From Pseudobdellovibrionaceae bacterium (lineage in GTDB: Bacteria; Bdellovibrionota; Bdellovibrionia; Bdellovibrionales; Bdellovibrionaceae), in NCBI GenBank assembly GCA_039810425.1, contig JBDHWW010000016.1, forward strand, positions 1 through 64,000: a stretch of DNA of 64,000 nucleotides. The letters run 5' to 3'. Position numbers and translations under genes: made by a program. Positions within the stretch are counted from its first letter, which is position 1; every line of letters begins with the position of its first letter. Below are positions 1-64,000 of the stretch, in pieces. The notes below the pieces were generated by a model. It worked only from the letters and a program-made list of their open reading frames with translations. It was not told the origin of the DNA and did not search any database.

Positions 1-122
1 TGGAAGGGTTTTGGGGAACTCCATGTCGCGCCTATTAAGCTTGGCACGCTAACGCCAGTCAAGTGGATATGGATGTAGTTTTAATTATTTAACCAGTTCG
101 CTTTGGGCTAAAATTGAATTGG

Positions 123-233
123 GGTTCCAACTTGGAACCAAAACAGCCTGACAGATAATTTCACTTTTTTAATTGACGATTTTGTTGAGAAATCTTCAAA
201 ATGTTTTCTTGCATCTGGTTCCAATTTGGAATC
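123..233. promoter_or_regulatory. Pair of 17-bp palindromes (candidate operators) upstream of the S8 protease
   Basis: GGTTCCAA-C-TTGGAACC at 123-139 (perfect 8-1-8) and GGTTCCAA-T-TTGGAATC at 217-233. Confidence 0.55.
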
Positions 234-287
234 TGATCTTTACCCATATAAGGATTTCAAACGAAATCCATGGAAATTGGGGGGATC

Positions 288-1937
288 ATGAAATTACAAG
301 TATGTGCATTAGGTTTAGCGGCGTTCGTTTCTCTCGCTCTTTCGGGTGGAGCATTCGCGGGCAACCGCTACCTCGTCGTTATGAAGTCGACGCAGTCTTA
401 CAACACGGCAAATGTCGCTCTTTCACACAAGGTGGACGGATTTGTTGGATTCGGCTTCGGTTCTAACTTTGCAAAATACAGCAATGTAAAAGCAAATGTG
501 GTGAATAGCCTCGATCGTATCAACACTTTGGTGGTTGACGCTGACGATGCTGAAATCGCAAAACTGCAAAACAACTCTGACGTTGCGATGATTGAAAAAG
601 AAGTTTTCCACCCAGCTCCAAAACCAATGAAAGGTTTTGTATCTTTCTCTAAGAAGGGCAAAAGCTCTTTCAACTCTAAAATGGGCATGCCTTGGGGAAT
701 CGGCGCGGTGAGAGCTCACGAAGCCTGGACTGCTTCTGGTAACAAAGGTGCTGGTGCGCGCGTCCTTGTACTTGATACTGGTATTGATGCGGAACATCCT
801 TCTTTAAAAGCAAACTTCGAAAAAGGTCAGGACTTCACGGGGGGGTCAGATGGTTCTGATTTCTCTGATAAAGTAGGTCATGGAACACACTGTGCCGGCA
901 CCATCGCTGGCGTCGAAGATGCTTCCGGCTTCTCTGGTGTGGCTCCTGAAGCGAAATTGTTGATGGGCCGTGTTTGCTCTGAAGCCGGTTGCAGCAACAT
1001 TTCTATCGCTCAAGGTATCAACTGGGGTATCCAAGAAAATGTAGACGTTATTTCAATGTCTTTGGGTGGTATGTGGTCGACTCCTGCGGAACGTTCTGCG
1101 GTTGCGGCGGCGGATGCCGCGGGTGTCACTATCGTGGCCGCTTCCGGTAACAGCGGGACGGCACAAGTGAGTTATCCTGCAGCTTTACCAACAGTGATTG
1201 CCGTTGGCGCGATCAACGTAAAATTGGAAAAAGCGGACTTCTCTCAATGGGGTCCTGAGTTGGCAATCGTTGCTCCTGGGGTGGATGTGATCTCTTCCGT
1301 ACCACAGGGCACAGGCCGTGAATCTGAAGTGTTCGTAACTATGAACGGTCAACGTACAAAGGTTATCAGCGCCACTTTCCAAGGTGCTAAAGAATTGTCT
1401 CAAGCTGCCGACATTGAATTGATCGATGCAGGTCTTGGCAAGCCGGCGGACTTCGCGGGTAAAGACTTCACTGGTAAATATGCTTTGATCTCTCGCGGTG
1501 AAATCGCTTTCGCCGACAAAGCTAAGAATGCCTTGGCGGCTCACGCTGCCGGCGTGGTCATCTACAACAACGCTCCTGGATTGATCCACGGTGCTTTGAC
1601 TCAAGATGGTTCTACTTTGGACGTCGCGGTTGCTTTGGTTGAGCAAACAACGGGTGAAGCTTTGAAAACGGAATTGACGGCAGGTCATGTAGCGAAAGCT
1701 TCGATCACAACTTTGAGAACCGACTATGCGAGCTTTGATGGAACGTCTATGGCGACCCCGCACGTTGCCGGTGTTGCAGCTCTTGTAAAGGCGGCGAACA
1801 AAGCTTTGAAACCTGCAGAAGTAAAAGACATCTTTAAAACAACGGCAGTTCAATTGACTGGCCCGAATAATCAGAATCAGTTGGGTTCAGGTTTAGTTAA
1901 CGCCGAAGCCGCAGTTAACATGGCTCTTGGAAAATAA
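288..1937 (+). CDS. Secreted S8 subtilisin-like serine protease with propeptide and PA domain
   Basis: Signal peptide from MKLQVC (ATG 288, after GGGGGA); triad motifs VLDTG, HGTH, GTSMATPHVAG; oxyanion AASGN; PA insert GKYALISRGEIAFADKAKNA. Confidence 0.93.
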   Translation: MKLQVCALGLAAFVSLALSGGAFAGNRYLVVMKSTQSYNTANVALSHKVDGFVGFGFGSNFAKYSNVKANVVNSLDRINTLVVDADDAEIAKLQNNSDVAMIEKEVFHPAPKPMKGFVSFSKKGKSSFNSKMGMPWGIGAVRAHEAWTASGNKGAGARVLVLDTGIDAEHPSLKANFEKGQDFTGGSDGSDFSDKVGHGTHCAGTIAGVEDASGFSGVAPEAKLLMGRVCSEAGCSNISIAQGINWGIQENVDVISMSLGGMWSTPAERSAVAAADAAGVTIVAASGNSGTAQVSYPAALPTVIAVGAINVKLEKADFSQWGPELAIVAPGVDVISSVPQGTGRESEVFVTMNGQRTKVISATFQGAKELSQAADIELIDAGLGKPADFAGKDFTGKYALISRGEIAFADKAKNALAAHAAGVVIYNNAPGLIHGALTQDGSTLDVAVALVEQTTGEALKTELTAGHVAKASITTLRTDYASFDGTSMATPHVAGVAALVKAANKALKPAEVKDIFKTTAVQLTGPNNQNQLGSGLVNAEAAVNMALGK

Positions 1938-1963
1938 TTTAATTCTAGGTCCCGGGGGGGCAA

Positions 1964-1993
1964 AGGGTCGACATTATTGTCGGCCTTTTTTTT
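1964..1993 (+). terminator. Rho-independent terminator
   Basis: GGTCGACA-TTAT-TGTCGGCC stem followed by T8. Confidence 0.8.
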
Positions 1994-2127
1994 GCTTAAA
2001 AAGGGAGATTTGAAGAAAAGAGATTTTGTTTAAATTTTAAGCAAACTTGGCGCAATTCCCGGTGGTTTTGTGTTTTTTTACTCTTATGGCTTTTCAAGTT
2101 TAGTCATGGGCCGCAGAATGGGAAGAT

Positions 2128-4377
2128 ATGACTTCTCATCTGCCTCAGATTATTCAAGATCTTGCACTCATTCTGGTCGTTGCGGCCGTTGTCAGCCTTA
2201 TATTTAAAAAACTTAAGCAGCCGGTGGTTTTAGGATATCTCGTCGCGGGGATTCTGGTGGGACCTCATCAAGCTTGGTTCCCGTCTGTCGGCGATGTGGG
2301 CGGGATCAATGTTTGGGCCGAGATTGGCGTCATCTTCTTGTTGTTTGCCATCGGGCTTGAGTTCAGTTTTAGAAAACTCATGAGTGTCGGTGCTTCGGCG
2401 GGGATCACTGCGGCTTTTCAAGTCTCGGTGATGCTGCTCCTTGGTTTTCTGGCTGGAGAGGCCCTTGGCTGGGACTGGATGAACAGTCTCTTCTTGGGAG
2501 CTGTCATTTCCATTTCTTCGACGACGGTGCTGGTAAAAACATTTGATGAGCTCGGTCTGAAAGGGCGGCGCTTTGTAAGCCTCGTTGTCGGCATTTTGAT
2601 CTTCGAGGACCTGGCGGCTGTCCTTATGATGGTGGTTTTGTCGACGCTAGCGATCAGCCGTGAGTTTCATGGTGTGCAGTTGCTTGAACAAATATCGCGT
2701 TTGGTTTTCTTTCTTTGTTTGTGGTTTATGGTCGGCGTGTTTGTTTTGCCAAATCTTGTTAAACGCATTCGTCTATTGTTAAATCCTGAAGCGGTTTTAA
2801 TCATTTCCCTCGGCCTGTGTTTTTTGATGGTGGTGCTTGCAAGCAAGGCGGGGTTCTCTCCGGCGCTGGGGGCATTTGTGATGGGATCTTTGCTTGCGGA
2901 AACCAGCGAAGGCGAACGGATTGAGCATGTCGTGACTTCGGTGAAAGATCTCTTCTCTGCGATCTTCTTTGTCTCTGTCGGGATGTTGATTAATCCACGC
3001 CTTTTAGTGGATCAATGGGCGATTGTGCTATTGCTGACGGTCGTTTTAATTCTTGGTAAAGTCTTTGGTGTGGCCTTTGGAGCGCTGATCTCCGGCCAGA
3101 ATTTGAAAACGGCTTTGCAATCGGGACTTAGTATGGCGCAGATCGGGGAGTTTTCGTACATCATTGCCGGTCTTGGTGTGACTCTGAAAGTGACGAATGA
3201 GGTCTTATATCCCATTGCGGTGGCATTGTCGGTGGTCTCGACGTTTACGACTCCTTATATGGTTCGGGGAGCCGATGGCATTTACTCGTGGGTTGAAAAT
3301 CTTTTGCCCGTGCACGTTCGTAAAGCGTTAGATACCTACAGCTTACTGCCTTCCAACGGAGGGACGTTAAAAGTTCGCCGGGAGTATTTGAAAAACTTCA
3401 GCATCAAGATGCTTTTGAATACGGTTATTATTATTGCGATATTCCTTGCGATGTCTCAAGGCGTGTTGCCATGGATGCGTGATCGCGCTGACAATAATTT
3501 TACGACGGTCTTGCTCTCCATTGGCGTCACTTTACTTTTGTCGGCGCCGTTTTTTTGGGCGCTCGTCTTTAGCCGGGTTGAAGGCTATTCGTTCTCGGTC
3601 ATTTGGAAAAACCGCGCGACCCGCTCGTCTATTTTATTTCTATCGCTGTTCCGGATTGTGTGGGGCTTGATTTTGCTTTCCGCGCTCATCACGCAATTCA
3701 TTCCGGAAGTCTTTGCGATGGTGGTGATTCTTCTCGCGCTGTCGGTCTTTGTGTTGTTGATGTACAATCGGCTGGAAAGGCTCTATGGCGCGATCGAAGG
3801 TCGTTTCCTTAGCAATCTTCACCGCAGGAGCCAAGAAGAGAAAGAAGCTCAAGAACAGAAAGTAAAAACATACGAGATGCCGCCGCTGGCACCTTGGGAT
3901 GCTCACTTGGTTGAGTTTATGGTCCCCCAAGAGGCGAACTATGTGGGGCTTCACCTTGAAGAACTTTCCATCCGCGAGAAGTACGGGGTGACAATTGCCT
4001 TGATCCGCCGCGGAAATCGTCGTATCACCGCGCCAGGCAGGAACGAGATGCTGATGCCGCACGATCATATTTTCGTGATCGGTACGGATGAGCAGCTCTT
4101 GAAATTTAAAAAGTTCTTGGATTCAGAACGAGCTTCCGAAGATGTCACGGCGATTGGCCGTGATTACACTTTGGAGCAGTACGTGGTTTCAGAGCGCTCC
4201 GAGTTTATCGGTAAAACAATCCGTAACTCAGGCCTGCGAGAAGCCACCAAGGGCATCGTGGTGGGAGTTGAGCGCGCAAGCAAACGCATTCTCAATCCGG
4301 ATTCGGCGCTGACCTTGCAACCCGGTGATCTGCTATGGATCGTGGGGGACCGCAAGCTGATCCGGGGACTTATTTAG
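2128..4377 (+). CDS. CPA2-family cation:proton antiporter with two C-terminal TrkA-C (RCK_C) domains
   Basis: KQPVVLGYLVAGILVGP, AEIGVIFLLFAIGLEFS, ISSTT, GILIFED, QIGEFS; two C-terminal G..I.....R....G..I..I.R repeats. Confidence 0.9.
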   Translation: MTSHLPQIIQDLALILVVAAVVSLIFKKLKQPVVLGYLVAGILVGPHQAWFPSVGDVGGINVWAEIGVIFLLFAIGLEFSFRKLMSVGASAGITAAFQVSVMLLLGFLAGEALGWDWMNSLFLGAVISISSTTVLVKTFDELGLKGRRFVSLVVGILIFEDLAAVLMMVVLSTLAISREFHGVQLLEQISRLVFFLCLWFMVGVFVLPNLVKRIRLLLNPEAVLIISLGLCFLMVVLASKAGFSPALGAFVMGSLLAETSEGERIEHVVTSVKDLFSAIFFVSVGMLINPRLLVDQWAIVLLLTVVLILGKVFGVAFGALISGQNLKTALQSGLSMAQIGEFSYIIAGLGVTLKVTNEVLYPIAVALSVVSTFTTPYMVRGADGIYSWVENLLPVHVRKALDTYSLLPSNGGTLKVRREYLKNFSIKMLLNTVIIIAIFLAMSQGVLPWMRDRADNNFTTVLLSIGVTLLLSAPFFWALVFSRVEGYSFSVIWKNRATRSSILFLSLFRIVWGLILLSALITQFIPEVFAMVVILLALSVFVLLMYNRLERLYGAIEGRFLSNLHRRSQEEKEAQEQKVKTYEMPPLAPWDAHLVEFMVPQEANYVGLHLEELSIREKYGVTIALIRRGNRRITAPGRNEMLMPHDHIFVIGTDEQLLKFKKFLDSERASEDVTAIGRDYTLEQYVVSERSEFIGKTIRNSGLREATKGIVVGVERASKRILNPDSALTLQPGDLLWIVGDRKLIRGLI

Positions 4378-4401
4378 GATTTGGTTGCTGGGGAGTTAAA
4401 A

Positions 4402-4602
4402 GTGTCAGAAGAACGTCTGATTGATTTGGAAATAAAAATCACCCATCAAGAGCACCAGATTGAACAACTCAATAAGGCTCTCTTTGAACAACAAAAGCAA
4501 TTGGATCAGCTGGATTCTCTGCTAAAGGCCCTTGGAAAGCGCTTACAAAATACCGGGGCCGGCGATATCGGTCCTGCCGGTGAAAAACCGCCGCACTACT
4601 AA
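4402..4602 (+). CDS. slyX: SlyX family protein
   Basis: EERLIDLEIKITHQE...LNKAL..QQ and C-terminal EKPPHY; GTG start at 4402 after GGGAG. Confidence 0.88.
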   Translation: MSEERLIDLEIKITHQEHQIEQLNKALFEQQKQLDQLDSLLKALGKRLQNTGAGDIGPAGEKPPHY

Positions 4603-4608
4603 TATAGG

Positions 4609-5997
4609 TTAAATTCCCCAGCGAATCAGAAACTTCGCAAACTTTACTTTCCATGGCACATACGGCGGATAGATCACCGCCGTTGTTTTTCCGAGCCAAG
4701 ACTGCTTCAAGACGGCTTTTGTGTGCGAGAACGTTTTAAAACCAAATTCACCATGATAACTGCCCAGTCCACTGTCGCCGATGCCGCCAAAAGGCAGGTG
4801 GTGATTTGCAAAATGCAAAAGCACATCGTTAATGCAAACCCCGCCCGCCGTCGTGGATTGTAAAACGAGATTGATATTCTCAGACGACTTGGAAAACATA
4901 TACAACGCAAGTGGCTTTGGCCGGCCGTTCACAAACTGAATCACTTCGTGCAGGGTCGTGAATTTTAATATCGGCAACAGGGGGCCAAAAATCTCTTCGT
5001 TCATGATTTGAATCGACGGCAGCGACGTCTCAATAACGGTTGGCGACAGCAGGTTCTTTTGATAGTCAAACTGGCCGCCGGTGACAAGCTTGCCACCTTT
5101 TTCGAGGGCTTCGTTAAACATTTGACTCAGTCTTTGCAAGTGATGGCTTGAAATCACCCGCGCAAGATCCTTTTCAGGCGCGTGATAGAGAATCTTGATA
5201 TATTTTTTTAACTTTTCAATAAACGCGGGATAGATTTCAGATTGAATCATCAAGTAATCGGGCGCGACACAGGTCTGGCCGGCGTTCATGAATTTGCCCC
5301 AGGCGATTTTCTGTGCGGCGGCTTCCAGATCCGCGGTGTTATCGACAATCGTCGGCGATTTTCCACCTAACTCCAGCGTGATGTCACTGAGGTGCTTGCT
5401 GGCGGCGTTCATGACGATTTTTCCAACCTGAGTGCTGCCGGTAAAAAAAATATGGTCAAACGGCAAAGCAAGAAGTTCGGTTGAAACCTCTTTCCCGCCA
5501 AGGACCGTTAGAACTTGATTGGCCGGGAAGAGCTCGTTCAGCATCTTCTCCATAAACCCGCTGGTTTTTGGCGTCATCTCAGAAGGCTTGAGAATCACGC
5601 AGTTTCCGGCCGCCAGGGCCGCAATGACGGGGATGATGGCTAGATTAAAAGGATAATTCCAAGGGGCGATAACCAACACGACGCCTTTGGGTTCGGAGTA
5701 AAGATAATTTTTCGTGCCGGTCAGGAGCACTGTTGCCGGAACTTTTTTTGGCTTTGCCCACGTCTTCAGTTTTTTAAGCGTGTAACGGATCTCTTGCAGG
5801 GTCGGATAGATCTCTGTCATGAGTACTTCTAGTTCAGGCTTGCCGAAATCAGCAGCCATGGCTTCACAGATTTCGCGCTGATGAGACTCGATATAGAGTC
5901 CTAGTTTTCGGAGGCCCTCTTTGCGTTCGTTGAGGGGCGCGGTTCGCCAATACAAGGAGTGCTTCCTTTGTGCCTGGAAAAGCTGTTCGATCGTCAT
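4609..5997 (-). CDS. Aldehyde dehydrogenase (ALDH3/coniferyl-aldehyde DH-like)
   Basis: PWNYP, KPSE, FFTGS, LELGGKSP, NAGQTCVAPDY, EEIFGP, PKPLALY. Confidence 0.92.
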   Translation of the reverse strand: MTIEQLFQAQRKHSLYWRTAPLNERKEGLRKLGLYIESHQREICEAMAADFGKPELEVLMTEIYPTLQEIRYTLKKLKTWAKPKKVPATVLLTGTKNYLYSEPKGVVLVIAPWNYPFNLAIIPVIAALAAGNCVILKPSEMTPKTSGFMEKMLNELFPANQVLTVLGGKEVSTELLALPFDHIFFTGSTQVGKIVMNAASKHLSDITLELGGKSPTIVDNTADLEAAAQKIAWGKFMNAGQTCVAPDYLMIQSEIYPAFIEKLKKYIKILYHAPEKDLARVISSHHLQRLSQMFNEALEKGGKLVTGGQFDYQKNLLSPTVIETSLPSIQIMNEEIFGPLLPILKFTTLHEVIQFVNGRPKPLALYMFSKSSENINLVLQSTTAGGVCINDVLLHFANHHLPFGGIGDSGLGSYHGEFGFKTFSHTKAVLKQSWLGKTTAVIYPPYVPWKVKFAKFLIRWGI

Positions 5998-6057
5998 AGG
6001 GGAAGGCTATCAAAGAATAAACCCCGTTCCAATCATTCTTATTGGACTAGGGGCGTT

Positions 6058-6084
6058 TAAGAAAGACCCTGGGAATGCCGATAA
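6058..6084 (+). promoter_or_regulatory. Sigma-28 (FliA)-type promoter
   Basis: TAAG-N15-GCCGATAA versus consensus TAAA-N15-GCCGATAA, immediately upstream of the lipoprotein gene. Confidence 0.65.
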
Positions 6085-6093
6085 GTCTTTACG

Positions 6094-6384
6094 ATGAATT
6101 TCAAGAGTTCGGCAAAGTGTCTCATAATGATACTGGGTTTAGCGGGGGTGACAGCTTGCTCGGACTCCATTCCCCAAGTTGAAACTCTGGTCTCGCCTGC
6201 GACACCCGCGGCGGCAAAGAACCCTAAGAGTTTTATGCAGCTGAGCTCTGTCGCTGGCAAAGAAACTCTGAGTGGTGGTGGTGGTTATAAAGGCGCCCTT
6301 CGCATCGGGCAGCCGATGGCCCAACTCAAGGCCACCAGCAACGGTGGTTATAAACTGAACGGTACCGTGACATTGCAACGCTAA
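6094..6384 (+). CDS. Small hypothetical lipoprotein
   Basis: Lipobox-like GVTAC; two internal GGYK motifs; start uncertain. Confidence 0.65.
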   Translation: MNFKSSAKCLIMILGLAGVTACSDSIPQVETLVSPATPAAAKNPKSFMQLSSVAGKETLSGGGGYKGALRIGQPMAQLKATSNGGYKLNGTVTLQR

Positions 6385-6402
6385 TTGGGTACTGTTTTGC
6401 CT

Positions 6403-6672
6403 ATGGCGAAATTCTCACACATTCTTGTGGCCCATCAATATGAAGCAGAAGATGTTTTGAAGCTTTTGGCGAAGGGGCGCCTTTTTGACGAGCTTGCGCG
6501 CCGTTTTTCGAGTTGTCCTTCGGCAGAAAGTGGTGGCGACCTCGGCGAACTCAGGCCCGGCCGCGCGGATGAGGATTTCGAAGACGCGGCTTTTGCCTTA
6601 AAGCCGGGGCAGCATAGCTCTAAGCCTGTCAGAACCAAGTTTGGTTATCATATTATTCTTCGCCGGGACTAA
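6403..6672 (+). CDS. ppiC: Parvulin-type peptidyl-prolyl isomerase
   Basis: SHILV, F..LA...S.CPS...GGDLG, FEDAAF, PVRTKFGYHII. Confidence 0.9.
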   Translation: MAKFSHILVAHQYEAEDVLKLLAKGRLFDELARRFSSCPSAESGGDLGELRPGRADEDFEDAAFALKPGQHSSKPVRTKFGYHIILRRD

Positions 6673-6778
6673 AAAAACCAGTTGCCTGGTCGCGGGCTGT
6701 CTATTCGCAAATCAAAAAAACGCTAAAACTTCACACGGAAAAACAGTCTTGTCTTGAGATGCTAAGCAGACGGGCATT

Positions 6779-6813
6779 TTTATATGGATCTTTATACTTT
6801 CTTTATACCGGCC
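6779..6813 (+). promoter_or_regulatory. KdpE-binding site upstream of kdpF
   Basis: TTTATACTTTCTTTATACC (6791-6809) resembles the E. coli KdpE box TTTATACTTTTTTTACACC; extra TTTATA at 6779. Confidence 0.7.
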
Positions 6814-6892
6814 AGCTTTCTATTTACGCCATCCTTACTTGGGCCGCTCTATCATCAAGCGTAACTGTAGCGCTCAAGAAAGAGGAGCTTTT

Positions 6893-6982
6893 ATGAGCTT
6901 TGAGTTTGTTATTGGTGGAGTCGTTTCCTTGGCACTATTCGTCTATCTTGTGTATGCGCTTTTTAACGCGGAAAAGCTCTAA
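6893..6982 (+). CDS. kdpF: K+-transporting ATPase subunit F (29 aa; not in ORF track)
   Basis: MSFEFVIGGVVSLALFVYLVYALFNAEKL after GAGGAG; matches KdpF motif YLVYAL..AE; 10 nt before kdpA. Confidence 0.93.
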   Translation: MSFEFVIGGVVSLALFVYLVYALFNAEKL

Positions 6983-6992
6983 AGGATGAGTT

Positions 6993-8684
6993 ATGAAAGT
7001 ACAGGACGGAATGCAGTTTGGATTTTTTCTGGCGGTGTTGACAATTATCACGCCGCTTTTAGGTGGCTGGATGGCGAAAGTCTTTTCGGGCCAAAAGCAT
7101 TTTCTTTCAAAACCGATGGGCTGGCTGGAACGCCTCGTTTATCGTTGCTCGTTCGTTGATGAACGGGAGGAGATGAGCTGGAAGCGGTATGCTTTGGCAG
7201 TGATGCTCTTTAGTATCGCGGGGATCGTCTCGGTCATGACTTTGTTAATGGCCCAAGCATCTTTACCGATGAATCCCCAAAATCTGCCGAATCTTTCATG
7301 GCACTTAGCCTTTAATACGGCCGTGAGCTTTATTACCAATACCAACTGGCAGTCTTATGGTGGTGAGAGCACGATGAGTTATTTCTCTCAGATGGTAGCC
7401 TTGGGCGTTCACAACTTCGTGAGTGCGGCGACGGGAATTGCCGTCTTCTTAGCGTTTGCACGGGCGATCCGTCGCAAACAAGCTCAAACGATCGGTAACT
7501 TTTGGGTCGATTTGACTCGCGCCACTGTCTATGTGCTTTTGCCAATGTCATTTGTCTACGCTTTATTCTTGATTAGCCAGGGCGCTATTCAAACATTCTC
7601 GGCCTATTTGGATGTTCTGGGCCTCGATGGCGTGAAGCAAGCTCTTGCGCTGGGGCCTGTGGCGTCTCAAGAAGCTATTAAGATGTTTGGAACCAACGGG
7701 GGGGGGTTCTTTAATGCGAATTCCGCCCATCCATTTGAAAATCCAACGCCGTTGACGAACTTCATTCAAATGCTTTCGATTTTTACGATTCCGGCGGCGC
7801 TCACTTTTGTTTACGGAAAGATGGCGGATGCTTCAAAGCATGGATGGGCCATCTTTGCCGCCATGATGACGATGTTTGTCGTCTTAACGACGATTTCTTA
7901 TCAGTCTGAGTCCGCGAACAATCCCATTTTCAATCAGAGCGGCATGATGGAAGGCAAAGAAACCCGCTTTGGGGTCGGCAGCAGTATTTTATTTTCCTCT
8001 GTGACGACAGCGGCTTCTTGTGGAGCCGTCAATGCCATGCACTCAAGCCTATCTCCGGTTTCCGGCGGCATCGCCATGCTGAATATGATGCTCGGGGAGG
8101 TCATATTTGGTGGTGTTGGAGCTGGCATGTACGGCATGCTGATATTCATAATCCTCACGGTGTTCCTTGCCGGTCTGATGGTCGGACGGACGCCGGAGTA
8201 CCTTGGAAAAAAAATAGAGGCCTGGGATATGAAGATGGTGACGTTGGCAGTCCTTTTGCCGAGTGCGGTGATCTTATTCTTTTCGGGAATTTCAATGGTT
8301 TTGCCGGCCGGCCTTTCGAGCCTAGCCAATAAAGGACCGCACGGCTTTAGTGAGATCGTCTATGCATTTACCTCGGCCGCGGCCAATAATGGAAGCGCCT
8401 TTGCAGGGCTTAACGCCAACACGGTTTATTATAATGTCCTGCTGGCGCTTGCGATGTTGGTCGGCCGTTTCGGTATTATTTTACCAGTCCTTGCGGTCTG
8501 TGGAAACTTGGCCGCGAAAAAATATGCTCCGCCTTCAAGCGGAACATTTCCAACCGACAATTTCCTATTCGTCTTTCTTTTGATCGCAGTCATTCTCATT
8601 GTTGGTGCTTTGACATTCTTCCCGGCGTTGACTCTCGGTCCTATTGTTGAACAACTTCTTATGCTGAAAGGGGTCACCTTTTAG
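6993..8684 (+). CDS. kdpA: K+-transporting ATPase subunit A
   Basis: FNTAVSFITNTNWQSYGGE, GTNGGGFFNANSAHPFENP, NNGSAFAG. Confidence 0.98.
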   Translation: MKVQDGMQFGFFLAVLTIITPLLGGWMAKVFSGQKHFLSKPMGWLERLVYRCSFVDEREEMSWKRYALAVMLFSIAGIVSVMTLLMAQASLPMNPQNLPNLSWHLAFNTAVSFITNTNWQSYGGESTMSYFSQMVALGVHNFVSAATGIAVFLAFARAIRRKQAQTIGNFWVDLTRATVYVLLPMSFVYALFLISQGAIQTFSAYLDVLGLDGVKQALALGPVASQEAIKMFGTNGGGFFNANSAHPFENPTPLTNFIQMLSIFTIPAALTFVYGKMADASKHGWAIFAAMMTMFVVLTTISYQSESANNPIFNQSGMMEGKETRFGVGSSILFSSVTTAASCGAVNAMHSSLSPVSGGIAMLNMMLGEVIFGGVGAGMYGMLIFIILTVFLAGLMVGRTPEYLGKKIEAWDMKMVTLAVLLPSAVILFFSGISMVLPAGLSSLANKGPHGFSEIVYAFTSAAANNGSAFAGLNANTVYYNVLLALAMLVGRFGIILPVLAVCGNLAAKKYAPPSSGTFPTDNFLFVFLLIAVILIVGALTFFPALTLGPIVEQLLMLKGVTF

Positions 8685-8693
8685 AGGTATCTT

Positions 8694-10787
8694 ATGACAA
8701 CACAATCTGCTCAGGCGCAAAAAAGTGAAATTTATAAAAATGCTTTGAAAGAGTCTTTTATCAAGCTCAATCCAAAAATGCTGTGGCCTAATCCGGTGAT
8801 TTTTATTACCGAGATTGGTGCTTTTTTGACGGCGATTTTCATCGTTAAGAACATTTTAACGGGCGCTGGCGTCTCTGCTTTTGAAGTGCAGATTTCAGTG
8901 TGGCTGTGGTTTACGGTCTTGTTTGCGAATTTCGCCGAGGCCGTGGCCGAGGGCCGGGGTAAAGCCCAAGCGGAAACTTTGAAAAAAACGAGAACTTCCA
9001 CCGTTGCTAGACGCCTGCTGGCGGGCCGAGAAGAAAAAATCTCGGCGGCCGAGTTGCGTAAAGGAGATCTCGTCGTGTGCTCTGCGGGTGATATTATTCC
9101 CGGCGATGGTGAAGTCGTCGAGGGAATTGCGACTGTCGATGAATCGGCGATCACCGGAGAATCCGCACCCGTTATTCGGGAAAGCGGTGGTGACCGCAGC
9201 GCGGTGACCGGCGGCACAAAAGTTATTAGTGATGTAATCAAAGTAAAAATCACCTCAGAGCAAGGGCATAGTTTCTTGGATCGAATGATTGCTTTGGTGG
9301 AAGGGGCTCAACGGCAAAAGACCCCCAATGAAATTGCCCTGAATATTCTCTTAGCGGGCCTTACGCTGATTTTCTTAATGGCCGTGGTCAGTCTTAAATT
9401 TTTTGCAGACTATAGCGGGGCGGCGGCGAATCAGGATCTTTCCGCGATCGTGACGGTGCCCATTTTGATCGCACTCTTGGTCTGTTTGATTCCTACAACG
9501 ATTGGCGGTTTACTCAGTGCCATCGGCATCAGCGGCATGGATCGTTTGATCCGTAAGAATGTGATTGCAACGAGTGGCCGGGCTGTTGAGGCTGCCGGTG
9601 ATATCGATGTGTTGCTGTTGGATAAAACTGGCACGATCACGCTCGGAAACCGTATGGCTCATCAGTTTATGGCCGCTCCGGGGGTCCGCACGGAGCATTT
9701 GGCAAAAATGGCTCAGTTGGCGTCTTTAAGTGATGAGACGCCCGAGGGGCGGTCCATTGTCGTGCTGGCCAAAGAGCAATTTAAGATCCGGGCGGAGTCT
9801 TATGCTCCTCAAGAAGTGGAGTTCGTTCCGTTTACCGCGCAAACCCGCATGAGCGGCGTTGACATCAAGAAAGACGAAAAGGCCCTGGTCATTCGTAAAG
9901 GCGCGGGCGGCTCGATCCAGAGACATATCGAGAAACTCGGTGGTGTTTTTGGCCGAGAAATTACGCAAATCGTGCAAACCGTGGCGAAAAGCGGCGGAAC
10001 ACCGCTGGTGGTTTCTGAGAACGAAAAAGTATTGGGCGTCATTTACCTTAAAGATATTGTCAAGGGTGGCATTAAAGAACGCTTCGCTGAACTTCGTAAG
10101 ATGGGGATTAAAACGGTGATGATCACTGGTGACAACCCATTGACGGCGGCGGCCATTGCGGCCGAGGCTGGTGTTGACGACTTTATGGCGCAAGCCACTC
10201 CCGAAGATAAGTTGATACGCATTCGCCAGGAACAAGCCAACGGCCATCTTGTGGCAATGACAGGTGACGGGACGAATGATGCTCCAGCCTTGGCCCAGGC
10301 CGACGTCGGTGTTGCGATGAATACCGGAACTCAAGCCGCGCGGGAGGCTGGAAATATGGTGGATCTCGACAGCAATCCGACAAAGCTGATTGAGATCGTC
10401 GAAATCGGCAAACAACTCTTGATGACCCGTGGTGCTTTGACGACGTTTAGTGTTGCGAACGACGTCGCAAAGTATTTCGCAATTCTACCGGCGCTCTTCG
10501 GCACCTTGTATTTGACGACTGGGGCGACGCGAGGGCCTTTGCAGGCTTTGAATATTATGGGTTTGCACTCGCCAACCAGTGCAATCTTGAGCGCAGTCAT
10601 ATTTAACGCTCTTGTGATTATTGCCCTTGTGCCACTGGCGTTGAGAGGCGTCAGCTACCGCGCCCTGTCGGCGACGGCCCTATTGGGCCGCAATGTTTTG
10701 CTCTATGGCGTTGGCGGTCTGATGGCACCCTTTGTGGGCATTAAGATTATTGACATGTGTATTGTGGCGTTAGGTTTTGTTGCCTAA
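8694..10787 (+). CDS. kdpB: K+-transporting P-type ATPase subunit B
   Basis: TGESAP, LIPTTIG, DKTGT phosphorylation site, [11 protein letters not shown]. Confidence 0.98.
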
Positions 10788-10802
10788 GCAAAGAGGACTT
10801 TT

Positions 10803-11369
10803 ATGAAAACCTTAATACAAAGCTGTATAATTCTTTTGGTCATGACGGTTTTAACGGGCGCGGTCTATCCATTGATGGTTACGGGCGTCGGGCAGGCGCT
10901 CTTTCATGATCAAGCCATGGGCCAAATCGTCAGCCGCGACGGGCAACCCATCGCCTCTGCAATCATCGCCCAGAAAATGACTTCACCAAAATATTTTTGG
11001 CCCCGGCCCTCAGGTGCCGGCTACAATGCAACAGGCTCCAGCGGTACGAACTTGGGGCCGGTGAGCGCGGACTTGAAAAAGCAATATGAGGAGCGTCGTA
11101 AAGCGCTGATGGAAGCTCATCCTGATCAAGGTGAGCCCCCGCAGGATTTACTCTTTGCTTCTGGCAGCGGTTTAGATCCCGAGATCAGCCCCGCCGCTGC
11201 TATCTATCAGTTGAACAGGGTCGCAAAGGCGCGTAATTTTAACGAAGAGCAAACGACCAAGCTCAAAGCTTTGGTGACAGAGCATACCCAGGGTCCGACG
11301 TTAGGATTCCTGGGCAACTCTCGAGTCAATGTGATGGAGCTGAACATTGTGCTGGATAGGATGAAATAG
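10803..11369 (+). CDS. kdpC: K+-transporting ATPase subunit C
   Basis: YFWPRPS, SGTNLGP, ASGSGLDPEIS, RVNVMELN. Confidence 0.97.
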   Translation: MKTLIQSCIILLVMTVLTGAVYPLMVTGVGQALFHDQAMGQIVSRDGQPIASAIIAQKMTSPKYFWPRPSGAGYNATGSSGTNLGPVSADLKKQYEERRKALMEAHPDQGEPPQDLLFASGSGLDPEISPAAAIYQLNRVAKARNFNEEQTTKLKALVTEHTQGPTLGFLGNSRVNVMELNIVLDRMK

Positions 11370-14077
11370 TGCCTGATTCTCAACGACCTGATCCTGATGA
11401 GTTGCTTGATATTGTGAAAGCAGAAAGTGCCAAGGCAACGGCGCAATTGCGGATCTTCTTCGGAATGTCCGCAGGCGTAGGTAAAACCTACGCGATGCTC
11501 GAAGCTGCTCACGAAGCCAAGGACGATGGTGTTGATGTCGTGATTGGCGTGGTCGAGACCCACGGCCGCCGGGAAACGGCAGAGCTTTTAGAAGGGATCG
11601 AGCGCATTCCGAAGAAGAAAATCAGTTATCGCGGAACCGAGCTTGAAGAAATGGACTTGGAAGCTATTCTTAAGCGCCGGCCAAAGCTAGTCATCGTCGA
11701 TGAGCTTGCCCACACCAATGCTCCCGGAGCTTTGCACTCCAAGCGCTATCAGGATGTCTTGCAGCTCCTCGAAGAAGGGATTGATGTTTATACGGCCGTC
11801 AATGTCCAGCACATTGAAAGCCGTAAAGACTCGGTCGAAAAGATCACCGGGATCGCCATTCGTGAAACCGTGCCGGACTCTCTCATTGAAAGGGCCAATC
11901 ACATTGAGCTTATTGATATCACTCCGGCGGGACTCTTAAAACGTCTCCGGGAAGGCAAAGTATATCTGGAAGAGCGCGCCGAGTGGGCTGCGCAGAATTT
12001 CTTCAAAGAGGCGCCCCTGTCGGCGTTGCGCGAGATCGCTTTACGTCTCACGGCTGAAAAAGTCGATTACGATCTTCAGGATTACAGCAAGCTGCATGGC
12101 TCAGAAGGACCTTGGAATACGAATGAACGTCTCATGGTTGCGGTGAGCCACTCGCCCTATTCAGAGCGCCTCATTCGCGCCACGCGCCGCTATGCTTTTA
12201 ATTTGGAAGCCCCGTGGATGGCTATTCACGTCGATACGGGGGAGGCTCTCAATAATGCCGATCAAGCGCAGCTGGGTAAGAATCTCGCTCTTGCGCGGGA
12301 GCTCGGCGCTGAAGTGGTCACAGTACCGGATATTGATGTCACGGAGGCCCTTCAGCGGGTCGCCAAACAGCGTAATGTCACGCAACTGATTATTGGCCGT
12401 CCAACCCAGCGCTTTTTGCGTGATCACTTTGAAGGGGGAACAGTCTTGGACCGGCTCGTCCGTCAAACCGGCGAGTTCGATGTTCATGTCATTCGTCAGG
12501 AGACGGCTCCTGAAACAGAGCGCCGGTGGATGCCTGAGTTTTCAAATCTTTCGGCGTGGATTCAGTATTGGTATGTCCTCTGGCTGATGGTGGGTGTAAC
12601 GATTTTGGCTCATTTTACCAGTGGATTCTTAGGATTCCGTAGCATCGGATTTATATACCTCCTGGCGATTCTCGGGTTTAGTTTGGTTTTCTCGTTGGGG
12701 CCGGTGCTCTTCGCGGCGGCCTTAAGCAGCCTGTTATGGAACTTTTTCTTTATTCCGCCAAAGTACACTTTTGCGATCTCTTCGGTTGAAGACGTACTTC
12801 TCTGCGTTTCTTATTTTTTCGTCGCGGTTACGACCGGCTATTTGACGTATAGAATCCGCAAGCATGAAAGAATTTTTCAAGAGCGTGAAGAAAGAACCCA
12901 GTTTCTTTATCAGATTACAAAGGACATTGCCGCTGGCGGGGGGAAAGAGGTCTACCTCTCCAAAGTGGCGGAACAATTGTCAGGTATTCTGAAAGGACAC
13001 TGCGGTTTTATTCTTAAGGGCGCAAATGATAAGTTGGATTTCAATATCATTTCTTCGGAATACCTGCCGTTTTCCGAAAAAGAGCAAGCAGTAGCCCTAT
13101 GGGCGTTCGAAAATGAAAAAGCAGCAGGTTGGTCGACGGACAACTTGCCATCTTCGCGAAATTTCTATTTGCCGATGAAAACCTCGGAGGGTTCCGTGGG
13201 TTTGGTCGTCTTTAAACCAAAGCGAATCAAGCGCTTGGGCATTGATCACGAGAATTTATTGTTTACGGTTGGTAATCAGGTCGCGATCGCCCTGGAGCGT
13301 GAATCTCTTGAAGAGAAGTCAAAAACCAATGATCGTTTGCGTGAGTCCGAAAAATTGCATCAAGCGCTGATGAATTCGGTTTCCCATGAACTGAGAACGC
13401 CACTGACCACCATTATTGGTTCGGCCTCAACGCTTTCTCAGGAGAAAGTCCAAGAAAATCCCGAAATGCGTAAGGAGCTTTCCGACGAACTCGTGCGCGC
13501 AAGTCATCGGTTGAACCGGGTCATTGAAAATCTTTTGGATATGACTCGTCTGAACTCGGGGATGCTGAGTCTTAAAAGAGACTGGTATGACGTGCGTGAA
13601 CTGTTGAAGCTGACGGTGAAGCGTCTTCAGGGGGATCTTGGGGAGCATCCCATTGACTATAATTTTGGCGAGGTCCCACTTATAAAAATCGATTACCGTC
13701 TCTTAGAGCAGGTTTTTTCAAATCTTATTTTAAATGCCGTTGCATACACCGCCGAGAAGAGCGCTATTCATCTAGTCGTCTATCGGGAGACGGACCAGGT
13801 TGTTATAAGGGTGCGTGATGAGGGGGGCGGCTTGCCTTTAGACGCTCTTCAAAAAGTTTTTGAAAAATTCTATCGTGTCCCTGGCACTAAAGCCGGAGGA
13901 ACAGGGTTGGGACTTTATATCGCAAAAAGCCTTGTGGAGGCGCACGGCGGAACCATTGGAGCCCAAAATGGCGGCGCGGGCGGAGCGGAGTTTGTAATTC
14001 GCCTGCCAATAGAGCCCCTGCCGCGAGTTCTTGGGGAAAGCGATGCAACGGGCGCTCCAAGTACGAAGGCGTTGTGA
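11369..14077 (+). CDS. kdpD: Sensor histidine kinase KdpD (full length)
   Basis: GVGKTYAML, VDELAHTN, Usp region, 4 TM segments, SVSHELRTP, GTGLGL; GTG start overlaps kdpC stop. Confidence 0.97.
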   Translation: MPDSQRPDPDELLDIVKAESAKATAQLRIFFGMSAGVGKTYAMLEAAHEAKDDGVDVVIGVVETHGRRETAELLEGIERIPKKKISYRGTELEEMDLEAILKRRPKLVIVDELAHTNAPGALHSKRYQDVLQLLEEGIDVYTAVNVQHIESRKDSVEKITGIAIRETVPDSLIERANHIELIDITPAGLLKRLREGKVYLEERAEWAAQNFFKEAPLSALREIALRLTAEKVDYDLQDYSKLHGSEGPWNTNERLMVAVSHSPYSERLIRATRRYAFNLEAPWMAIHVDTGEALNNADQAQLGKNLALARELGAEVVTVPDIDVTEALQRVAKQRNVTQLIIGRPTQRFLRDHFEGGTVLDRLVRQTGEFDVHVIRQETAPETERRWMPEFSNLSAWIQYWYVLWLMVGVTILAHFTSGFLGFRSIGFIYLLAILGFSLVFSLGPVLFAAALSSLLWNFFFIPPKYTFAISSVEDVLLCVSYFFVAVTTGYLTYRIRKHERIFQEREERTQFLYQITKDIAAGGGKEVYLSKVAEQLSGILKGHCGFILKGANDKLDFNIISSEYLPFSEKEQAVALWAFENEKAAGWSTDNLPSSRNFYLPMKTSEGSVGLVVFKPKRIKRLGIDHENLLFTVGNQVAIALERESLEEKSKTNDRLRESEKLHQALMNSVSHELRTPLTTIIGSASTLSQEKVQENPEMRKELSDELVRASHRLNRVIENLLDMTRLNSGMLSLKRDWYDVRELLKLTVKRLQGDLGEHPIDYNFGEVPLIKIDYRLLEQVFSNLILNAVAYTAEKSAIHLVVYRETDQVVIRVRDEGGGLPLDALQKVFEKFYRVPGTKAGGTGLGLYIAKSLVEAHGGTIGAQNGGAGGAEFVIRLPIEPLPRVLGESDATGAPSTKAL

Positions 14078-14130
14078 AAATGCACCAAAAAGCACTGGTT
14101 TTAGCAACGTTGCTTCGATAGCATAGTCCT

Positions 14131-14817
14131 ATGAAGTCCAAGGTTATCTTAGTCATTGACGACGAGTCCTCGATCCGTAAGTTTTTACGGATCAGCCTCG
14201 AGGCTCAGCAGTTTGCGGTCCACGAGGCGGCAAGTGGGCGGGAGGGTATTCAAGAAGTCGTCGGCAGAAAACCGGATCTTATTATTTTGGACTTGGGCCT
14301 TACTGATATGAGGGGCCTGGATGTCATCACAAAAGTTCGTGAGTGGTCGTCAGTTCCGATCATAGTTTTGACCGTCCAAGACTCTGAAGACGACAAAGTT
14401 CAGGCACTTGATACCGGGGCCGACGACTATTTGACAAAACCCTTTAGTGTTCCGGAGCTGATGGCGCGCATTCGGGTCGCTCTTCGGCACTCACAGCCCG
14501 TACCGCTCGAAGCGGTTTTTAAAACTGGCGATTTTGAAATGGATTTCGCGGGTCATATCGTGAGAACCGGCGGCACCGAAGTGAAGCTCACCGCCACCGA
14601 ATTCAGTCTTTTGCAGGTGCTGGTTAAAAACGCCGGTAAAGTCGTGACTCACAGAATGTTGCTCAAAGAAGTGTGGGGCCCGAACTCGGTCGAGCATACA
14701 CAGTATTTGCGCGTTTACATGGGGCAGATTCGCAAGAAGCTAGAAGCCTCTGAGGACGGTCCGGAGCTGATTGCGACCGAAGCCGGTGTGGGCTATCGTT
14801 TTTTAATTCAAAAGTAA
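14131..14817 (+). CDS. kdpE: Response regulator KdpE
   Basis: Receiver (DDE, LDLGL, TKPF) plus OmpR wHTH (YLRVYMGQIRKKLE, GVGYRF). Confidence 0.96.
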   Translation: MKSKVILVIDDESSIRKFLRISLEAQQFAVHEAASGREGIQEVVGRKPDLIILDLGLTDMRGLDVITKVREWSSVPIIVLTVQDSEDDKVQALDTGADDYLTKPFSVPELMARIRVALRHSQPVPLEAVFKTGDFEMDFAGHIVRTGGTEVKLTATEFSLLQVLVKNAGKVVTHRMLLKEVWGPNSVEHTQYLRVYMGQIRKKLEASEDGPELIATEAGVGYRFLIQK

Positions 14818-16185
14818 TTTGCCGGGTTCGAAGGTGAGCGTGCGGCTCGCAAGGCGCGTGTCTTGTTCTTGACGGTGGCTGATAAATACCAAACGGCGGT
14901 CGGCTTTGCCGTCGACCCAATCTTTGAGAAAGGCCTCTACCAGAGTGGTCCTTTCGTTATCAAGGGCGGCGGTGATTTCATCGAGCAAAAGTACTTTGGG
15001 ATCAAACTGCAAACTTCGTAGAAGATGCACAATCTGCGCCTCTCCGCCGGACAGAGTCATCGCATTTTTTTGGAGCATTTCAGCCGTCATGCCGAGCTTC
15101 ACAAGATTTTTCTGAAAGAATTCTAGTTTTAGCGGCTCTCCATGGTGTTTTTTAAAACGAAGCGGGTATTGCAAGTTCTCAAGCACGCTGCCCGGGACAA
15201 AGTACGCTTTTTGCGGCACGTACATCATGGTGCCGGCATCAGCTTGATACATTTCCAAGTTCTCAGGCAATGTGATGTGTTTGTAAAAGTCGGCGACGTC
15301 CAAACCAACCAAGGATTTCAGCAGGCGACTTTTACCGACGCCTGAAGGTCCGCGCAGTAGAACTTTTTCCCCGGCGGTAAAGTTAAAACACAATCCTTGT
15401 GGCTTTTGCAACAACCACACCGGCATAAAATAGAAATGCGTGATAAAGATCGCTGCCAGCGCACCCAGCATGGCGGTAAAAGTGATCATGAACATAACCA
15501 GAATCTGAAAACGCGCTGCCAGCAAGGGATCTACGCCACCGATGAGCTGGCCGGACATCACTCCAGGGAGGCTCACGATCCCGACAATCGTCATACCATT
15601 GATCATCGGAGTCAGGGCGTTGCGGAGGATTTCATTATAAAGCCGGTGGCAAGCTTCAAAGGCCGTAGCGCCGAGGGCTTTCATCGTTTCAATTTCTAAA
15701 AGACTTTCGCGGCGGGCTCGTTCGAGGCCGACAAAGCTGAGAGAAATCGCCGAAAGGGCATTTCCCATCAGAACACCCATAAAGGGAATAAAGAACAGGC
15801 TTTGTAAAAACGCTTCACCGCCGAAGAACAGCTGAATGGTCATAAATCCCAGCGGCCAAACGCTTGCGAAGATGGCGACAAAACTGGCGAGATAGATGCG
15901 CCAGGTTTTTTCTTTCAAACGGGAATAAGAAGCTTGGGCTGCCACCAAGGTCATCACCAGGAGAGTGAGCAAATTCGTGGCTAAAGAGTCCGCATGCAAA
16001 AGCCAGCGAAGGAGGTAACCAATCGCGATCAGCTGGACGATGGTGCGAAGGGAGGCGACGAAAAGGTCTTTGCCCAAATTCAATTTAAAAAAACCGGAGA
16101 TGGCAATCGCAATGGCAATAAAGACAAAAGCGCCAAGAATTTGCCAATGACCGAAATGCTGAGTGTAAAAAGCCGCCGTTGTCAT
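14803..16185 (-). CDS. Fused FetB/YbbM (UPF0014)-type ABC permease + FetA/YbbL-type ATPase
   Basis: N-part VQLIAIGYLL, IPFMGVLMGNA, ALGAT, GIVSLPGVMSGQLIGGVDP; C-part GPSGVGKS, LSGGE, LLLDE, ISH. Confidence 0.85.
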   Translation of the reverse strand: MTTAAFYTQHFGHWQILGAFVFIAIAIAISGFFKLNLGKDLFVASLRTIVQLIAIGYLLRWLLHADSLATNLLTLLVMTLVAAQASYSRLKEKTWRIYLASFVAIFASVWPLGFMTIQLFFGGEAFLQSLFFIPFMGVLMGNALSAISLSFVGLERARRESLLEIETMKALGATAFEACHRLYNEILRNALTPMINGMTIVGIVSLPGVMSGQLIGGVDPLLAARFQILVMFMITFTAMLGALAAIFITHFYFMPVWLLQKPQGLCFNFTAGEKVLLRGPSGVGKSRLLKSLVGLDVADFYKHITLPENLEMYQADAGTMMYVPQKAYFVPGSVLENLQYPLRFKKHHGEPLKLEFFQKNLVKLGMTAEMLQKNAMTLSGGEAQIVHLLRSLQFDPKVLLLDEITAALDNERTTLVEAFLKDWVDGKADRRLVFISHRQEQDTRLASRTLTFEPGKLLLN

Positions 16186-16187
16186 AG

Positions 16188-17360
16188 TTATGAGCCGAAG
16201 ATCTTATTCAGCTGGATTCCCTTTGAGCCTTTAAAGTAGACCACATCGGCCTGTTTGGCCAGGGATTCCACGGCGGCTTTTGCTTCGAGCGCCGTTGCGA
16301 AGTGAAGAGTTCTATCTTTCGGCAAGCCTGTCACGTTACCGTCGGTTATAAACCGGGCTTCGGAGTCCACAGTAACCAGGGTCAGAAAGCCGGCGGCAAT
16401 GACCTCATGAAACAGGGTGCCAATAGTGCGGCCGAGTTTTTGGTGCTCAGCCTCGGAGGAGGCCCCGAGTTCCAGCATCGTGCCCAGCACCAGCAGGATT
16501 TTCATATTCTTGGTTTGTTTCAGTAAGTGATGAAGGCCTTCGCGCATGCTTTCGGGGCTTGCATTAAACGCATCATCAATCGCCAAACGGCCGTGCCAGT
16601 GAAACGCTTGAAAACGCCGTTCCACGGCATGGAATTCAATCAGACGTCGCGCCACATCTTGAGCTGGAATCCCAAGGGCCACGACCGACGCCATCGCGGC
16701 TGCGATATTGAGGCCCTTTTGGGGGCCTCGGAACGGGCACTCGATAAAGACGTCTTTTTTCTGAAATTTCAAGTAAACCCCCTCCGCTCCTTCGCGCAGG
16801 AGTTCAACATCAGCCGCGGGACCGGTGCCGAAAGTGATGACGTGTTTACCTTGTTCGCGGGCATGCTTCACAATACGGGCATCCTCTGAAGGAACCACCA
16901 CCGTGTGCACGCTTTCAAATCCCAGGGGCGAGAGTTTTTCACGAATCAGATTTTCAAGCGAGCCGAATTCACCGACATGAGCGCTGCCTATATTGAGTAA
17001 TGTCACAATATCGGGGCGCACGTAACTTAAAGGGGTTTGAAAATCGCCCAGGCGACGGGCGCCAATTTCAAAGACGGCAGTGGCTTGCTCCTTGGGTAAG
17101 CGCAAAACCTGTAGCGCCAGGGCCAGCTTGGTGTTTTGATTTGCCGGAGAAACAAATGCATCCCTCAATAGGTGCCCGAGAATTTCTTTGACGGTGGTTT
17201 TGCCGGCACTTCCGGTGATGGCCGCGACCTTCACGGGCAAGCCCCTGCGGCGGCGGCGCGCGGATTCAAACATAAATGTTCTGAGGTCCGCGGCCGGGGG
17301 CTTGAGAAGGCTTTCCGGAGGAGGGGGGCCTTCAAGAAGTTCGAAGCTCAGTCGTTGCAT
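16188..17360 (-). CDS. MurF-like Mur ligase lacking most of the N-terminal domain
   Basis: AITGSAGKTTVKE, VFEIG, NIGSAH, DDAFNASPESM, LGTMLELG, KGSKG; start taken at MQRLSF (17360), 1 nt after the upstream stop. Confidence 0.8.
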   Translation of the reverse strand: MQRLSFELLEGPPPPESLLKPPAADLRTFMFESARRRRRGLPVKVAAITGSAGKTTVKEILGHLLRDAFVSPANQNTKLALALQVLRLPKEQATAVFEIGARRLGDFQTPLSYVRPDIVTLLNIGSAHVGEFGSLENLIREKLSPLGFESVHTVVVPSEDARIVKHAREQGKHVITFGTGPAADVELLREGAEGVYLKFQKKDVFIECPFRGPQKGLNIAAAMASVVALGIPAQDVARRLIEFHAVERRFQAFHWHGRLAIDDAFNASPESMREGLHHLLKQTKNMKILLVLGTMLELGASSEAEHQKLGRTIGTLFHEVIAAGFLTLVTVDSEARFITDGNVTGLPKDRTLHFATALEAKAAVESLAKQADVVYFKGSKGIQLNKIFGS

Positions 17361-17361
17361 T

Positions 17362-18465
17362 TTACGCTCTGAAATGGCTGCGCTCACGAAGCACGTCGTG
17401 AATCGACTTGTTTTTGTTGTAAATTTCAAGCATCTCATCCGCCGGAGTTCTTCCCGTCGCCAGGCGCTCAGTGAACACTTCAAGAGCCCCCGGGTCATAA
17501 CCCCAATCGCGTAAAACCGCGGGCGCACGCTCTAAAAGTTCATTGGCGCGTTCCTTCATCTCTTCAGCGGCAAGACCCTTGCTGGCAACTTGGCCTAAAT
17601 CATAAATACGGTTTTGCTTGGTCGCTCGTCCCAGGAGTCCCTCATCCAAAGTCAACGCCAGGAATGACAAAAACTGCGCTTCGATTTCACGCAGGGAATT
17701 CGGCATATCAAACACCTTGAATTCGTAACGGTTTTTCTCTGTCGGGTGGAATTCAATCGGAGGAGCGATATAACTGCGTTTGTGCATACGGAAGCTCTTG
17801 CCAGGTTGGCCACGGATCTGCCACGGAGCTCCGTTCATAAATGGTGAAGCGACACTTAAGGCGGACAACGCCGGGCCATAGTAGTTAATCTTAGCCTCAA
17901 AATCTTTTTCGGAAATCATCTCGGCCAGGACCGGCGGCAAGCTGACGTTAATATCCGGACCATAAGTCGTCATCACTTCCATGGACCACTGCCAATAGTC
18001 ATGACGGCGTTTATTCTGTGGTCCCGAGAATTGCGATTCCATCGGGTGGTGGGACAAGGCCACCAAGTCATAGCCATGGGTATTCATAGCTTCTTTCAGT
18101 CGCGCATAGAGAGTCTTATGAACGCTGAGACATTCTGCGAGGCTCTCGCAAACAGGCGTGCGGATTTCAACCCCTTTTGGCAGGATTTCTTTGGCGTGGA
18201 AATCCATATCCGGCAGGTGATAACCCTCAACCACAAAGGGCATGAGTTTCGTCTGTGGCGGTTCGAGATCCAAACCTTCGCAAGAAGGAATATCTGCGAG
18301 AGAAATAGATTCGAAAATACCATTGAGCGTTTCAAAAGTCAGGTGCTGATGCCAGAGAGGGGTGAAGTCCTCTTGACGAACCACGAGATACTCGGACTCT
18401 AGGCCAAAACGAAACGATTGGGCAAAGCATTTTTTCTCTTCTGGAGAGAACTGGGTGAACTTCAT
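17362..18465 (-). CDS. Glutamate--cysteine ligase family 2 (GCS2/YbdK-like) carboxylate-amine ligase, diverged
   Basis: FGLESEY (GxExE), VEIRTPVC, SHHP, ALSALSVASPF, RYEFKVFD. Confidence 0.75.
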   Translation of the reverse strand: MKFTQFSPEEKKCFAQSFRFGLESEYLVVRQEDFTPLWHQHLTFETLNGIFESISLADIPSCEGLDLEPPQTKLMPFVVEGYHLPDMDFHAKEILPKGVEIRTPVCESLAECLSVHKTLYARLKEAMNTHGYDLVALSHHPMESQFSGPQNKRRHDYWQWSMEVMTTYGPDINVSLPPVLAEMISEKDFEAKINYYGPALSALSVASPFMNGAPWQIRGQPGKSFRMHKRSYIAPPIEFHPTEKNRYEFKVFDMPNSLREIEAQFLSFLALTLDEGLLGRATKQNRIYDLGQVASKGLAAEEMKERANELLERAPAVLRDWGYDPGALEVFTERLATGRTPADEMLEIYNKNKSIHDVLRERSHFRA

Positions 18466-18474
18466 TGCAAACTC

Positions 18475-18981
18475 CTATAAATTATTTTGCTGGGCTTTGC
18501 GACGGGCGATGAAAGGCTGAAAGAAAACCGCGACACCGCTGAGAAGCAGGAAAAACACACAGATCGCACTTGGCAAGAAAATCCCATAGCGAATCCAGGG
18601 GCCGAATTCAGCCCCTTCGTGCAGGGACACGAGCAGTGAAACCCGGCGGGTTTTTGCACCCATGATTTTGCCGTTAGCCCCGTCGATTTGAATTTCAAGC
18701 ATATTTTTAGATCGCACGCGGATGTTGCCCGTTCCGGGGCGAATATCAATTTGCGAAATATCGTTCCACCCGGAAATCTGTGCATCAGGAATGGACTTCG
18801 CCACAGCGAGAATTTCAGTGAAGCCGATTTTCAGAGTGGAATTCACCGGAGGATATTGAGGCTGCACCCAGGTGTTAAAGCCACGGGAGGCCAGCAAAAT
18901 TCCGGTCACAACGGTCACAAGAAATGGAATGGCAATCACAATGGAAACCCAGCGATGCCATTTGCGTAGACGTCTCAACAT
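18475..18981 (-). CDS. PepSY-associated TM helix membrane protein
   Basis: LRKWHRWVSI...VTGILL, EIQIDGANGKI, LVSLHEGAEFG, LLLSG; start at MLRRLR (18981). Confidence 0.8.
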   Translation of the reverse strand: MLRRLRKWHRWVSIVIAIPFLVTVVTGILLASRGFNTWVQPQYPPVNSTLKIGFTEILAVAKSIPDAQISGWNDISQIDIRPGTGNIRVRSKNMLEIQIDGANGKIMGAKTRRVSLLVSLHEGAEFGPWIRYGIFLPSAICVFFLLLSGVAVFFQPFIARRKAQQNNL

Positions 18982-19073
18982 AAGAGCGGACTGTATAAGT
19001 GAACTTTTAATGAAGGGGAAGGATAAGCGGGAAGGGGAAGGGTCTTGATAGTTAAATGAAAAAAGGTCAGACG

Positions 19074-19102
19074 AAATTGAATGCAAAATTGAATGCAAAA
19101 TT
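19074..19102. repeat. 12-bp tandem direct repeat upstream of the PepSY operon
   Basis: AAATTGAATGCA x2 plus partial AAATT. Confidence 0.8.
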
Positions 19103-19135
19103 CAGAGAAGAGGGTAAAGCCTACGCCTCTTCTCT
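19098..19135 (-). terminator. Probable terminator of the 19175-19657 gene
   Basis: AGAGAAGAGG / CCTCTTCTCT 10-bp inverted repeat (19104-19135); short T-run follows on the minus strand. Confidence 0.55.
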
Positions 19136-19174
19136 AAACAGTTCTATCACGGTTTTGTCTCAAGGTTACCGTGA

Positions 19175-19657
19175 CTAGGGTTGCGGAGCGGGCGCCGACC
19201 CAGGGTCTTTATCAAAGTGCATAATAAGCGCATCGCCTGCGGGGCAAGACATGGTGGCTTTGTCACCGGCGGTCACAGTGACAGCTTCCGTGTCGCTCAA
19301 GTACGCGTAGAAGATCGACATGGTTTCAATCATGGGAGCCGGAGCGGTGTCTTTGCAGCTTTGGCTGGTCGCCGTAGTATAGTCGACTTTCATGCCATCC
19401 GCGGCATAAACACCATTCACGGTTGTTTCGCAGCCGGCGATATTTGTGACATAGCTGAATGTGTGGTCGGCGTTGTTTTCAACTTTCACCGTGTCAGTGC
19501 CGATTTTTACGCCATCATTGATAGGCGCATTGCTCGTGCAAGCACGCGATGTCAAATTCCAGTGGCCGACAAGTGTTGGTTGCGGAGCGGGTGCTGAGTC
19601 CGCAGCCAAGGCATAAGATGCCGCGAGCACGATCGTTGATACTAAAATCTTTTTCAT
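19175..19657 (-). CDS. Secreted hypothetical protein (possibly lipocalin-like beta-barrel)
   Basis: Signal peptide, LVGHW motif, four Cys; GGAGGT RBS. Confidence 0.7.
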   Translation of the reverse strand: MKKILVSTIVLAASYALAADSAPAPQPTLVGHWNLTSRACTSNAPINDGVKIGTDTVKVENNADHTFSYVTNIAGCETTVNGVYAADGMKVDYTTATSQSCKDTAPAPMIETMSIFYAYLSDTEAVTVTAGDKATMSCPAGDALIMHFDKDPGSAPAPQP

Positions 19658-19756
19658 AGAACCTCCTTGTAGTTGGAGCTTATTATCAGCACGCGGCCTA
19701 TGAAAAAATCAAAAGACGTTTTAACGATGAAAGTTTGACAAAGCAGTCACCGGACA

Positions 19757-20116
19757 TCAATTGACACGGTCAAAGTAAACTCGGTTCATACAGTGAGGGC
19801 AGGTATTGCGCAGGGGCCACTGGCCAGCGGCCTTTGCAAACTGCACCGCCTGCTTGCACTCCGGGCAAGATAATTCGCACGCTTCGAGAACAACCTCTTC
19901 GTTGTACGTTTTTCTTGCGATGAACGGGGCTATGAGAAAAAACAGCGGCACTAAAACAAAGTGCAAAACTGGAATTAAAATCGACACGAGGGAAAGTCCC
20001 CAAAAAGCGAAAAGGCGGCTCAAAGCTCTTTTGGTCCGCTCTTGCTTCAAAAAAACGTGTCCGTCGAGTTCATGAACGCTGGCATTGTCCCGCTGGGAAA
20101 AGACGTTGATTTTCAT
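19757..20116 (-). CDS. Small membrane protein with C-terminal Zn-ribbon
   Basis: Hydrophobic hairpin IPVLHFVLVP; CPEC...CPHC. Confidence 0.7.
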   Translation of the reverse strand: MKINVFSQRDNASVHELDGHVFLKQERTKRALSRLFAFWGLSLVSILIPVLHFVLVPLFFLIAPFIARKTYNEEVVLEACELSCPECKQAVQFAKAAGQWPLRNTCPHCMNRVYFDRVN

Positions 20117-20244
20117 AAGCCCATTCAAGACCCGCGTGTGTCGGAGCGCAAGGTTTTTTTATCTCATGTGACGAAGAAAGGAAGGGGACTTCATTTCTTC
20201 GCCGTTTAAAACCCTGGCATACTGGCGGCGCACGGGAGGGGGCT

Positions 20245-20757
20245 ATGACAATAAAGCAAAAGTTTGTGTTGGTAGGTTGTGTATTCGGTCTTGTGGCTTG
20301 TGGCAGTTCTAAGAGTGGTTTTGATCCGGGACCCACGCCTCATCTTGGCAGGCGACAAAAGCCCGTGTCAGACAAGGACACTCTGACTCTTAAAACAGAG
20401 AGTTTGAAGCTCACACACATTACACAAGTATGGCAACTCAATGCGCTCAATCAAGAAAAGGGCACAGAGAAATACTTGCGAGTGCAAAAAACTTTTCCGT
20501 TTCCGATTCAATTTAACGGCTGGGTGACGCTGGACAATGTTACTCACACGACCGGTGGTTGTGAAAACAGGGGCACTGGAGAGGATCCGGTATTCGCGCT
20601 GGAAGATGACCACAATGGTTATGTGGTTTTGAAACCGGGGGACCGCATTCCCGTCGGCTTAGAAAAGCTCTACGACCTTGTTGTGGAATTCCCGAATCAA
20701 GGGCTCTGCCAAAGCGTGGATATTCAGTTCGGTGTCCTTTACGGCACCAACGACTGA
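20245..20757 (+). CDS. Hypothetical lipoprotein
   Basis: Lipobox LVAC; GGGAGG RBS; 3' end overlaps tdk convergently. Confidence 0.7.
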   Translation: MTIKQKFVLVGCVFGLVACGSSKSGFDPGPTPHLGRRQKPVSDKDTLTLKTESLKLTHITQVWQLNALNQEKGTEKYLRVQKTFPFPIQFNGWVTLDNVTHTTGGCENRGTGEDPVFALEDDHNGYVVLKPGDRIPVGLEKLYDLVVEFPNQGLCQSVDIQFGVLYGTND

Positions 20758-21347
20758 GAAATAGCCTGAGCTAAAATAAAAGGCCGATCGACTTCAGGTT
20801 TGAAGTGCTCGCGGCAACGGGCTTCGTAAGCATCATGGGCACCAACCTGAACTCGGTCATCGCCACCGGCGATACGCTGGGTGCGGCTGGCGTTGTTGCC
20901 ACAGACCACGCAGACGGCGTGCTGTTTGCTGACGTTTTCAGCAACGGCCATCAAAGTCGGCATCGGGCCAAAGGGTTTAGCCTGCCAATCCGTATCAAGG
21001 CCCGCAATAATGACGCGAAGGCCGCGGTTCGCCAAATCCTGGGTCACTTGTACAAGGCCGTCGTCAAAAAATTGGCCTTCATCAATGCCAACGATTTTGG
21101 TTTCAGGCTTGAGAAGTTCCCAAATATCATCCGCCACTTGAATCGGCGTAGAGTGGATCGAGGTCTTATTGTGAGAGGTTACATCCGTCATGCTGTAACG
21201 GTCATCGATGACTGGTTTAAAGACTTGGATCGGCTGACGAGCGAATTCCGCGCGCCGCAAACGACGGATCAATTCCTCCGTTTTGCCACTGAACATCGAG
21301 CCAACGATCACTTCAATCCAACCACGTGCCTGATTATTTTCCGACAT
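20739..21347 (-). CDS. tdk: Thymidine kinase
   Basis: GSMFSGKTEELIRR, IDEGQFF, CVVC and YEARCREHF Zn motif. Confidence 0.97.
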   Translation of the reverse strand: MSENNQARGWIEVIVGSMFSGKTEELIRRLRRAEFARQPIQVFKPVIDDRYSMTDVTSHNKTSIHSTPIQVADDIWELLKPETKIVGIDEGQFFDDGLVQVTQDLANRGLRVIIAGLDTDWQAKPFGPMPTLMAVAENVSKQHAVCVVCGNNASRTQRIAGGDDRVQVGAHDAYEARCREHFKPEVDRPFILAQAISQSLVP

Positions 21348-21447
21348 GAATCCCCCTCAGAACCTAGGAACCTTAACCATGGTTCTTGCGCTTCGCAAGA
21401 CTTTCACATAAAATAAACCTAATTGCTTAAAAAGAGGGCTACACAAT

Positions 21448-21594
21448 ATGGCACACGAAGTAAAACACACGGATTTAAAACAAGCAGAAGAAGAAAAAAG
21501 AGTCGCAAAGGAAATGATGCCATTTTTAATCTATGCGGCGGTCCCGGTTTTGATCATTGTATGCATCGCTTTGAAGTGGGGCCCTTCTTACTAG
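21448..21594 (+). CDS. Small (48 aa) single-TM protein, not in ORF track
   Basis: MAHEVKHTDLKQAEEEKRVAKEMMPFLIYAAVPVLIIVCIALKWGPSY; AAGAGG RBS; fills the gap before the MFS gene. Confidence 0.6.
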   Translation: MAHEVKHTDLKQAEEEKRVAKEMMPFLIYAAVPVLIIVCIALKWGPSY

Positions 21595-21617
21595 AAATGA
21601 GATTTGGAAAATAGGGA

Positions 21618-22832
21618 ATGGAGGGAGGTGTGGCGGCTTCAGTTTGGTCTCCCTTTCGTTATGGTTCTTATCGGATTTTTTGGTTCTGCGCATTCCTTTC
21701 AAATTTAGGAACTTGGGTGCAAGACGTGGCCGCAAGCTGGCTTATGACCCATATCTCAAGTTCTCCTTTAACAGTTTCGCTTCTGTCTTTTTCCAATAGT
21801 TTGCCGGTGGTACTGCTGTCGATTCCTGCGGGGTTTTGGGCGGATAGTGGTGATCGCCGCAAGATTTTGCTGCTAGCTCAGGCGGTGATGCTGATATCAG
21901 CCACTTTGCTGGGGGTCCAGGCCGCTCAAGGAACACTCTCGGAAACGACCATCCTTGCCCTCTGTTTTGTGATGGGGATCGGCGTTGCTTTGAACGGCCC
22001 GGCTTATCAAACGGTGCTATCCGAGCTCGTGCCGGTGGAGCAGCAGCAGGATGCCGTTTTGATTTACTACATGGGGCTCAATATCACGCGCGTGTTAGGT
22101 CCCGCATTGGGCGGTTTCATTCTTGGGTTTGCGGGGGCAAGTCAGGCATTTTTTGTCAACGCGGTTTCTTTTTTGGGTTTGATCATCTACTATTGGCGCT
22201 GGCCGATCGGTAAAGAGGCCGCCGGAGAGCCGATCAAAGCGGCGGAGTATTTGCAGCGCGTTTCCGCCAAAGACTTTAAAGTTATTTTCTCTTATCACAA
22301 TCTGATTCTGTGGCTGGAGATTCTCGCGGTGAGTTTTTCAGCCTCAGCACTTTGGGCTTTGTATCCTGTTCGCGGGCGCTTAGAGCTGCATCTTGAATCT
22401 TTACGTTATGGATCTTTACTGGGCTGTTTGGGTTTTGGCGCGTTTTTAAGCGCGGTGTTTTCAAAGCACGTGATGAATCCGCAGCGTAACTGGCAGTCGT
22501 TGAGTTTTGCGTATTTGGTCTTTGCGGCCGGGGAGTGTGTCCTTGCGTTGGCGGATGGGTATCTGTTGGCCTGTTTCGCCATGATGCTCGGAGGGGTTGG
22601 CTGGATCATCCTTGCGACGTTGATGAACATGAGTTCACGGCAGATCGTCACGGCTTCGAATCTGAAGGCCACCATGCTTGGTGTATTTTTGTCGGTGTTC
22701 TATTTCGGCATGTCGCTCGGAAGTGTGACTTGGGGGACTGTGGCGAAGTTAACGACGACGACAACGGCATTGTTGGTTTCCTCCGGTTTTTTGTTTTTGT
22801 GCTCTGTCTCTAAGCTTCTGCGTAAGAAATAG
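21618..22832 (+). CDS. MFS transporter (MFS_3/H+ antiporter-like)
   Basis: FLSNLGTWVQDVAASWLM, G.WAD..DRRK motif A, GPALGG. Confidence 0.9.
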   Translation: MEGGVAASVWSPFRYGSYRIFWFCAFLSNLGTWVQDVAASWLMTHISSSPLTVSLLSFSNSLPVVLLSIPAGFWADSGDRRKILLLAQAVMLISATLLGVQAAQGTLSETTILALCFVMGIGVALNGPAYQTVLSELVPVEQQQDAVLIYYMGLNITRVLGPALGGFILGFAGASQAFFVNAVSFLGLIIYYWRWPIGKEAAGEPIKAAEYLQRVSAKDFKVIFSYHNLILWLEILAVSFSASALWALYPVRGRLELHLESLRYGSLLGCLGFGAFLSAVFSKHVMNPQRNWQSLSFAYLVFAAGECVLALADGYLLACFAMMLGGVGWIILATLMNMSSRQIVTASNLKATMLGVFLSVFYFGMSLGSVTWGTVAKLTTTTTALLVSSGFLFLCSVSKLLRKK

Positions 22833-22902
22833 ACAAGGTCCATTGCCAAAAGTCTGAAAGCCTGGCCTAATAGTGAAAGAATCCACATGTCAGGAGGAAG
22901 CT

Positions 22903-23196
22903 ATGAAAATCCAAATCTTGTCTTTTGCGATGGCGATTGCTCTTTTGGGCGCGGGTTGCAGTTCACAACCGAAAGAAGTGACTTCAGAGCCCACTCCGGC
23001 AGCGACGGAACCGGCGGCGGTTCCGGCTCCGGTGCCAGCGGCAGATTCCGCGCAATCTGATTTACAAGCTTGCATAGGCAAAGGTGCCAGAGATGCCTGT
23101 AGCTACAGTGTTGATAAAACAGAGGTGAAAGGCACATGTGTTCGATCCGCGGATTACAGCCTGCACTGTCTGCCGAAGAAACCTAAGAAGAAATAG
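22903..23196 (+). CDS. Small Cys-containing lipoprotein
   Basis: Lipobox GAGC, Pro/Ala linker, four-Cys domain; AGGAGG RBS. Confidence 0.75.
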   Translation: MKIQILSFAMAIALLGAGCSSQPKEVTSEPTPAATEPAAVPAPVPAADSAQSDLQACIGKGARDACSYSVDKTEVKGTCVRSADYSLHCLPKKPKKK

Positions 23197-23213
23197 GTTG
23201 CCCTTTTAAGCAT

Positions 23214-23618
23214 ATGAGTGATTTTAGAGAAACCGCCCCGTTGGAAATTAAAAAGGCTCTCTTGGTTTTATCGGTGACCCTTGGAGTGATACTCTTAAGG
23301 GAAGTGATTGATATTTTGTATCTGCCGAAGGAAGTCACAGTGATCGGCGAAATGACTTTGCGGATTTCAAACCTGGCGATTTCGTTATTCGCGCTTGCGG
23401 CCACCATCGTTTTTTTGCACATGCGTATTTATTGGTCCCGGTACCTTTTGGCGGCGTTCTTTTTCTTTGGTCTGCCCAGTGCAATCAAGGCGTTCTTCAT
23501 GGATATTCACAGGCCAAAGGTCTTGATAATTCTTGATCTTGTGCAAATTTCCGCCGAAGGCTATGCGACCTATTTGATCTTCCTGACAAAAGCGGCGCGT
23601 GAGTGGTTCGAAAAATGA
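23214..23618 (+). CDS. Hypothetical 4-TM membrane protein
   Basis: Four hydrophobic segments; C-terminal REWF. Confidence 0.7.
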   Translation: MSDFRETAPLEIKKALLVLSVTLGVILLREVIDILYLPKEVTVIGEMTLRISNLAISLFALAATIVFLHMRIYWSRYLLAAFFFFGLPSAIKAFFMDIHRPKVLIILDLVQISAEGYATYLIFLTKAAREWFEK

Positions 23619-23645
23619 TTTTTATGGTCAGTTTCCGTCAGCGGT

Positions 23646-24365
23646 CTATTTTGCGAGTGCAGACTCCGCACGGTTCAGATCCTGCTGGGTTACCACGTTC
23701 TTCCAGATTTTCTGCGAGACAGGGCCAGGCAGGGACTGTTGCATTTCACGGGCGCGGTCAGGTTCTAGTGAGGACCACTGATACAAAACTTCGGCTTTAA
23801 CTCCGGCTAAGTTTTGGCGCTGATCCTGAGAAAGCTGATTGTTCTCAATTGTGGCATCGGCGATAACGTCTGTGAAAACGCGCCGGGCGGTTTCGGCATC
23901 GCCGGACTTAATCGCCTCAAGCAAAAGGTCCACAGCCACATTTTGCTGGGCCTCAAGATCCTGGTACGGGGCAGGGTATTTAAAGAGATTTTTTAAATTC
24001 TCCAAAAGCGCACGGTCTTGAATAAATTGTTTGCGCTGCTCTTTTTCTTCTTCAGTGAGAAACACTTTCTGTTTTAAAGTCTTGAACGAGGCAAGCTCCG
24101 TCTTGTTTTCAAACGGTTGGCCCTCGTTCCGTGTCACTTCAAGCGGATTCGTAGTGGCCGCCGCCGCTCCTTTCGCGGACTCACCAGCCTCGCCCTCGGC
24201 CGTTTTGATCGCGCCACGGTTTTCCGTCGGCACGGGTGAGATCGGAAGTCCGGGGGCAGAAGTGGAAGCAGGGGCCCTGAATAGCAGAGCCCCTCCCGTA
24301 GCCAATCCTAAGATGAGGAAAGCACCTCCCATATAGAGGTGCCTTTTATCTAATGGCCATTTCAT
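23646..24365 (-). CDS. Hypothetical membrane-anchored helical protein, partner of the Hint lipoprotein
   Basis: N-terminal TM, Ala/Pro linker, helical region; start overlaps the upstream stop (ATGA). Confidence 0.75.
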   Translation of the reverse strand: MKWPLDKRHLYMGGAFLILGLATGGALLFRAPASTSAPGLPISPVPTENRGAIKTAEGEAGESAKGAAAATTNPLEVTRNEGQPFENKTELASFKTLKQKVFLTEEEKEQRKQFIQDRALLENLKNLFKYPAPYQDLEAQQNVAVDLLLEAIKSGDAETARRVFTDVIADATIENNQLSQDQRQNLAGVKAEVLYQWSSLEPDRAREMQQSLPGPVSQKIWKNVVTQQDLNRAESALAK

Positions 24366-26989
24366 TTGTTAAAGATCCCTTGAGTCAGTTTGTTCTTAAA
24401 GAGCGTGCGGTTCATGTTCCCAGCGCCCTCGTTCTGGAAGAACGCCGTTCCATTCAAATAACCGTTAGTGATAACGATATTTTTCTGGATTTCTGCGGAT
24501 TTCACAAAGAGGTTATAAACCTTTCCGTAGTGCTTCACATGCTCCAAGGACACGATGGCATCCAAATGGCCACCGAGTTCGACCAGACTGTCGCCGACGG
24601 CAAATTCGCCCGCCAACTTCATCATGCCGTTTGAAGCCACCACAGGATGGTTTGGCGTCAATTTAATGCTACGGCCTGATTTCATTGTAAAGACAATGAT
24701 GTCGTGTTCGCCGTCGATCAACTCAGTCACCCATTGGTCCACCGGAGTTTTTTCAACAGCTTTGCCGTTCATTGAGTTTGTGTTCTTCAAAGTCACCACC
24801 TGGCTGTATTTCTGGGTCAAAGCCTCAATGAAGGTGACATACTTGCCTGGGCCTTGGGTTTTCACATCGGCAATAATTTGCTGCTCTGGAGTTGCGCAAG
24901 AAGACAAGCAAACCGCGGCGATGTAGACCGTCGAAGGAACGTCGCAAGAACCGCTGGCTTTCTTCGGTGCGATCCAAACTTTTTCAGGTTTTGTCGCCCG
25001 GTTCATGAAAGTCGGGTAGAGCTTGCGAGTGCTTGTGTCGATGGTGTTATTGCCAGCTTTCACATGATCAAACTTTTCGAGGAACTCTTTGATTACAGGA
25101 ACTTGGTCTTGGCACTTCACCATCCACTCATAGCGGCCATTTGCTTCGCTGTTGCTTAAGCTGTCTTGTGAACAACGGTAAGCGACGTAATCACGGCAAT
25201 AGCTTTGGGAAACCCAGGCAGTGTAAGTCGTTTCATCTTTTTCCAGTTGGACGCTGTGATCAATACACGCATAAGTTTTCGTGTTCGTCACATCGCGAGA
25301 CTGAACGATGACTCCGATTTGGTTTGCAGGGCATTTGTTGGAGCTATTGGCTTCTTCGCTTGAAGTGGAAACTTCTTGGCGGCGGACGGCCGCAGGGTTG
25401 CCATCGCAAACGCGTTCTTCGGCCGGAGCCGCGATTTTACAGCGATCGTTGGCAACAACCTGACCGCTGTCGTCCTTACAAACATAGATACGGGACTGCT
25501 TGCCGCCGCAATCGGCAGAGCAAGTCGACCAGTTCTCTGTCGCTTGATAAGAGTACACGGGGCAAGAACCTGGGGTTTTCACAGTGCCTTGGCGAGTGTT
25601 GGTTTGGCTTATTTGCCCGTTATTGCAAACCAGGTCTGAAATTTGATTATAAACACTGAAGTGACCGGTTTCACCAAATTCGCAAGTCAATGCGACACTG
25701 ACTTCACCAGTGACAACGCTCGACTGAGTGGAGCCGTTGACGATTTGCGAGCCGTCCGGCAAATTGCAAGACTGACCTTGGCAAGAGCCTTCACTGAGAA
25801 GGTCTTTTGACGTTGAAGCCTTTACCCAGTCAAGGTGCTCGCCCACAAAGCGGCATTCTTCAACCACAGTATCACGGTAAGAGACCACTTTCGTGCCGTT
25901 CAAACCGCAAGCCACAGTTTCAGAATAGATTTCACCTTTTGTTTCACGTTGCTGGCCCATCGCTGGGCACTTATTCAAGTCCGGTGTCGGGCTTGGTGCT
26001 GGGGTGGGTGTTGGCTCTGGATCCGCCGGCAAGTTGCTCACCGCAATATCATGAGTGAGTGTCACCCATGGCGTGCTGGCATCGTCACCAATATAGATTT
26101 GCACCGTTACTTGGTAGTCGCCGGCGCTGCCATATGTGTGTGTGACGCTTTGGTTTGAAGAGCTTGAACCGTCGCCCAAGTCCCAAGTGACCGCCGTAAT
26201 TTTATCACTTAAGCAAGTTGGAATATAAAGAGACATTGCCACCGGTGCATTCGCGTTCGCCTCTGTCGGGCCCGAGATTGCAAGGTCGGAAACACACTCA
26301 AGACCATCTTGAATATTTACGATCGTTACTTTTTGCGTGAGGGTGCTCATGTTCTGATTGCCATCCACGATGGCGACAGAAATCTGATAGGCGCCAGGGC
26401 GGCCATAGGTGTGAGCCATTGGGCCGGTGCCACTTTGAATAGCGGAACCGTCATCGAAATTCCAGGCCGCAGAAGCAAGGCTCATGCCGCTTGGAAGCGC
26501 GATTTGGTATTTAACAGCGCTGCCGACCATGCCCAAGTCCGGGCCGGAGATCGCAGCTTGGTTGGCAACCACGATGGTTTTCATGGAAATATCCGTCGTG
26601 GAGGTCGTCGCGAGTTTCCCCGAAAAAGCGCTGCTCATAGAGGATTCTACTTGAGCGACGACGACGTATTCGCCGGCTTTTTTATAGGAAGCAGTCAAGG
26701 CTGCACCTGAATTCACAGCGGCGCTGCCAACGGTTTTCCAGTTCAGTTTCTGAGAGCTGGAACAGCCAAGGTCTTCGTTGAGTCTATAAACAACGGATTG
26801 ACCTTTTGCTGCCACCTCAGAACCTTGGATAGCCAAGGAAGAGGTATCTATTGCGGCATCTGTTTGACAAGTGATGCCTAAACCTTCTGTCGAGACTGCT
26901 TCGTTCCCACTGCCGACTGACAACTTTTGACAACCTACGTGCAATATTGAAAGTGTCACCGCAATGAAAACCAGTTTTGGGGTGTTCAT
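24362..26989 (-). CDS. Large lipoprotein with PKD domains, Cys-rich repeats, TSP1 repeat and C-terminal Hint domain
   Basis: Lipobox HVGC; PKD WNFDDG..HTY and WDLGDG..HTY; TSP1 WSTCSADCGG.QSR...C; Hint C-ATPEQQI...LTPNHP...VYNLFV...NGYL. Confidence 0.82.
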   Translation of the reverse strand: MNTPKLVFIAVTLSILHVGCQKLSVGSGNEAVSTEGLGITCQTDAAIDTSSLAIQGSEVAAKGQSVVYRLNEDLGCSSSQKLNWKTVGSAAVNSGAALTASYKKAGEYVVVAQVESSMSSAFSGKLATTSTTDISMKTIVVANQAAISGPDLGMVGSAVKYQIALPSGMSLASAAWNFDDGSAIQSGTGPMAHTYGRPGAYQISVAIVDGNQNMSTLTQKVTIVNIQDGLECVSDLAISGPTEANANAPVAMSLYIPTCLSDKITAVTWDLGDGSSSSNQSVTHTYGSAGDYQVTVQIYIGDDASTPWVTLTHDIAVSNLPADPEPTPTPAPSPTPDLNKCPAMGQQRETKGEIYSETVACGLNGTKVVSYRDTVVEECRFVGEHLDWVKASTSKDLLSEGSCQGQSCNLPDGSQIVNGSTQSSVVTGEVSVALTCEFGETGHFSVYNQISDLVCNNGQISQTNTRQGTVKTPGSCPVYSYQATENWSTCSADCGGKQSRIYVCKDDSGQVVANDRCKIAAPAEERVCDGNPAAVRRQEVSTSSEEANSSNKCPANQIGVIVQSRDVTNTKTYACIDHSVQLEKDETTYTAWVSQSYCRDYVAYRCSQDSLSNSEANGRYEWMVKCQDQVPVIKEFLEKFDHVKAGNNTIDTSTRKLYPTFMNRATKPEKVWIAPKKASGSCDVPSTVYIAAVCLSSCATPEQQIIADVKTQGPGKYVTFIEALTQKYSQVVTLKNTNSMNGKAVEKTPVDQWVTELIDGEHDIIVFTMKSGRSIKLTPNHPVVASNGMMKLAGEFAVGDSLVELGGHLDAIVSLEHVKHYGKVYNLFVKSAEIQKNIVITNGYLNGTAFFQNEGAGNMNRTLFKNKLTQGIFNK

Positions 26990-27479
26990 GGGTGCTCCTT
27001 GTGTTACGTCCTTCTAACGAACATGACATCATCATCTCAGAACTTTGGAAACACTTTCAAGAATCTTCATGTGAACGCGCCATCTTGGGTTGTTGACACT
27101 TGGGAAAGGACTGAAAGCTCGACAAAAAAATCCAAAATCAGCAAGTTTAAAATTTTTTGTCAAACCCGTCGACGCTAAGTCCTCCCGGATAAAAGGAAGC
27201 GGCCCATGTCAATCAGGTTCACTAAAGACTTCATTGAGGGGGTAGTACTGTCTTATTTTTGGGCAGTATCTCAGAGGAGCACACTTCCTGCTAAAATCCT
27301 GGCGTGGTCCTGCGAAGCCACGAAAAAGGCCTCACAGAAAGAAAATAGGCTCTTTATAGCTTTCCTGTTGACGCAGAGGTCCTCTCGTTTTAAGACTATC
27401 GGATGCGTATTTCGCTTAAGAAATCATTAGCAACCTCACATACTTCGGTCGCAATCATGGTGACCAAAACCCTTTCATA

Positions 27480-29441
27480 ATGTCACAAGTTACAATTGTT
27501 TTGCCTGATAATTCTACGAAGGTGTTTGATCACGAACCGTCGGCGCTGGAGGTGGCTCAGTCCATTGGTCCACGACTGGCGAAAGAAACTCTGGGTGTGA
27601 AAATTAATGGATCCAGCGACATCGAGGATTTGCGAATTCCATTGAAGGATCAAAGCAAGATTGCTTTGATCACGACCAAATCCCCTGAAGCGATCGAAGT
27701 GATCCGTCACACCACCGCGCATGTCCTGGCCGAAGCTGTTCAGCAGATTTGGCCTGAGGTGAAGGTGACGATCGGTCCGGTGATCGAGAATGGTTTCTAT
27801 TACGATTTCGACTCCCCATTCCACTTCACGGAAGATCATTTTACCCAGATCGAAAAGAAGATGGCGGAGATCGTGGCTAAAGATCTTCCCATCGTTCGTC
27901 AGAACTGGCCGATTGCAAAAGCGATTGAGACCTTCAAAGGCATGAAAGAGCGTTTTAAAGTTGAGCTCATTGAAGGTTTGGCTGAGAAGGGCGAAAAAGA
28001 AGTGGGCATCTACTTTAACGGTGACGGCTGGTTTGACCTCTGTCGTGGCCCGCATATTCAGTCGACCGGCCAGATTAAGGCGTTTAAGCTCATGTCCGTG
28101 GCGGGCGCCTACTGGCGCGGCGATGAAAAGAACCCGATGCTTCAGCGTATATACGCCACCGCCTTTGCGGATAAAAAAGAACTGGATCAATACCTTCACA
28201 ACCTCGAAGAGGCGAAGAAGCGCGATCACCGTAAGCTCGGCAAAGAGCTGGGGCTCTTCCACTTCCATGAGTGGGCTCCGGGTTCCCCGTTCTTCACCGG
28301 CAAAGGGGCTGTGGTTTACAACCAATTGCAGAAGTACATGCGTGAACTTTACTTTGAGTTTGGTTACCAAGAAGTGATCACTCCGCAGATTTTTGATTCA
28401 AATCTGTTCATCACTTCTGGTCACATGGCGAACTACAAAGACAATATCTTCTTCACGCGCGTCGATGAACGTGACTTCGCATCGAAGCCCATGAACTGTC
28501 CGTCCCACTGTTTGTTGTTCAAGGCCGAGCCTCATTCTTACAAGCAATTGCCGTTGAGAATGGCGGACTTTGGCCGCTTGCACCGTTTTGAAAAATCAGG
28601 CGCGATGCATGGTTTGACCCGGGTTCGTACATTCTGTCAGGACGATGCCCATATCTTCTGCATGATCGATCAAATGCAAGCGGAGATTGCGAGCTTCATG
28701 CAGTTGCTGAACAGGGTCTATACCCAACTCGGGATGAATAACTACAAGATCTTCTTGTCGACTCGTCCGGAAAACCGCATGGGTTCTGCGGAAGTGTGGG
28801 ACAAGGCTGAAGGCGCGTTGACGAAAGCTCTTGATAGCTTGAAGCTGCCGTTTACGATCAATCCGGGCGATGGCGCGTTTTACGGCCCGAAGCTTGATAT
28901 TATGTTCGTCGATGCCCTGAACCGTCCTTGGCAGTTGGGGACCTTTCAAGTGGACTTTAATTTACCAGAAGCGTTTGGTCTTGAGTACGTGGGCGAAGAC
29001 AATGCTCCCCACCGTCCGGTGATGTTGCACAGGGCGATCTTGGGTTCTCTTGAGCGCTTTATCGGCGTGTACCTTGAGCATACGGCAGGACACTTGCCAC
29101 CGTGGCTTGCGCCAACCCAAGTGGTGATTTTGAACATTACTGACCGGGTGAATGGTTTCTGCGAAGACTTGCAAAAGATGTTTAAAGACAATCAGGTCCG
29201 AGTTGAGTTTGACAACCGCAACGAGCAGTTGAAGTTTAAGATCCGCGAAGCCCAATTGCAGAAAGTTCCATACATGGTGATCGTCGGCGATAAAGAAGCC
29301 GAGGCGAAAACAGTGTCGCTTCGACTGCGTGACGGCTCTGAGCACAAGGGTCTCACTGTGGATGAATTAATGAAATTGATTAATAAAGATATTAACGAAA
29401 GAAAATTGCAGTCCTCTTTAATGAAGGAAGCTGCACACTAA
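27480..29441 (+). CDS. thrS: Threonine--tRNA ligase
   Basis: TGS domain, RHTTAH, DLCRGPH, KPMNCP, GAFYGPK, HRAILGS. Confidence 0.98.
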   Translation: MSQVTIVLPDNSTKVFDHEPSALEVAQSIGPRLAKETLGVKINGSSDIEDLRIPLKDQSKIALITTKSPEAIEVIRHTTAHVLAEAVQQIWPEVKVTIGPVIENGFYYDFDSPFHFTEDHFTQIEKKMAEIVAKDLPIVRQNWPIAKAIETFKGMKERFKVELIEGLAEKGEKEVGIYFNGDGWFDLCRGPHIQSTGQIKAFKLMSVAGAYWRGDEKNPMLQRIYATAFADKKELDQYLHNLEEAKKRDHRKLGKELGLFHFHEWAPGSPFFTGKGAVVYNQLQKYMRELYFEFGYQEVITPQIFDSNLFITSGHMANYKDNIFFTRVDERDFASKPMNCPSHCLLFKAEPHSYKQLPLRMADFGRLHRFEKSGAMHGLTRVRTFCQDDAHIFCMIDQMQAEIASFMQLLNRVYTQLGMNNYKIFLSTRPENRMGSAEVWDKAEGALTKALDSLKLPFTINPGDGAFYGPKLDIMFVDALNRPWQLGTFQVDFNLPEAFGLEYVGEDNAPHRPVMLHRAILGSLERFIGVYLEHTAGHLPPWLAPTQVVILNITDRVNGFCEDLQKMFKDNQVRVEFDNRNEQLKFKIREAQLQKVPYMVIVGDKEAEAKTVSLRLRDGSEHKGLTVDELMKLINKDINERKLQSSLMKEAAH

Positions 29442-29461
29442 CAAAACCCTGGAGGTTTCCC

Positions 29462-30139
29462 ATTAGCAAGTTCGAAGGTAGAAACGATTTTAGAGGCGGA
29501 GGCCAATTCCGCGGCAAGAAAGACTCTAAAGACTCGTTGAGAGTAAACCGTGAAATCCGCGCTCCTCAGATTCGTGTTATCGATGACGAGGGAAACATGC
29601 TTGGCGTGATGACGGTTCCTGAGGCATTGAGACTGGCTGAAGAACGCAATCTGGACTTACTTGAGATCGCACCGACGGCGACTCCCCCGACTTGCAAAAT
29701 CATGGATTACGGCAAGTGGAAGTACGAAAATAAGAAAAAAGCGGCGGCGGCTCGCAAAAAGCAAGTTATTGTCAGCATCAAAGAAATCCAAATGCGTCCG
29801 CGCACCGACCAACATGATTTCGAAACCAAGATGAACCACGCGCGCAGATTCCTATTGGATGGCGATAAAGTGAAAGTCAACCTGCGGTTCATGGGTCGTG
29901 AGATGGCCCATCAAGAACTCGGCATGGAACTCATGAAGAAATGTATTGAGTTTGTAAAAGATCTCGCGCTGGTTGAAGCCAATCCGAAAATGGAAGGCAA
30001 GCAGATGTTCCTGATGCTTGGCCCGGATCCTTTGAAAATTAAGGATTATTTGAAGGCGCATCCGAACAAGTCGAAGCAAGACACGAAAGAACTTGCGGAG
30101 CTTAAAGAGGAAGACGAAGATCAGGACGAAGAAGACTAG
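29462..30139 (+). CDS. infC: Translation initiation factor IF-3 (ATT start)
   Basis: In-frame ATT at 29462, 5 nt after GGAGGT; RVNREIRAP, KIMDYGKWKYE, F.GRE. Confidence 0.96.
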   Translation: MSKFEGRNDFRGGGQFRGKKDSKDSLRVNREIRAPQIRVIDDEGNMLGVMTVPEALRLAEERNLDLLEIAPTATPPTCKIMDYGKWKYENKKKAAAARKKQVIVSIKEIQMRPRTDQHDFETKMNHARRFLLDGDKVKVNLRFMGREMAHQELGMELMKKCIEFVKDLALVEANPKMEGKQMFLMLGPDPLKIKDYLKAHPNKSKQDTKELAELKEEDEDQDEED

Positions 30140-30211
30140 GGGCCGGAGGGTCACAGAGTGGAGGCCCCGAGGGCCGAAGCGGAAGTAAATAGTTGCCGGA
30201 CTTTTAAAGTC

Positions 30212-30246
30212 AAAAAACCGGGGCCACAAGCTCCGGTTTTTTATTT
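30212..30246 (+). terminator. Rho-independent terminator after infC
   Basis: ACCGGGGC-CACAA-GCTCCGGT stem flanked by A6 and a T-run. Confidence 0.75.
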
Positions 30247-30302
30247 TCGTGGGCCTGAAGACGTGCGGACCGGTAAAAGCCCGCGAATGAAAGGAAAAGA
30301 CA

Positions 30303-30632
30303 ATGACAACAAATATTGCATGGATCGTTCTTGTTATTGCCGGGGTGTTGGAATTTATCTGGGCTGCGGGTCTCAAGCAGTCTGCAGGTTTTACCAAGCT
30401 GGGGCCGTCAGTTTTCACGCTGGCGGTGATGGGGGTGAGCTTCTACCTGCTATCTCTTTCGATGCGCGTTTTGCCGATTGGCGTGTCTTACACCGTGTGG
30501 ACGGGGATTGGGGCTGTGGGCTCCGTGATGGTGGGTTATTTCTTTTTTAATGAAAGCTTAGGCCTCGTGAAAGCGGTCTGTTTGCTATTGATCATTGGGG
30601 GCATTCTGGGTCTTAAGTTCTCAGAGAGTTAA
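30303..30632 (+). CDS. sugE: SMR-family transporter, SugE/Gdx-type
   Basis: W..L.IAG..E..W...LK.S.GFT, YTVWTGIG. Confidence 0.85.
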   Translation: MTTNIAWIVLVIAGVLEFIWAAGLKQSAGFTKLGPSVFTLAVMGVSFYLLSLSMRVLPIGVSYTVWTGIGAVGSVMVGYFFFNESLGLVKAVCLLLIIGGILGLKFSES

Positions 30633-30743
30633 GGCGGCGAACATTTGTTTACGGGACCGAGGGCTAGAAACCTTGGCACCAAAGAGCCGCCACTTGGTTT
30701 CGCGATCATCCGCTTCTAAATTATTGAATTGGAGGGGCGGGCG

Positions 30744-31025
30744 ATGGTGTTAGGGATGACAGCCGAGCGCTGGATGGCGTGCGGTTTTTTGATTCTGGGT
30801 TTTAGTTTGTTTTATTTCGGATTTTTCCGCCCGGCTTGGTTTTCGCGGAAGGCTCAAAACCAAAAGCCTTCTTTCAAAGACGAATCCTACTTCTGGCAGG
30901 TCTTCCCCTACGGGTTGTTCTTCACGATCGCGGGATTGACTTTCATCACCCAACCGAGCGCCAGCAGCTTGATGGTTGCTTTCTTTTGCTCTGCGTGGGT
31001 TAAGATTCTCTACAAATTCGTCTAA
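30744..31025 (+). CDS. Small hypothetical membrane protein
   Basis: Three hydrophobic segments; GGAGG upstream; start uncertain. Confidence 0.5.
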   Translation: MVLGMTAERWMACGFLILGFSLFYFGFFRPAWFSRKAQNQKPSFKDESYFWQVFPYGLFFTIAGLTFITQPSASSLMVAFFCSAWVKILYKFV

Positions 31026-31255
31026 ATTAAGGCCCCGGCGCAGACCGGGCCGGACCCCGTGGTTCTCCGGCGGCTCCATTGGTTTTTGCGGCATTTACGC
31101 ATCGTATATAAAAACTTCAAGTCTTGATAAGTCCTTAAAAGAGCTTGATTTTCAACACGCCACAGCCTAAAACAATCACCTCATTGTCACTGATAAAGGC
31201 ACCAACAAGAGCTTAGACATCCGTTTAAGACGCCCGTATCGGAGGAAAGATAACT

Positions 31256-31450
31256 ATGAAAATGCGTACGCATTCAGGCGCTAAAAAGCGTATGAAAGTG
31301 GTTGCCGGCGGCACCAAGATCAAAAAGAAAAGCACACGTCTTCGCCACTTGAACTCCCATATGAGTTCAAAAACAAAAAGACAATTGGGTAAAACTTCTT
31401 ACGTAGAAAAAGCAAACTTGCTCCAAGCAAAGCGTTGCTTGGTATTCTAA
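31256..31450 (+). CDS. rpmI: 50S ribosomal protein L35
   Basis: KMRTHSGAKKRMK; upstream of rplT. Confidence 0.95.
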   Translation: MKMRTHSGAKKRMKVVAGGTKIKKKSTRLRHLNSHMSSKTKRQLGKTSYVEKANLLQAKRCLVF

Positions 31451-31487
31451 CGTTAACCTCTCACAAGATAGATAATCGGAGTAAAAT

Positions 31488-31835
31488 ATGGCTCGTGTAA
31501 AAAGCGGTAAAACAAATCGTGCTCGTCATAAAAAAGTTTTAAAAAGAACAAAAGGTTACTACTCAGCGGGTTCTCGTTGCTACATCCACGCGGTAGAGAA
31601 AAACGACCATGCATTGCAATATGCTTATCGTGACCGTAAAGTTAAAAAGCGCAATTTCCGCGCTTTGTGGAACCAACGTATCAATGCGGCGGCTCGTTTG
31701 AACGGCACTACTTACTCCCGCTTGATTGGCGGCTTGATCAAAGCTGGCATCCAAGTGGACCGTAAAGTGATGGCTGATTTGGCAATCACAGACGCAGCAG
31801 CATTCGCCGCTCTTTGCAAACACGCTTTGGCGTAG
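31488..31835 (+). CDS. rplT: 50S ribosomal protein L20
   Basis: MARVK, YAYRDRK.KKR.FR.LW..RINAAAR. Confidence 0.97.
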
Positions 31836-31865
31836 TTTGCAGCAAGCTTCAAGAGTGAGCTTGTA

Positions 31866-32909
31866 ATGTCAGAGTCTTCATCGCAATTCGAAAAGAGAAA
31901 ACAAGATCATATTCGAATCGCCCTGGACCCTCGCTCCCAAGCTGAGGGTCGGTCCGGACTGGACAGCGTACAACTCGTTCACGAAGCGCTCCCTAATCTC
32001 AATTTTAAAGAGGTCGATTCGTCGACCTCTTTTTTTTCTAAAAAGATCTCAGCTCCATTCTTTGTGAGTTCGATGACCGCAGGCCACGACAAGGGCCTCG
32101 AGATCAATTCGCGTCTGGCGAGACTTAGTGCTGAAAAACAAATCCTAATGGGCGTCGGCTCCCAACGCCGCGAACTTGCAGACCCTGAAGCCCGCCAAGA
32201 GTGGAAAGAGGTTCGCAAGCAAGCTCCGAAGGCCTTACTTCTCGGAAACTTAGGCATTGCTCAAGTGATCCGCACTCCGGTGGATCAGATTCGGGCCCTC
32301 GTTGAGTCGCTGGAGGCTGAGGCCTTATTCATTCATTTGAATCCCCTCCAAGAATGTTTGCAGCCGGAGGGCACGACGGAGTTCCGCGGGGGCGAGGCTG
32401 CGATCCAGGCCTTGGTGCAAACGCTCTCAATTCCGGTGATCGTGAAGGAGGTCGGTTGTGGCTTCTCGAGAGACACGCTGAAGCGTATTTACAACCTCGG
32501 CGTTTATGCCGTGGATGTGAGCGGTTTGGGGGGCACTCATTGGGGCCGTGTGGAGGGCTATCGCTCTGAAAAAACAGAGCTTTTATTCCAAGTCGCTCAG
32601 ACATTTGAAAACTGGGGTCTTTCCACAGTGGAAAGTTTGCTCAGCGCCAAAGAAATCGATGAAAAAATCCCAGTTTGGGCATCTGGAGGGGTGCGCGATG
32701 GCCTGCAAGCTGCTAAGCTTCTGGCTCTGGGGGCAGATATGGTCGGGATGGCCCAGCCATGGTTGAAAGCGGCTTTGGAAAGTCCGGAGTCCGTGGACGC
32801 CTTGTACGAAAAATTACTGCTTGAGCTTAGGATTGCGATGTTTTGTACGGGCGTCGCAACGATCGGCGAACTCAAGACGAAGAGGGTTTGGAAATGGCAC
32901 GCACTTTAA
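31866..32909 (+). CDS. fni: Type 2 isopentenyl-diphosphate delta-isomerase (FMN)
   Basis: RKQDH, MGVGSQR, HLNPLQE..QPEG, VKEVGCG, GGTHW, ASGGVR. Confidence 0.95.
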   Translation: MSESSSQFEKRKQDHIRIALDPRSQAEGRSGLDSVQLVHEALPNLNFKEVDSSTSFFSKKISAPFFVSSMTAGHDKGLEINSRLARLSAEKQILMGVGSQRRELADPEARQEWKEVRKQAPKALLLGNLGIAQVIRTPVDQIRALVESLEAEALFIHLNPLQECLQPEGTTEFRGGEAAIQALVQTLSIPVIVKEVGCGFSRDTLKRIYNLGVYAVDVSGLGGTHWGRVEGYRSEKTELLFQVAQTFENWGLSTVESLLSAKEIDEKIPVWASGGVRDGLQAAKLLALGADMVGMAQPWLKAALESPESVDALYEKLLLELRIAMFCTGVATIGELKTKRVWKWHAL

Positions 32910-34192
32910 GTGATATTTTTAAAGGCTTCTCAAAACTCACCCGCCGTGAACGGTTGGCGGCTCTTGAAGAAACTGGGACTCTTGAATCCCGTGATATCGA
33001 ATTCCTCGACAAGGGTGGTTTGAAGGATCACACCTTGGGCGAAAAGTTTATTGAAAATGTGATCGGCTACTTCCAAATTCCGTTGGGAGTGGCAACGAAC
33101 TTCCGTGTCGACGGCAAAGACTACGCGATCCCCATGGCGGTTGAAGAGACTTCGATTGTCGCAGCCGCCAGCAAAACGGCGAAATGGATCCGCGAGATTG
33201 GTGAAATCACAACAGAAGTTGTGGGCGGAGATATCATCGGTCAAATCCAGTGCGCGCAGGTGAAAGATTATGCCGCTTTCGAGAAAGCGCTTCTGTCCCA
33301 GAGAAATTACCTCATTGAAATTTCAAACCGCGAAGTGGCCTTCGGCCTGGTTCGCCGGGGTGGGGGCGTGACGGACCTGACCGTCCGCCGCGTTCCTCGC
33401 GGCGATGGCCAAGACATGGCGGTCGTGCATGTGATGATGAATCCCTGCGATGCCATGGGTGCCAACATCATCAATCAAGTTTGCGAATTCCTGAAAGAGC
33501 CCATCGAGCAATTCACCGGTGAAAAAGTAACGATGTGTATTCTTTCAAACCTCGTTGACACGAAAGTGACTCGCGCGGTGGTCGTGCTCAATGATATCGA
33601 GGCCGACCTGGCGCAGAAAATCGAGGAGGCCTCTTTATTTGCGCAGCAGGATCCTTACCGTGCAGCAACCAACAATAAAGGTGTGTTGAACGGGATTGAT
33701 CCGATTTTGATCGCCACCGGCAATGACTGGCGCGCGGTGGAAGCGGGTATTCATGCTTATGCCGCTCGCGACGGTCAGTATCGCTCCATCACGAAGTGGA
33801 AGCGCGATGGGATGAGGCTTGTGGGCATATTCCAAGCTCCGCTTGTGGTCGGGACCGTAGGGGGCGTCACAACGCTGCATCCGACCGCAGCACTCTGCAT
33901 GAAGATGCTGGGAGTGGAGTCCGCCAATGAACTTTCTCGTGTGATGGCGGCGGTGGGGCTTGTTCAGAACTTAGGTGCTTTGAAGGCTCTCACGACGGTG
34001 GGAATCATTGAAGGACACATGAAGTTACACATTAAGAACCTCACTTTGGGGGCCGGTGCTGAAGAGCGTGAGATTCCTATTGTGGTTAAAAAATTAGAAG
34101 AGATCCTTGCTATCCGTAAGAGAATTTCTTTGAGCAACGCGATCGAGGTCCTGCGCGAGCTCCGTGCTTCTGATAAGCAGATTTCTCAGTAG
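32894..34192 (+). CDS. mvaA: Class II HMG-CoA reductase
   Basis: ENVIG, PMAVEETSIVAA, DAMGAN, RAATNNKG, GTVGG, GHMKLH. Confidence 0.95.
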   Translation: MARTLSDIFKGFSKLTRRERLAALEETGTLESRDIEFLDKGGLKDHTLGEKFIENVIGYFQIPLGVATNFRVDGKDYAIPMAVEETSIVAAASKTAKWIREIGEITTEVVGGDIIGQIQCAQVKDYAAFEKALLSQRNYLIEISNREVAFGLVRRGGGVTDLTVRRVPRGDGQDMAVVHVMMNPCDAMGANIINQVCEFLKEPIEQFTGEKVTMCILSNLVDTKVTRAVVVLNDIEADLAQKIEEASLFAQQDPYRAATNNKGVLNGIDPILIATGNDWRAVEAGIHAYAARDGQYRSITKWKRDGMRLVGIFQAPLVVGTVGGVTTLHPTAALCMKMLGVESANELSRVMAAVGLVQNLGALKALTTVGIIEGHMKLHIKNLTLGAGAEEREIPIVVKKLEEILAIRKRISLSNAIEVLRELRASDKQISQ

Positions 34193-34201
34193 GAGCCTGC
34201 T

Positions 34202-35098
34202 TTGTCTTTGTCATCTTTGGTTTTCACGGTTCCGGGAAAAAGTTTTTTGGCAGGTGAGTACCTCGCAATGAAGGGGGGAGCAAGCCTGCTTTTCACGTCA
34301 AAGCCACGCTTTGAGCTGCACACAAAACCTGGAACAGGTCAGTTGGAAGGGATTCATCTGGAATCACCCGCGGGAAAACTGATCACGGACCATCAGGCTT
34401 TTTTCTCCAAATTCGACCTTAAGTTCGTGGATCCCTTTGCGGGCGGTGGCGGCTGGGGGGCTTCGACAGCGCAATTTCTTTCGGCCTTTGTGTTCAATGA
34501 ATGGCGTGAGTCCTGTGAACTTGAGACGTTAAAATCTCTCAGCATCTCGCGCTTGCTGGAGGCCTACTGGAAGTACGCATGGAGCGGTGAAGGGTCGCGT
34601 CCCAGCGGTGCGGATCTGGTGGCTCAATATAAGGGCGCGCTCACCTTCTTTGAGCGCAGCACGGGGCGTGTCGGCGTCTATGGCTGGACTTTTCCGGATA
34701 TCGATTTCGCTTTGATTCCAACCGGCAAGAAGCTACCGACCCATGAGCATTTAAAAACTCTCGCGGACTTTGATGCTTCGGGCATTGAGGCGGCGATGGT
34801 GAAGATTCGTAGCTCACTCACGAGCGGGAATGCGGCGGAGTTCGTCGCGGGGATTCAGGATAATGCCAAGGCCCTTGCGGCGCTGGGCTTTGTGGCGCCT
34901 TACACACAGGAGTTCTGCCAAGAGCTCTTGCGAAAACCGGGTGTCCTGGCGGTTAAAGGCTGCGGTGCTTTGGGGGCGGATGTGGTTCTTGCGGTCTTTG
35001 ATAGGAAACACGCCGAGCAGTTTAAGAACTATGCGACGTCAAAAGACCTCAGCCACGGTCTTGAGATTTTGCTGAAGGATTCATTATGCAACCTGTGA
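34202..35098 (+). CDS. GHMP kinase, probable phosphomevalonate kinase
   Basis: PGKSFLAGEY, GWGAS, PSGAD, KGCGALGAD; position in the mevalonate cluster. Confidence 0.75.
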   Translation: MSLSSLVFTVPGKSFLAGEYLAMKGGASLLFTSKPRFELHTKPGTGQLEGIHLESPAGKLITDHQAFFSKFDLKFVDPFAGGGGWGASTAQFLSAFVFNEWRESCELETLKSLSISRLLEAYWKYAWSGEGSRPSGADLVAQYKGALTFFERSTGRVGVYGWTFPDIDFALIPTGKKLPTHEHLKTLADFDASGIEAAMVKIRSSLTSGNAAEFVAGIQDNAKALAALGFVAPYTQEFCQELLRKPGVLAVKGCGALGADVVLAVFDRKHAEQFKNYATSKDLSHGLEILLKDSLCNL

Positions 35099-36048
35099 TC
35101 GCTTCGGCTCCTTCCAACATTGCGTTGATCAAGTATATGGGAAAGACCCAGACATCGGGGAACATTCCGACGAACGCCTCTTTGTCTTACACCCTGGATC
35201 ACCTGCGCACGTCAGTGCGACTCAGCCCGCAAATCGGCAGCCAAGATACGTGGTCAGCCCTTGAGGGGGATGAGTTTGAGCCGATGCGTTTGTCTGATAA
35301 AGGCCAAGCTCGCTTTCTTGCTCACTTGAAGTTTTTGAAAAAGCAGTGGGGTGTCGAGCAGAGCTTCTTGGTTGAATCGGCAAATAATTTTCCGTCAGAC
35401 TGCGGTCTTGCGAGTTCCGCTTCGAGTTTCGCGGCGCTGACTTTGGCGGCGGCAAAAATGTTTCAGCAAATCAATCCGCAGGGCTTTGGTGAAGACCTGC
35501 GCACGCTCTCGGGCTTTAGCCGGCAAGGTTCGGGCTCTTCTTGCAGATCTTTATACACGCCATGGGCTTTGTGGGCGGCTGAGTATGCCGAGCCCATCGA
35601 GTTTCCTTACAAGAAGCTCCTACATCAGGTGGTTATCGTTGAAGCTGGTAAAAAAGAAATTTCATCGAGCGAAGCTCATCGTTTAGTGGTGGGGAGTTCT
35701 CTTTTTCCGGGGCGTATTGAGCGTGTGGAAAAGCGCATGAAAGAACTGAATTTTGCTCTGCGCGCTCAGAACTGGAAAACAAGTTTTGATGTTGTTTGGG
35801 CTGAGTTCTGGGATATGCACGCATTGTTTGCAACCTGCGCTCCGCCCTTTATGTATATGACCGCGGGTTCGCAAAAAGTCCTCGAGGGCATTCTCGAGTT
35901 CTGGAAAGCGCAAGGGGATGGTCCGCTGGTTACGATGGATGCCGGCGCGAACGTGCATTTTTTGTGGCGCGAGGACCAAAAAGAAATGGCGCTCGCGCAA
36001 GAAAATCATTGGCAGCAACACTTTAGAGTGATCTCTTCACACCTATGA
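35086..36048 (+). CDS. mvaD: Diphosphomevalonate decarboxylase
   Basis: SNIALIKY, GLASSAS, R.GSGSSCRS, TMDAG.NVH. Confidence 0.92.
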   Translation: MQPVIASAPSNIALIKYMGKTQTSGNIPTNASLSYTLDHLRTSVRLSPQIGSQDTWSALEGDEFEPMRLSDKGQARFLAHLKFLKKQWGVEQSFLVESANNFPSDCGLASSASSFAALTLAAAKMFQQINPQGFGEDLRTLSGFSRQGSGSSCRSLYTPWALWAAEYAEPIEFPYKKLLHQVVIVEAGKKEISSSEAHRLVVGSSLFPGRIERVEKRMKELNFALRAQNWKTSFDVVWAEFWDMHALFATCAPPFMYMTAGSQKVLEGILEFWKAQGDGPLVTMDAGANVHFLWREDQKEMALAQENHWQQHFRVISSHL

Positions 36049-36938
36049 AAACATTTTCGACCCAGGTGCCTGGTAAGTGGATTCTAGCTGGTGAGCACGC
36101 GGTTTTGCGCGGGGTTCCGGCCTTGGTGTTCCCATTGCGTTCGCGCGTTTTGGATTTGAGCTATGTCTGTTCAAGCGATGCGAAGACTTTGAATTTGTAT
36201 TTGCACGGGGAGCATGGTGAAGAGCTGCAGCTTCTTGTGTGGGGTGTGCTTGAACGCGCCTGCGAAATTAAAAAGTTCCCGCGATCTTCGCTGGTGGGTG
36301 GGTTGACACTGAAAAGCTCGATCCCCGTGGGGGCCGGCATGGGGGCCTCGGCGGCCCTTTGTGTGGCCCTCACGAAATGGTTTCATTTTTTGAACATCGT
36401 TAAAGAAGAAGAAATGTTTGAGTTTGCGCGCACACTGGAAAATCTTTTCCACGGTGAAAGTAGCGGCGTGGATATCGCGGTTTCTTTAAGCGGCCAAGGC
36501 TTGCACTACCAACGCGGTGGTGAGCGCAGGGTGTTGGACCTGCAATGGATTCCGCATTGGTATATCTCATACTCTGGAAAACGGGGTGTGACGCTGGAGT
36601 GTGTGAATAAGGTGAAAGAGCTTATCGCGGGCCATCCAGAGTTGGGATCGGCGATGGATGGGCAGATGCGCACGGCGGTTGCCATGTGTGAAAAAGCTCT
36701 GACCGATCCCAATGAGACGAGGTCCCTAGAGCTTTTGAAAGCTGGCATTGAAAGTGCCGGCGAAGTGTTTGAGCGCTGGGGCTTGACTGAGGGGGCTCCG
36801 CAGACTCACATGGAAATGCTAAGAAAAGCAGGTGCCGTGGCCGTCAAACCAACGGGTTCTGGCGGCGGTGGTTATGTGTTGAGTCTCTGGACAACGCCTC
36901 CGCCTGAAGAGCTTCTGCCAAAGCTGATTCCTTGTTAA
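36045..36938 (+). CDS. mvk: Mevalonate kinase
   Basis: PGKWILAGEHAV, IPVGAGMGASAA, HGESSGVD, KPTGSGGGG. Confidence 0.92.
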   Translation: MKTFSTQVPGKWILAGEHAVLRGVPALVFPLRSRVLDLSYVCSSDAKTLNLYLHGEHGEELQLLVWGVLERACEIKKFPRSSLVGGLTLKSSIPVGAGMGASAALCVALTKWFHFLNIVKEEEMFEFARTLENLFHGESSGVDIAVSLSGQGLHYQRGGERRVLDLQWIPHWYISYSGKRGVTLECVNKVKELIAGHPELGSAMDGQMRTAVAMCEKALTDPNETRSLELLKAGIESAGEVFERWGLTEGAPQTHMEMLRKAGAVAVKPTGSGGGGYVLSLWTTPPPEELLPKLIPC

Positions 36939-37003
36939 CATCTGTTACCGTCAGAGCGGTTGAGAACCCAATGGCCGACCCGGGGGCTTTTTACTGGCCG
37001 GCC

Positions 37004-38353
37004 TCATAGGCCGTGCTGTTTAAGGAAGGGCTCGTAGGTCTTTTTTAGCACGCTTTCCGCTTTTTCAAGCGACACTTCGTCAGGTGAATGAACGCCGTTC
37101 ATGAGTTCTGCAAGAACTTGGTCCTGCAGGCGTCCGGCTTGTTGAACCAAGTGATAGGGAATGAGCGTGTAGGTCACCATGCCGTAGCGGGATTTAAACA
37201 GCGCCGGGAAGTTTTTCTCCAGAAGACCTTCGATCTTTTTACGCAATTGGAATTGCGGATCAGCAACTTTTTCACTCATTTCATACCAGTTTTCAATCGC
37301 CATCTCGGCGATGGCATTGGCGTTGGGGCGTTGGATTTGCTCATACTCCGCCAGCGCTTGGGGCCAACGGCCGCTTGTACGATCTAAGATGGCGAGTAAG
37401 TTCGTACAGTCTTCAAAGCCGGAGTTCATGCCTTGGCCAAAGAAAGGCACGATCGCGTGGGCGGCATCGCCCATCAGTGCCACGGAACCGCCATGGACCC
37501 ACGAAGTGCAACGGACCGTGCCGAGGGCGCCTTGCGGGTTTTTTTCAAAGTCCTCGATGTAGTGAGGCATCCATGCAATGGCATCAGGGAATTCGTTTTT
37601 GAACAAATTCTCGACGTCTTTGGGGCTTTTAGTATTTTCAAAACTCACGGGACGCCGGCTTTTAGGCAGGTACAGAGTCATCGTGAAGCTGCCATCCACA
37701 TTCGCGAGCGCCATCATCATGTGGGAGCCGCGTGGCCAAATATGCAAAGCTTTTTTATCGAGCGCATTCGGGGCCGGCAAGAAGAGCTCTTTGTAATCCG
37801 CGGGCAACCACTCTGTCGTTTCGTTCGTGAGATTTTGCCGCGCCATCTGTTTTCTAACCGCGCTGCCGGCACCATCAGTTCCGAAGAGGACCTCGTAGGA
37901 ATGTTTTTCGGAATTGCCCACGCCGCCGGTGAAGGTCATCGTCTTATTTTTAAAGTCGATATCCTCTAATGAATGCTGGAAGTGAATTTTAGCCCCTCCA
38001 CGCTCCGCTTCGTCGATTAGAAACTGATTTAAAGCGCTCCGGGAAATGGAAAGATTGCGTTCGCTTTCTTTGCCATAGGGTTGATAGACAAGGTCTCCGG
38101 CTTTTGGATGAATCATGCGGCCGTGAACGGGCACCGCGAGTTCCAAGGCCTTTTGCAGAAGGCCCGCTTTGTCGAGGGCGTTCACGCCTCTTGAGGTGAT
38201 CACTAGGTTGATAGAACGGCCGGCTTCCGCGTGGCTTAAGCGCGGGTCGGTGCGTTTTTCAAAAATCGTGACATCGAGGCCCCTTTTTCGCAAGAGCACA
38301 GCCCATAAAGAGCCGACCAACCCCGCGCCGACAATTGTGATTCTATTTGCCAT
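37004..38353 (-). CDS. kmo: Kynurenine 3-monooxygenase
   Basis: GAGLVG, GRSINL, DGAGSAVR, ALHIWPR, GDAAHAIVPFFGQGMNSGFED; start at MANRIT (38353). Confidence 0.93.
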   Translation of the reverse strand: MANRITIVGAGLVGSLWAVLLRKRGLDVTIFEKRTDPRLSHAEAGRSINLVITSRGVNALDKAGLLQKALELAVPVHGRMIHPKAGDLVYQPYGKESERNLSISRSALNQFLIDEAERGGAKIHFQHSLEDIDFKNKTMTFTGGVGNSEKHSYEVLFGTDGAGSAVRKQMARQNLTNETTEWLPADYKELFLPAPNALDKKALHIWPRGSHMMMALANVDGSFTMTLYLPKSRRPVSFENTKSPKDVENLFKNEFPDAIAWMPHYIEDFEKNPQGALGTVRCTSWVHGGSVALMGDAAHAIVPFFGQGMNSGFEDCTNLLAILDRTSGRWPQALAEYEQIQRPNANAIAEMAIENWYEMSEKVADPQFQLRKKIEGLLEKNFPALFKSRYGMVTYTLIPYHLVQQAGRLQDQVLAELMNGVHSPDEVSLEKAESVLKKTYEPFLKQHGL

Positions 38354-39599
38354 GCATGACCTCTTTAAAAGTCTGGACGAGGCGGTAGATATCCTCATGG
38401 TTGTTGTAAAGAGGCGCCGGGGTAGCGCGAATGATATCCGGCTCGCGGAAATCGACGAAGGCACCCCGCTCACGCAATTTTCCGGCCCAAGAACGCGGCG
38501 ATTCTTTGAAGCGTAAGCACAGCATTGATCCACGTTGTGGCAATGGGGGGGTTACGATTTGAACCTGGCCTTCAAGTTCAGTGCGGATTTGATTCTCGAA
38601 ATAGCTGGTGAGCTTGTCACCCTTTTCGCGCAGTCCTTTGATGGTTGCTTTGTCAAAAAGCTCCATGGAGGCGCGAAGGCTCGCTAATTGGAAAATCGGT
38701 GGATTGCTGAGCTGCCAGGCCTCAATGGTTGGAATCGCGTCGAAGTCCGGGCCCATTTTAAAACGTGTGCTCTTGTTTTGCCCCCACCAGCCTTCAAAGC
38801 GTGGCAGAGCATTTGAACCAAGATGCTTTTTATGAACGAAGGCGCCGGCGATGCCGCCAGGTCCTGCGTTGAGATATTTGTAAGAACACCAAACCGCAAA
38901 GTCGACATTCCAATCATGCAATTGCAAGTGCAAGTTGCCCGCGCCGTGGGCAAGATTGAATCCCGCCACCGCGCCGACACGGTGAGCTTTCTCGGTGATT
39001 TTGCTAAACGGAAAGCATTGCCCTGAAAGATAGTTACAGTTGCCGAGCATCACGAGACAAAGTGATTCGCCGAGGTCTTGGATTTTCTGAAGAAGGTCCT
39101 CTTCGCGAAGATGAGCCTCGCCGATGCGTGGTTTAATCTCTACCACCGCTTCACGGGGATCAAAACCGTGGAAACGCGCCTGGGAATCGACCGCGTACTT
39201 GTCTGAGGGGAAAGTATTTGCCTCAATCAGGATTTTGAAACGGGATTGGGTCGGCCGATAGAAGCTCACCATCAAAAGATGCAAGTTGACCGTGAGCGTG
39301 TTCATCGCAACGACTTCTTCGTTTTCAGCGCCGACAAGGCGGGCGAAGCTTGCTGTGATGTTTTCGTGGTAGGGGAGCCAAGGATGATCGCCTTCGAAGT
39401 GCCCTTCAACGCCATACTTGCCCCAGGCTTTCAACTCTTGGTTGACGTAGGCGTCCGCCTTCTTCGGCATCAGACCCAGTGAGTGGCCAGCAAAATACAT
39501 GGGGGGCTGGCCGTTGTGCGTTTCTGGGAAAACAAACTCATCGCGGAAGTTCTTCAGAGGATCGTTTTGGTCGAGCGCGCGGGCATCAGCTAATGACAT
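38343..39599 (-). CDS. kynU: Kynureninase
   Basis: SLGLMP, MNTLTVNLHL, FPSD, WCSYKYLN.GPG, GWWG, SNPP. Confidence 0.96.
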   Translation of the reverse strand: MSLADARALDQNDPLKNFRDEFVFPETHNGQPPMYFAGHSLGLMPKKADAYVNQELKAWGKYGVEGHFEGDHPWLPYHENITASFARLVGAENEEVVAMNTLTVNLHLLMVSFYRPTQSRFKILIEANTFPSDKYAVDSQARFHGFDPREAVVEIKPRIGEAHLREEDLLQKIQDLGESLCLVMLGNCNYLSGQCFPFSKITEKAHRVGAVAGFNLAHGAGNLHLQLHDWNVDFAVWCSYKYLNAGPGGIAGAFVHKKHLGSNALPRFEGWWGQNKSTRFKMGPDFDAIPTIEAWQLSNPPIFQLASLRASMELFDKATIKGLREKGDKLTSYFENQIRTELEGQVQIVTPPLPQRGSMLCLRFKESPRSWAGKLRERGAFVDFREPDIIRATPAPLYNNHEDIYRLVQTFKEVMHGK

Positions 39600-39601
39600 T
39601 T

Positions 39602-40414
39602 TTAAGTTTCCTTCACAGTTACAGAAACGGGTGGCAATGGGTCCACGTTGAGTGAAATCTTCATTCCGGGTTTCAACATCTCCGCGGCGGTGGCGGCGCC
39701 GGCAAGAACGATACTGCCGGCCTTGAGCGTTTGACCGCGCTCCGCAAGTAACCCGCAGAGCTGAATCACGGAGGCGACCGGATCACCTGAGATATCTTTG
39801 GAGATACCGGTTTGCACCGGTTTCCCGTCGACAAGCATCTCCATTTTCAAATGAATGAGATCGATGTTTTTAAAATCCTTCACCCAAGGCCCGACCACGA
39901 AATCGGAAGAAGAAGAGTTGTCGGCAATCACGTCTTCCATCGAGAAGTATTTAAACTCCGTGTAGCGGGAATCCAGGATTTCAAGTGCGCTTGCAACTCC
40001 ACCGCAGGCTGCGAGCACCTGTTCGCGGGCGACGTTTCCAGCGAGGTCTCTATTGATCAAAAAAGCGATTTCGGGCTCTATCTTTGGATGAATGGAGCCT
40101 TCGAGCGGAAACACGCCGCCGTCAGCGATTTGCATCTTGTTCGTGAGAAATCCATAGAGCGGCGAATCCAGGTTCATCTGGCGGCGTTTTGCCTCGGAAG
40201 TCAGTCCCATTTTCCAGCCCACGTGATTTTCTCCACTCTGCAGGCAGGCCTTCATTTGCAGCTCTTGAATGGTGTAAGCTTCTGCACGGGAAAAGGAGGT
40301 GATTTCTTTGCTGATCTGCGGAATGGGTGTGTGATTGAGTCTGGCGACCTGCAGCACGTCGGCCCAATAAATAGTATTTATGTGGTTATCTTTCGTCATT
40401 TTTTCTTTCACCAT
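39602..40414 (-). CDS. FAH-superfamily enzyme, probable 4-oxalocrotonate decarboxylase
   Basis: GWKMGLTSEAKRRQM, PKIEPEIAF, ALEILDSRY, VIADNSSS. Confidence 0.8.
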   Translation of the reverse strand: MVKEKMTKDNHINTIYWADVLQVARLNHTPIPQISKEITSFSRAEAYTIQELQMKACLQSGENHVGWKMGLTSEAKRRQMNLDSPLYGFLTNKMQIADGGVFPLEGSIHPKIEPEIAFLINRDLAGNVAREQVLAACGGVASALEILDSRYTEFKYFSMEDVIADNSSSSDFVVGPWVKDFKNIDLIHLKMEMLVDGKPVQTGISKDISGDPVASVIQLCGLLAERGQTLKAGSIVLAGAATAAEMLKPGMKISLNVDPLPPVSVTVKET

Positions 40415-40475
40415 AAGGGGCCGCCTTGTAGAATAAGTGGCTCAAGGTTATCTCGATGTGAAGAGAGAGGCAAGA

Positions 40476-41114
40476 TTGGAAATTATTGATATCACTCCGG
40501 CGATCAATCCTCGGTTGGCGGTATTCCCGGGGGATACGCCTTTCAGTGAAGAGTTTGTCATGAGCACCGATCAGGGGCAGCATTTGACACTCTCAAAGAT
40601 CACAACGACGGTGCATTTGGGAGCACATACGGATGCCCCCAATCATTACGCACCCCGTTCGCTGGGGATTGCAACCCGTGCGTTGGATTTTTATCTCGGG
40701 AAAGCGCAGGTCCTTGAAGTATTTGCCGCTCCAGGGGCGCGATTGCAGATCGCTGATCTTAAAGGCAAAGCGATTCAGGCACCGCGTGTTTTGTTTAAAA
40801 CCAAATCATTCCCGAACCCTTACCTCTGGAATGGTGATTTTAATTCCCTCTCGGCGGGTTTGGTGAACTACTTGCACGAACAGGGTGTGCGGTTGGTTGG
40901 TATTGACACGCCTTCGATTGACCCTGAGACAGATAAGACGTTGGAAAGCCATCTGGCGGTGCATAGCCATGATATGGCGATTTTAGAAGGCATTGTGCTC
41001 GAAAAGGTTCCTGAAGGAATCTATGAGCTGATTGCATTGCCACTCAAGATTGAGGGCGCGGATGCTTCACCGGTGCGGGCGATCTTAAGAACTTATGCGG
41101 AGACGCGTTCATGA
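40476..41114 (+). CDS. kynB: Kynurenine formamidase (cyclase family)
   Basis: HLGAHTDAP.H, GIDTPSIDP, ILEG, GADASPVRA; start uncertain (TTG 40476 or GTG 40437). Confidence 0.9.
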   Translation: MEIIDITPAINPRLAVFPGDTPFSEEFVMSTDQGQHLTLSKITTTVHLGAHTDAPNHYAPRSLGIATRALDFYLGKAQVLEVFAAPGARLQIADLKGKAIQAPRVLFKTKSFPNPYLWNGDFNSLSAGLVNYLHEQGVRLVGIDTPSIDPETDKTLESHLAVHSHDMAILEGIVLEKVPEGIYELIALPLKIEGADASPVRAILRTYAETRS

Positions 41115-42556
41115 AAAAGATTTTAAATTACATCAATGGCGAGTTGAAAGAACCCAAAAACGGGAAATTCATGGAGAACATGAACCCGGCAACGGGCAAG
41201 GCCTACTCTTTGGTGCCGGATTCGAATGAAGCCGACGTGCTAGAGGCGATTGCTGCGGCAAAGACCGCGTTTCCGGCTTGGTCGCAAACCACGGTGGAAG
41301 ACCGCGTTCGTTTCATGCGCCAGATCGCCGCCAAAATTCAAGAGCGCGGCGCAGAGCTTGTTTTGGCGGAATCGACCGATAGCGGAAAACCTGTGGGAGT
41401 TTCCAGCACAGTGGATATCCCTCGTAGCCAGGCCAATTTCGAATTCTTTGCGGATGCGATGACTCAGTTTCACGGTGAAACTTTCCAGACGGATACGCGG
41501 GCTTTGAATTACGTGACGTACTCTCCGCTCGGCGTGGTCGCGTGCATTTCACCTTGGAATTTGCCGCTGTATTTATTTACTTGGAAAATCGCCCCTGCTT
41601 TAGCGGCGGGGAACACAGTGGTCGCAAAACCTTCGGAGCTCACGCCGATGACGGCCTATTTGCTAAGTGAAATCGCCATGGAGGTCGGTTTGCCCAAAGG
41701 AGTTCTTAATATTATTCATGGCCGGGGTCCTGATGTGGGCGCGCCGATGGTGAATCATCCGGCCATTAAGGCGGTGTCTTTCACCGGCAGTACGGCGACG
41801 GGCAGAAATATCGCTCAGAGCGTCGCTGGAAGCTTTAAGAAGATCTCATTGGAGATGGGTGGCAAAAACGGGAACGTCATTTTTGCCGATTGCGATTTTG
41901 ATAAGGCGGTGGCATCCACCGTGCGCTCCAGTTTTTCGAACCAAGGGCAGATCTGTCTTTGCGGGTCCCGTATCTTTGTCGAGAAATCAATTTATGAAAA
42001 ATTCAAAACCGCTCTTGTTGAAAAGACGAAGCAGCTAAAGCAAGGTGACCCGCTCAAAGCGGAGACCCAGCAAGGAGCGGTGGTTTCTAAAGATCATCAA
42101 GCCAAAGTTCTCTCTTACATCGAACAGGCTCAGCATGAAAACGCCAAGATTCTCTGCGGTGGGAAAAAAGCTGAGATGGGCGGTGAGCTTGCGGCGGGCT
42201 ACTTTATCCAGCCGACGCTGATCGAAGGCTTGTCATACCAATCGAAGGTGAACCAGGAAGAAATCTTTGGTCCCGTGGCAACTTTGACGCCATTTGAAAC
42301 TGAAGAAGAAGTTTTAAAGATGGTGAACTCAACGAAGTACGGTCTTGCCGCCAGTGTGTGGACTCAAGATTTGAAGCGCGGTCACAGAATCGCGCAGGGA
42401 ATTGAAAGTGGCATTGTTTGGGTGAATACCTGGATGCTCCGTGATTTGCGCACCCCCTTTGGTGGTGTGAAGGAATCCGGCGTGGGCCGCGAGGGCGGAA
42501 AGCACGCTCTTGAGTTCATGAGTGAAGTTAAAAATATCTGTATTGGGATGGAGTAA
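41111..42556 (+). CDS. 2-aminomuconate semialdehyde dehydrogenase (ALDH8-like)
   Basis: ISPWNLPLYL.TWKIAPA, NQGQICLCGSR, WMLRDLRTPFGG; cluster context. Confidence 0.88.
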   Translation: MKKILNYINGELKEPKNGKFMENMNPATGKAYSLVPDSNEADVLEAIAAAKTAFPAWSQTTVEDRVRFMRQIAAKIQERGAELVLAESTDSGKPVGVSSTVDIPRSQANFEFFADAMTQFHGETFQTDTRALNYVTYSPLGVVACISPWNLPLYLFTWKIAPALAAGNTVVAKPSELTPMTAYLLSEIAMEVGLPKGVLNIIHGRGPDVGAPMVNHPAIKAVSFTGSTATGRNIAQSVAGSFKKISLEMGGKNGNVIFADCDFDKAVASTVRSSFSNQGQICLCGSRIFVEKSIYEKFKTALVEKTKQLKQGDPLKAETQQGAVVSKDHQAKVLSYIEQAQHENAKILCGGKKAEMGGELAAGYFIQPTLIEGLSYQSKVNQEEIFGPVATLTPFETEEEVLKMVNSTKYGLAASVWTQDLKRGHRIAQGIESGIVWVNTWMLRDLRTPFGGVKESGVGREGGKHALEFMSEVKNICIGME

Positions 42557-42559
42557 ACG

Positions 42560-42991
42560 ATGTCTGAAGCAAAAAACTCAATGAAAGCTCCTGAGCCTGT
42601 CGGGCACTATCCCCATGCCCGCGTTGTCGGGAATTTGTTGTTCTTGTCGGGGGTCGGTCCGCGGGAGCGAGGCACGAAAGTGATTCCCGGGGTGGAGCTC
42701 GATGCGGGGGGCGGCATTGTGTCGTACGATATTGAAAAGCAATGCCATAGTGTGTTTAAAAACGTGCGCGCGATCCTTGAAGATTCAGGCTCCTCTTGGA
42801 CGAATCTTGTGGATGTGACGGTTTATCTGACAAATATGAAAGCCGATTTTCCGACCTACAATCGCCTGTGGGCAGAGTACTTTAAAGAAAACCCTCCCTG
42901 CCGCACGACTTTGGAAATCAATGCCCTGCCGACTCCGATTGCCATTGAACTTAAGTGTGTCGCGGTGATGGACCCGAAGAAAGGTTTTTAG
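42560..42991 (+). CDS. RidA-family 2-aminomuconate deaminase
   Basis: [20 protein letters not shown]....[10 protein letters not shown]; context. Confidence 0.82.
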
Positions 42992-42993
42992 CC

Positions 42994-43512
42994 ATGCAAA
43001 AACCTTTTAACTTTAAAAAATGGATTGATGAAAATCGCCATTTCCTTAAGCCACCAGTCGGCAACAAGGTGGTCTGGAAAGACCGTGAGTTTATGGTGAT
43101 GGTCGTCGGGGGCCCGAACGAGCGCACCGATTTTCATGTGAACCAAGGTGAAGAGTTTTTCTATCAGCTTGAGGGCAATATGGTTTTGAAAGTGGTCAAC
43201 GACCAGGGAAAGATCGAGGATCTGCCCATCCATGCTGGGGATGTTTTCTTGCTGCCACCAAATACGCCGCATTCGCCGCAGCGTGAAGCCGGTTCGATTG
43301 GACTTGTGATTGAGCGCCGGCGGCGCGACGGTGAAATGGATGGCCTTCAGTGGTACTGCGAAGAGTGCGGTCACAAACTTTACGAAGAATATTTCAAGCT
43401 CACGAACGTTGAAACCAATTTCCCACCGGTGTTTGAACGCTATTACAATAGCGAGCATACAAAGTGTGCTGAATGCGGTCACGTGAACGGCCGAAAGTGG
43501 GCCCATGCTTAA
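42994..43512 (+). CDS. nbaC: 3-hydroxyanthranilate 3,4-dioxygenase
   Basis: LKPPVGN, GGPN.RTDFH, EEFFYQ, PHSPQR, two CxxC. Confidence 0.96.
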
Positions 43513-44527
43513 GATTGATATTCACACCCACATTCTGCCTCCGGAGCTCCCAGACTTTAAAAAAATCTTTGGCTACGGTGGCTTCATTCAGTTGAAGCAA
43601 TGTCCAGGCTGCACCGATGTCGACATGGTCGATGATTCCGGCAAGTTCTTCCGCCGCATTCAGCAGAACTGCATTCAGCCGGAAGCACGCTTAAAGGAAT
43701 ACGATCATCATCACGTGCAAGTGCAGGTGCTGTCGACGATTCCGGTGATGTTTAGTTACGGGATCAAGGCTGAAGATGGCCTGGTGGTTTCAAAGCTCCT
43801 CAATGATCACATTTCAGATGTCGTGAAGAGTCGCCCTCAGCGCTTTGTCGGTCTTGCGACCGTGCCGTTGCAGGATCCCAAGCTGGCAGCGAAAGAAGCG
43901 GAACGTTGTGTTCAAAAACTTGGTTTTAAAGGTTTTCAGATCGGGTCCCATGTGAATGATTGGAATCTTTCAGACCCGGAGCTGTATCCATTCTATGAAG
44001 CCTGCGAAGCCCTCGATGCCCCGCTGTTTGTGCATCCTTGGGATATGCGTGGGCAGGATAAGATGCAAAAGTACTGGCTTCCGTGGCTGGTGGGAATGCC
44101 GATGGAGACGTCGCTGGCGATCAGTTCGATGATCTTCGGCGGGATTTTTCATAGGTTTCCAAAACTCCGCGTGGCGTTTGCTCACGGCGGGGGCTCATTC
44201 CCGTATACTGTCGGCCGTATTCAGCATGGTTTTGATTCACGCCCGGATTTATGTGCCGTCGATAATAAAACCCCGCCGAAGGATTACCTCGGCCACTTTT
44301 ATTTCGACAGCCTCGTGCATGACCCCAAAGCCTTGAAATACCTTGTTGAGCTGGTGGGGGCTGACAAGGTTTGCTTGGGAACGGACTATCCGTTTCCGCT
44401 TGGCGAATTGGTTCCGGGGAAGGTGATTGAAGAAGCTTTCCCAAGTGACAAAGAAACTCAAGAATGGCTCTACTCGAAGTCGGCCCTGAACTGGCTTGGG
44501 ATGAAAAAAGAAGACTTTGGGAAGTAA
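43505..44527 (+). CDS. nbaD: 2-amino-3-carboxymuconate-6-semialdehyde decarboxylase (ACMSD)
   Basis: [33 protein letters not shown]. Confidence 0.95.
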
Positions 44528-44550
44528 AACCGCAGAACAAAGGACACACC

Positions 44551-45288
44551 ATGGATTTACAATTAAAGGGAAAAAAAGCCCTTGTGATGGGAGCCTCCAC
44601 CGGCATCGGCCGCGCGATCGCGGAAGTGCTGGTTCAAGAAGGTGCAGAAGTGACGATTTGTTCCCGCAGTCTTGATAAGCTGCAGGCAACGGCCAAAGAA
44701 ATCGGTGCTCCGCACGTTTTGACTTGCGACCTGGCGAAAGAAGGCGAAGCAAAAGCGGTGGTTGAAAAGGCCCTTCAGAAAATGGGCGGTGTGGATATCC
44801 TGGTGACCAATACTGGTGGTCCGAACAAGGGCAACTTCGCTGAAATTTCAGACGGACAGTGGTATGACGATTTTCAAGGTCTGTGGATGAGTGTGGTGGA
44901 GTCTCTGAAAGTAGCTCTGCCGAAAATGAAAGCCAACAGCTATGGCCGTGTTTTACTGGTGACATCCCTTGCCGCCAAAGAACCACTCAGTGGCTTGACG
45001 ACGTCAAACGGTTTGCGCGCAGGGCTTGCAGGCTTAAGCAAATCCATTGCGAATGAATATGCACCGTTTGGCATTACTGTGAATCTACTGTTGCCGGGGT
45101 ACACGGCAACAGATCGCTTGAAGGAATTAAAGCTCACTGACGAGCGCATCAAGCAAATGGTTCCGGCAGGCCGCTTGGGGGAACCCCGCGAGTTGGCGGA
45201 TCTGGCAGCGTTTCTCGCATCGCCCCGAGCCGGTTACATCACGGGCCAAAGTATTCTGATCGATGGTGGCGTGACTCGCGGGTTCTAG
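44551..45288 (+). CDS. SDR oxidoreductase (atypical active site)
   Basis: GASTGIG, NTGGP, SNGLR in place of YxxxK. Confidence 0.88.
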   Translation: MDLQLKGKKALVMGASTGIGRAIAEVLVQEGAEVTICSRSLDKLQATAKEIGAPHVLTCDLAKEGEAKAVVEKALQKMGGVDILVTNTGGPNKGNFAEISDGQWYDDFQGLWMSVVESLKVALPKMKANSYGRVLLVTSLAAKEPLSGLTTSNGLRAGLAGLSKSIANEYAPFGITVNLLLPGYTATDRLKELKLTDERIKQMVPAGRLGEPRELADLAAFLASPRAGYITGQSILIDGGVTRGF

Positions 45289-45346
45289 TTACGATCTTAG
45301 GTATGATCGTTGGTCGTGGCGTACCACGTTTTTCACTTAATGAGTA

Positions 45347-46096
45347 CTAATTGCGAGTGTAGTTGCGAAAACTATAAAGGGCAATGCTGGCGGCCACAGT
45401 TGCGTTCAAAGATTCGACGGAGCCCGTGTTGATTTTTAATTTCATCAGGCCTTTCATGTCTTTGACGCCGGAGCCCTCTTCGCCCACTAATAACCGCAAG
45501 TTTTTAGGCCATTTGAAATCTTCTATATCGCTGCCAACCATGTCCAGCGCGTAAATTTCGGTGTAGTTTTCACTTTGTAAGCTTCCACCGCGGGCAAGCG
45601 GCATTTGTAAAACAGCGCCCGCAGAAGATTTCACGACTTTCGGAGAGTAAGGAAAGGCGGCTTCCTCCGTCAGAACTACGCGGCTAGCATGAAACGCCAG
45701 AGCCGAGCGGATCACGGCGCCCAGGTTGCCAGGGTCGCCGAGGGGGCAAACCAGTTCCAAACCTTGGGGTGGGGTTGTGGGATCGTACCCGGGTATCTCG
45801 GGCAGGGTGAGTAGCAATAAATTAAAGTGCGTGCCGACGAAATCGAGTTCCTTGAACAAACCATTTGCTAATTTGAAGGTGGACCGATCCGGAGCGAGGT
45901 TCAGCGGGCGCAGATCCTCATTGAAAATTTCCGCTTTCACTGGAAATTTTTTTTGCAGCTCTTTATTTTCTGAAAATTCACGAATGAGTTTTTCACCCAT
46001 CAAGAAAAACGCGCCGGCTTTGCGAATGCCTTTTGCCGCGTCGAGGTTTTTCCAGTTCTTGAATAACTCATTGGAGGCGGAGGTGATTTCGGTCAT
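45347..46096 (-). CDS. TrmH/SpoU-family RNA methyltransferase
   Basis: DPGNLGAVIRSA, GEEGSG, VESLNA.VA. Confidence 0.88.
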   Translation of the reverse strand: MTEITSASNELFKNWKNLDAAKGIRKAGAFFLMGEKLIREFSENKELQKKFPVKAEIFNEDLRPLNLAPDRSTFKLANGLFKELDFVGTHFNLLLLTLPEIPGYDPTTPPQGLELVCPLGDPGNLGAVIRSALAFHASRVVLTEEAAFPYSPKVVKSSAGAVLQMPLARGGSLQSENYTEIYALDMVGSDIEDFKWPKNLRLLVGEEGSGVKDMKGLMKLKINTGSVESLNATVAASIALYSFRNYTRN

Positions 46097-46965
46097 AGGT
46101 ATTTACTCCAGCGGCGTTTTTCCTCGCCGGACAGCTCATCCATCAAAAGGTCCTCGCCTTCATCTTCCTCAGGCAGTGGGGCGTGCTGGATCTTTTCAAA
46201 AATCACCAGGCGGCGCTGATGAGGCGTGTGTGGCAAATCGTAAGCGATATCTTTATGCAGTTGATAGTACTTGCCGTACTCTTTCAGCGCCATCGGGATT
46301 TCAGGATCAACCCCCGGGCCCTTCATGAAATACACGCGGCCACCGAGTTGCAATGAGCTCAGCACGTTGCCAAGAGTGTTGCGAATATCTTCGACCGCGC
46401 GAGTGATGGCGCCATTCACCGGATAGACGAAGTGTTTGTTGATGTTGCGACCGACGATGTCGAGCTCTTGCAGGCTCATTTCTTGGCGGAGGTGTTTTAA
46501 GAACTCCACGCGGCGTTGAACACCTTCACCCAAAAGAATTTTTTTATCAGGATAACGGATCTTCAGCGGGACCCCCGGAAAGCCCGGTCCCGTGCCGATG
46601 TCGAGCAATGGGAATTTTAAATCCGTGAGCTCAGTGATGATCAGGCAATCGATGTAGTGTTTGATTGCAATGTCGCGCAGCTTGAGCAAGCGGGTGAAGT
46701 TTTCTTTTTCTTGGTTCTCCATGAGCAGGCGGTAGAAGTGGGCGAGCCTCATGCGCTCTTCGTGGCTGACTTGGAAACTGTGATTGCGGAAAATATCAGC
46801 AAGGCGGTCATTGGCCTCGTTGAGCGAGTAAATACTCTCTGGCTTTTTGTGCTTCCCCATTAGCATTCTTGGCGCCTCGGCAAGGATTTTAGAATCCGCA
46901 TTTTTATTGCGAGCTTCCTGTCTGGCCTTATAGGGGCTATAGTTGGATTTATTTTTGTGCGCCAT
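46093..46965 (-). CDS. rsmG: RsmG/GidB-like 16S rRNA m7G methyltransferase with N-terminal extension
   Basis: NFTR, H..D.L, LDIGTGPGFPGVPL, TRAV, MKG. Confidence 0.8.
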   Translation of the reverse strand: MAHKNKSNYSPYKARQEARNKNADSKILAEAPRMLMGKHKKPESIYSLNEANDRLADIFRNHSFQVSHEERMRLAHFYRLLMENQEKENFTRLLKLRDIAIKHYIDCLIITELTDLKFPLLDIGTGPGFPGVPLKIRYPDKKILLGEGVQRRVEFLKHLRQEMSLQELDIVGRNINKHFVYPVNGAITRAVEDIRNTLGNVLSSLQLGGRVYFMKGPGVDPEIPMALKEYGKYYQLHKDIAYDLPHTPHQRRLVIFEKIQHAPLPEEDEGEDLLMDELSGEEKRRWSKYL

Positions 46966-47072
46966 GGCTTGGGAAGTTCGCCTTTTTGCCCGATAAGGTC
47001 AACTAAATTACGCATCACATTATCGACCTAAATCGTTGAAAATACTATAGGGTTCAGAGATAACTGAGTTCT

Positions 47073-48098
47073 ATGTCACAAGCTAAACTCGATGCAATCA
47101 AAGATCAGGCGCTGGCTCAATTTAAAGCCGCTGCCAACAGCAAAGCACTCTACGATTTGAAGGTGACCTTTCTCGGTAAGAACGGAAGCCTCACGGAAAT
47201 TATGAAGGAGATGGTCCATCTTCCGAAGGAAGAAAAGCCCCTTTTTGGTAAAAAGGTAAATGAGGTCAAGAGTCTGCTTGAGCAAGTTTATGTGGAAGCC
47301 GAAGAGGGTCTCAAGAAAACCGAGATCGAAGGCAAGATGGCGAGCGAAGAGCTTGATATGACCTTGCCGCCATACACGCGGCCCGTCGGCCATCAGCACC
47401 CGGTTTACAAGGTGACGGAAGAGATCTTTCACATCATGGCCCGTATCGGTTACAGCATTCGCACCGGTCCTCTGATAGAAAAAGACTATTACAATTTTGA
47501 AGCTCTCAATATCCCGGCGGACCACCCGGCGCGTGATATGCAAGATACGTTCTTTATTGATCCAACCCATGTGCTGCGGACACACACAAGCCCGATTCAG
47601 ATCCATTCTCTCGAGAGTGAAAAACCGCCATTGCGTATTATCGGCACGGGGCCGGTTTTCCGTTGTGACAGCGATATTTCACATTTGCCGAATTTCCATC
47701 AGATCGAAGGTATGTGCGTGGATCACAAAGTTTCGATGGCGGACCTCAAGGGAACAATCAGTTTTTTCGTGCGTGAGTTCTTCGGCGCGGGTTTGAAAAC
47801 TCGCTTCCGCCCCAGCTTCTTCCCCTTCACCGAACCTTCGGCGGAGGTCGATTGCTCTTGCCCGATTTGCAAGGGCAAAGGCTGCAGTCTGTGTAAACAC
47901 ACCGGCTGGATAGAGATCGGTGGTTGCGGTTTGATCAATCCGAAAGTGTTCCATCACGCAAAGATCCATTATCCGGAGTGGCAGGGGTTTGCGTTCGGCT
48001 TTGGTATCGAACGTATGGGTATTATTAAATATGGCATCGATGATATTCGTTTGTTCCCTGAAAATGATGTTCGTTTCGTAAGGCAGTTTCTCCCATGA
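47073..48098 (+). CDS. pheS: Phenylalanine--tRNA ligase alpha subunit
   Basis: [29 protein letters not shown]. Confidence 0.98.
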
Positions 48099-50533
48099 AG
48101 ATTAGCTTAAAATGGTTACAAGATTTCGTAGATCTCAAAGACTACTTCGCAAAACCTGCGGAGCTGGATGCTTTGCTCACGCGCGCCGGGCTTGAAGTCG
48201 AAGAGACCGTGAACCGCGCAAAAGACTTCCAGCACGTTGTTGTGGGTTTGATCCTTGAAAAGGACAAGCATCCCAATGCTGACAAGTTGTCGGTTTGCAA
48301 AGTCACAACGGGCGAGGGCGTCGTCCATCAGATCGTCTGTGGGGCGCAAAACCACAAGGCCAATGACCGTGTGATCGTGGCTTTGCCGGGGGCTGTTCTG
48401 CCAGGCAACTTTGCGATTAAAAAAACAAAGGTCCGCGACGTGGAGTCTGGCGGAATGCTTTGCTCTTTGAAGGAACTGGGACTCGCGAAAGAAAGCGAAG
48501 GCATCGCGATTCTTCCCCAGGACGCACCGATTGGAAAAACATTTGCCGAATACGGGGGCTATGATGACATCGTATTTGAACTCAAGGTCACTCCAAACCG
48601 CGCGGACTGTTTAAGCCACTATGGTTTGGCTCGTGAGATCGCCTGCCTTCTCGGGCGTGAGTTGAAACCCATGACCAGCAAGCTTGCATTGTCCGGTGAA
48701 TCGACGAAAAAAGAAATCGGTCTGGAAGTTAAAAATCCAGACTTGTGTCCTCGCTATGCGGGCCGCTTCGTGAAAGGCCTGAAAGTTCAAGCAAGTCCTG
48801 AGTGGCTCGTGAAACGGCTGGAAGCTGTTGGCATGAGCTCAATCAATAACGTGGTCGACGTTACGAACTATGTGATGATGGAGCTTGGGCAGCCGCTTCA
48901 TGCGTTTGATGCTAAAGAAATTCAAGGCGGTAAGATCGTTGTGGGCAGTGCTCAAGCGGGCGAGAAGTTTAAAACTCTCGATGGCACGGAAGTGACGTTG
49001 AAAGGCACCGAACTCATGATTCGCGACGTCCATCGTGCCGTGGCAATGGCCGGTGTTGTCGGTGGTCAGAACTCCGGCGTGAGTGAGCAGACAGTCGATA
49101 TCTTTATTGAAGCGGCGTATTTCTTGCCGATGGCGGTTCGCAAAGCATCGCGCTCTCATGGGATTGAAACGGATTCCGCATACCGCTTTAGCCGGGGCGT
49201 GGATCCAGATGGTACCGTGCGGGCCATGGACCGTGCGGCGGATCTGATCGTGCAAATTGCTGGTGGCACGGCCTTGGGTGATCACCATGATTTCTATCCA
49301 AATCCAGTGAAAAAATCAGCGGTTGAGATCACAGTGCAAACCGTGACGGATCGTTTGGGGTACACGGCGGACGAAACGAAGTTTGCTGATTACATGCGCC
49401 GCTTGGGCTGCGTCGTCACGGGGGGGGCGGGCAAGTACTCTATTTTGCCTCCGACATTCCGCTTCGACCTGGAACAAGATATGGATCTTGTGGAGGAGTA
49501 CGCGCGTTTGAATGGCTATGAAAATATTCCTGAAACTCTGCCGATGCTGGCGGAAAGCCCGGCGGTTCATGACAAAGGCTTCATGATGAATATGAAGCTT
49601 TCGCAAATGATGCGTGGTCAGGGCTTCTCGCAAGCCTTCAACTATGCTTTCGTGGGCGGCCAGGCGCAGAAGAAGTTCGTGGGCGGCGTTGAAAGTTTGA
49701 AAGCCGCAGGCTTCACGGTTTCAGATGCGGAGATCAAAGTTTTGAATCCACTCAATGATGAGATGGATACAATGAGAAGCTCGATTTCAACGGGGTTGTT
49801 CAAGAACCTCGCGAACAACTTCAACCAAGGGAATCATTTCGGACGTCTCTATGAGATCGGTCAGTGTTTTTATAAAGACGGCGAGGCCTACAAAGAAACC
49901 TCTCGCTTGGGTTTGGCTGCCTGGGGAATCCAAAGTCAGCTTTGGAATCAAACGGCGGCTCATCCGTTGGTGTTTGAGGTCAAAGCAGCGGTTGAAGCGA
50001 TGCTTAGAAATCTTAATATTGGCTCTTACACTTGGTCCTCACCGCAAGATAAGGGCGACGTGCCGGCGTTCATGCATCGTGGGCAGTTCGCGCAACTCAT
50101 CGTTGAAGGGAAGAAAGTGGGCTTTATCGGCACCCTTCATCCGGTTCTTTTGGACGAACACAAGATCCGTGTTCCTGCCGCGATGGCGGAGTTGGATTTG
50201 GATCAACTCTACAAGGGCCAGCCACGTCCTTCGCGCTTCGAGAGTTTGTCTAAATTCCCCGCAGTGGAACGTGATTTTGCCTTTGTGATGGCGAAAAGCG
50301 TGAGGGTGGGTGACGTCGTTCGCGAAATTCGCAAGCAAGGTGGCGGCATTTTGATCCAAGTGGATGTGTTTGACGTTTATGAAGGCGATAAAATGGAGCT
50401 CGGCAAGAAATCTGTGGCTCTGAGACTCACTTTTCAAGATAAAAATGCCACGCTGCAAGATAGTCAAGTGGTAGAGGCAGGTAATAAGATTGTCGAGGCT
50501 TTGAAAAAGCAATTTGCGTTAACAATGAGATAA
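48095..50533 (+). CDS. pheT: Phenylalanine--tRNA ligase beta subunit
   Basis: [35 protein letters not shown] tail. Confidence 0.98.
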
Positions 50534-50614
50534 ATTCTTGATTGTTTTCAAAGACTTGTTAGCCTTAGAAGGTGTTAATTTTTAGTGTGATGAATCCAAG
50601 GAGTGGTTTTTAGT

Positions 50615-50968
50615 ATGGCAGGCCAGAATTTAGGTAAATCGACTGTGACAAAGGCCGATATCGTAGAAAAGGTCTATCAAAAGATCGGTTTTTCGAAGAA
50701 GGAAGCTTCTGAGTTGGTGGAGTCGGTTTTCGACACTCTCAAAGATGTTCTGCAAAACGGTGAAAAAGTTAAGATCTCTGGTTTCGGCAACTTCGTCGTG
50801 CGCGGCAAGAATGAGCGTATCGGTCGTAATCCGCAAACAGGGGATCAAATCACAATCAGCGCTCGTCACGTATTGACCTTCCGCCCGAGCCAAGTGCTCA
50901 AAGCGATGCTCAATGGTGAAGAGTACGCTCATCTCAAGGATGATGACGATGACGATGATGACAACTAG
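50615..50968 (+). CDS. ihfA: Integration host factor alpha with poly-Asp tail
   Basis: TKADI, VKISGFGNF, RIGRNPQTG, TFRPS; directly after pheT. Confidence 0.93.
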   Translation: MAGQNLGKSTVTKADIVEKVYQKIGFSKKEASELVESVFDTLKDVLQNGEKVKISGFGNFVVRGKNERIGRNPQTGDQITISARHVLTFRPSQVLKAMLNGEEYAHLKDDDDDDDDN

Positions 50969-51515
50969 TCAGGATGCGGGCTCAGAGATTGAACTACATT
51001 CTGAGTCGGGCGGGAGCGATCAACTCGAATTGCAACTGGGCGATGTACTCGTCAATGAAGAGTTCACTCCGGTTGATACTCCTGAAAATCCTTTGACGGT
51101 GAGCGAGCCGATCTCTTTGCCGGCGGCGCTTTGTGACGATAGGCTGCTTGAAGAGATCAATTCAATTCCTGATAAAATGGGCTTCAAAATCGGTGACGTG
51201 GCCGATATGTTGGGGATTAAACAATACGTTCTCAGGTACTGGGAAACTGAGTTTGATCTTTTGAAACCTAAAAAGGCTTCTAACAATCAGCGCATGTACA
51301 CTCGTAAAGATGTCGAAAATGCGTTTTTGATCCGTAAACTTCTTCACCGCGACCGTTTCTCGATCGAGGGAGCGCGCAATGCTTTGAAAGAGCTCAAAGC
51401 GCACGTGAAGAAAGAGAAAGACTATTCTCAGGTTGTGAACCGCTTAGACAGCATCCATGACCGTGTTGAAGATTTGATCTTGGATATTCGCAAGGCGCGC
51501 CAGCTTTTTAAATAG
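50949..51515 (+). CDS. MerR-family HTH regulator (ihfA-linked type)
   Basis: FKIGDVA, YVLRYWETEF, R.Y..KD, SIEGAR; start is one of several ATGs at 50940-50958. Confidence 0.88.
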   Translation: MTMMTTSQDAGSEIELHSESGGSDQLELQLGDVLVNEEFTPVDTPENPLTVSEPISLPAALCDDRLLEEINSIPDKMGFKIGDVADMLGIKQYVLRYWETEFDLLKPKKASNNQRMYTRKDVENAFLIRKLLHRDRFSIEGARNALKELKAHVKKEKDYSQVVNRLDSIHDRVEDLILDIRKARQLFK

Positions 51516-51578
51516 TTGTCAGATCCTGTTTCTGGTTGCTCCGCCTCGAGCTCCGCGTCCTGACGGATTCTGGGCCCT

Positions 51579-51723
51579 TTCTTCTTTACGTGGGTGGCTA
51601 GGATTGAGTCTCGTTTTGGTACACAGCCAATTCAGAGTTTTTTATCGCCACAGAGGGCGGACGGGCCCCTATCCGCCTGGATGGCAGGTCTAGGTATCCA
51701 CAGAAAACCCACCAAAAGAAGAA
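51579..51723. other. Structured intergenic element (ncRNA or REP-like repeat)
   Basis: 17-nt closing inverted repeat (15/17 match) enclosing hairpins GGCGGA..TCCGCC and TGGAT..ATCCA. Confidence 0.4.
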
Positions 51724-51870
51724 TGAACCTCCCGCCTGTCTAAGTTGTTAGTGCCTGTTTAACAATTTTCCAGTGGAAGGTTTCCACGCGCTGCCGGAAA
51801 CCTTTTAAAGCAAATAAGGTCGATCTGACGTTCCACGGATCTTGCTCTGTAGGGGACTGAGGAGATTTTT

Positions 51871-52680
51871 ATGGAAAAAGCGAGATCTTTAATCCGTATT
51901 TTTTTGGCTCTTTCTATGGGCGCTTCGGTAGCCCATGCTGCAAGTAGCGACTTGCAAAACGAAATCAATGCGGAAGCATCTATGGGTCTGCGTTTGACGG
52001 CTCCTAAGCCGGTTGTTCGCAGTCTCATTCATATTGAGCCTATCGCGGGTATCACCTTTGCTAAATATAAAGGTGAAACGGCTCAAGGCTACAGTTTCAC
52101 GACGGGAACAGGTTATGAAGGCGGTGTCGGCGTGCTTGTCGGTCGTGGAAATTTCCAGTTTGAAACAGGCATTATGTATGCTGAGCGCACTTCACGCGAA
52201 GAGTATCGCATGGGTATCAGCACTTGGGACCTTGCCTATCAAAATAAATACATCGAACTCCCATTGCTTGCTCGCTACAACGTGATCAACAATAATGACC
52301 TCCGACTTTATGTTAAAGGTGGCGCGGTGGCTTCGTTGCTCCAGGACTCGACGGGTACGATGTCGAATGTGCAAAACGCGAATATGTACAACACAGGTAT
52401 CTATTCCCAGTACGGAATGTATGGCGCGACTTATAACACGGACTTGATCAACAACAACAACACGAAGAGTGCGTTTTCAACAGTTGATTTCCGCTGGGCC
52501 GCCGGCATCGGTGGCCAAGTGCGCATCACAAAGTCGATTGCCATGTTGCTGGAAGGTGATTACCAAACCAGCGTGAATGCAATCAGTAATTCCCAACCAA
52601 ATGGCTACATCGGCTCTACGGCGATGAAGCTTCAAATGGAAACTTACGGCATCAAAGCCGGTGTTTTGATCAGTCTTTAA
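51871..52680 (+). CDS. Outer-membrane beta-barrel protein
   Basis: Signal peptide, amphipathic strands, YIELPLLARY motif, C-terminal hydrophobic strand. Confidence 0.78.
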   Translation: MEKARSLIRIFLALSMGASVAHAASSDLQNEINAEASMGLRLTAPKPVVRSLIHIEPIAGITFAKYKGETAQGYSFTTGTGYEGGVGVLVGRGNFQFETGIMYAERTSREEYRMGISTWDLAYQNKYIELPLLARYNVINNNDLRLYVKGGAVASLLQDSTGTMSNVQNANMYNTGIYSQYGMYGATYNTDLINNNNTKSAFSTVDFRWAAGIGGQVRITKSIAMLLEGDYQTSVNAISNSQPNGYIGSTAMKLQMETYGIKAGVLISL

Positions 52681-52706
52681 GTGTAATTTAAAGAAAAGAG
52701 CTGGTG

Positions 52707-53606
52707 ATGAGGCGTCTTTTTAAAAATTCGTTGGCGCTTTCACTGGTTCTTTTCGTGTCGTCGCAGTCATATGCCGCCGACTTGTGCCAGCGAGCTTTTC
52801 TTCTTGATCCCTTTGCGAAGCAAGCAATGACTCAGGAAATGTCGAAGATGGCCGCGAAATCGGTTGCAAGCCTTCGTAGTAGCGCAACGAGCGCCCGCAT
52901 TGAAAACAAGTGGACCGTGAACCGCGGTCAAATTGAAAGCATGATTCAAACCCTGGCTCATCAGTTGGCAGGTGAAAAAATCGAAGTCAAAGCCCGCGAT
53001 ACGATCACGGACGGGTATCGCAACGTCACTCACACAGTCTATTTAGAAAAATTTGAATTAAACCTAGAAGACAGCGGTATGCCGGTCGCCGGGAACTTTC
53101 CCCGCACTTCGGTTTCATTTAAAACCCGTATCCGTAAGTACGCCGAGACTTTGGCTTTAAAAGAAAACACCGCAAATAAAGAAAGTGTTCAGGCAATGCT
53201 AGAGTTTATCCGCATGGCCCATGAAAACAGGTCCAGCTTTGCACCCTTGGCGATAAATCTTTACGAGCGCATTTCTTACGCGATCGACTTCATTGATCAT
53301 TCAAAGCAAGACACAAAGTTCCAGATTCAAATGACTTTGGACAAGTCGATTGCGTTCTTCGTGAGTTCCATGGGTAAAACCATTGAAGCTTATCGCCCCG
53401 AAGATAGCGTGGTCGAAATCAAAACTCCGGTTGAATACGCTGACTATACTTTGGCAAGCGACCTGAGGCCGGTCGCGGGCTACCGTGTCTTCTTGCAGTT
53501 TATTGAAAAAGTCAAAAAAGCTCACCGATGGGACTATATGGCCGGGGTCGGAAAAATGGGCCACGGTCACAGACAGTATCTGTTAGAGACGGCACCTCAG
53601 TACTAA
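52707..53606 (+). CDS. Secreted VTC/CYTH (TTM)-like protein
   Basis: Signal peptide; RIENKW, TVYLE, KTRIRKY, YERISY, MTLD, VVEIK. Confidence 0.55.
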   Translation: MRRLFKNSLALSLVLFVSSQSYAADLCQRAFLLDPFAKQAMTQEMSKMAAKSVASLRSSATSARIENKWTVNRGQIESMIQTLAHQLAGEKIEVKARDTITDGYRNVTHTVYLEKFELNLEDSGMPVAGNFPRTSVSFKTRIRKYAETLALKENTANKESVQAMLEFIRMAHENRSSFAPLAINLYERISYAIDFIDHSKQDTKFQIQMTLDKSIAFFVSSMGKTIEAYRPEDSVVEIKTPVEYADYTLASDLRPVAGYRVFLQFIEKVKKAHRWDYMAGVGKMGHGHRQYLLETAPQY

Positions 53607-54046
53607 TATTTTAGAATGCCTATGGGGTCACCAGCGAAGCGTTCAGCGACTTCGAGACGCAGAGCTGCTTCCTCGGGCGTTGCGGAATTTTTGATGATAA
53701 AATCTTGCACCGCTTTTGTATCGATATTCAGATCCTTCATGTGCAAATTGCAGGTCAGACTGTCCTTGGCTTGCAAGCAAAAAGCCTCGCCCTGCTGGGA
53801 TGCGAATTTGCGAGTGTGTCCTCGGCCGCCGCCCCGGCCTTGAAGTGTCATCAGCGGGAAGTTTTCACCAACCAGTTCCGGCGGGAGCTGGTACGTTAGT
53901 TCAGCGCGTTTACCATACTCTAAGAGGTCAGGTGTTTTAATGTCGAAAGTTGCAACGGGTTTAAGACGGGCCTCAACGGGCACTTCATAGGTCGCCGCCA
54001 TTGAGAATGAAGGAATGAAAGCCATGAGTGTTAAAAACTTTTTCAT
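53603..54046 (-). CDS. Secreted hypothetical protein
   Basis: Signal peptide MKKFLT...SMA; GGAGGAG RBS; 12 nt after the regulator gene. Confidence 0.72.
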   Translation of the reverse strand: MKKFLTLMAFIPSFSMAATYEVPVEARLKPVATFDIKTPDLLEYGKRAELTYQLPPELVGENFPLMTLQGRGGGRGHTRKFASQQGEAFCLQAKDSLTCNLHMKDLNIDTKAVQDFIIKNSATPEEAALRLEVAERFAGDPIGILKY

Positions 54047-54058
54047 AAATCTCCTCCG

Positions 54059-55786
54059 TCAGTTCCTGGCTGTTTGTGCCGCTACCATAAGCTTGTAGCG
54101 AATCGCCCGGCCACGTCCAATTCTTTCCAAAAGCCCCTGGTTGGTCAAGTCGGAAAGGTCCCGGCTGGCGGTTATATCAGAGACTTTAAAAAGTTTCTTA
54201 TATTTTTGCACTTCTACAAACTCTTCCTTGGCCAAGTACCGCAGGATTTGAATCTGGCGGTAATTGAGAGGAATTCCGTCGGGGACCGGAGTTTCTTTTG
54301 CCCGCGGAACATCCATGGGGGCGGCCGTTCGATGTGTACAGATTTCATAGGCCGGGTTCCAGCGGTAGCCGTTTTCAACTGTTTCCAGCCAAGCGGCTCG
54401 TTCACCCAAGAGTCTGCGGAGCGAATTCATCGCGGCGTAAATCACGGTATCATGGCGAAGCGGGTCGTACTCATAGCCCCAAACTTGCGTGATGAGGTTT
54501 TCCTTCGAACAGAAGCCTTTTTCGAGTGCGCGGAGGATTTTGCGTAAAAGGGGGGTCAGGCCCTTGCTCGCGCTTACGTTGCCGCGATCAAAAACGAGAA
54601 CCAGCCCCGGCTGCAAATCCAAGTACAAACAGCTTTGCTGCCGTTGAATTTTTAAAACATCATAAAGCAAATGAAGATAGTCATTTTCGATAATGTCATC
54701 AACCGCGTCCGCGGGATTTTTTTTGACCACTTCTAAAAGTTCCGCCAGCGGATTTTCGCCGGCCCGAAGGGGGGTGGTTGACTTGCGGATTTGCGCTTTC
54801 ACGGCGTGGGCATGCGAGTCCATGCCAAGGGCCTCGAGGAGTTTGAGTTCAAGATCGAGCGTCTCTTGTTCAAGCACGCGGTCGACACTGGGATGCAAAG
54901 TGCGCTTAGCAGAACGGGTCATGCTAAGGCCGCGCGAGAAGTCACCTGAGCAGTAGTGCAGGTATGCATAGCGCAAGTTGAGCGTCGTTTCTTGGCGGCG
55001 GTTTTGGTTGGCGTAGACATGTTCACTGGCCTTGTCGAGAATCGACAAAGCTTGGCCGCTTCTTCCGCGAAGCGCCCACTGGCGTGCGAGCTCAAGCAAG
55101 AAGTTCGCGCGGGAGTAATTGTCATCGGGGGAAAGGGTCGTGATTCCCGCTTCGAGTTCCCGCAGCGAAGACTTCGGATCAAAACCCAGGCGCGCACGAT
55201 AGATCATCTTTGAAATCTGAATGGCGATTGGTAACGAGCCGTTACCAATACTGCGCGCAAGTTTCTCCGCACGAGTCAGAAGCTCAAATCCGGCCGAGGC
55301 CTCTCCGAGCTGAACAAGAATGTGGCCACGAATGTCGGTCGATAGCACTTTGCCATAGAGATCGTCGGCGGCAAAGGCGGATTTAAATGCGATGTCGGAA
55401 GAGCGTTTCGCACTTTGGAATTTGCCGCTATAAAAGCGGTAGAAGCTGGCGCCCTGATGAATGAAAAATAAATCCGTCGCGGAGTGGTTTTTGCGTTGAC
55501 GGGTTTCTTTGAGGTTTTCCGTGAAGAGCGCCAGGGCGCGCGCATATTCTGACCGCCGGGTGAAGCCCAGCCCTAGATAAAAGCGAGCAATGATGGCTTG
55601 CGAGGGAGTTTTTAAAAGAGAAGCCGCCAGAATCTCCGCCTCGTCCATTCTTCCAGTAAAGCAGAGGGCACCGATCACTGGAAGCACGTTGGTGGCGGTC
55701 TTTTTCCATGACGGGGCATCCACGGTGATTCTGAGAATCTCCTGGTAAAGGCCTTTCGAAAAGAGTTCCTGGAGGGACGCTGCCAT
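54059..55786 (-). CDS. TPR-repeat protein with OmpR-type wHTH and C-terminal DeoR-like HTH (putative regulator)
   Basis: Helical repeats; SKENLITQVWG...RRLLG...GYRW; VSDITASRDLSDL...GRGR..RY. Confidence 0.75.
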   Translation of the reverse strand: MAASLQELFSKGLYQEILRITVDAPSWKKTATNVLPVIGALCFTGRMDEAEILAASLLKTPSQAIIARFYLGLGFTRRSEYARALALFTENLKETRQRKNHSATDLFFIHQGASFYRFYSGKFQSAKRSSDIAFKSAFAADDLYGKVLSTDIRGHILVQLGEASAGFELLTRAEKLARSIGNGSLPIAIQISKMIYRARLGFDPKSSLRELEAGITTLSPDDNYSRANFLLELARQWALRGRSGQALSILDKASEHVYANQNRRQETTLNLRYAYLHYCSGDFSRGLSMTRSAKRTLHPSVDRVLEQETLDLELKLLEALGMDSHAHAVKAQIRKSTTPLRAGENPLAELLEVVKKNPADAVDDIIENDYLHLLYDVLKIQRQQSCLYLDLQPGLVLVFDRGNVSASKGLTPLLRKILRALEKGFCSKENLITQVWGYEYDPLRHDTVIYAAMNSLRRLLGERAAWLETVENGYRWNPAYEICTHRTAAPMDVPRAKETPVPDGIPLNYRQIQILRYLAKEEFVEVQKYKKLFKVSDITASRDLSDLTNQGLLERIGRGRAIRYKLMVAAQTARN

Positions 55787-55803
55787 GCAAGTCGTCTATA
55801 TCA

Positions 55804-55823
55804 CAAATCCCATCAAATCCCAT
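55804..55823. repeat. 10-bp direct repeat in a divergent promoter region
   Basis: CAAATCCCAT x2. Confidence 0.7.
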
Positions 55824-55939
55824 CCAGGCAAGGAAGTGATGTGTAAACTTTCCCTATTCAGAAAAGGGGTCCCTGCGAACTGGACCTTTGGCGGGTTTAA
55901 ACCTGCCATCTGCTGGTTTAGACTATGCAGGGGGGACTA

Positions 55940-56764
55940 ATGAAGACAGCTCTGAGCTTTGCGTGTGTTTTAGTTTTGTTAGTCGCATGTGCCCACAATA
56001 GCGCGGTCCGTGAGCGAACTCCTGCGCAATCTGTTTCGCCGGGATCCTCATCGATGGCTCCTCCTATAAAAGCTGAAGACATTACGATCTGGAATTTACA
56101 AGCCCTGGCGCAAAGCGGGCGCTTGGACGTTTTGAATGATCTCTTCAACAACCACGGTTTGCCCATCAGTCAATTGCCATCCGGTTATGCTGCAGGGGCC
56201 GGCGCACGGGTTTTTGATTTAGGCACCCCTTTGTTTGCCAAGCTCTTGGATGATTTAACGGGGGCAAACTGGCGTGGAAAGATCTTTTACCCCTCGGAGA
56301 ATCCCGTGAAGAGCATGGGACTGAACCGAATTAAGCAGACGCTGGTGTTAAAAACCGCGATCACGCCCATGGCAAGTTTCGTGACTGAGATTTTCCCGAA
56401 GCATCCGCTGGTCCCGGATGCAAAGTCCGCAGTGGTGACTCTGAACTACGCAAAGCCCGTGACAAAGAACTACTGGCAAGAGCTTGCGTTGACGCAAATC
56501 GAAGTTTACGACGTGATGGTGCCGGTTCAGGGTAAATATGGTCCGATCTTTATCGGTAAAACCTGGCTTGGCTCGTATGCCAAGGATCGTAGTTTCAGGA
56601 CGAAGGATCCGAATCAACTGATCGCGTGGTTCTTTCTCGACTTCAACGCCGAAGCCCTGGCTGCTCAACAGAAAGAGCATTGGGATGGAGCAAAGGAGAG
56701 TGTGCTTCCAGCTCTCCCACTCATGAACGAGAAAGCAATGCCCGTCATGCCGCCTGTCCAATAA
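55940..56764 (+). CDS. Hypothetical lipoprotein
   Basis: Lipobox LVAC; WRGKIF..G.NRI motif. Confidence 0.72.
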   Translation: MKTALSFACVLVLLVACAHNSAVRERTPAQSVSPGSSSMAPPIKAEDITIWNLQALAQSGRLDVLNDLFNNHGLPISQLPSGYAAGAGARVFDLGTPLFAKLLDDLTGANWRGKIFYPSENPVKSMGLNRIKQTLVLKTAITPMASFVTEIFPKHPLVPDAKSAVVTLNYAKPVTKNYWQELALTQIEVYDVMVPVQGKYGPIFIGKTWLGSYAKDRSFRTKDPNQLIAWFFLDFNAEALAAQQKEHWDGAKESVLPALPLMNEKAMPVMPPVQ

Positions 56765-56814
56765 AGCTATCAAAAACTTTACATTGGAGTTTAAAGCCTT
56801 TACGCTTTATTCAT

Positions 56815-57600
56815 ATGAAAAGAAAACCTTGGTCGATTGTCGTTTTGTCTTTGTTGCATATTTTGGCACCCATGGGCAATATCATCTTCAATTCATATCG
56901 TGCCGGACGCAGCTTTATGCAAACTTGGGACGTCTGGCTCTATAGTTTTCCAAAGCCGCTTTTCATTGCCTACGTCATGTTGCCGCCGCTTGCCGGGGTT
57001 TTTATTTTCATCTGTAAGCGCTGGAGCTATTGGTGCTATGTCGGATGTTTGTTTCTGATCTTTCTTGCGAATATTTATGGTTTCTGGACCAGCATGAATT
57101 GGGTGAACTTTTTCACGCTGTTCGCAGTTCTTGTGTTGGACATCTTGGCAGTGGCGTACTTCGTGGTGCCGTCGGTCCGCAAAGTCTATTTTGATCCGCG
57201 CCTGCGTTGGTGGGAAACGGCTCCGAGATATCTGTTTAATCAGCAAGGTGTCATGGATAGCACCCCTGGGCTTATCCGCAATGTCTCTGAGGGCGGCGCC
57301 ATGTTTGAAACCAGCACAAGCTACATCGAAGGCCAGGAGGTTGAGCTTAAATGGAGCAACGAGGGGGACGAGTATCTGATTCCTGGCAAAGTCGTTTACA
57401 AAAAGCCCCTGGGCAACGGCTACTGCTGTGGCGTGCGCTTCGATCACACGCCGATGACCTCGAAATCCATGAAGAGCCTGGTGGCAAAACTTCACAAGCA
57501 AGGTAAGATGATCCGCGACCGGTTGCCGGGGCCGGAAGACAGCTTCGGAGCTTGGATCAAGAAACTCGTTTTAACCCGCCAAGGGTTGTTTCCAAAGTAA
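56815..57600 (+). CDS. 4-TM membrane protein with C-terminal PilZ domain
   Basis: RWWETAPRY, NVSEGG (DxSxxG-like), GVRF; start at MKRKPW. Confidence 0.8.
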   Translation: MKRKPWSIVVLSLLHILAPMGNIIFNSYRAGRSFMQTWDVWLYSFPKPLFIAYVMLPPLAGVFIFICKRWSYWCYVGCLFLIFLANIYGFWTSMNWVNFFTLFAVLVLDILAVAYFVVPSVRKVYFDPRLRWWETAPRYLFNQQGVMDSTPGLIRNVSEGGAMFETSTSYIEGQEVELKWSNEGDEYLIPGKVVYKKPLGNGYCCGVRFDHTPMTSKSMKSLVAKLHKQGKMIRDRLPGPEDSFGAWIKKLVLTRQGLFPK

Positions 57601-57635
57601 CCCTTCTTCGATCCTTCCATATTTCAAGCAAGGGC

Positions 57636-58637
57636 TTACTTCTGACAGAGACCCTTGTAGTACTTAAGAAGTGTCTGATCGATGTAGCCCCGTTCTTCTT
57701 CATCCACGACATAGACGCCCAAGGGGTGAGTGTAGTCCATGCCCGCAGGGTCACCAATGAAGCCCCCCATGATTTGTGGAGAGTAGAAATGGCCGTTGCT
57801 GGCGGCATAGTAGATCAGTTGATCGTTCTCGGGCTGATTTGAATCGTAAGCGGTGATCCAAACATTGCCTTTGCCGTCCTTCGTGAAAGTCTTTGGAATC
57901 ACTATGTGCTGGGTCGTCGTATTGAGGCGGAGGTTGATCAAGGACAAACGCTTTGACGACATATTGGCCATCAGGATTTTGAGGGTGTCTGCATTTTCTT
58001 TTGGCGGCCGAGGACCTGAGCCTGCGCCCATGCCGATATTGCGTGCGCGGAAAAAGTGGAGTTCTTGGCTTCGTTCTACTTCCGTGCGAAGGGCGCGGTA
58101 AACCTGTCGGCTGCCGATTTGATAGGTTTGACCTTTGAGCATCCTCTCAAGAAAGCCGAGGCCTGTATTGCGGCTCCATTCAGAGGTGATATTGGGCTCG
58201 CGGAGCGGAATCACACCATATTCTTTCAATTTATTTTCATTGAGGCGTTGGGGATCGCGGCTATTCGGGTCTGCGGAATTCTCTTGCATCATCAGGGCTC
58301 CGACAGTTGTGCCGCGAACAGTGTCGAGCGCGCGAGTCAGGTCAAAGTCCGCCGCATGGGATTCATTCAAGCGCAAAAGATAGAAAAGCTTTCTCTGTGT
58401 GCTGGACATCCCCCAACAAGCCCCAAGCCCAATGCCGCCACTGCTAAAGGCCCAGTTTTTGACCGGCAAGTGGTTTGCCGAGCTGAACGCCGCCGGAAGA
58501 ATATTGGCATAGATACTGCTGACATTGAGGTTGTCGCAGTTTAAGTTGGCAACCAGTGAATCAGTGACGGTCTTTGCAGAAGCGGGGTGGGTGATAAGGC
58601 ATAGACCGAGCAAGGTGCTGGCGAAAATACTTTTCAT
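57636..58637 (-). CDS. Secreted protein with a papain-like Cys-His-Asp motif set
   Basis: Signal peptide; GACWGMS, QHIVI, AYDSNQP. Confidence 0.6.
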   Translation of the reverse strand: MKSIFASTLLGLCLITHPASAKTVTDSLVANLNCDNLNVSSIYANILPAAFSSANHLPVKNWAFSSGGIGLGACWGMSSTQRKLFYLLRLNESHAADFDLTRALDTVRGTTVGALMMQENSADPNSRDPQRLNENKLKEYGVIPLREPNITSEWSRNTGLGFLERMLKGQTYQIGSRQVYRALRTEVERSQELHFFRARNIGMGAGSGPRPPKENADTLKILMANMSSKRLSLINLRLNTTTQHIVIPKTFTKDGKGNVWITAYDSNQPENDQLIYYAASNGHFYSPQIMGGFIGDPAGMDYTHPLGVYVVDEEERGYIDQTLLKYYKGLCQK

Positions 58638-58683
58638 GAGGCCCCTCCTATTTTGGGCGTTGTTTTTTTAAGCGGAACACATG

Positions 58684-59973
58684 TTATTCTACAACTTTGA
58701 GGCCCTCGGCCCAGAAATTCGCTGACTCAACAAGGCCTGATAAGACTGAATGGAAGTGAGATTGCGTCTGCAAACGTTCTTTGCCGAAGCGTTTTTCAAG
58801 CTCTTGCTGGACGAAGCCCACTTTCGCTGTGCCACCTGTCAGGCACACCAGATCCACCTGATCGCTGGTAAGTCCCGCGCTGGCTAGGCAGCGATCGAGA
58901 CCTTCAAAGATTTTTCCGCGGGCTTCCGTGGACCATTCGATGAATTGCTTCTGAGAAAAAGCTTCGTAGACTTCCAGAGTCGGATAGACGAATTTAAAAT
59001 GACTATTTTCCTGCGACGACAGTTCGCGCTTCGTCTTTTCAATAGTTTCAAAGAACGGGAAGATCTGCTGGTCTTCGAGGAGTACAAACAATCTTTCAAC
59101 CGCCGCTTTGTCTTTTTCAGTCAGGGAGCACTTCTTGATTTCGCGGATGAATTCGTAGGTCTCTTTTTCCTTGAGATGCACGATATGCGCCGGGTGATTT
59201 AATCGCTGAGTCACACCATGAGGCATTGTCAGTACGTTCTCGGACATCGGCAGACGGTAGCGGGATTTTGCGCCAAAGTACTCGTTCAGGCGATGGCTCA
59301 TAAACACACTATCGAGCGCATCCCCCGCGAGCGGGCAGCCGTCGATCGCCAACACGTCTTCGCGGCGGAACTTTTCAGGCCCCATGCGAATCAGGGTGAA
59401 ATCCGAAGTTCCTCCGCCGAAGTCTCCGATCAGGACGGTTTTCTTTTTTCTAAGGCCTCGGCGATAATCAAAGGCGGCGGCTAAAGGTTCGGGCACGAAT
59501 TGGACATTCTTAAAGCCCGCAAACTGCGCGGCTTTCTGCATGCGGTGAAGGGCAAAGCCATCCGCCACCGGGTCCATCGAATAACGTGCAGGACGGCCGA
59601 TCACGGCGTTTTCCACGGGCACGCCGAGCGCGTTCTCGGCGCGTTTCTTCAGCTCCAGCAGAAAGATCCCGACGAGGTTTTCTAAAGTCAGAATGCGATT
59701 GTCGAGAATCGTTCCAAGATATGCTTTGTTCGGTAAATGAGATTTAAATGAGCGGAAGAGGCGTCCTTCCATGTCTTGCTCAACATATTGTTCAATGGCC
59801 TCTGCGCCGTAGTAACAGAGATCGGCGTGGGGAAAGTAAAGCAGGGTGCGCATCAAAGTCTGATCAGTTGCCTTTGGATCAAGCGATAGCGCTTCGACGC
59901 GTTTTCCGTTATGAAAGGCCCCCACCAGGGAGTTGCTGGTACCAAAGTCAATGGCAAGGAAAGTGTCAGACAT
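58684..59973 (-). CDS. yegD: Hsp70-family protein (YegD-like, no substrate-binding domain)
   Basis: IDFGTSNS, VIGRP, EPLAAA, DFGGGTSDF, LTGGT. Confidence 0.85.
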   Translation of the reverse strand: MSDTFLAIDFGTSNSLVGAFHNGKRVEALSLDPKATDQTLMRTLLYFPHADLCYYGAEAIEQYVEQDMEGRLFRSFKSHLPNKAYLGTILDNRILTLENLVGIFLLELKKRAENALGVPVENAVIGRPARYSMDPVADGFALHRMQKAAQFAGFKNVQFVPEPLAAAFDYRRGLRKKKTVLIGDFGGGTSDFTLIRMGPEKFRREDVLAIDGCPLAGDALDSVFMSHRLNEYFGAKSRYRLPMSENVLTMPHGVTQRLNHPAHIVHLKEKETYEFIREIKKCSLTEKDKAAVERLFVLLEDQQIFPFFETIEKTKRELSSQENSHFKFVYPTLEVYEAFSQKQFIEWSTEARGKIFEGLDRCLASAGLTSDQVDLVCLTGGTAKVGFVQQELEKRFGKERLQTQSHFHSVLSGLVESANFWAEGLKVVE

Positions 59974-60066
59974 AGGTTTCCATTATAGGGAAACCTTTTT
60001 AAAGGTGCCAAGCTCCTTTTCTGGAGTCAGTGCAACAAGAAACAGGGCCGGGCACTTAATTTTAGC

Positions 60067-60831
60067 TTAGCTGTGCTTCTTGGTGTGTTCAATCATCATA
60101 TCTTCAGCACGCTGAAGATCCGATGGTGTGATTTGCCAGATTTGCTTGTCTTTGAATTCCTTCAATAGCTGGTTGAAGAGATCAAACTTCAGAAATGGCG
60201 TCACTTCACCGCGCTTGTACTCGTTTTCTTTCTCGCCATAGAGGCCGAGGAAGGTCTTATCGCGGAACCAAGATTCGCGGTTCATGCTCTGGGCGATTTT
60301 GACGTGCTCTTCGCTCGGGTTGCGCTGCAAGAATTCGAAGAACATACCGCTAGGGCGCATACCTGGAAGGTACCACTCACCAGAGAAAACCTGGATGAGG
60401 TCTTCTTCTTCGTCTTTCAGGATAGGCGTAATGAATTGCACGCCACGCTCCAACGCATGTTTATGGAATGCGAGAAGGTCTGTGGTTCGAAGAGCCACAT
60501 GTTGCCAGTGGGCGGACTGTTGGTGGCCATCTAACATCTCACGAACGTGAGAAGACTGGCCTTGAGGCTCTGTCGGCTGCACGACAGCAATAATGGTGTT
60601 ATTGAGTTCTGGATCTGGATTCGCACCACGGCCCAGACAAATCGCGTAGGTCATCGACTTTTCGCCTTCGCCTTTAACCCACTCTTTCCGTTTATCATAA
60701 AGTAGATCATCGGCACCCACGCCAAAAATAGTGTGGAAAGCCAGGTAAGACACTTTATAAAGGTCCGGTTGTAAAAGCAGGGTCATATGATCGACTTGGA
60801 AATTGAGAAACGGCTTCTTCGCGGTTTTCAT
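60067..60831 (-). CDS. VOC-superfamily protein resembling the HPPD C-terminal catalytic domain
   Basis: VDHMT, WQHVALRT, LIQVFS, FFEFLQR; start at MKTAKK. Confidence 0.7.
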   Translation of the reverse strand: MKTAKKPFLNFQVDHMTLLLQPDLYKVSYLAFHTIFGVGADDLLYDKRKEWVKGEGEKSMTYAICLGRGANPDPELNNTIIAVVQPTEPQGQSSHVREMLDGHQQSAHWQHVALRTTDLLAFHKHALERGVQFITPILKDEEEDLIQVFSGEWYLPGMRPSGMFFEFLQRNPSEEHVKIAQSMNRESWFRDKTFLGLYGEKENEYKRGEVTPFLKFDLFNQLLKEFKDKQIWQITPSDLQRAEDMMIEHTKKHS

Positions 60832-60927
60832 TGTTGCTCCTCGTTTTAGGCCAAAAGATGCCGGAATCATCCTATGCGCTCCTGCGAATTTCAAGGGTTT
60901 TTCTTAATACATCCGGGCTTGCTAATG

Positions 60928-60949
60928 AAAAAAACCCCGTGGAGGGGGC
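60928..60949 (-). terminator. Terminator of the small minus-strand ORF
   Basis: Minus strand CCCC-TCCAC-GGGG followed by T7. Confidence 0.55.
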
Positions 60950-60953
60950 CGCG

Positions 60954-61127
60954 TTAGCGATACGGGGGTCTGAAGTTTTTTTTGCGTGCGGCTTTAATGG
61001 CCGCTTCTTTTTGAAATTCAGATAAAATGTGCGCTCGTTTTTCGTAGAATATCTGGCCAGTGAACAAGAAGATAAAAATAATGGCCGCGATTCCAATCGC
61101 CTGCCACGACCACTGCATGAACGGCAT
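60954..61127 (-). CDS. Small (57 aa) single-TM protein, not in ORF track
   Basis: MPFMQWSWQAIGIAAIIFIFLFTGQIFYEKRAHILSEFQKEAAIKAARKKNFRPPYR; stop directly followed by a terminator. Confidence 0.55.
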   Translation of the reverse strand: MPFMQWSWQAIGIAAIIFIFLFTGQIFYEKRAHILSEFQKEAAIKAARKKNFRPPYR

Positions 61128-61357
61128 ATCGAGAATTTTATTTGGAAGGACTTTGTTGCCGGCGGCGGTGGCGATATTTCCATGGCACGGGCATAGTTTC
61201 TTTCCTCGTTTTAAAAGGGTACCTTACGCGGGCCCTCTTGTTTATAAAATGTAAAGGGTTATCTCACCTTGAGAAAGCTTCACGGCGTTTGCGGCTTAAA
61301 CTGTTGAACTTCCGGGTAAAAGCGCGTAAAACTGACACCTCACAAGGACCCTCTCAT

Positions 61358-62956
61358 ATGATCAGTACCAGTAATGTCAGTTTACGTTTTGGCGGTAAGA
61401 AACTCTTTGAGGACGTGAACGTGAAGTTCACTCCGGGAAATTGCTACGGCCTGATCGGTGCCAATGGCGCCGGCAAATCGACGTTTCTGAAGATCCTCGC
61501 CAAAGAGCTTGAGCCCAATACCGGCGAAGTCAACATGCCGGGCGATTTACGTCTATCAGTTTTAAAGCAGGACCATTACGCTTATGAAGAGGTCCCGGTT
61601 TTGAAGACGGTTCTTATGGGGAATGAGCGCCTCTATAAAGTCATGGAAGAAAAAGACGCTATTTACGCAAAGCCTGAGTTTTCTGAGCAGGACGGCATTC
61701 GCGCCTCGGAGCTTGAAACGGAGTTCGCAGAGTTGAACGGGTGGGAGGCCGAATCGGAAGCGGCCGTGATGCTTGCGGGTCTCGGTATTGGTGAGGATCT
61801 TCATCTGAAGTTGATGAAAGAGCTCAATGGCGGCGAAAAGGTGAAAGTTCTTTTGGCGCAGGCTCTTTTCGGCAAGCCCGATATCTTGTTGCTGGATGAG
61901 CCAACGAATCACTTGGACATTTACGCGATCCAGTGGCTTGAGCAGTTTTTGATGAATTTTGAAAACACCGTGATTGTGATCTCGCACGACCGTCACTTCC
62001 TTAATAAAGTCTGCACTCACATGGCGGACATCGATTTCGGCAAAGTGACGACTTATACGGGGAATTACGATTTCTGGCGCCAGGCGAGTGAGCTCAATCA
62101 GCGCCTGCTGGCGGACCAAAACAAGAAGTCGGAGGACAAGGCAGAGGAACTCAAGGCCTTTATTGCGCGCTTTAGCGCGAATGCCTCGAAATCGGCTCAG
62201 GCCTCTTCACGCAAAAAGCTTTTGGACAAACTGGTGTTCAATGAGTTGCCGGCGTCCTCACGTAAGCAGCCGTTTATCGGTTTTACGGTGAACCGCGAGC
62301 TTGGCAATGATGTGCTGGCGGTGGAGAGGGTGACAAAGACTTGGGAAGGTCAGGTGGTCCTCAGAGACATCAGCTTCACTTTGAAGAAGGGCGATAAGGT
62401 GGCGCTGATCGGCCGCAATGACTTGGCAAAGACGCTGTTGCTGGAAATTCTTGCGGGTGAGATGGCGGCGGATGCCGGCGGATATACATGGGGGATTACG
62501 ACTTCTGTGAGTTATTTCCCGACGGACAACTCGCGCTACTTCAAAGGCGAAGAAGAGACCCTGGTGGATTGGCTCCGTCCGTATTCAAAAGAAAAAGACG
62601 AGACCTTCCTGCGCGGGTTCTTGGGTAAGATGCTCTTTAGCGGCACGGATGCGTTGAAAAAACCTTCGGTTCTTTCAGGGGGCGAGAAGGTGCGCTGTAT
62701 GTTTGCGAAGATGATGTTGTCGGGTGCAAATATTTTGATCTTTGACGGTCCGACGTCGCATTTGGATTTAGAGAGCATTACGGCGGTGAATGAAGGCTTA
62801 AGCCGTTTTAAAGGAACTGTGATTTTTACCTCCCATGATCACGAATTGATCCAGACCGTGGCCAACCGAATTATTGAGATCGATACGAAGGTGACCTACG
62901 ACAATCATATTACTTATGATGAGTACCTCGTGGGACCCAGGGGACGGAATGTTTGA
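61358..62956 (+). CDS. ABC-F family ATPase (YbiT/YkpA-like)
   Basis: GANGAGKST, LDEPTNHLD, PtIM-like linker, second NBD with LSGGE; no TM segments; start at MISTSN. Confidence 0.92.
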   Translation: MISTSNVSLRFGGKKLFEDVNVKFTPGNCYGLIGANGAGKSTFLKILAKELEPNTGEVNMPGDLRLSVLKQDHYAYEEVPVLKTVLMGNERLYKVMEEKDAIYAKPEFSEQDGIRASELETEFAELNGWEAESEAAVMLAGLGIGEDLHLKLMKELNGGEKVKVLLAQALFGKPDILLLDEPTNHLDIYAIQWLEQFLMNFENTVIVISHDRHFLNKVCTHMADIDFGKVTTYTGNYDFWRQASELNQRLLADQNKKSEDKAEELKAFIARFSANASKSAQASSRKKLLDKLVFNELPASSRKQPFIGFTVNRELGNDVLAVERVTKTWEGQVVLRDISFTLKKGDKVALIGRNDLAKTLLLEILAGEMAADAGGYTWGITTSVSYFPTDNSRYFKGEEETLVDWLRPYSKEKDETFLRGFLGKMLFSGTDALKKPSVLSGGEKVRCMFAKMMLSGANILIFDGPTSHLDLESITAVNEGLSRFKGTVIFTSHDHELIQTVANRIIEIDTKVTYDNHITYDEYLVGPRGRNV

Positions 62957-63125
62957 TAAAATGTGTCCTCTGATGACATGTCGTTAAATCAGTCAGTTGA
63001 AAAAAGGCTCTGCGTTTTTCGGGACTTAACTCGGAATTCTCACACCGAGACGACAGATTACTTAAAATTCCCAAATAATCAGCCCGAGAAATGCCTGTAA
63101 TTTCGACACCTTGACCATTTCGAGA

Positions 63126-63141
63126 TGGCACGGCCATTGAA
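63126..63141 (+). promoter_or_regulatory. Possible sigma-54 promoter
   Basis: TGGCACG-GCCA-TTGA versus TGGCACG-N4-TTGC (one mismatch at -12). Confidence 0.4.
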
Positions 63142-63165
63142 TACTACAACGGATGCGAGGTTGTT

Positions 63166-63864
63166 ATGAAATATATTATGTGTGTTCTATTGGTCAGTTT
63201 GTGGTCGCCGATCAGCATGGCACAAAGCGAATCCGACTTGCAAGTCGACAATGAGTTCGCCGTCGTAGATGTCGACGGGGCTCAGGCCGAAGCGCAAGAG
63301 GCTCGCGAGTTTGCGCGGCAAGAAAAACAACATAAAGCGGAGATGAAAGCTGATGCCCTCCGTTCTATAAAAGAAGCAAATGTTCTTGAGGCGAAAGCCG
63401 CAAAGCAAGCTCAGAAGCTTCGTCAAGAAGGAGCGCAAGCTCAAGCAGAAGCTAAGAAGTTCAAACGTCAGTTGATGGACGCGACTTTGAAAAAAGCCTA
63501 CGCGGAGAAGAAAATTGCCGCTAATGAAAAGAAAATCACGGACACCAAAAAACGCCGTGAAGATCTTCGTAAGCAAAAAGCAGATGCGGAAAGAAAAGCT
63601 CGTGTGCTGGTGGAAAAGCAAAAATCCAGTGACCGAGCCCTCAAACAAGCCAATGCGGCGACTCAGGCGGCAGCGACAGCAGCTCGTATCGCAAAAGCGA
63701 AGTTGAAAACGTCCGAGCGTAGCTATGCGCAAGCGCAGAGAATTCATGCTCGTAAGATGAAGATCGCGCGCTTGCAACAAGAGAGATATAAGGCAGAAAC
63801 TAAAAAATCCAAACTGGCTCAGAGAAAGCTCGATCTTGGCATCGCGGCTCTTTCCGAAGAGTAA
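63166..63864 (+). CDS. Secreted Ala/Lys-rich coiled-coil protein
   Basis: Signal peptide followed by a long A/K/Q/E-rich helix; GAGGT RBS. Confidence 0.75.
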   Translation: MKYIMCVLLVSLWSPISMAQSESDLQVDNEFAVVDVDGAQAEAQEAREFARQEKQHKAEMKADALRSIKEANVLEAKAAKQAQKLRQEGAQAQAEAKKFKRQLMDATLKKAYAEKKIAANEKKITDTKKRREDLRKQKADAERKARVLVEKQKSSDRALKQANAATQAAATAARIAKAKLKTSERSYAQAQRIHARKMKIARLQQERYKAETKKSKLAQRKLDLGIAALSEE

Positions 63865-63892
63865 GCTCTTTAAGATAAGCACCAACCAAGAC

Positions 63893-63925
63893 AAAACCCG
63901 AAGGACGCAATCCTTCGGGTTTTTA
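63893..63925 (+). terminator. Rho-independent (possibly bidirectional) terminator
   Basis: AAAACCCGAAGGA-CGCAA-TCCTTCGGGTTTT. Confidence 0.85.
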
Positions 63926-64000
63926 ATTTCAAAAAAGGGCGAGGGTCACAGTTTTTAGCTTTCTAGCGTCTTTGATGTAGCGTCTTTCAAAGTTGTCGTG

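Follow-up and report, generated by a model that had tools for sequence, protein, structure and literature searches.

In the glutathione pathway, in the form of GshA and GshB or of GshF, a GCL-fold first enzyme is followed by a second ligase. MurF, the ligase that joins D-Ala-D-Ala to UDP-MurNAc-tripeptide, has M and C domains with a P-loop, a carbamoylation-site Lys and motifs on the acceptor side, together with an N-terminal domain that shows TDSR and DGH motifs and binds UDP-MurNAc. The Mur fold is also used outside peptidoglycan, in FolC, CapB/PgsB, the M domain of CphA and CfbE, where its chemistry works on substrates without UDP-MurNAc. E. coli FetAB, an iron exporter, and plant STAR1/STAR2-ALS3 combine a UPF0014 membrane domain with a FetA-like ATPase. 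The PepSY_TM siderophore reductases FoxB and FpvG are built on a TM-PepSY-TM unit in which His residues are conserved and an Arg lies close by, and they belong to iron-linked loci (for FoxB the comparison draws on 10.1101/2021.01.28.428567).

Counterparts of these arrangements occur side by side in the operon described here. We read it, tentatively and with confidence a little short of even, as encoding an iron-linked gamma-Glu-X ligase whose product may be optionally extended by a MurF paralog.

The four-gene operon and its recurrence

The window, the whole 64,000-nt stretch of DNA that was analysed, has four minus-strand ORFs at 18981-18475 (168 aa), 18465-17362 (367 aa), 17360-16188 (390 aa) and 16185-14803 (460 aa), with gaps of only 9, 1 and 2 nt between them. 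The last gene is convergent to a response regulator (14131-14817), which it overlaps by 15 nt and which is called kdpE-like from its position behind kdp-like genes. The first-pass annotation had taken these closely spaced genes for one operon facing kdpE, and the coordinates and gaps confirm it. Every domain match in a Pfam search of the four proteins was above the cut-off.

We found the gamma-glutamyl (GCL-fold) ligase in 27 of 401 Bdellovibrionota genomes; since the sampled genomes are related by kinship, the counts are not independent. A half-size PepSY_TM gene was present in 26 of the 27 carriers, fetB in 15 (fused to fetA in six and split in nine) and the Mur gene in 10, four of which had no fetB beside the locus. 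All four genes occurred together in six carriers, while 15 had neither second ligase (Mur or ATP-grasp) nearby. High-GC metagenome members had varied surroundings and were without PepSY. The operon is a conserved core with optional parts. The same gene order recurs in differing genomic surroundings in six of the 27 carriers, which argues that the operon did not arise by chance; absence of such recurrence had been named beforehand as grounds for abandoning the proposal. No description of the module was found in the literature searched, and the first-pass annotation knew of no pathway with such a gene set; a 2009 review of amidoligase gene neighbourhoods may bear on its novelty.

A distinct GCL-fold ligase

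The 367-aa carboxylate-amine (gamma-glutamyl) ligase (17362..18465, minus strand; PF04107, 52 bits; GCS2 Pfam match 7e-14) belongs to a small distinct subfamily of the GCL/YbdK fold. It scored below the YbdK cut-off (TIGR02050, 44.8 vs 176.4 bits), and scores for other curated GCL families were lower still. Sequence searches of solved structures gave weak matches only. The predicted structure (pLDDT 95) was closest to plant GCL 2gwc_A (Z 29.6, rmsd 3.1, 311 aligned; Foldseek E 1e-14), followed by the YbdK-like 1tt4 (Z 28.7), PafA (Z 22.4) and Dop (Z 21.2).

All motifs defined for the carboxylate-amine ligase superfamily (GS fold) in PMC2588565 were present and near-invariant in an alignment of 105 sequences. 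The strand 1 motif GhExE / Ex[EH] is G21-L-E23-S-E25, with both Glu in 104/105 sequences and a gap in the remaining one. The acidic residues of strands 2 and 3, E80 and E100, are located on predicted strands and occur in 105/105, as does D171-I-N173 for [HD]x[NH] of strand 4. Strand 6 (Ex[RK]x2D) reads E248-F-K250-V-F-D253, where K250 is found in 103/105 and position 253 is D or E. There are Arg residues on strand 5 (R246) and in the preceding loop (R226, R230).

In the same alignment the pocket was identical across all context groups, with a partner or none. Given this constancy and the 15 carriers with no second ligase, the ligase product appears to need no extension.

The ligase is an addition to the housekeeping enzyme. 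As the genome's only GshA it was rejected, because a PF08886 GshA was found (460 bits) after PF04262 and PF02955 had given no match; PF08886 GshA occurs in 100 of 101 genomes of the family. The same candidate role in the five GshB-bearing carriers was rejected as well, since each has a canonical GshA (GCS2 in four, PF04262 in one). Glutaredoxins, glutathione transferases and GshA are present in the family, but not GshB.

One alternative is that the genes are co-regulated and chemically separate: the ligase would be an inducible second gamma-glutamylcysteine ligase for thiol/iron buffering, PepSY_TM and FetAB would handle iron independently, and no metabolite would be shared. The plant GCL as the closest structure is consistent with this, as is the majority of carriers without a second ligase. 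Arg154 and His/Tyr155 also align with the plant GCL Arg-Tyr, although the sequence alignment is weak (E 0.12), and PMC6463388 locates Arg220 in the region of the cysteine pocket. However, GshA was already present in the carriers checked, and two unrelated peptide ligases, each directly behind the ligase gene, would be left unexplained. We consider such separate functions rather unlikely.

The enzyme could, alternatively, glutamylate a protein or a siderophore/amine precursor instead of a free amino acid. PafA and Dop do share the fold, one locus (L097) has the ligase gene before a PLP decarboxylase and an IucA/IucC synthetase, and the neighbours in some lineages include MauG-like enzymes and small secreted proteins. 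Yet the structural scores were higher for GCL and YbdK, the neighbour clusters (ORFs of at least 70 aa called) contained no conserved small Pup-like ORF, and the siderophore context was seen in a single locus, so that this alternative is quite improbable.

The MurF paralog behind the ligase

The 390-aa Mur protein (16188..17360, minus strand) has Pfam matches to Mur_ligase_M and Mur_ligase_C and no N-terminal domain. A longer start at 17528 was rejected, since the added stretch would overlap the ligase gene and has none of the N-domain motifs of the relatives. The protein scored 233 bits against a murF cut-off of 288.6 (TIGR01143). That it might be the only MurF, a concern raised earlier, was rejected, as the dcw cluster on another contig contains a canonical murF with 398.6 bits, above the cut-off. 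The murF score is far above those for CphA (30 bits) and CfbE (32 bits), which marks the clade as a separate, recent recruitment from MurF.

Among the 401 genomes, the paralog was found at more than 520 bits in nine, plus a divergent tenth. All ten copies immediately follow the ligase, separated by at most 13 nt or with an overlapping called ORF, and no copy was found apart from it. In two other genomes the Mur slot is occupied by a stand-alone CphA/GshF-type ATP-grasp ligase, with no high-similarity copies elsewhere among the 401 genomes. A regex search of this genome for the GatB motif found none.

Residues G50, S51, G53, K54, E98, H128, K142, N218, R249 and D263 were present in 72/72 paralogs and N266 in 71/72; the P-loop, the Mg-binding Glu/His, the carbamoylation Lys (for its role in Mur ligases, see PMC3060825) and the ATP-binding Asn/Arg/Asp are retained. 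The Arg of the TDSR motif, present in 46/46 canonical sequences, is outside the five commonest states of the paralog, and the canonical NNxxG.P became NTKxALA. The N-terminal domain motif is absent in 35/72 paralogs and altered in the 37 that keep it. The label of truncated Mur ligase therefore suits the operon copy and does not extend to the family. In the tree the paralogs form a monophyletic clade, within which at least three clades have shed the N-domain, one of them with 21 intact sequences.

Such repeated domain loss, along with gene loss, could mark the Mur gene as a hitch-hiker in decay. In a close relative (L015) it has been cleanly deleted, leaving a 3' remnant, and in comparison with the closest relative its dN (0.115, with dS 0.736) is about three times that of the ligase (0.039). 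Nonetheless, dN/dS between two truncated copies is about 0.16, the catalytic residues do not vary among 72 clusters, and one truncated clade comprises 21 intact sequences; we judge decay very improbable. Judged from these substitution rates, the Mur paralog is under purifying selection.

The acceptor-side residues E297, H306, K377 and S379 are the same as in canonical MurF, so the paralog may still take D-Ala-D-Ala. Together with its derivation from MurF, this agrees with an action on peptidoglycan fragments, for example the addition of D-Ala-D-Ala to a UDP-free stem tripeptide of the prey wall; or both ligases might build a stem-peptide mimic (gamma-Glu-diamino acid-D-Ala-D-Ala). The ligase pocket does have an additional Arg153 where plant GCL has Gly. 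Against a peptidoglycan role, the paralog was never apart from the ligase among the 401 genomes, an ATP-grasp enzyme is able to occupy its slot, no cell-wall gene family recurs among the annotated module neighbours, and the regulatory and neighbour signals indicate iron. We think this role unlikely.

The interpretation of the first-pass annotation stood in part. Two sequential ligases are favoured by the Mur gene occurring only behind the ligase and by its ATP-grasp replacement. But the four genes do not form one obligate pathway, given the full set in no more than six of 27 carriers, the constant pocket of the first ligase and the deletable Mur gene.

Iron context, proposed product and comparison with known systems

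A conserved site of the wTCAnTTRRyTwTCA type is located at 19046..19060 (minus strand), some 65-80 nt upstream of the first start codon, and is probably a transcription-factor site. It was present in 13/14 hand-picked upstream regions, in 12 of these 13 at 96-100 nt upstream of the codons for PepSY His-Arg-Trp, and also in loci outside training (L009, L018, L054, L135, L153). In a genome scan its matches precede Fe-S, haem and superoxide genes; the excess over shuffled matrices was modest (15 vs 0-12 intergenic matches). We also scored upstream regions against the canonical Fur box consensus, with 14 scored positions. Fur-like boxes of at least 12/14 were found before 13/47 PepSY-linked loci compared to 0/35 others. 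The score was 13-14 of 14 at nine relatives' loci; the lineage of the window reached only about 10 of 14, and its conserved site differs from the canonical Fur box, although canonical boxes are present elsewhere in this genome. The genome encodes three Fur-family proteins and an Rrf2 protein. A promoter/terminator scan gave results at chance level.

Among the module's neighbours are Fe(III)-type binding proteins, imelysin and DHOR, as well as di-haem MauG/MbnH-like enzymes. In some lineages, MauG-like enzymes and small secreted proteins stand beside the module. The iron link suggested earlier gained support from the Fur-like boxes, the motif shared with Fe-S genes and the iron-uptake neighbours.

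The 168-aa PepSY_TM protein (18475..18981, minus strand; PF03929, 40.1 bits, 5e-10) had no solved-structure match by sequence. It has two His columns (57/59 and 59/59) and an Arg (53/59), with H9 and H121 invariant in 19/19, and we infer a haem-binding reductase subunit; compared to the four-TM di-haem bundle of FoxB type, its single chain is half-size. The 460-aa protein (14803..16185, minus strand) joins UPF0014 (PF03649, 206 bits) and ABC_tran (PF00005) in one chain, whose sequence retains intact Walker A, signature and Walker B motifs. Full-length fetB gave four matches in 101 family genomes, all inside the operon. An importer made of a binding protein and FetAB was not supported: three of the 27 carriers have a binding protein within 4.5 kb, none with adjacent fetB, and no homologs of the binding proteins were found in this genome. 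Loci L006, L007 and L050 have both a binding protein and fetB.

For the iron-linked gamma-Glu-X ligase we propose the following mechanism. The GCL-fold enzyme, by analogy with its family, would activate the glutamate gamma-carboxyl with ATP and join an amino acid X, for which cysteine is the single likeliest candidate. The MurF copy would have been recruited as an optional second ligase in one Bdellovibrionales lineage. Needing no UDP-MurNAc handle, it could activate the free carboxyl of gamma-Glu-X and add a small amino acid or dipeptide; the usual MurF acceptor likewise ends in gamma-Glu-X-COOH. The product may be a metal ligand or reductant, with which PepSY_TM, as a half-size and probably dimeric haem reductase, would work, and FetAB, often a partner, might move iron, the peptide or their complex. 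In a more specific form, the paralog would be a Mur-fold glutathione-synthetase analogue joining glycine or a small residue to gamma-Glu-Cys, with the GshF-like ATP-grasp enzyme as its equivalent in a sister lineage. This form is doubtful; if true, a family without GshB would have a glutathione-like tripeptide of its own, controlled by iron/Fe-S.

Some predatory bacteria have an additional, apparently iron-linked gene set, in which a cell-wall enzyme copy put to another use adjoins a glutathione-pathway-like enzyme, which hints at a small peptide product and a new role for a classic enzyme family. For FetAB/UPF0014 transporters it suggests a candidate cargo and for half-size PepSY_TM proteins a partner; little is understood about either group. 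It also bears on thiol and iron management in predators that have glutathione-using enzymes without GshB. If the second step is true, loss of the UDP-sugar site turned MurF, stepwise in the tree, into a small-molecule peptide ligase, and this would be a new way of making glutathione-like or metal-binding peptides. Both enzymes are small and soluble, and their substrates could be found by standard assays.

Compared to the glutathione pathway, the operon ligase is additional to the housekeeping GshA and far below the NCBIfam cut-offs (44.8 vs 176), and in this genome its partner ligase is of the Mur fold instead of the ATP-grasp of GshB and GshF; the GshF/CphA ATP-grasp domain is related to the second ligase of the module in two genomes. 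Unlike MurF, the paralog is a second copy outside the dcw cluster with a clade-specific NTKxALA loop, and in its family the TDSR/DGH motifs are altered or the N-domain is gone; its proposed use without UDP-MurNAc resembles FolC, CapB/PgsB, CphA and CfbE. The PepSY_TM protein differs from FoxB and FpvG in being half-size, with one PepSY and two His. Finally, in contrast to FetAB and STAR1/STAR2-ALS3, the FetBA family is fused in six carriers, has best NCBIfam matches below the cut-offs (FetB 133.6 vs 410, FetA 105.2 vs 292) and is tied to the ligase.

Gene content and distribution of the module

The four-ORF operon described in the first-pass annotation (14803..18981, minus strand), whose genes lie 9, 1 and 2 nt apart, is present in the window as claimed, with a kdpE-like gene facing it; the last operon gene overlaps the convergent kdpE-like gene by 15 nt. 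The ORFs matched, in order, the Pfam models PepSY_TM, GCS2, Mur_ligase_M + C and UPF0014 + ABC_tran, and every protein scored below the cut-off of the closest named NCBIfam family. The ATPase motifs of the FetBA fusion were intact in sequence, and the GC content of the operon was close to that of the remainder of the window. In most of the 17 loci found, the closest relatives belong to Bdellovibrio or Bdellovibrionota. The operon is real and conserved.

A profile of the GCS2-like ligase (17362..18465) matched 27 of 401 Bdellovibrionota genomes. In regions of 7-13 kb, some ended by contig edges, we observed a PepSY gene beside the ligase in 26 of these carriers and fetB in 15, six of which have it fused to fetA; ten carriers have a Mur paralog there, and two a stand-alone ATP-grasp ligase. 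Such counts are descriptive, with no statistical test, because the sampled genomes are related. The first-pass proposal depended on a conserved gene order, and all four genes did occur together in six carriers, between flanking genes that vary from genome to genome. Eight more had PepSY, ligase and fetB without Mur, and four had PepSY, ligase and Mur without fetB. The idea of a single system held for a core of ligase and PepSY, often with FetAB, but not for a fixed four-gene pathway, the second ligase being optional. We regard co-regulated genes with separate functions as unlikely, though worth keeping in view. Of 101 family genomes sampled separately, 13 carry the ligase and four a full-length fetB, the latter every time inside the operon; one more fetB match, outside it, was weak and partial.

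The ligase family has few members (212 representatives at E 0.001). Among high-GC metagenome loci without PepSY, fetB was at most 2.6 kb away in 7 of 41 distinct loci, many on short contigs; in others the ligase was near ChrB, SOD, DUF1259, MFS, Usp or gamma-glutamyl cyclotransferase. The surroundings of the high-GC metagenome members L071, L066, L103 and L104 (ChrB, Fe/Mn-SOD, DUF1259 and two-component genes) suggest a metal or oxyanion stress setting. Tandem ligase duplicates were seen at L016:6902-9083, L138 and L098, the first copy in L016 being divergent, with Asn replacing the conserved Lys250. At L097:2706-7199 a ligase-family gene immediately precedes those for a PLP decarboxylase and an IucA/IucC synthetase, with a probable MFS transporter after them, possibly a siderophore cluster using a GCL-fold ligase.

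The first ligase and the glutathione context

The structure model of the ligase (pLDDT 95) matched plant GCL (Z 29.6), YbdK-like 1tt4 (28.7), GshF (24.2) and PafA (22.4). Every carboxylate-amine ligase superfamily motif set out in the accessible part of PMC2588565 was present and near-invariant over 105 sequences. The loop GPQNKRR[HY]D[FY]WxW was identical across Mur-linked (19), ATP-grasp-linked (2), PepSY-only (31) and PepSY-free (53) members, and therefore all members probably make one product. Residues R154/H155 aligned, weakly (E 0.12), onto the Arg-Tyr pair of plant GCL; with Arg220 placed at the cysteine pocket in the portion of PMC6463388 available, cysteine is a plausible substrate. 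Glutamylation of a protein or siderophore by such an enzyme appears quite improbable.

The window's genome carries two glutaredoxin genes, one of them of the CGFS type, and no fewer than three GST-family genes. PF04262 and PF02955 had no match in this genome (completeness 99.9%); PF08886 GshA was present (contig C1:155036-156286), as in 100 of the 101 family genomes. A strong GshB match, genuine-looking ones having E 1e-43 or better, was absent from all 10 Mur carriers (best E 5.5e-28, partial) and from the 53 phylum-sample genomes that belong to the family. Five carriers had a strong GshB, all five with canonical GshA elsewhere. The ligase is an extra enzyme in every case checked, which disfavors a role as plain GshA and, with no strong GshB in Mur carriers, leaves the GshB slot open there.

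The optional second ligase

As the first-pass annotation had proposed to check, a canonical full-length MurF lies amid murE, mraY, murD, murG and murC on contig C54 (398.6 against a cut-off of 288.6), so the operon gene (16188..17360) is a paralog. At the threshold used, a separate canonical murF was found in nine of the 10 paralog carriers, G215 being the one without. The paralogs (72 clusters) formed a single clade on a long branch in FastTree (support 100), nearest to three MurF sequences retaining TDSR. The N-terminal TDSR and DGH motifs of MurF have a UDP-binding role. The TDSR Arg, present in 46/46 canonical sequences, was outside the five commonest states in the paralogs, DGH was changed to NQH/DQH and NNxxG.P to NTKxALA, while the acceptor-side E297, H306, K377 and S379 were retained. 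The parts of PMC10618370, PMC10214165 and PMC3060825 available do not name the TDSR/DGH residues as UDP-binding. Wall-fragment chemistry is rather improbable. The N-domain motif was absent in 35 of 72 clusters, in at least three separate clades, and the Mur gene of L015 is reduced to its 3' end; still, with catalytic residues conserved in 71-72 of 72 clusters, and dN 0.115 and dS 0.736 between the window's copy and its closest truncated relative, we give decay very little credence.

In G280, G400 and L054 an ATP-grasp protein of 322-330 aa directly follows the ligase. Its best models, CphA (2e-66) and GshF (4e-42), were both far below cut-off; among the 401 genomes only G280 and G400 had close matches, and weaker ones were mostly ~900-aa proteins of cyanophycin-synthetase size. 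When a quick tree was built for the first ligase, a single clade of 26 (support 96) held every Mur-linked and ATP-grasp-linked member, along with members that have no partner. The first-pass two-ligase idea gains from the slot behind the ligase being taken by either a Mur paralog or an unrelated ATP-grasp ligase. This is the strongest sign of a second ligation step, but it comes from one genus. Our tentative preference, held at somewhat under even confidence, is that the module would synthesize a gamma-glutamyl peptide in two steps for iron/redox handling; its narrower form, with the Mur paralog as a Mur-fold glutathione synthetase, is itself doubtful.

Probable iron/redox setting and comparison with known systems

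A 15-bp site (19046..19060, minus strand, in the window) was found in 13 of 14 upstream regions picked by hand, at an almost constant distance, and in five loci outside the motif training set. In the window's genome the motif had 15 intergenic matches above 17 bits, compared to 0-12 with shuffled matrices; seven of the 15 precede genes, of classes assigned post hoc, for HiPIP, cytochrome c/SCO, Mrp, EtfB/probable SdhC, aconitase, BolA or Fe/Mn-SOD. Weaker matches lie upstream of a desaturase and of Rrf2-sufB. Module neighbors include Fe(III)-type binding proteins, imelysin, DHOR, MauG/MbnH-like di-haem enzymes, Fur and DtxR. In other lineages, a canonical Fur-like box, scoring at least 12/14 against the Fur box consensus, occurred in 13 of 47 PepSY-linked loci compared to 0 of 35 others (PepSY-free loci being GC-rich), and 0/30 shuffles reached those scores. 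The module is likely linked to iron/redox.

In this genome the shared motif stands upstream of suf genes and of genes for Fe-S, haem and superoxide functions at C12:47661, C12:55937, C7:37640, C17:36631, C2:107222, C14:7536, C13:17225, C9:25051 and C4:35253. The motif is distinct from canonical Fur boxes there, and is a candidate 11-bp direct repeat, as used by response regulators, or Rrf2/Fur-family site. Just upstream of the conserved site, a short tandem direct repeat (19066-19088, two copies of ~12 nt) was absent from those upstream regions of relatives that were inspected. At L076:2-2047, L137 and L145-L148, in one family, a MauG/MbnH-like di-haem enzyme (~700 aa) lies co-oriented directly before PepSY-ligase-fetB-fetA.

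Two families of signal-peptide proteins (~300-350 aa), barrel-like by eye and without Pfam or NCBIfam match, are encoded within or next to the operon in 9 of 27 carriers (for example, L004:11784-12698, L148:9660-10559 and L068:2025-3095), with two homologs elsewhere in the window's genome (C21:37040-37912 and C2:80083-81030). A secreted trio (~125, 450 and 110 aa; weak Pepco match) recurs in several lineages beside either the ligase gene or the PepSY gene (L056:4372-6476, L122:3243-5304, L149:3887-6047 and L217).

In line with the first-pass remark that it knew of no described pathway with this gene set, full-text searches of mainly open-access literature gave no description of the gene set, of the ligase subfamily or of any small-peptide ligase derived from MurF; the module is apparently undescribed. 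The accessible part of PMC2588565 reports other uncharacterised carboxylate-amine ligase neighborhoods, with a glutamine amidotransferase-like peptidase or cyclotransferase, not the PepSY/Mur/fetB set. FoxB, according to the part of its report available (bioRxiv 10.1101/2021.01.28.428567), binds two haems via TM His in a four-helix bundle. The operon PepSY protein corresponds to half of such a chain, has two conserved His and may act as a haem-bound dimer.
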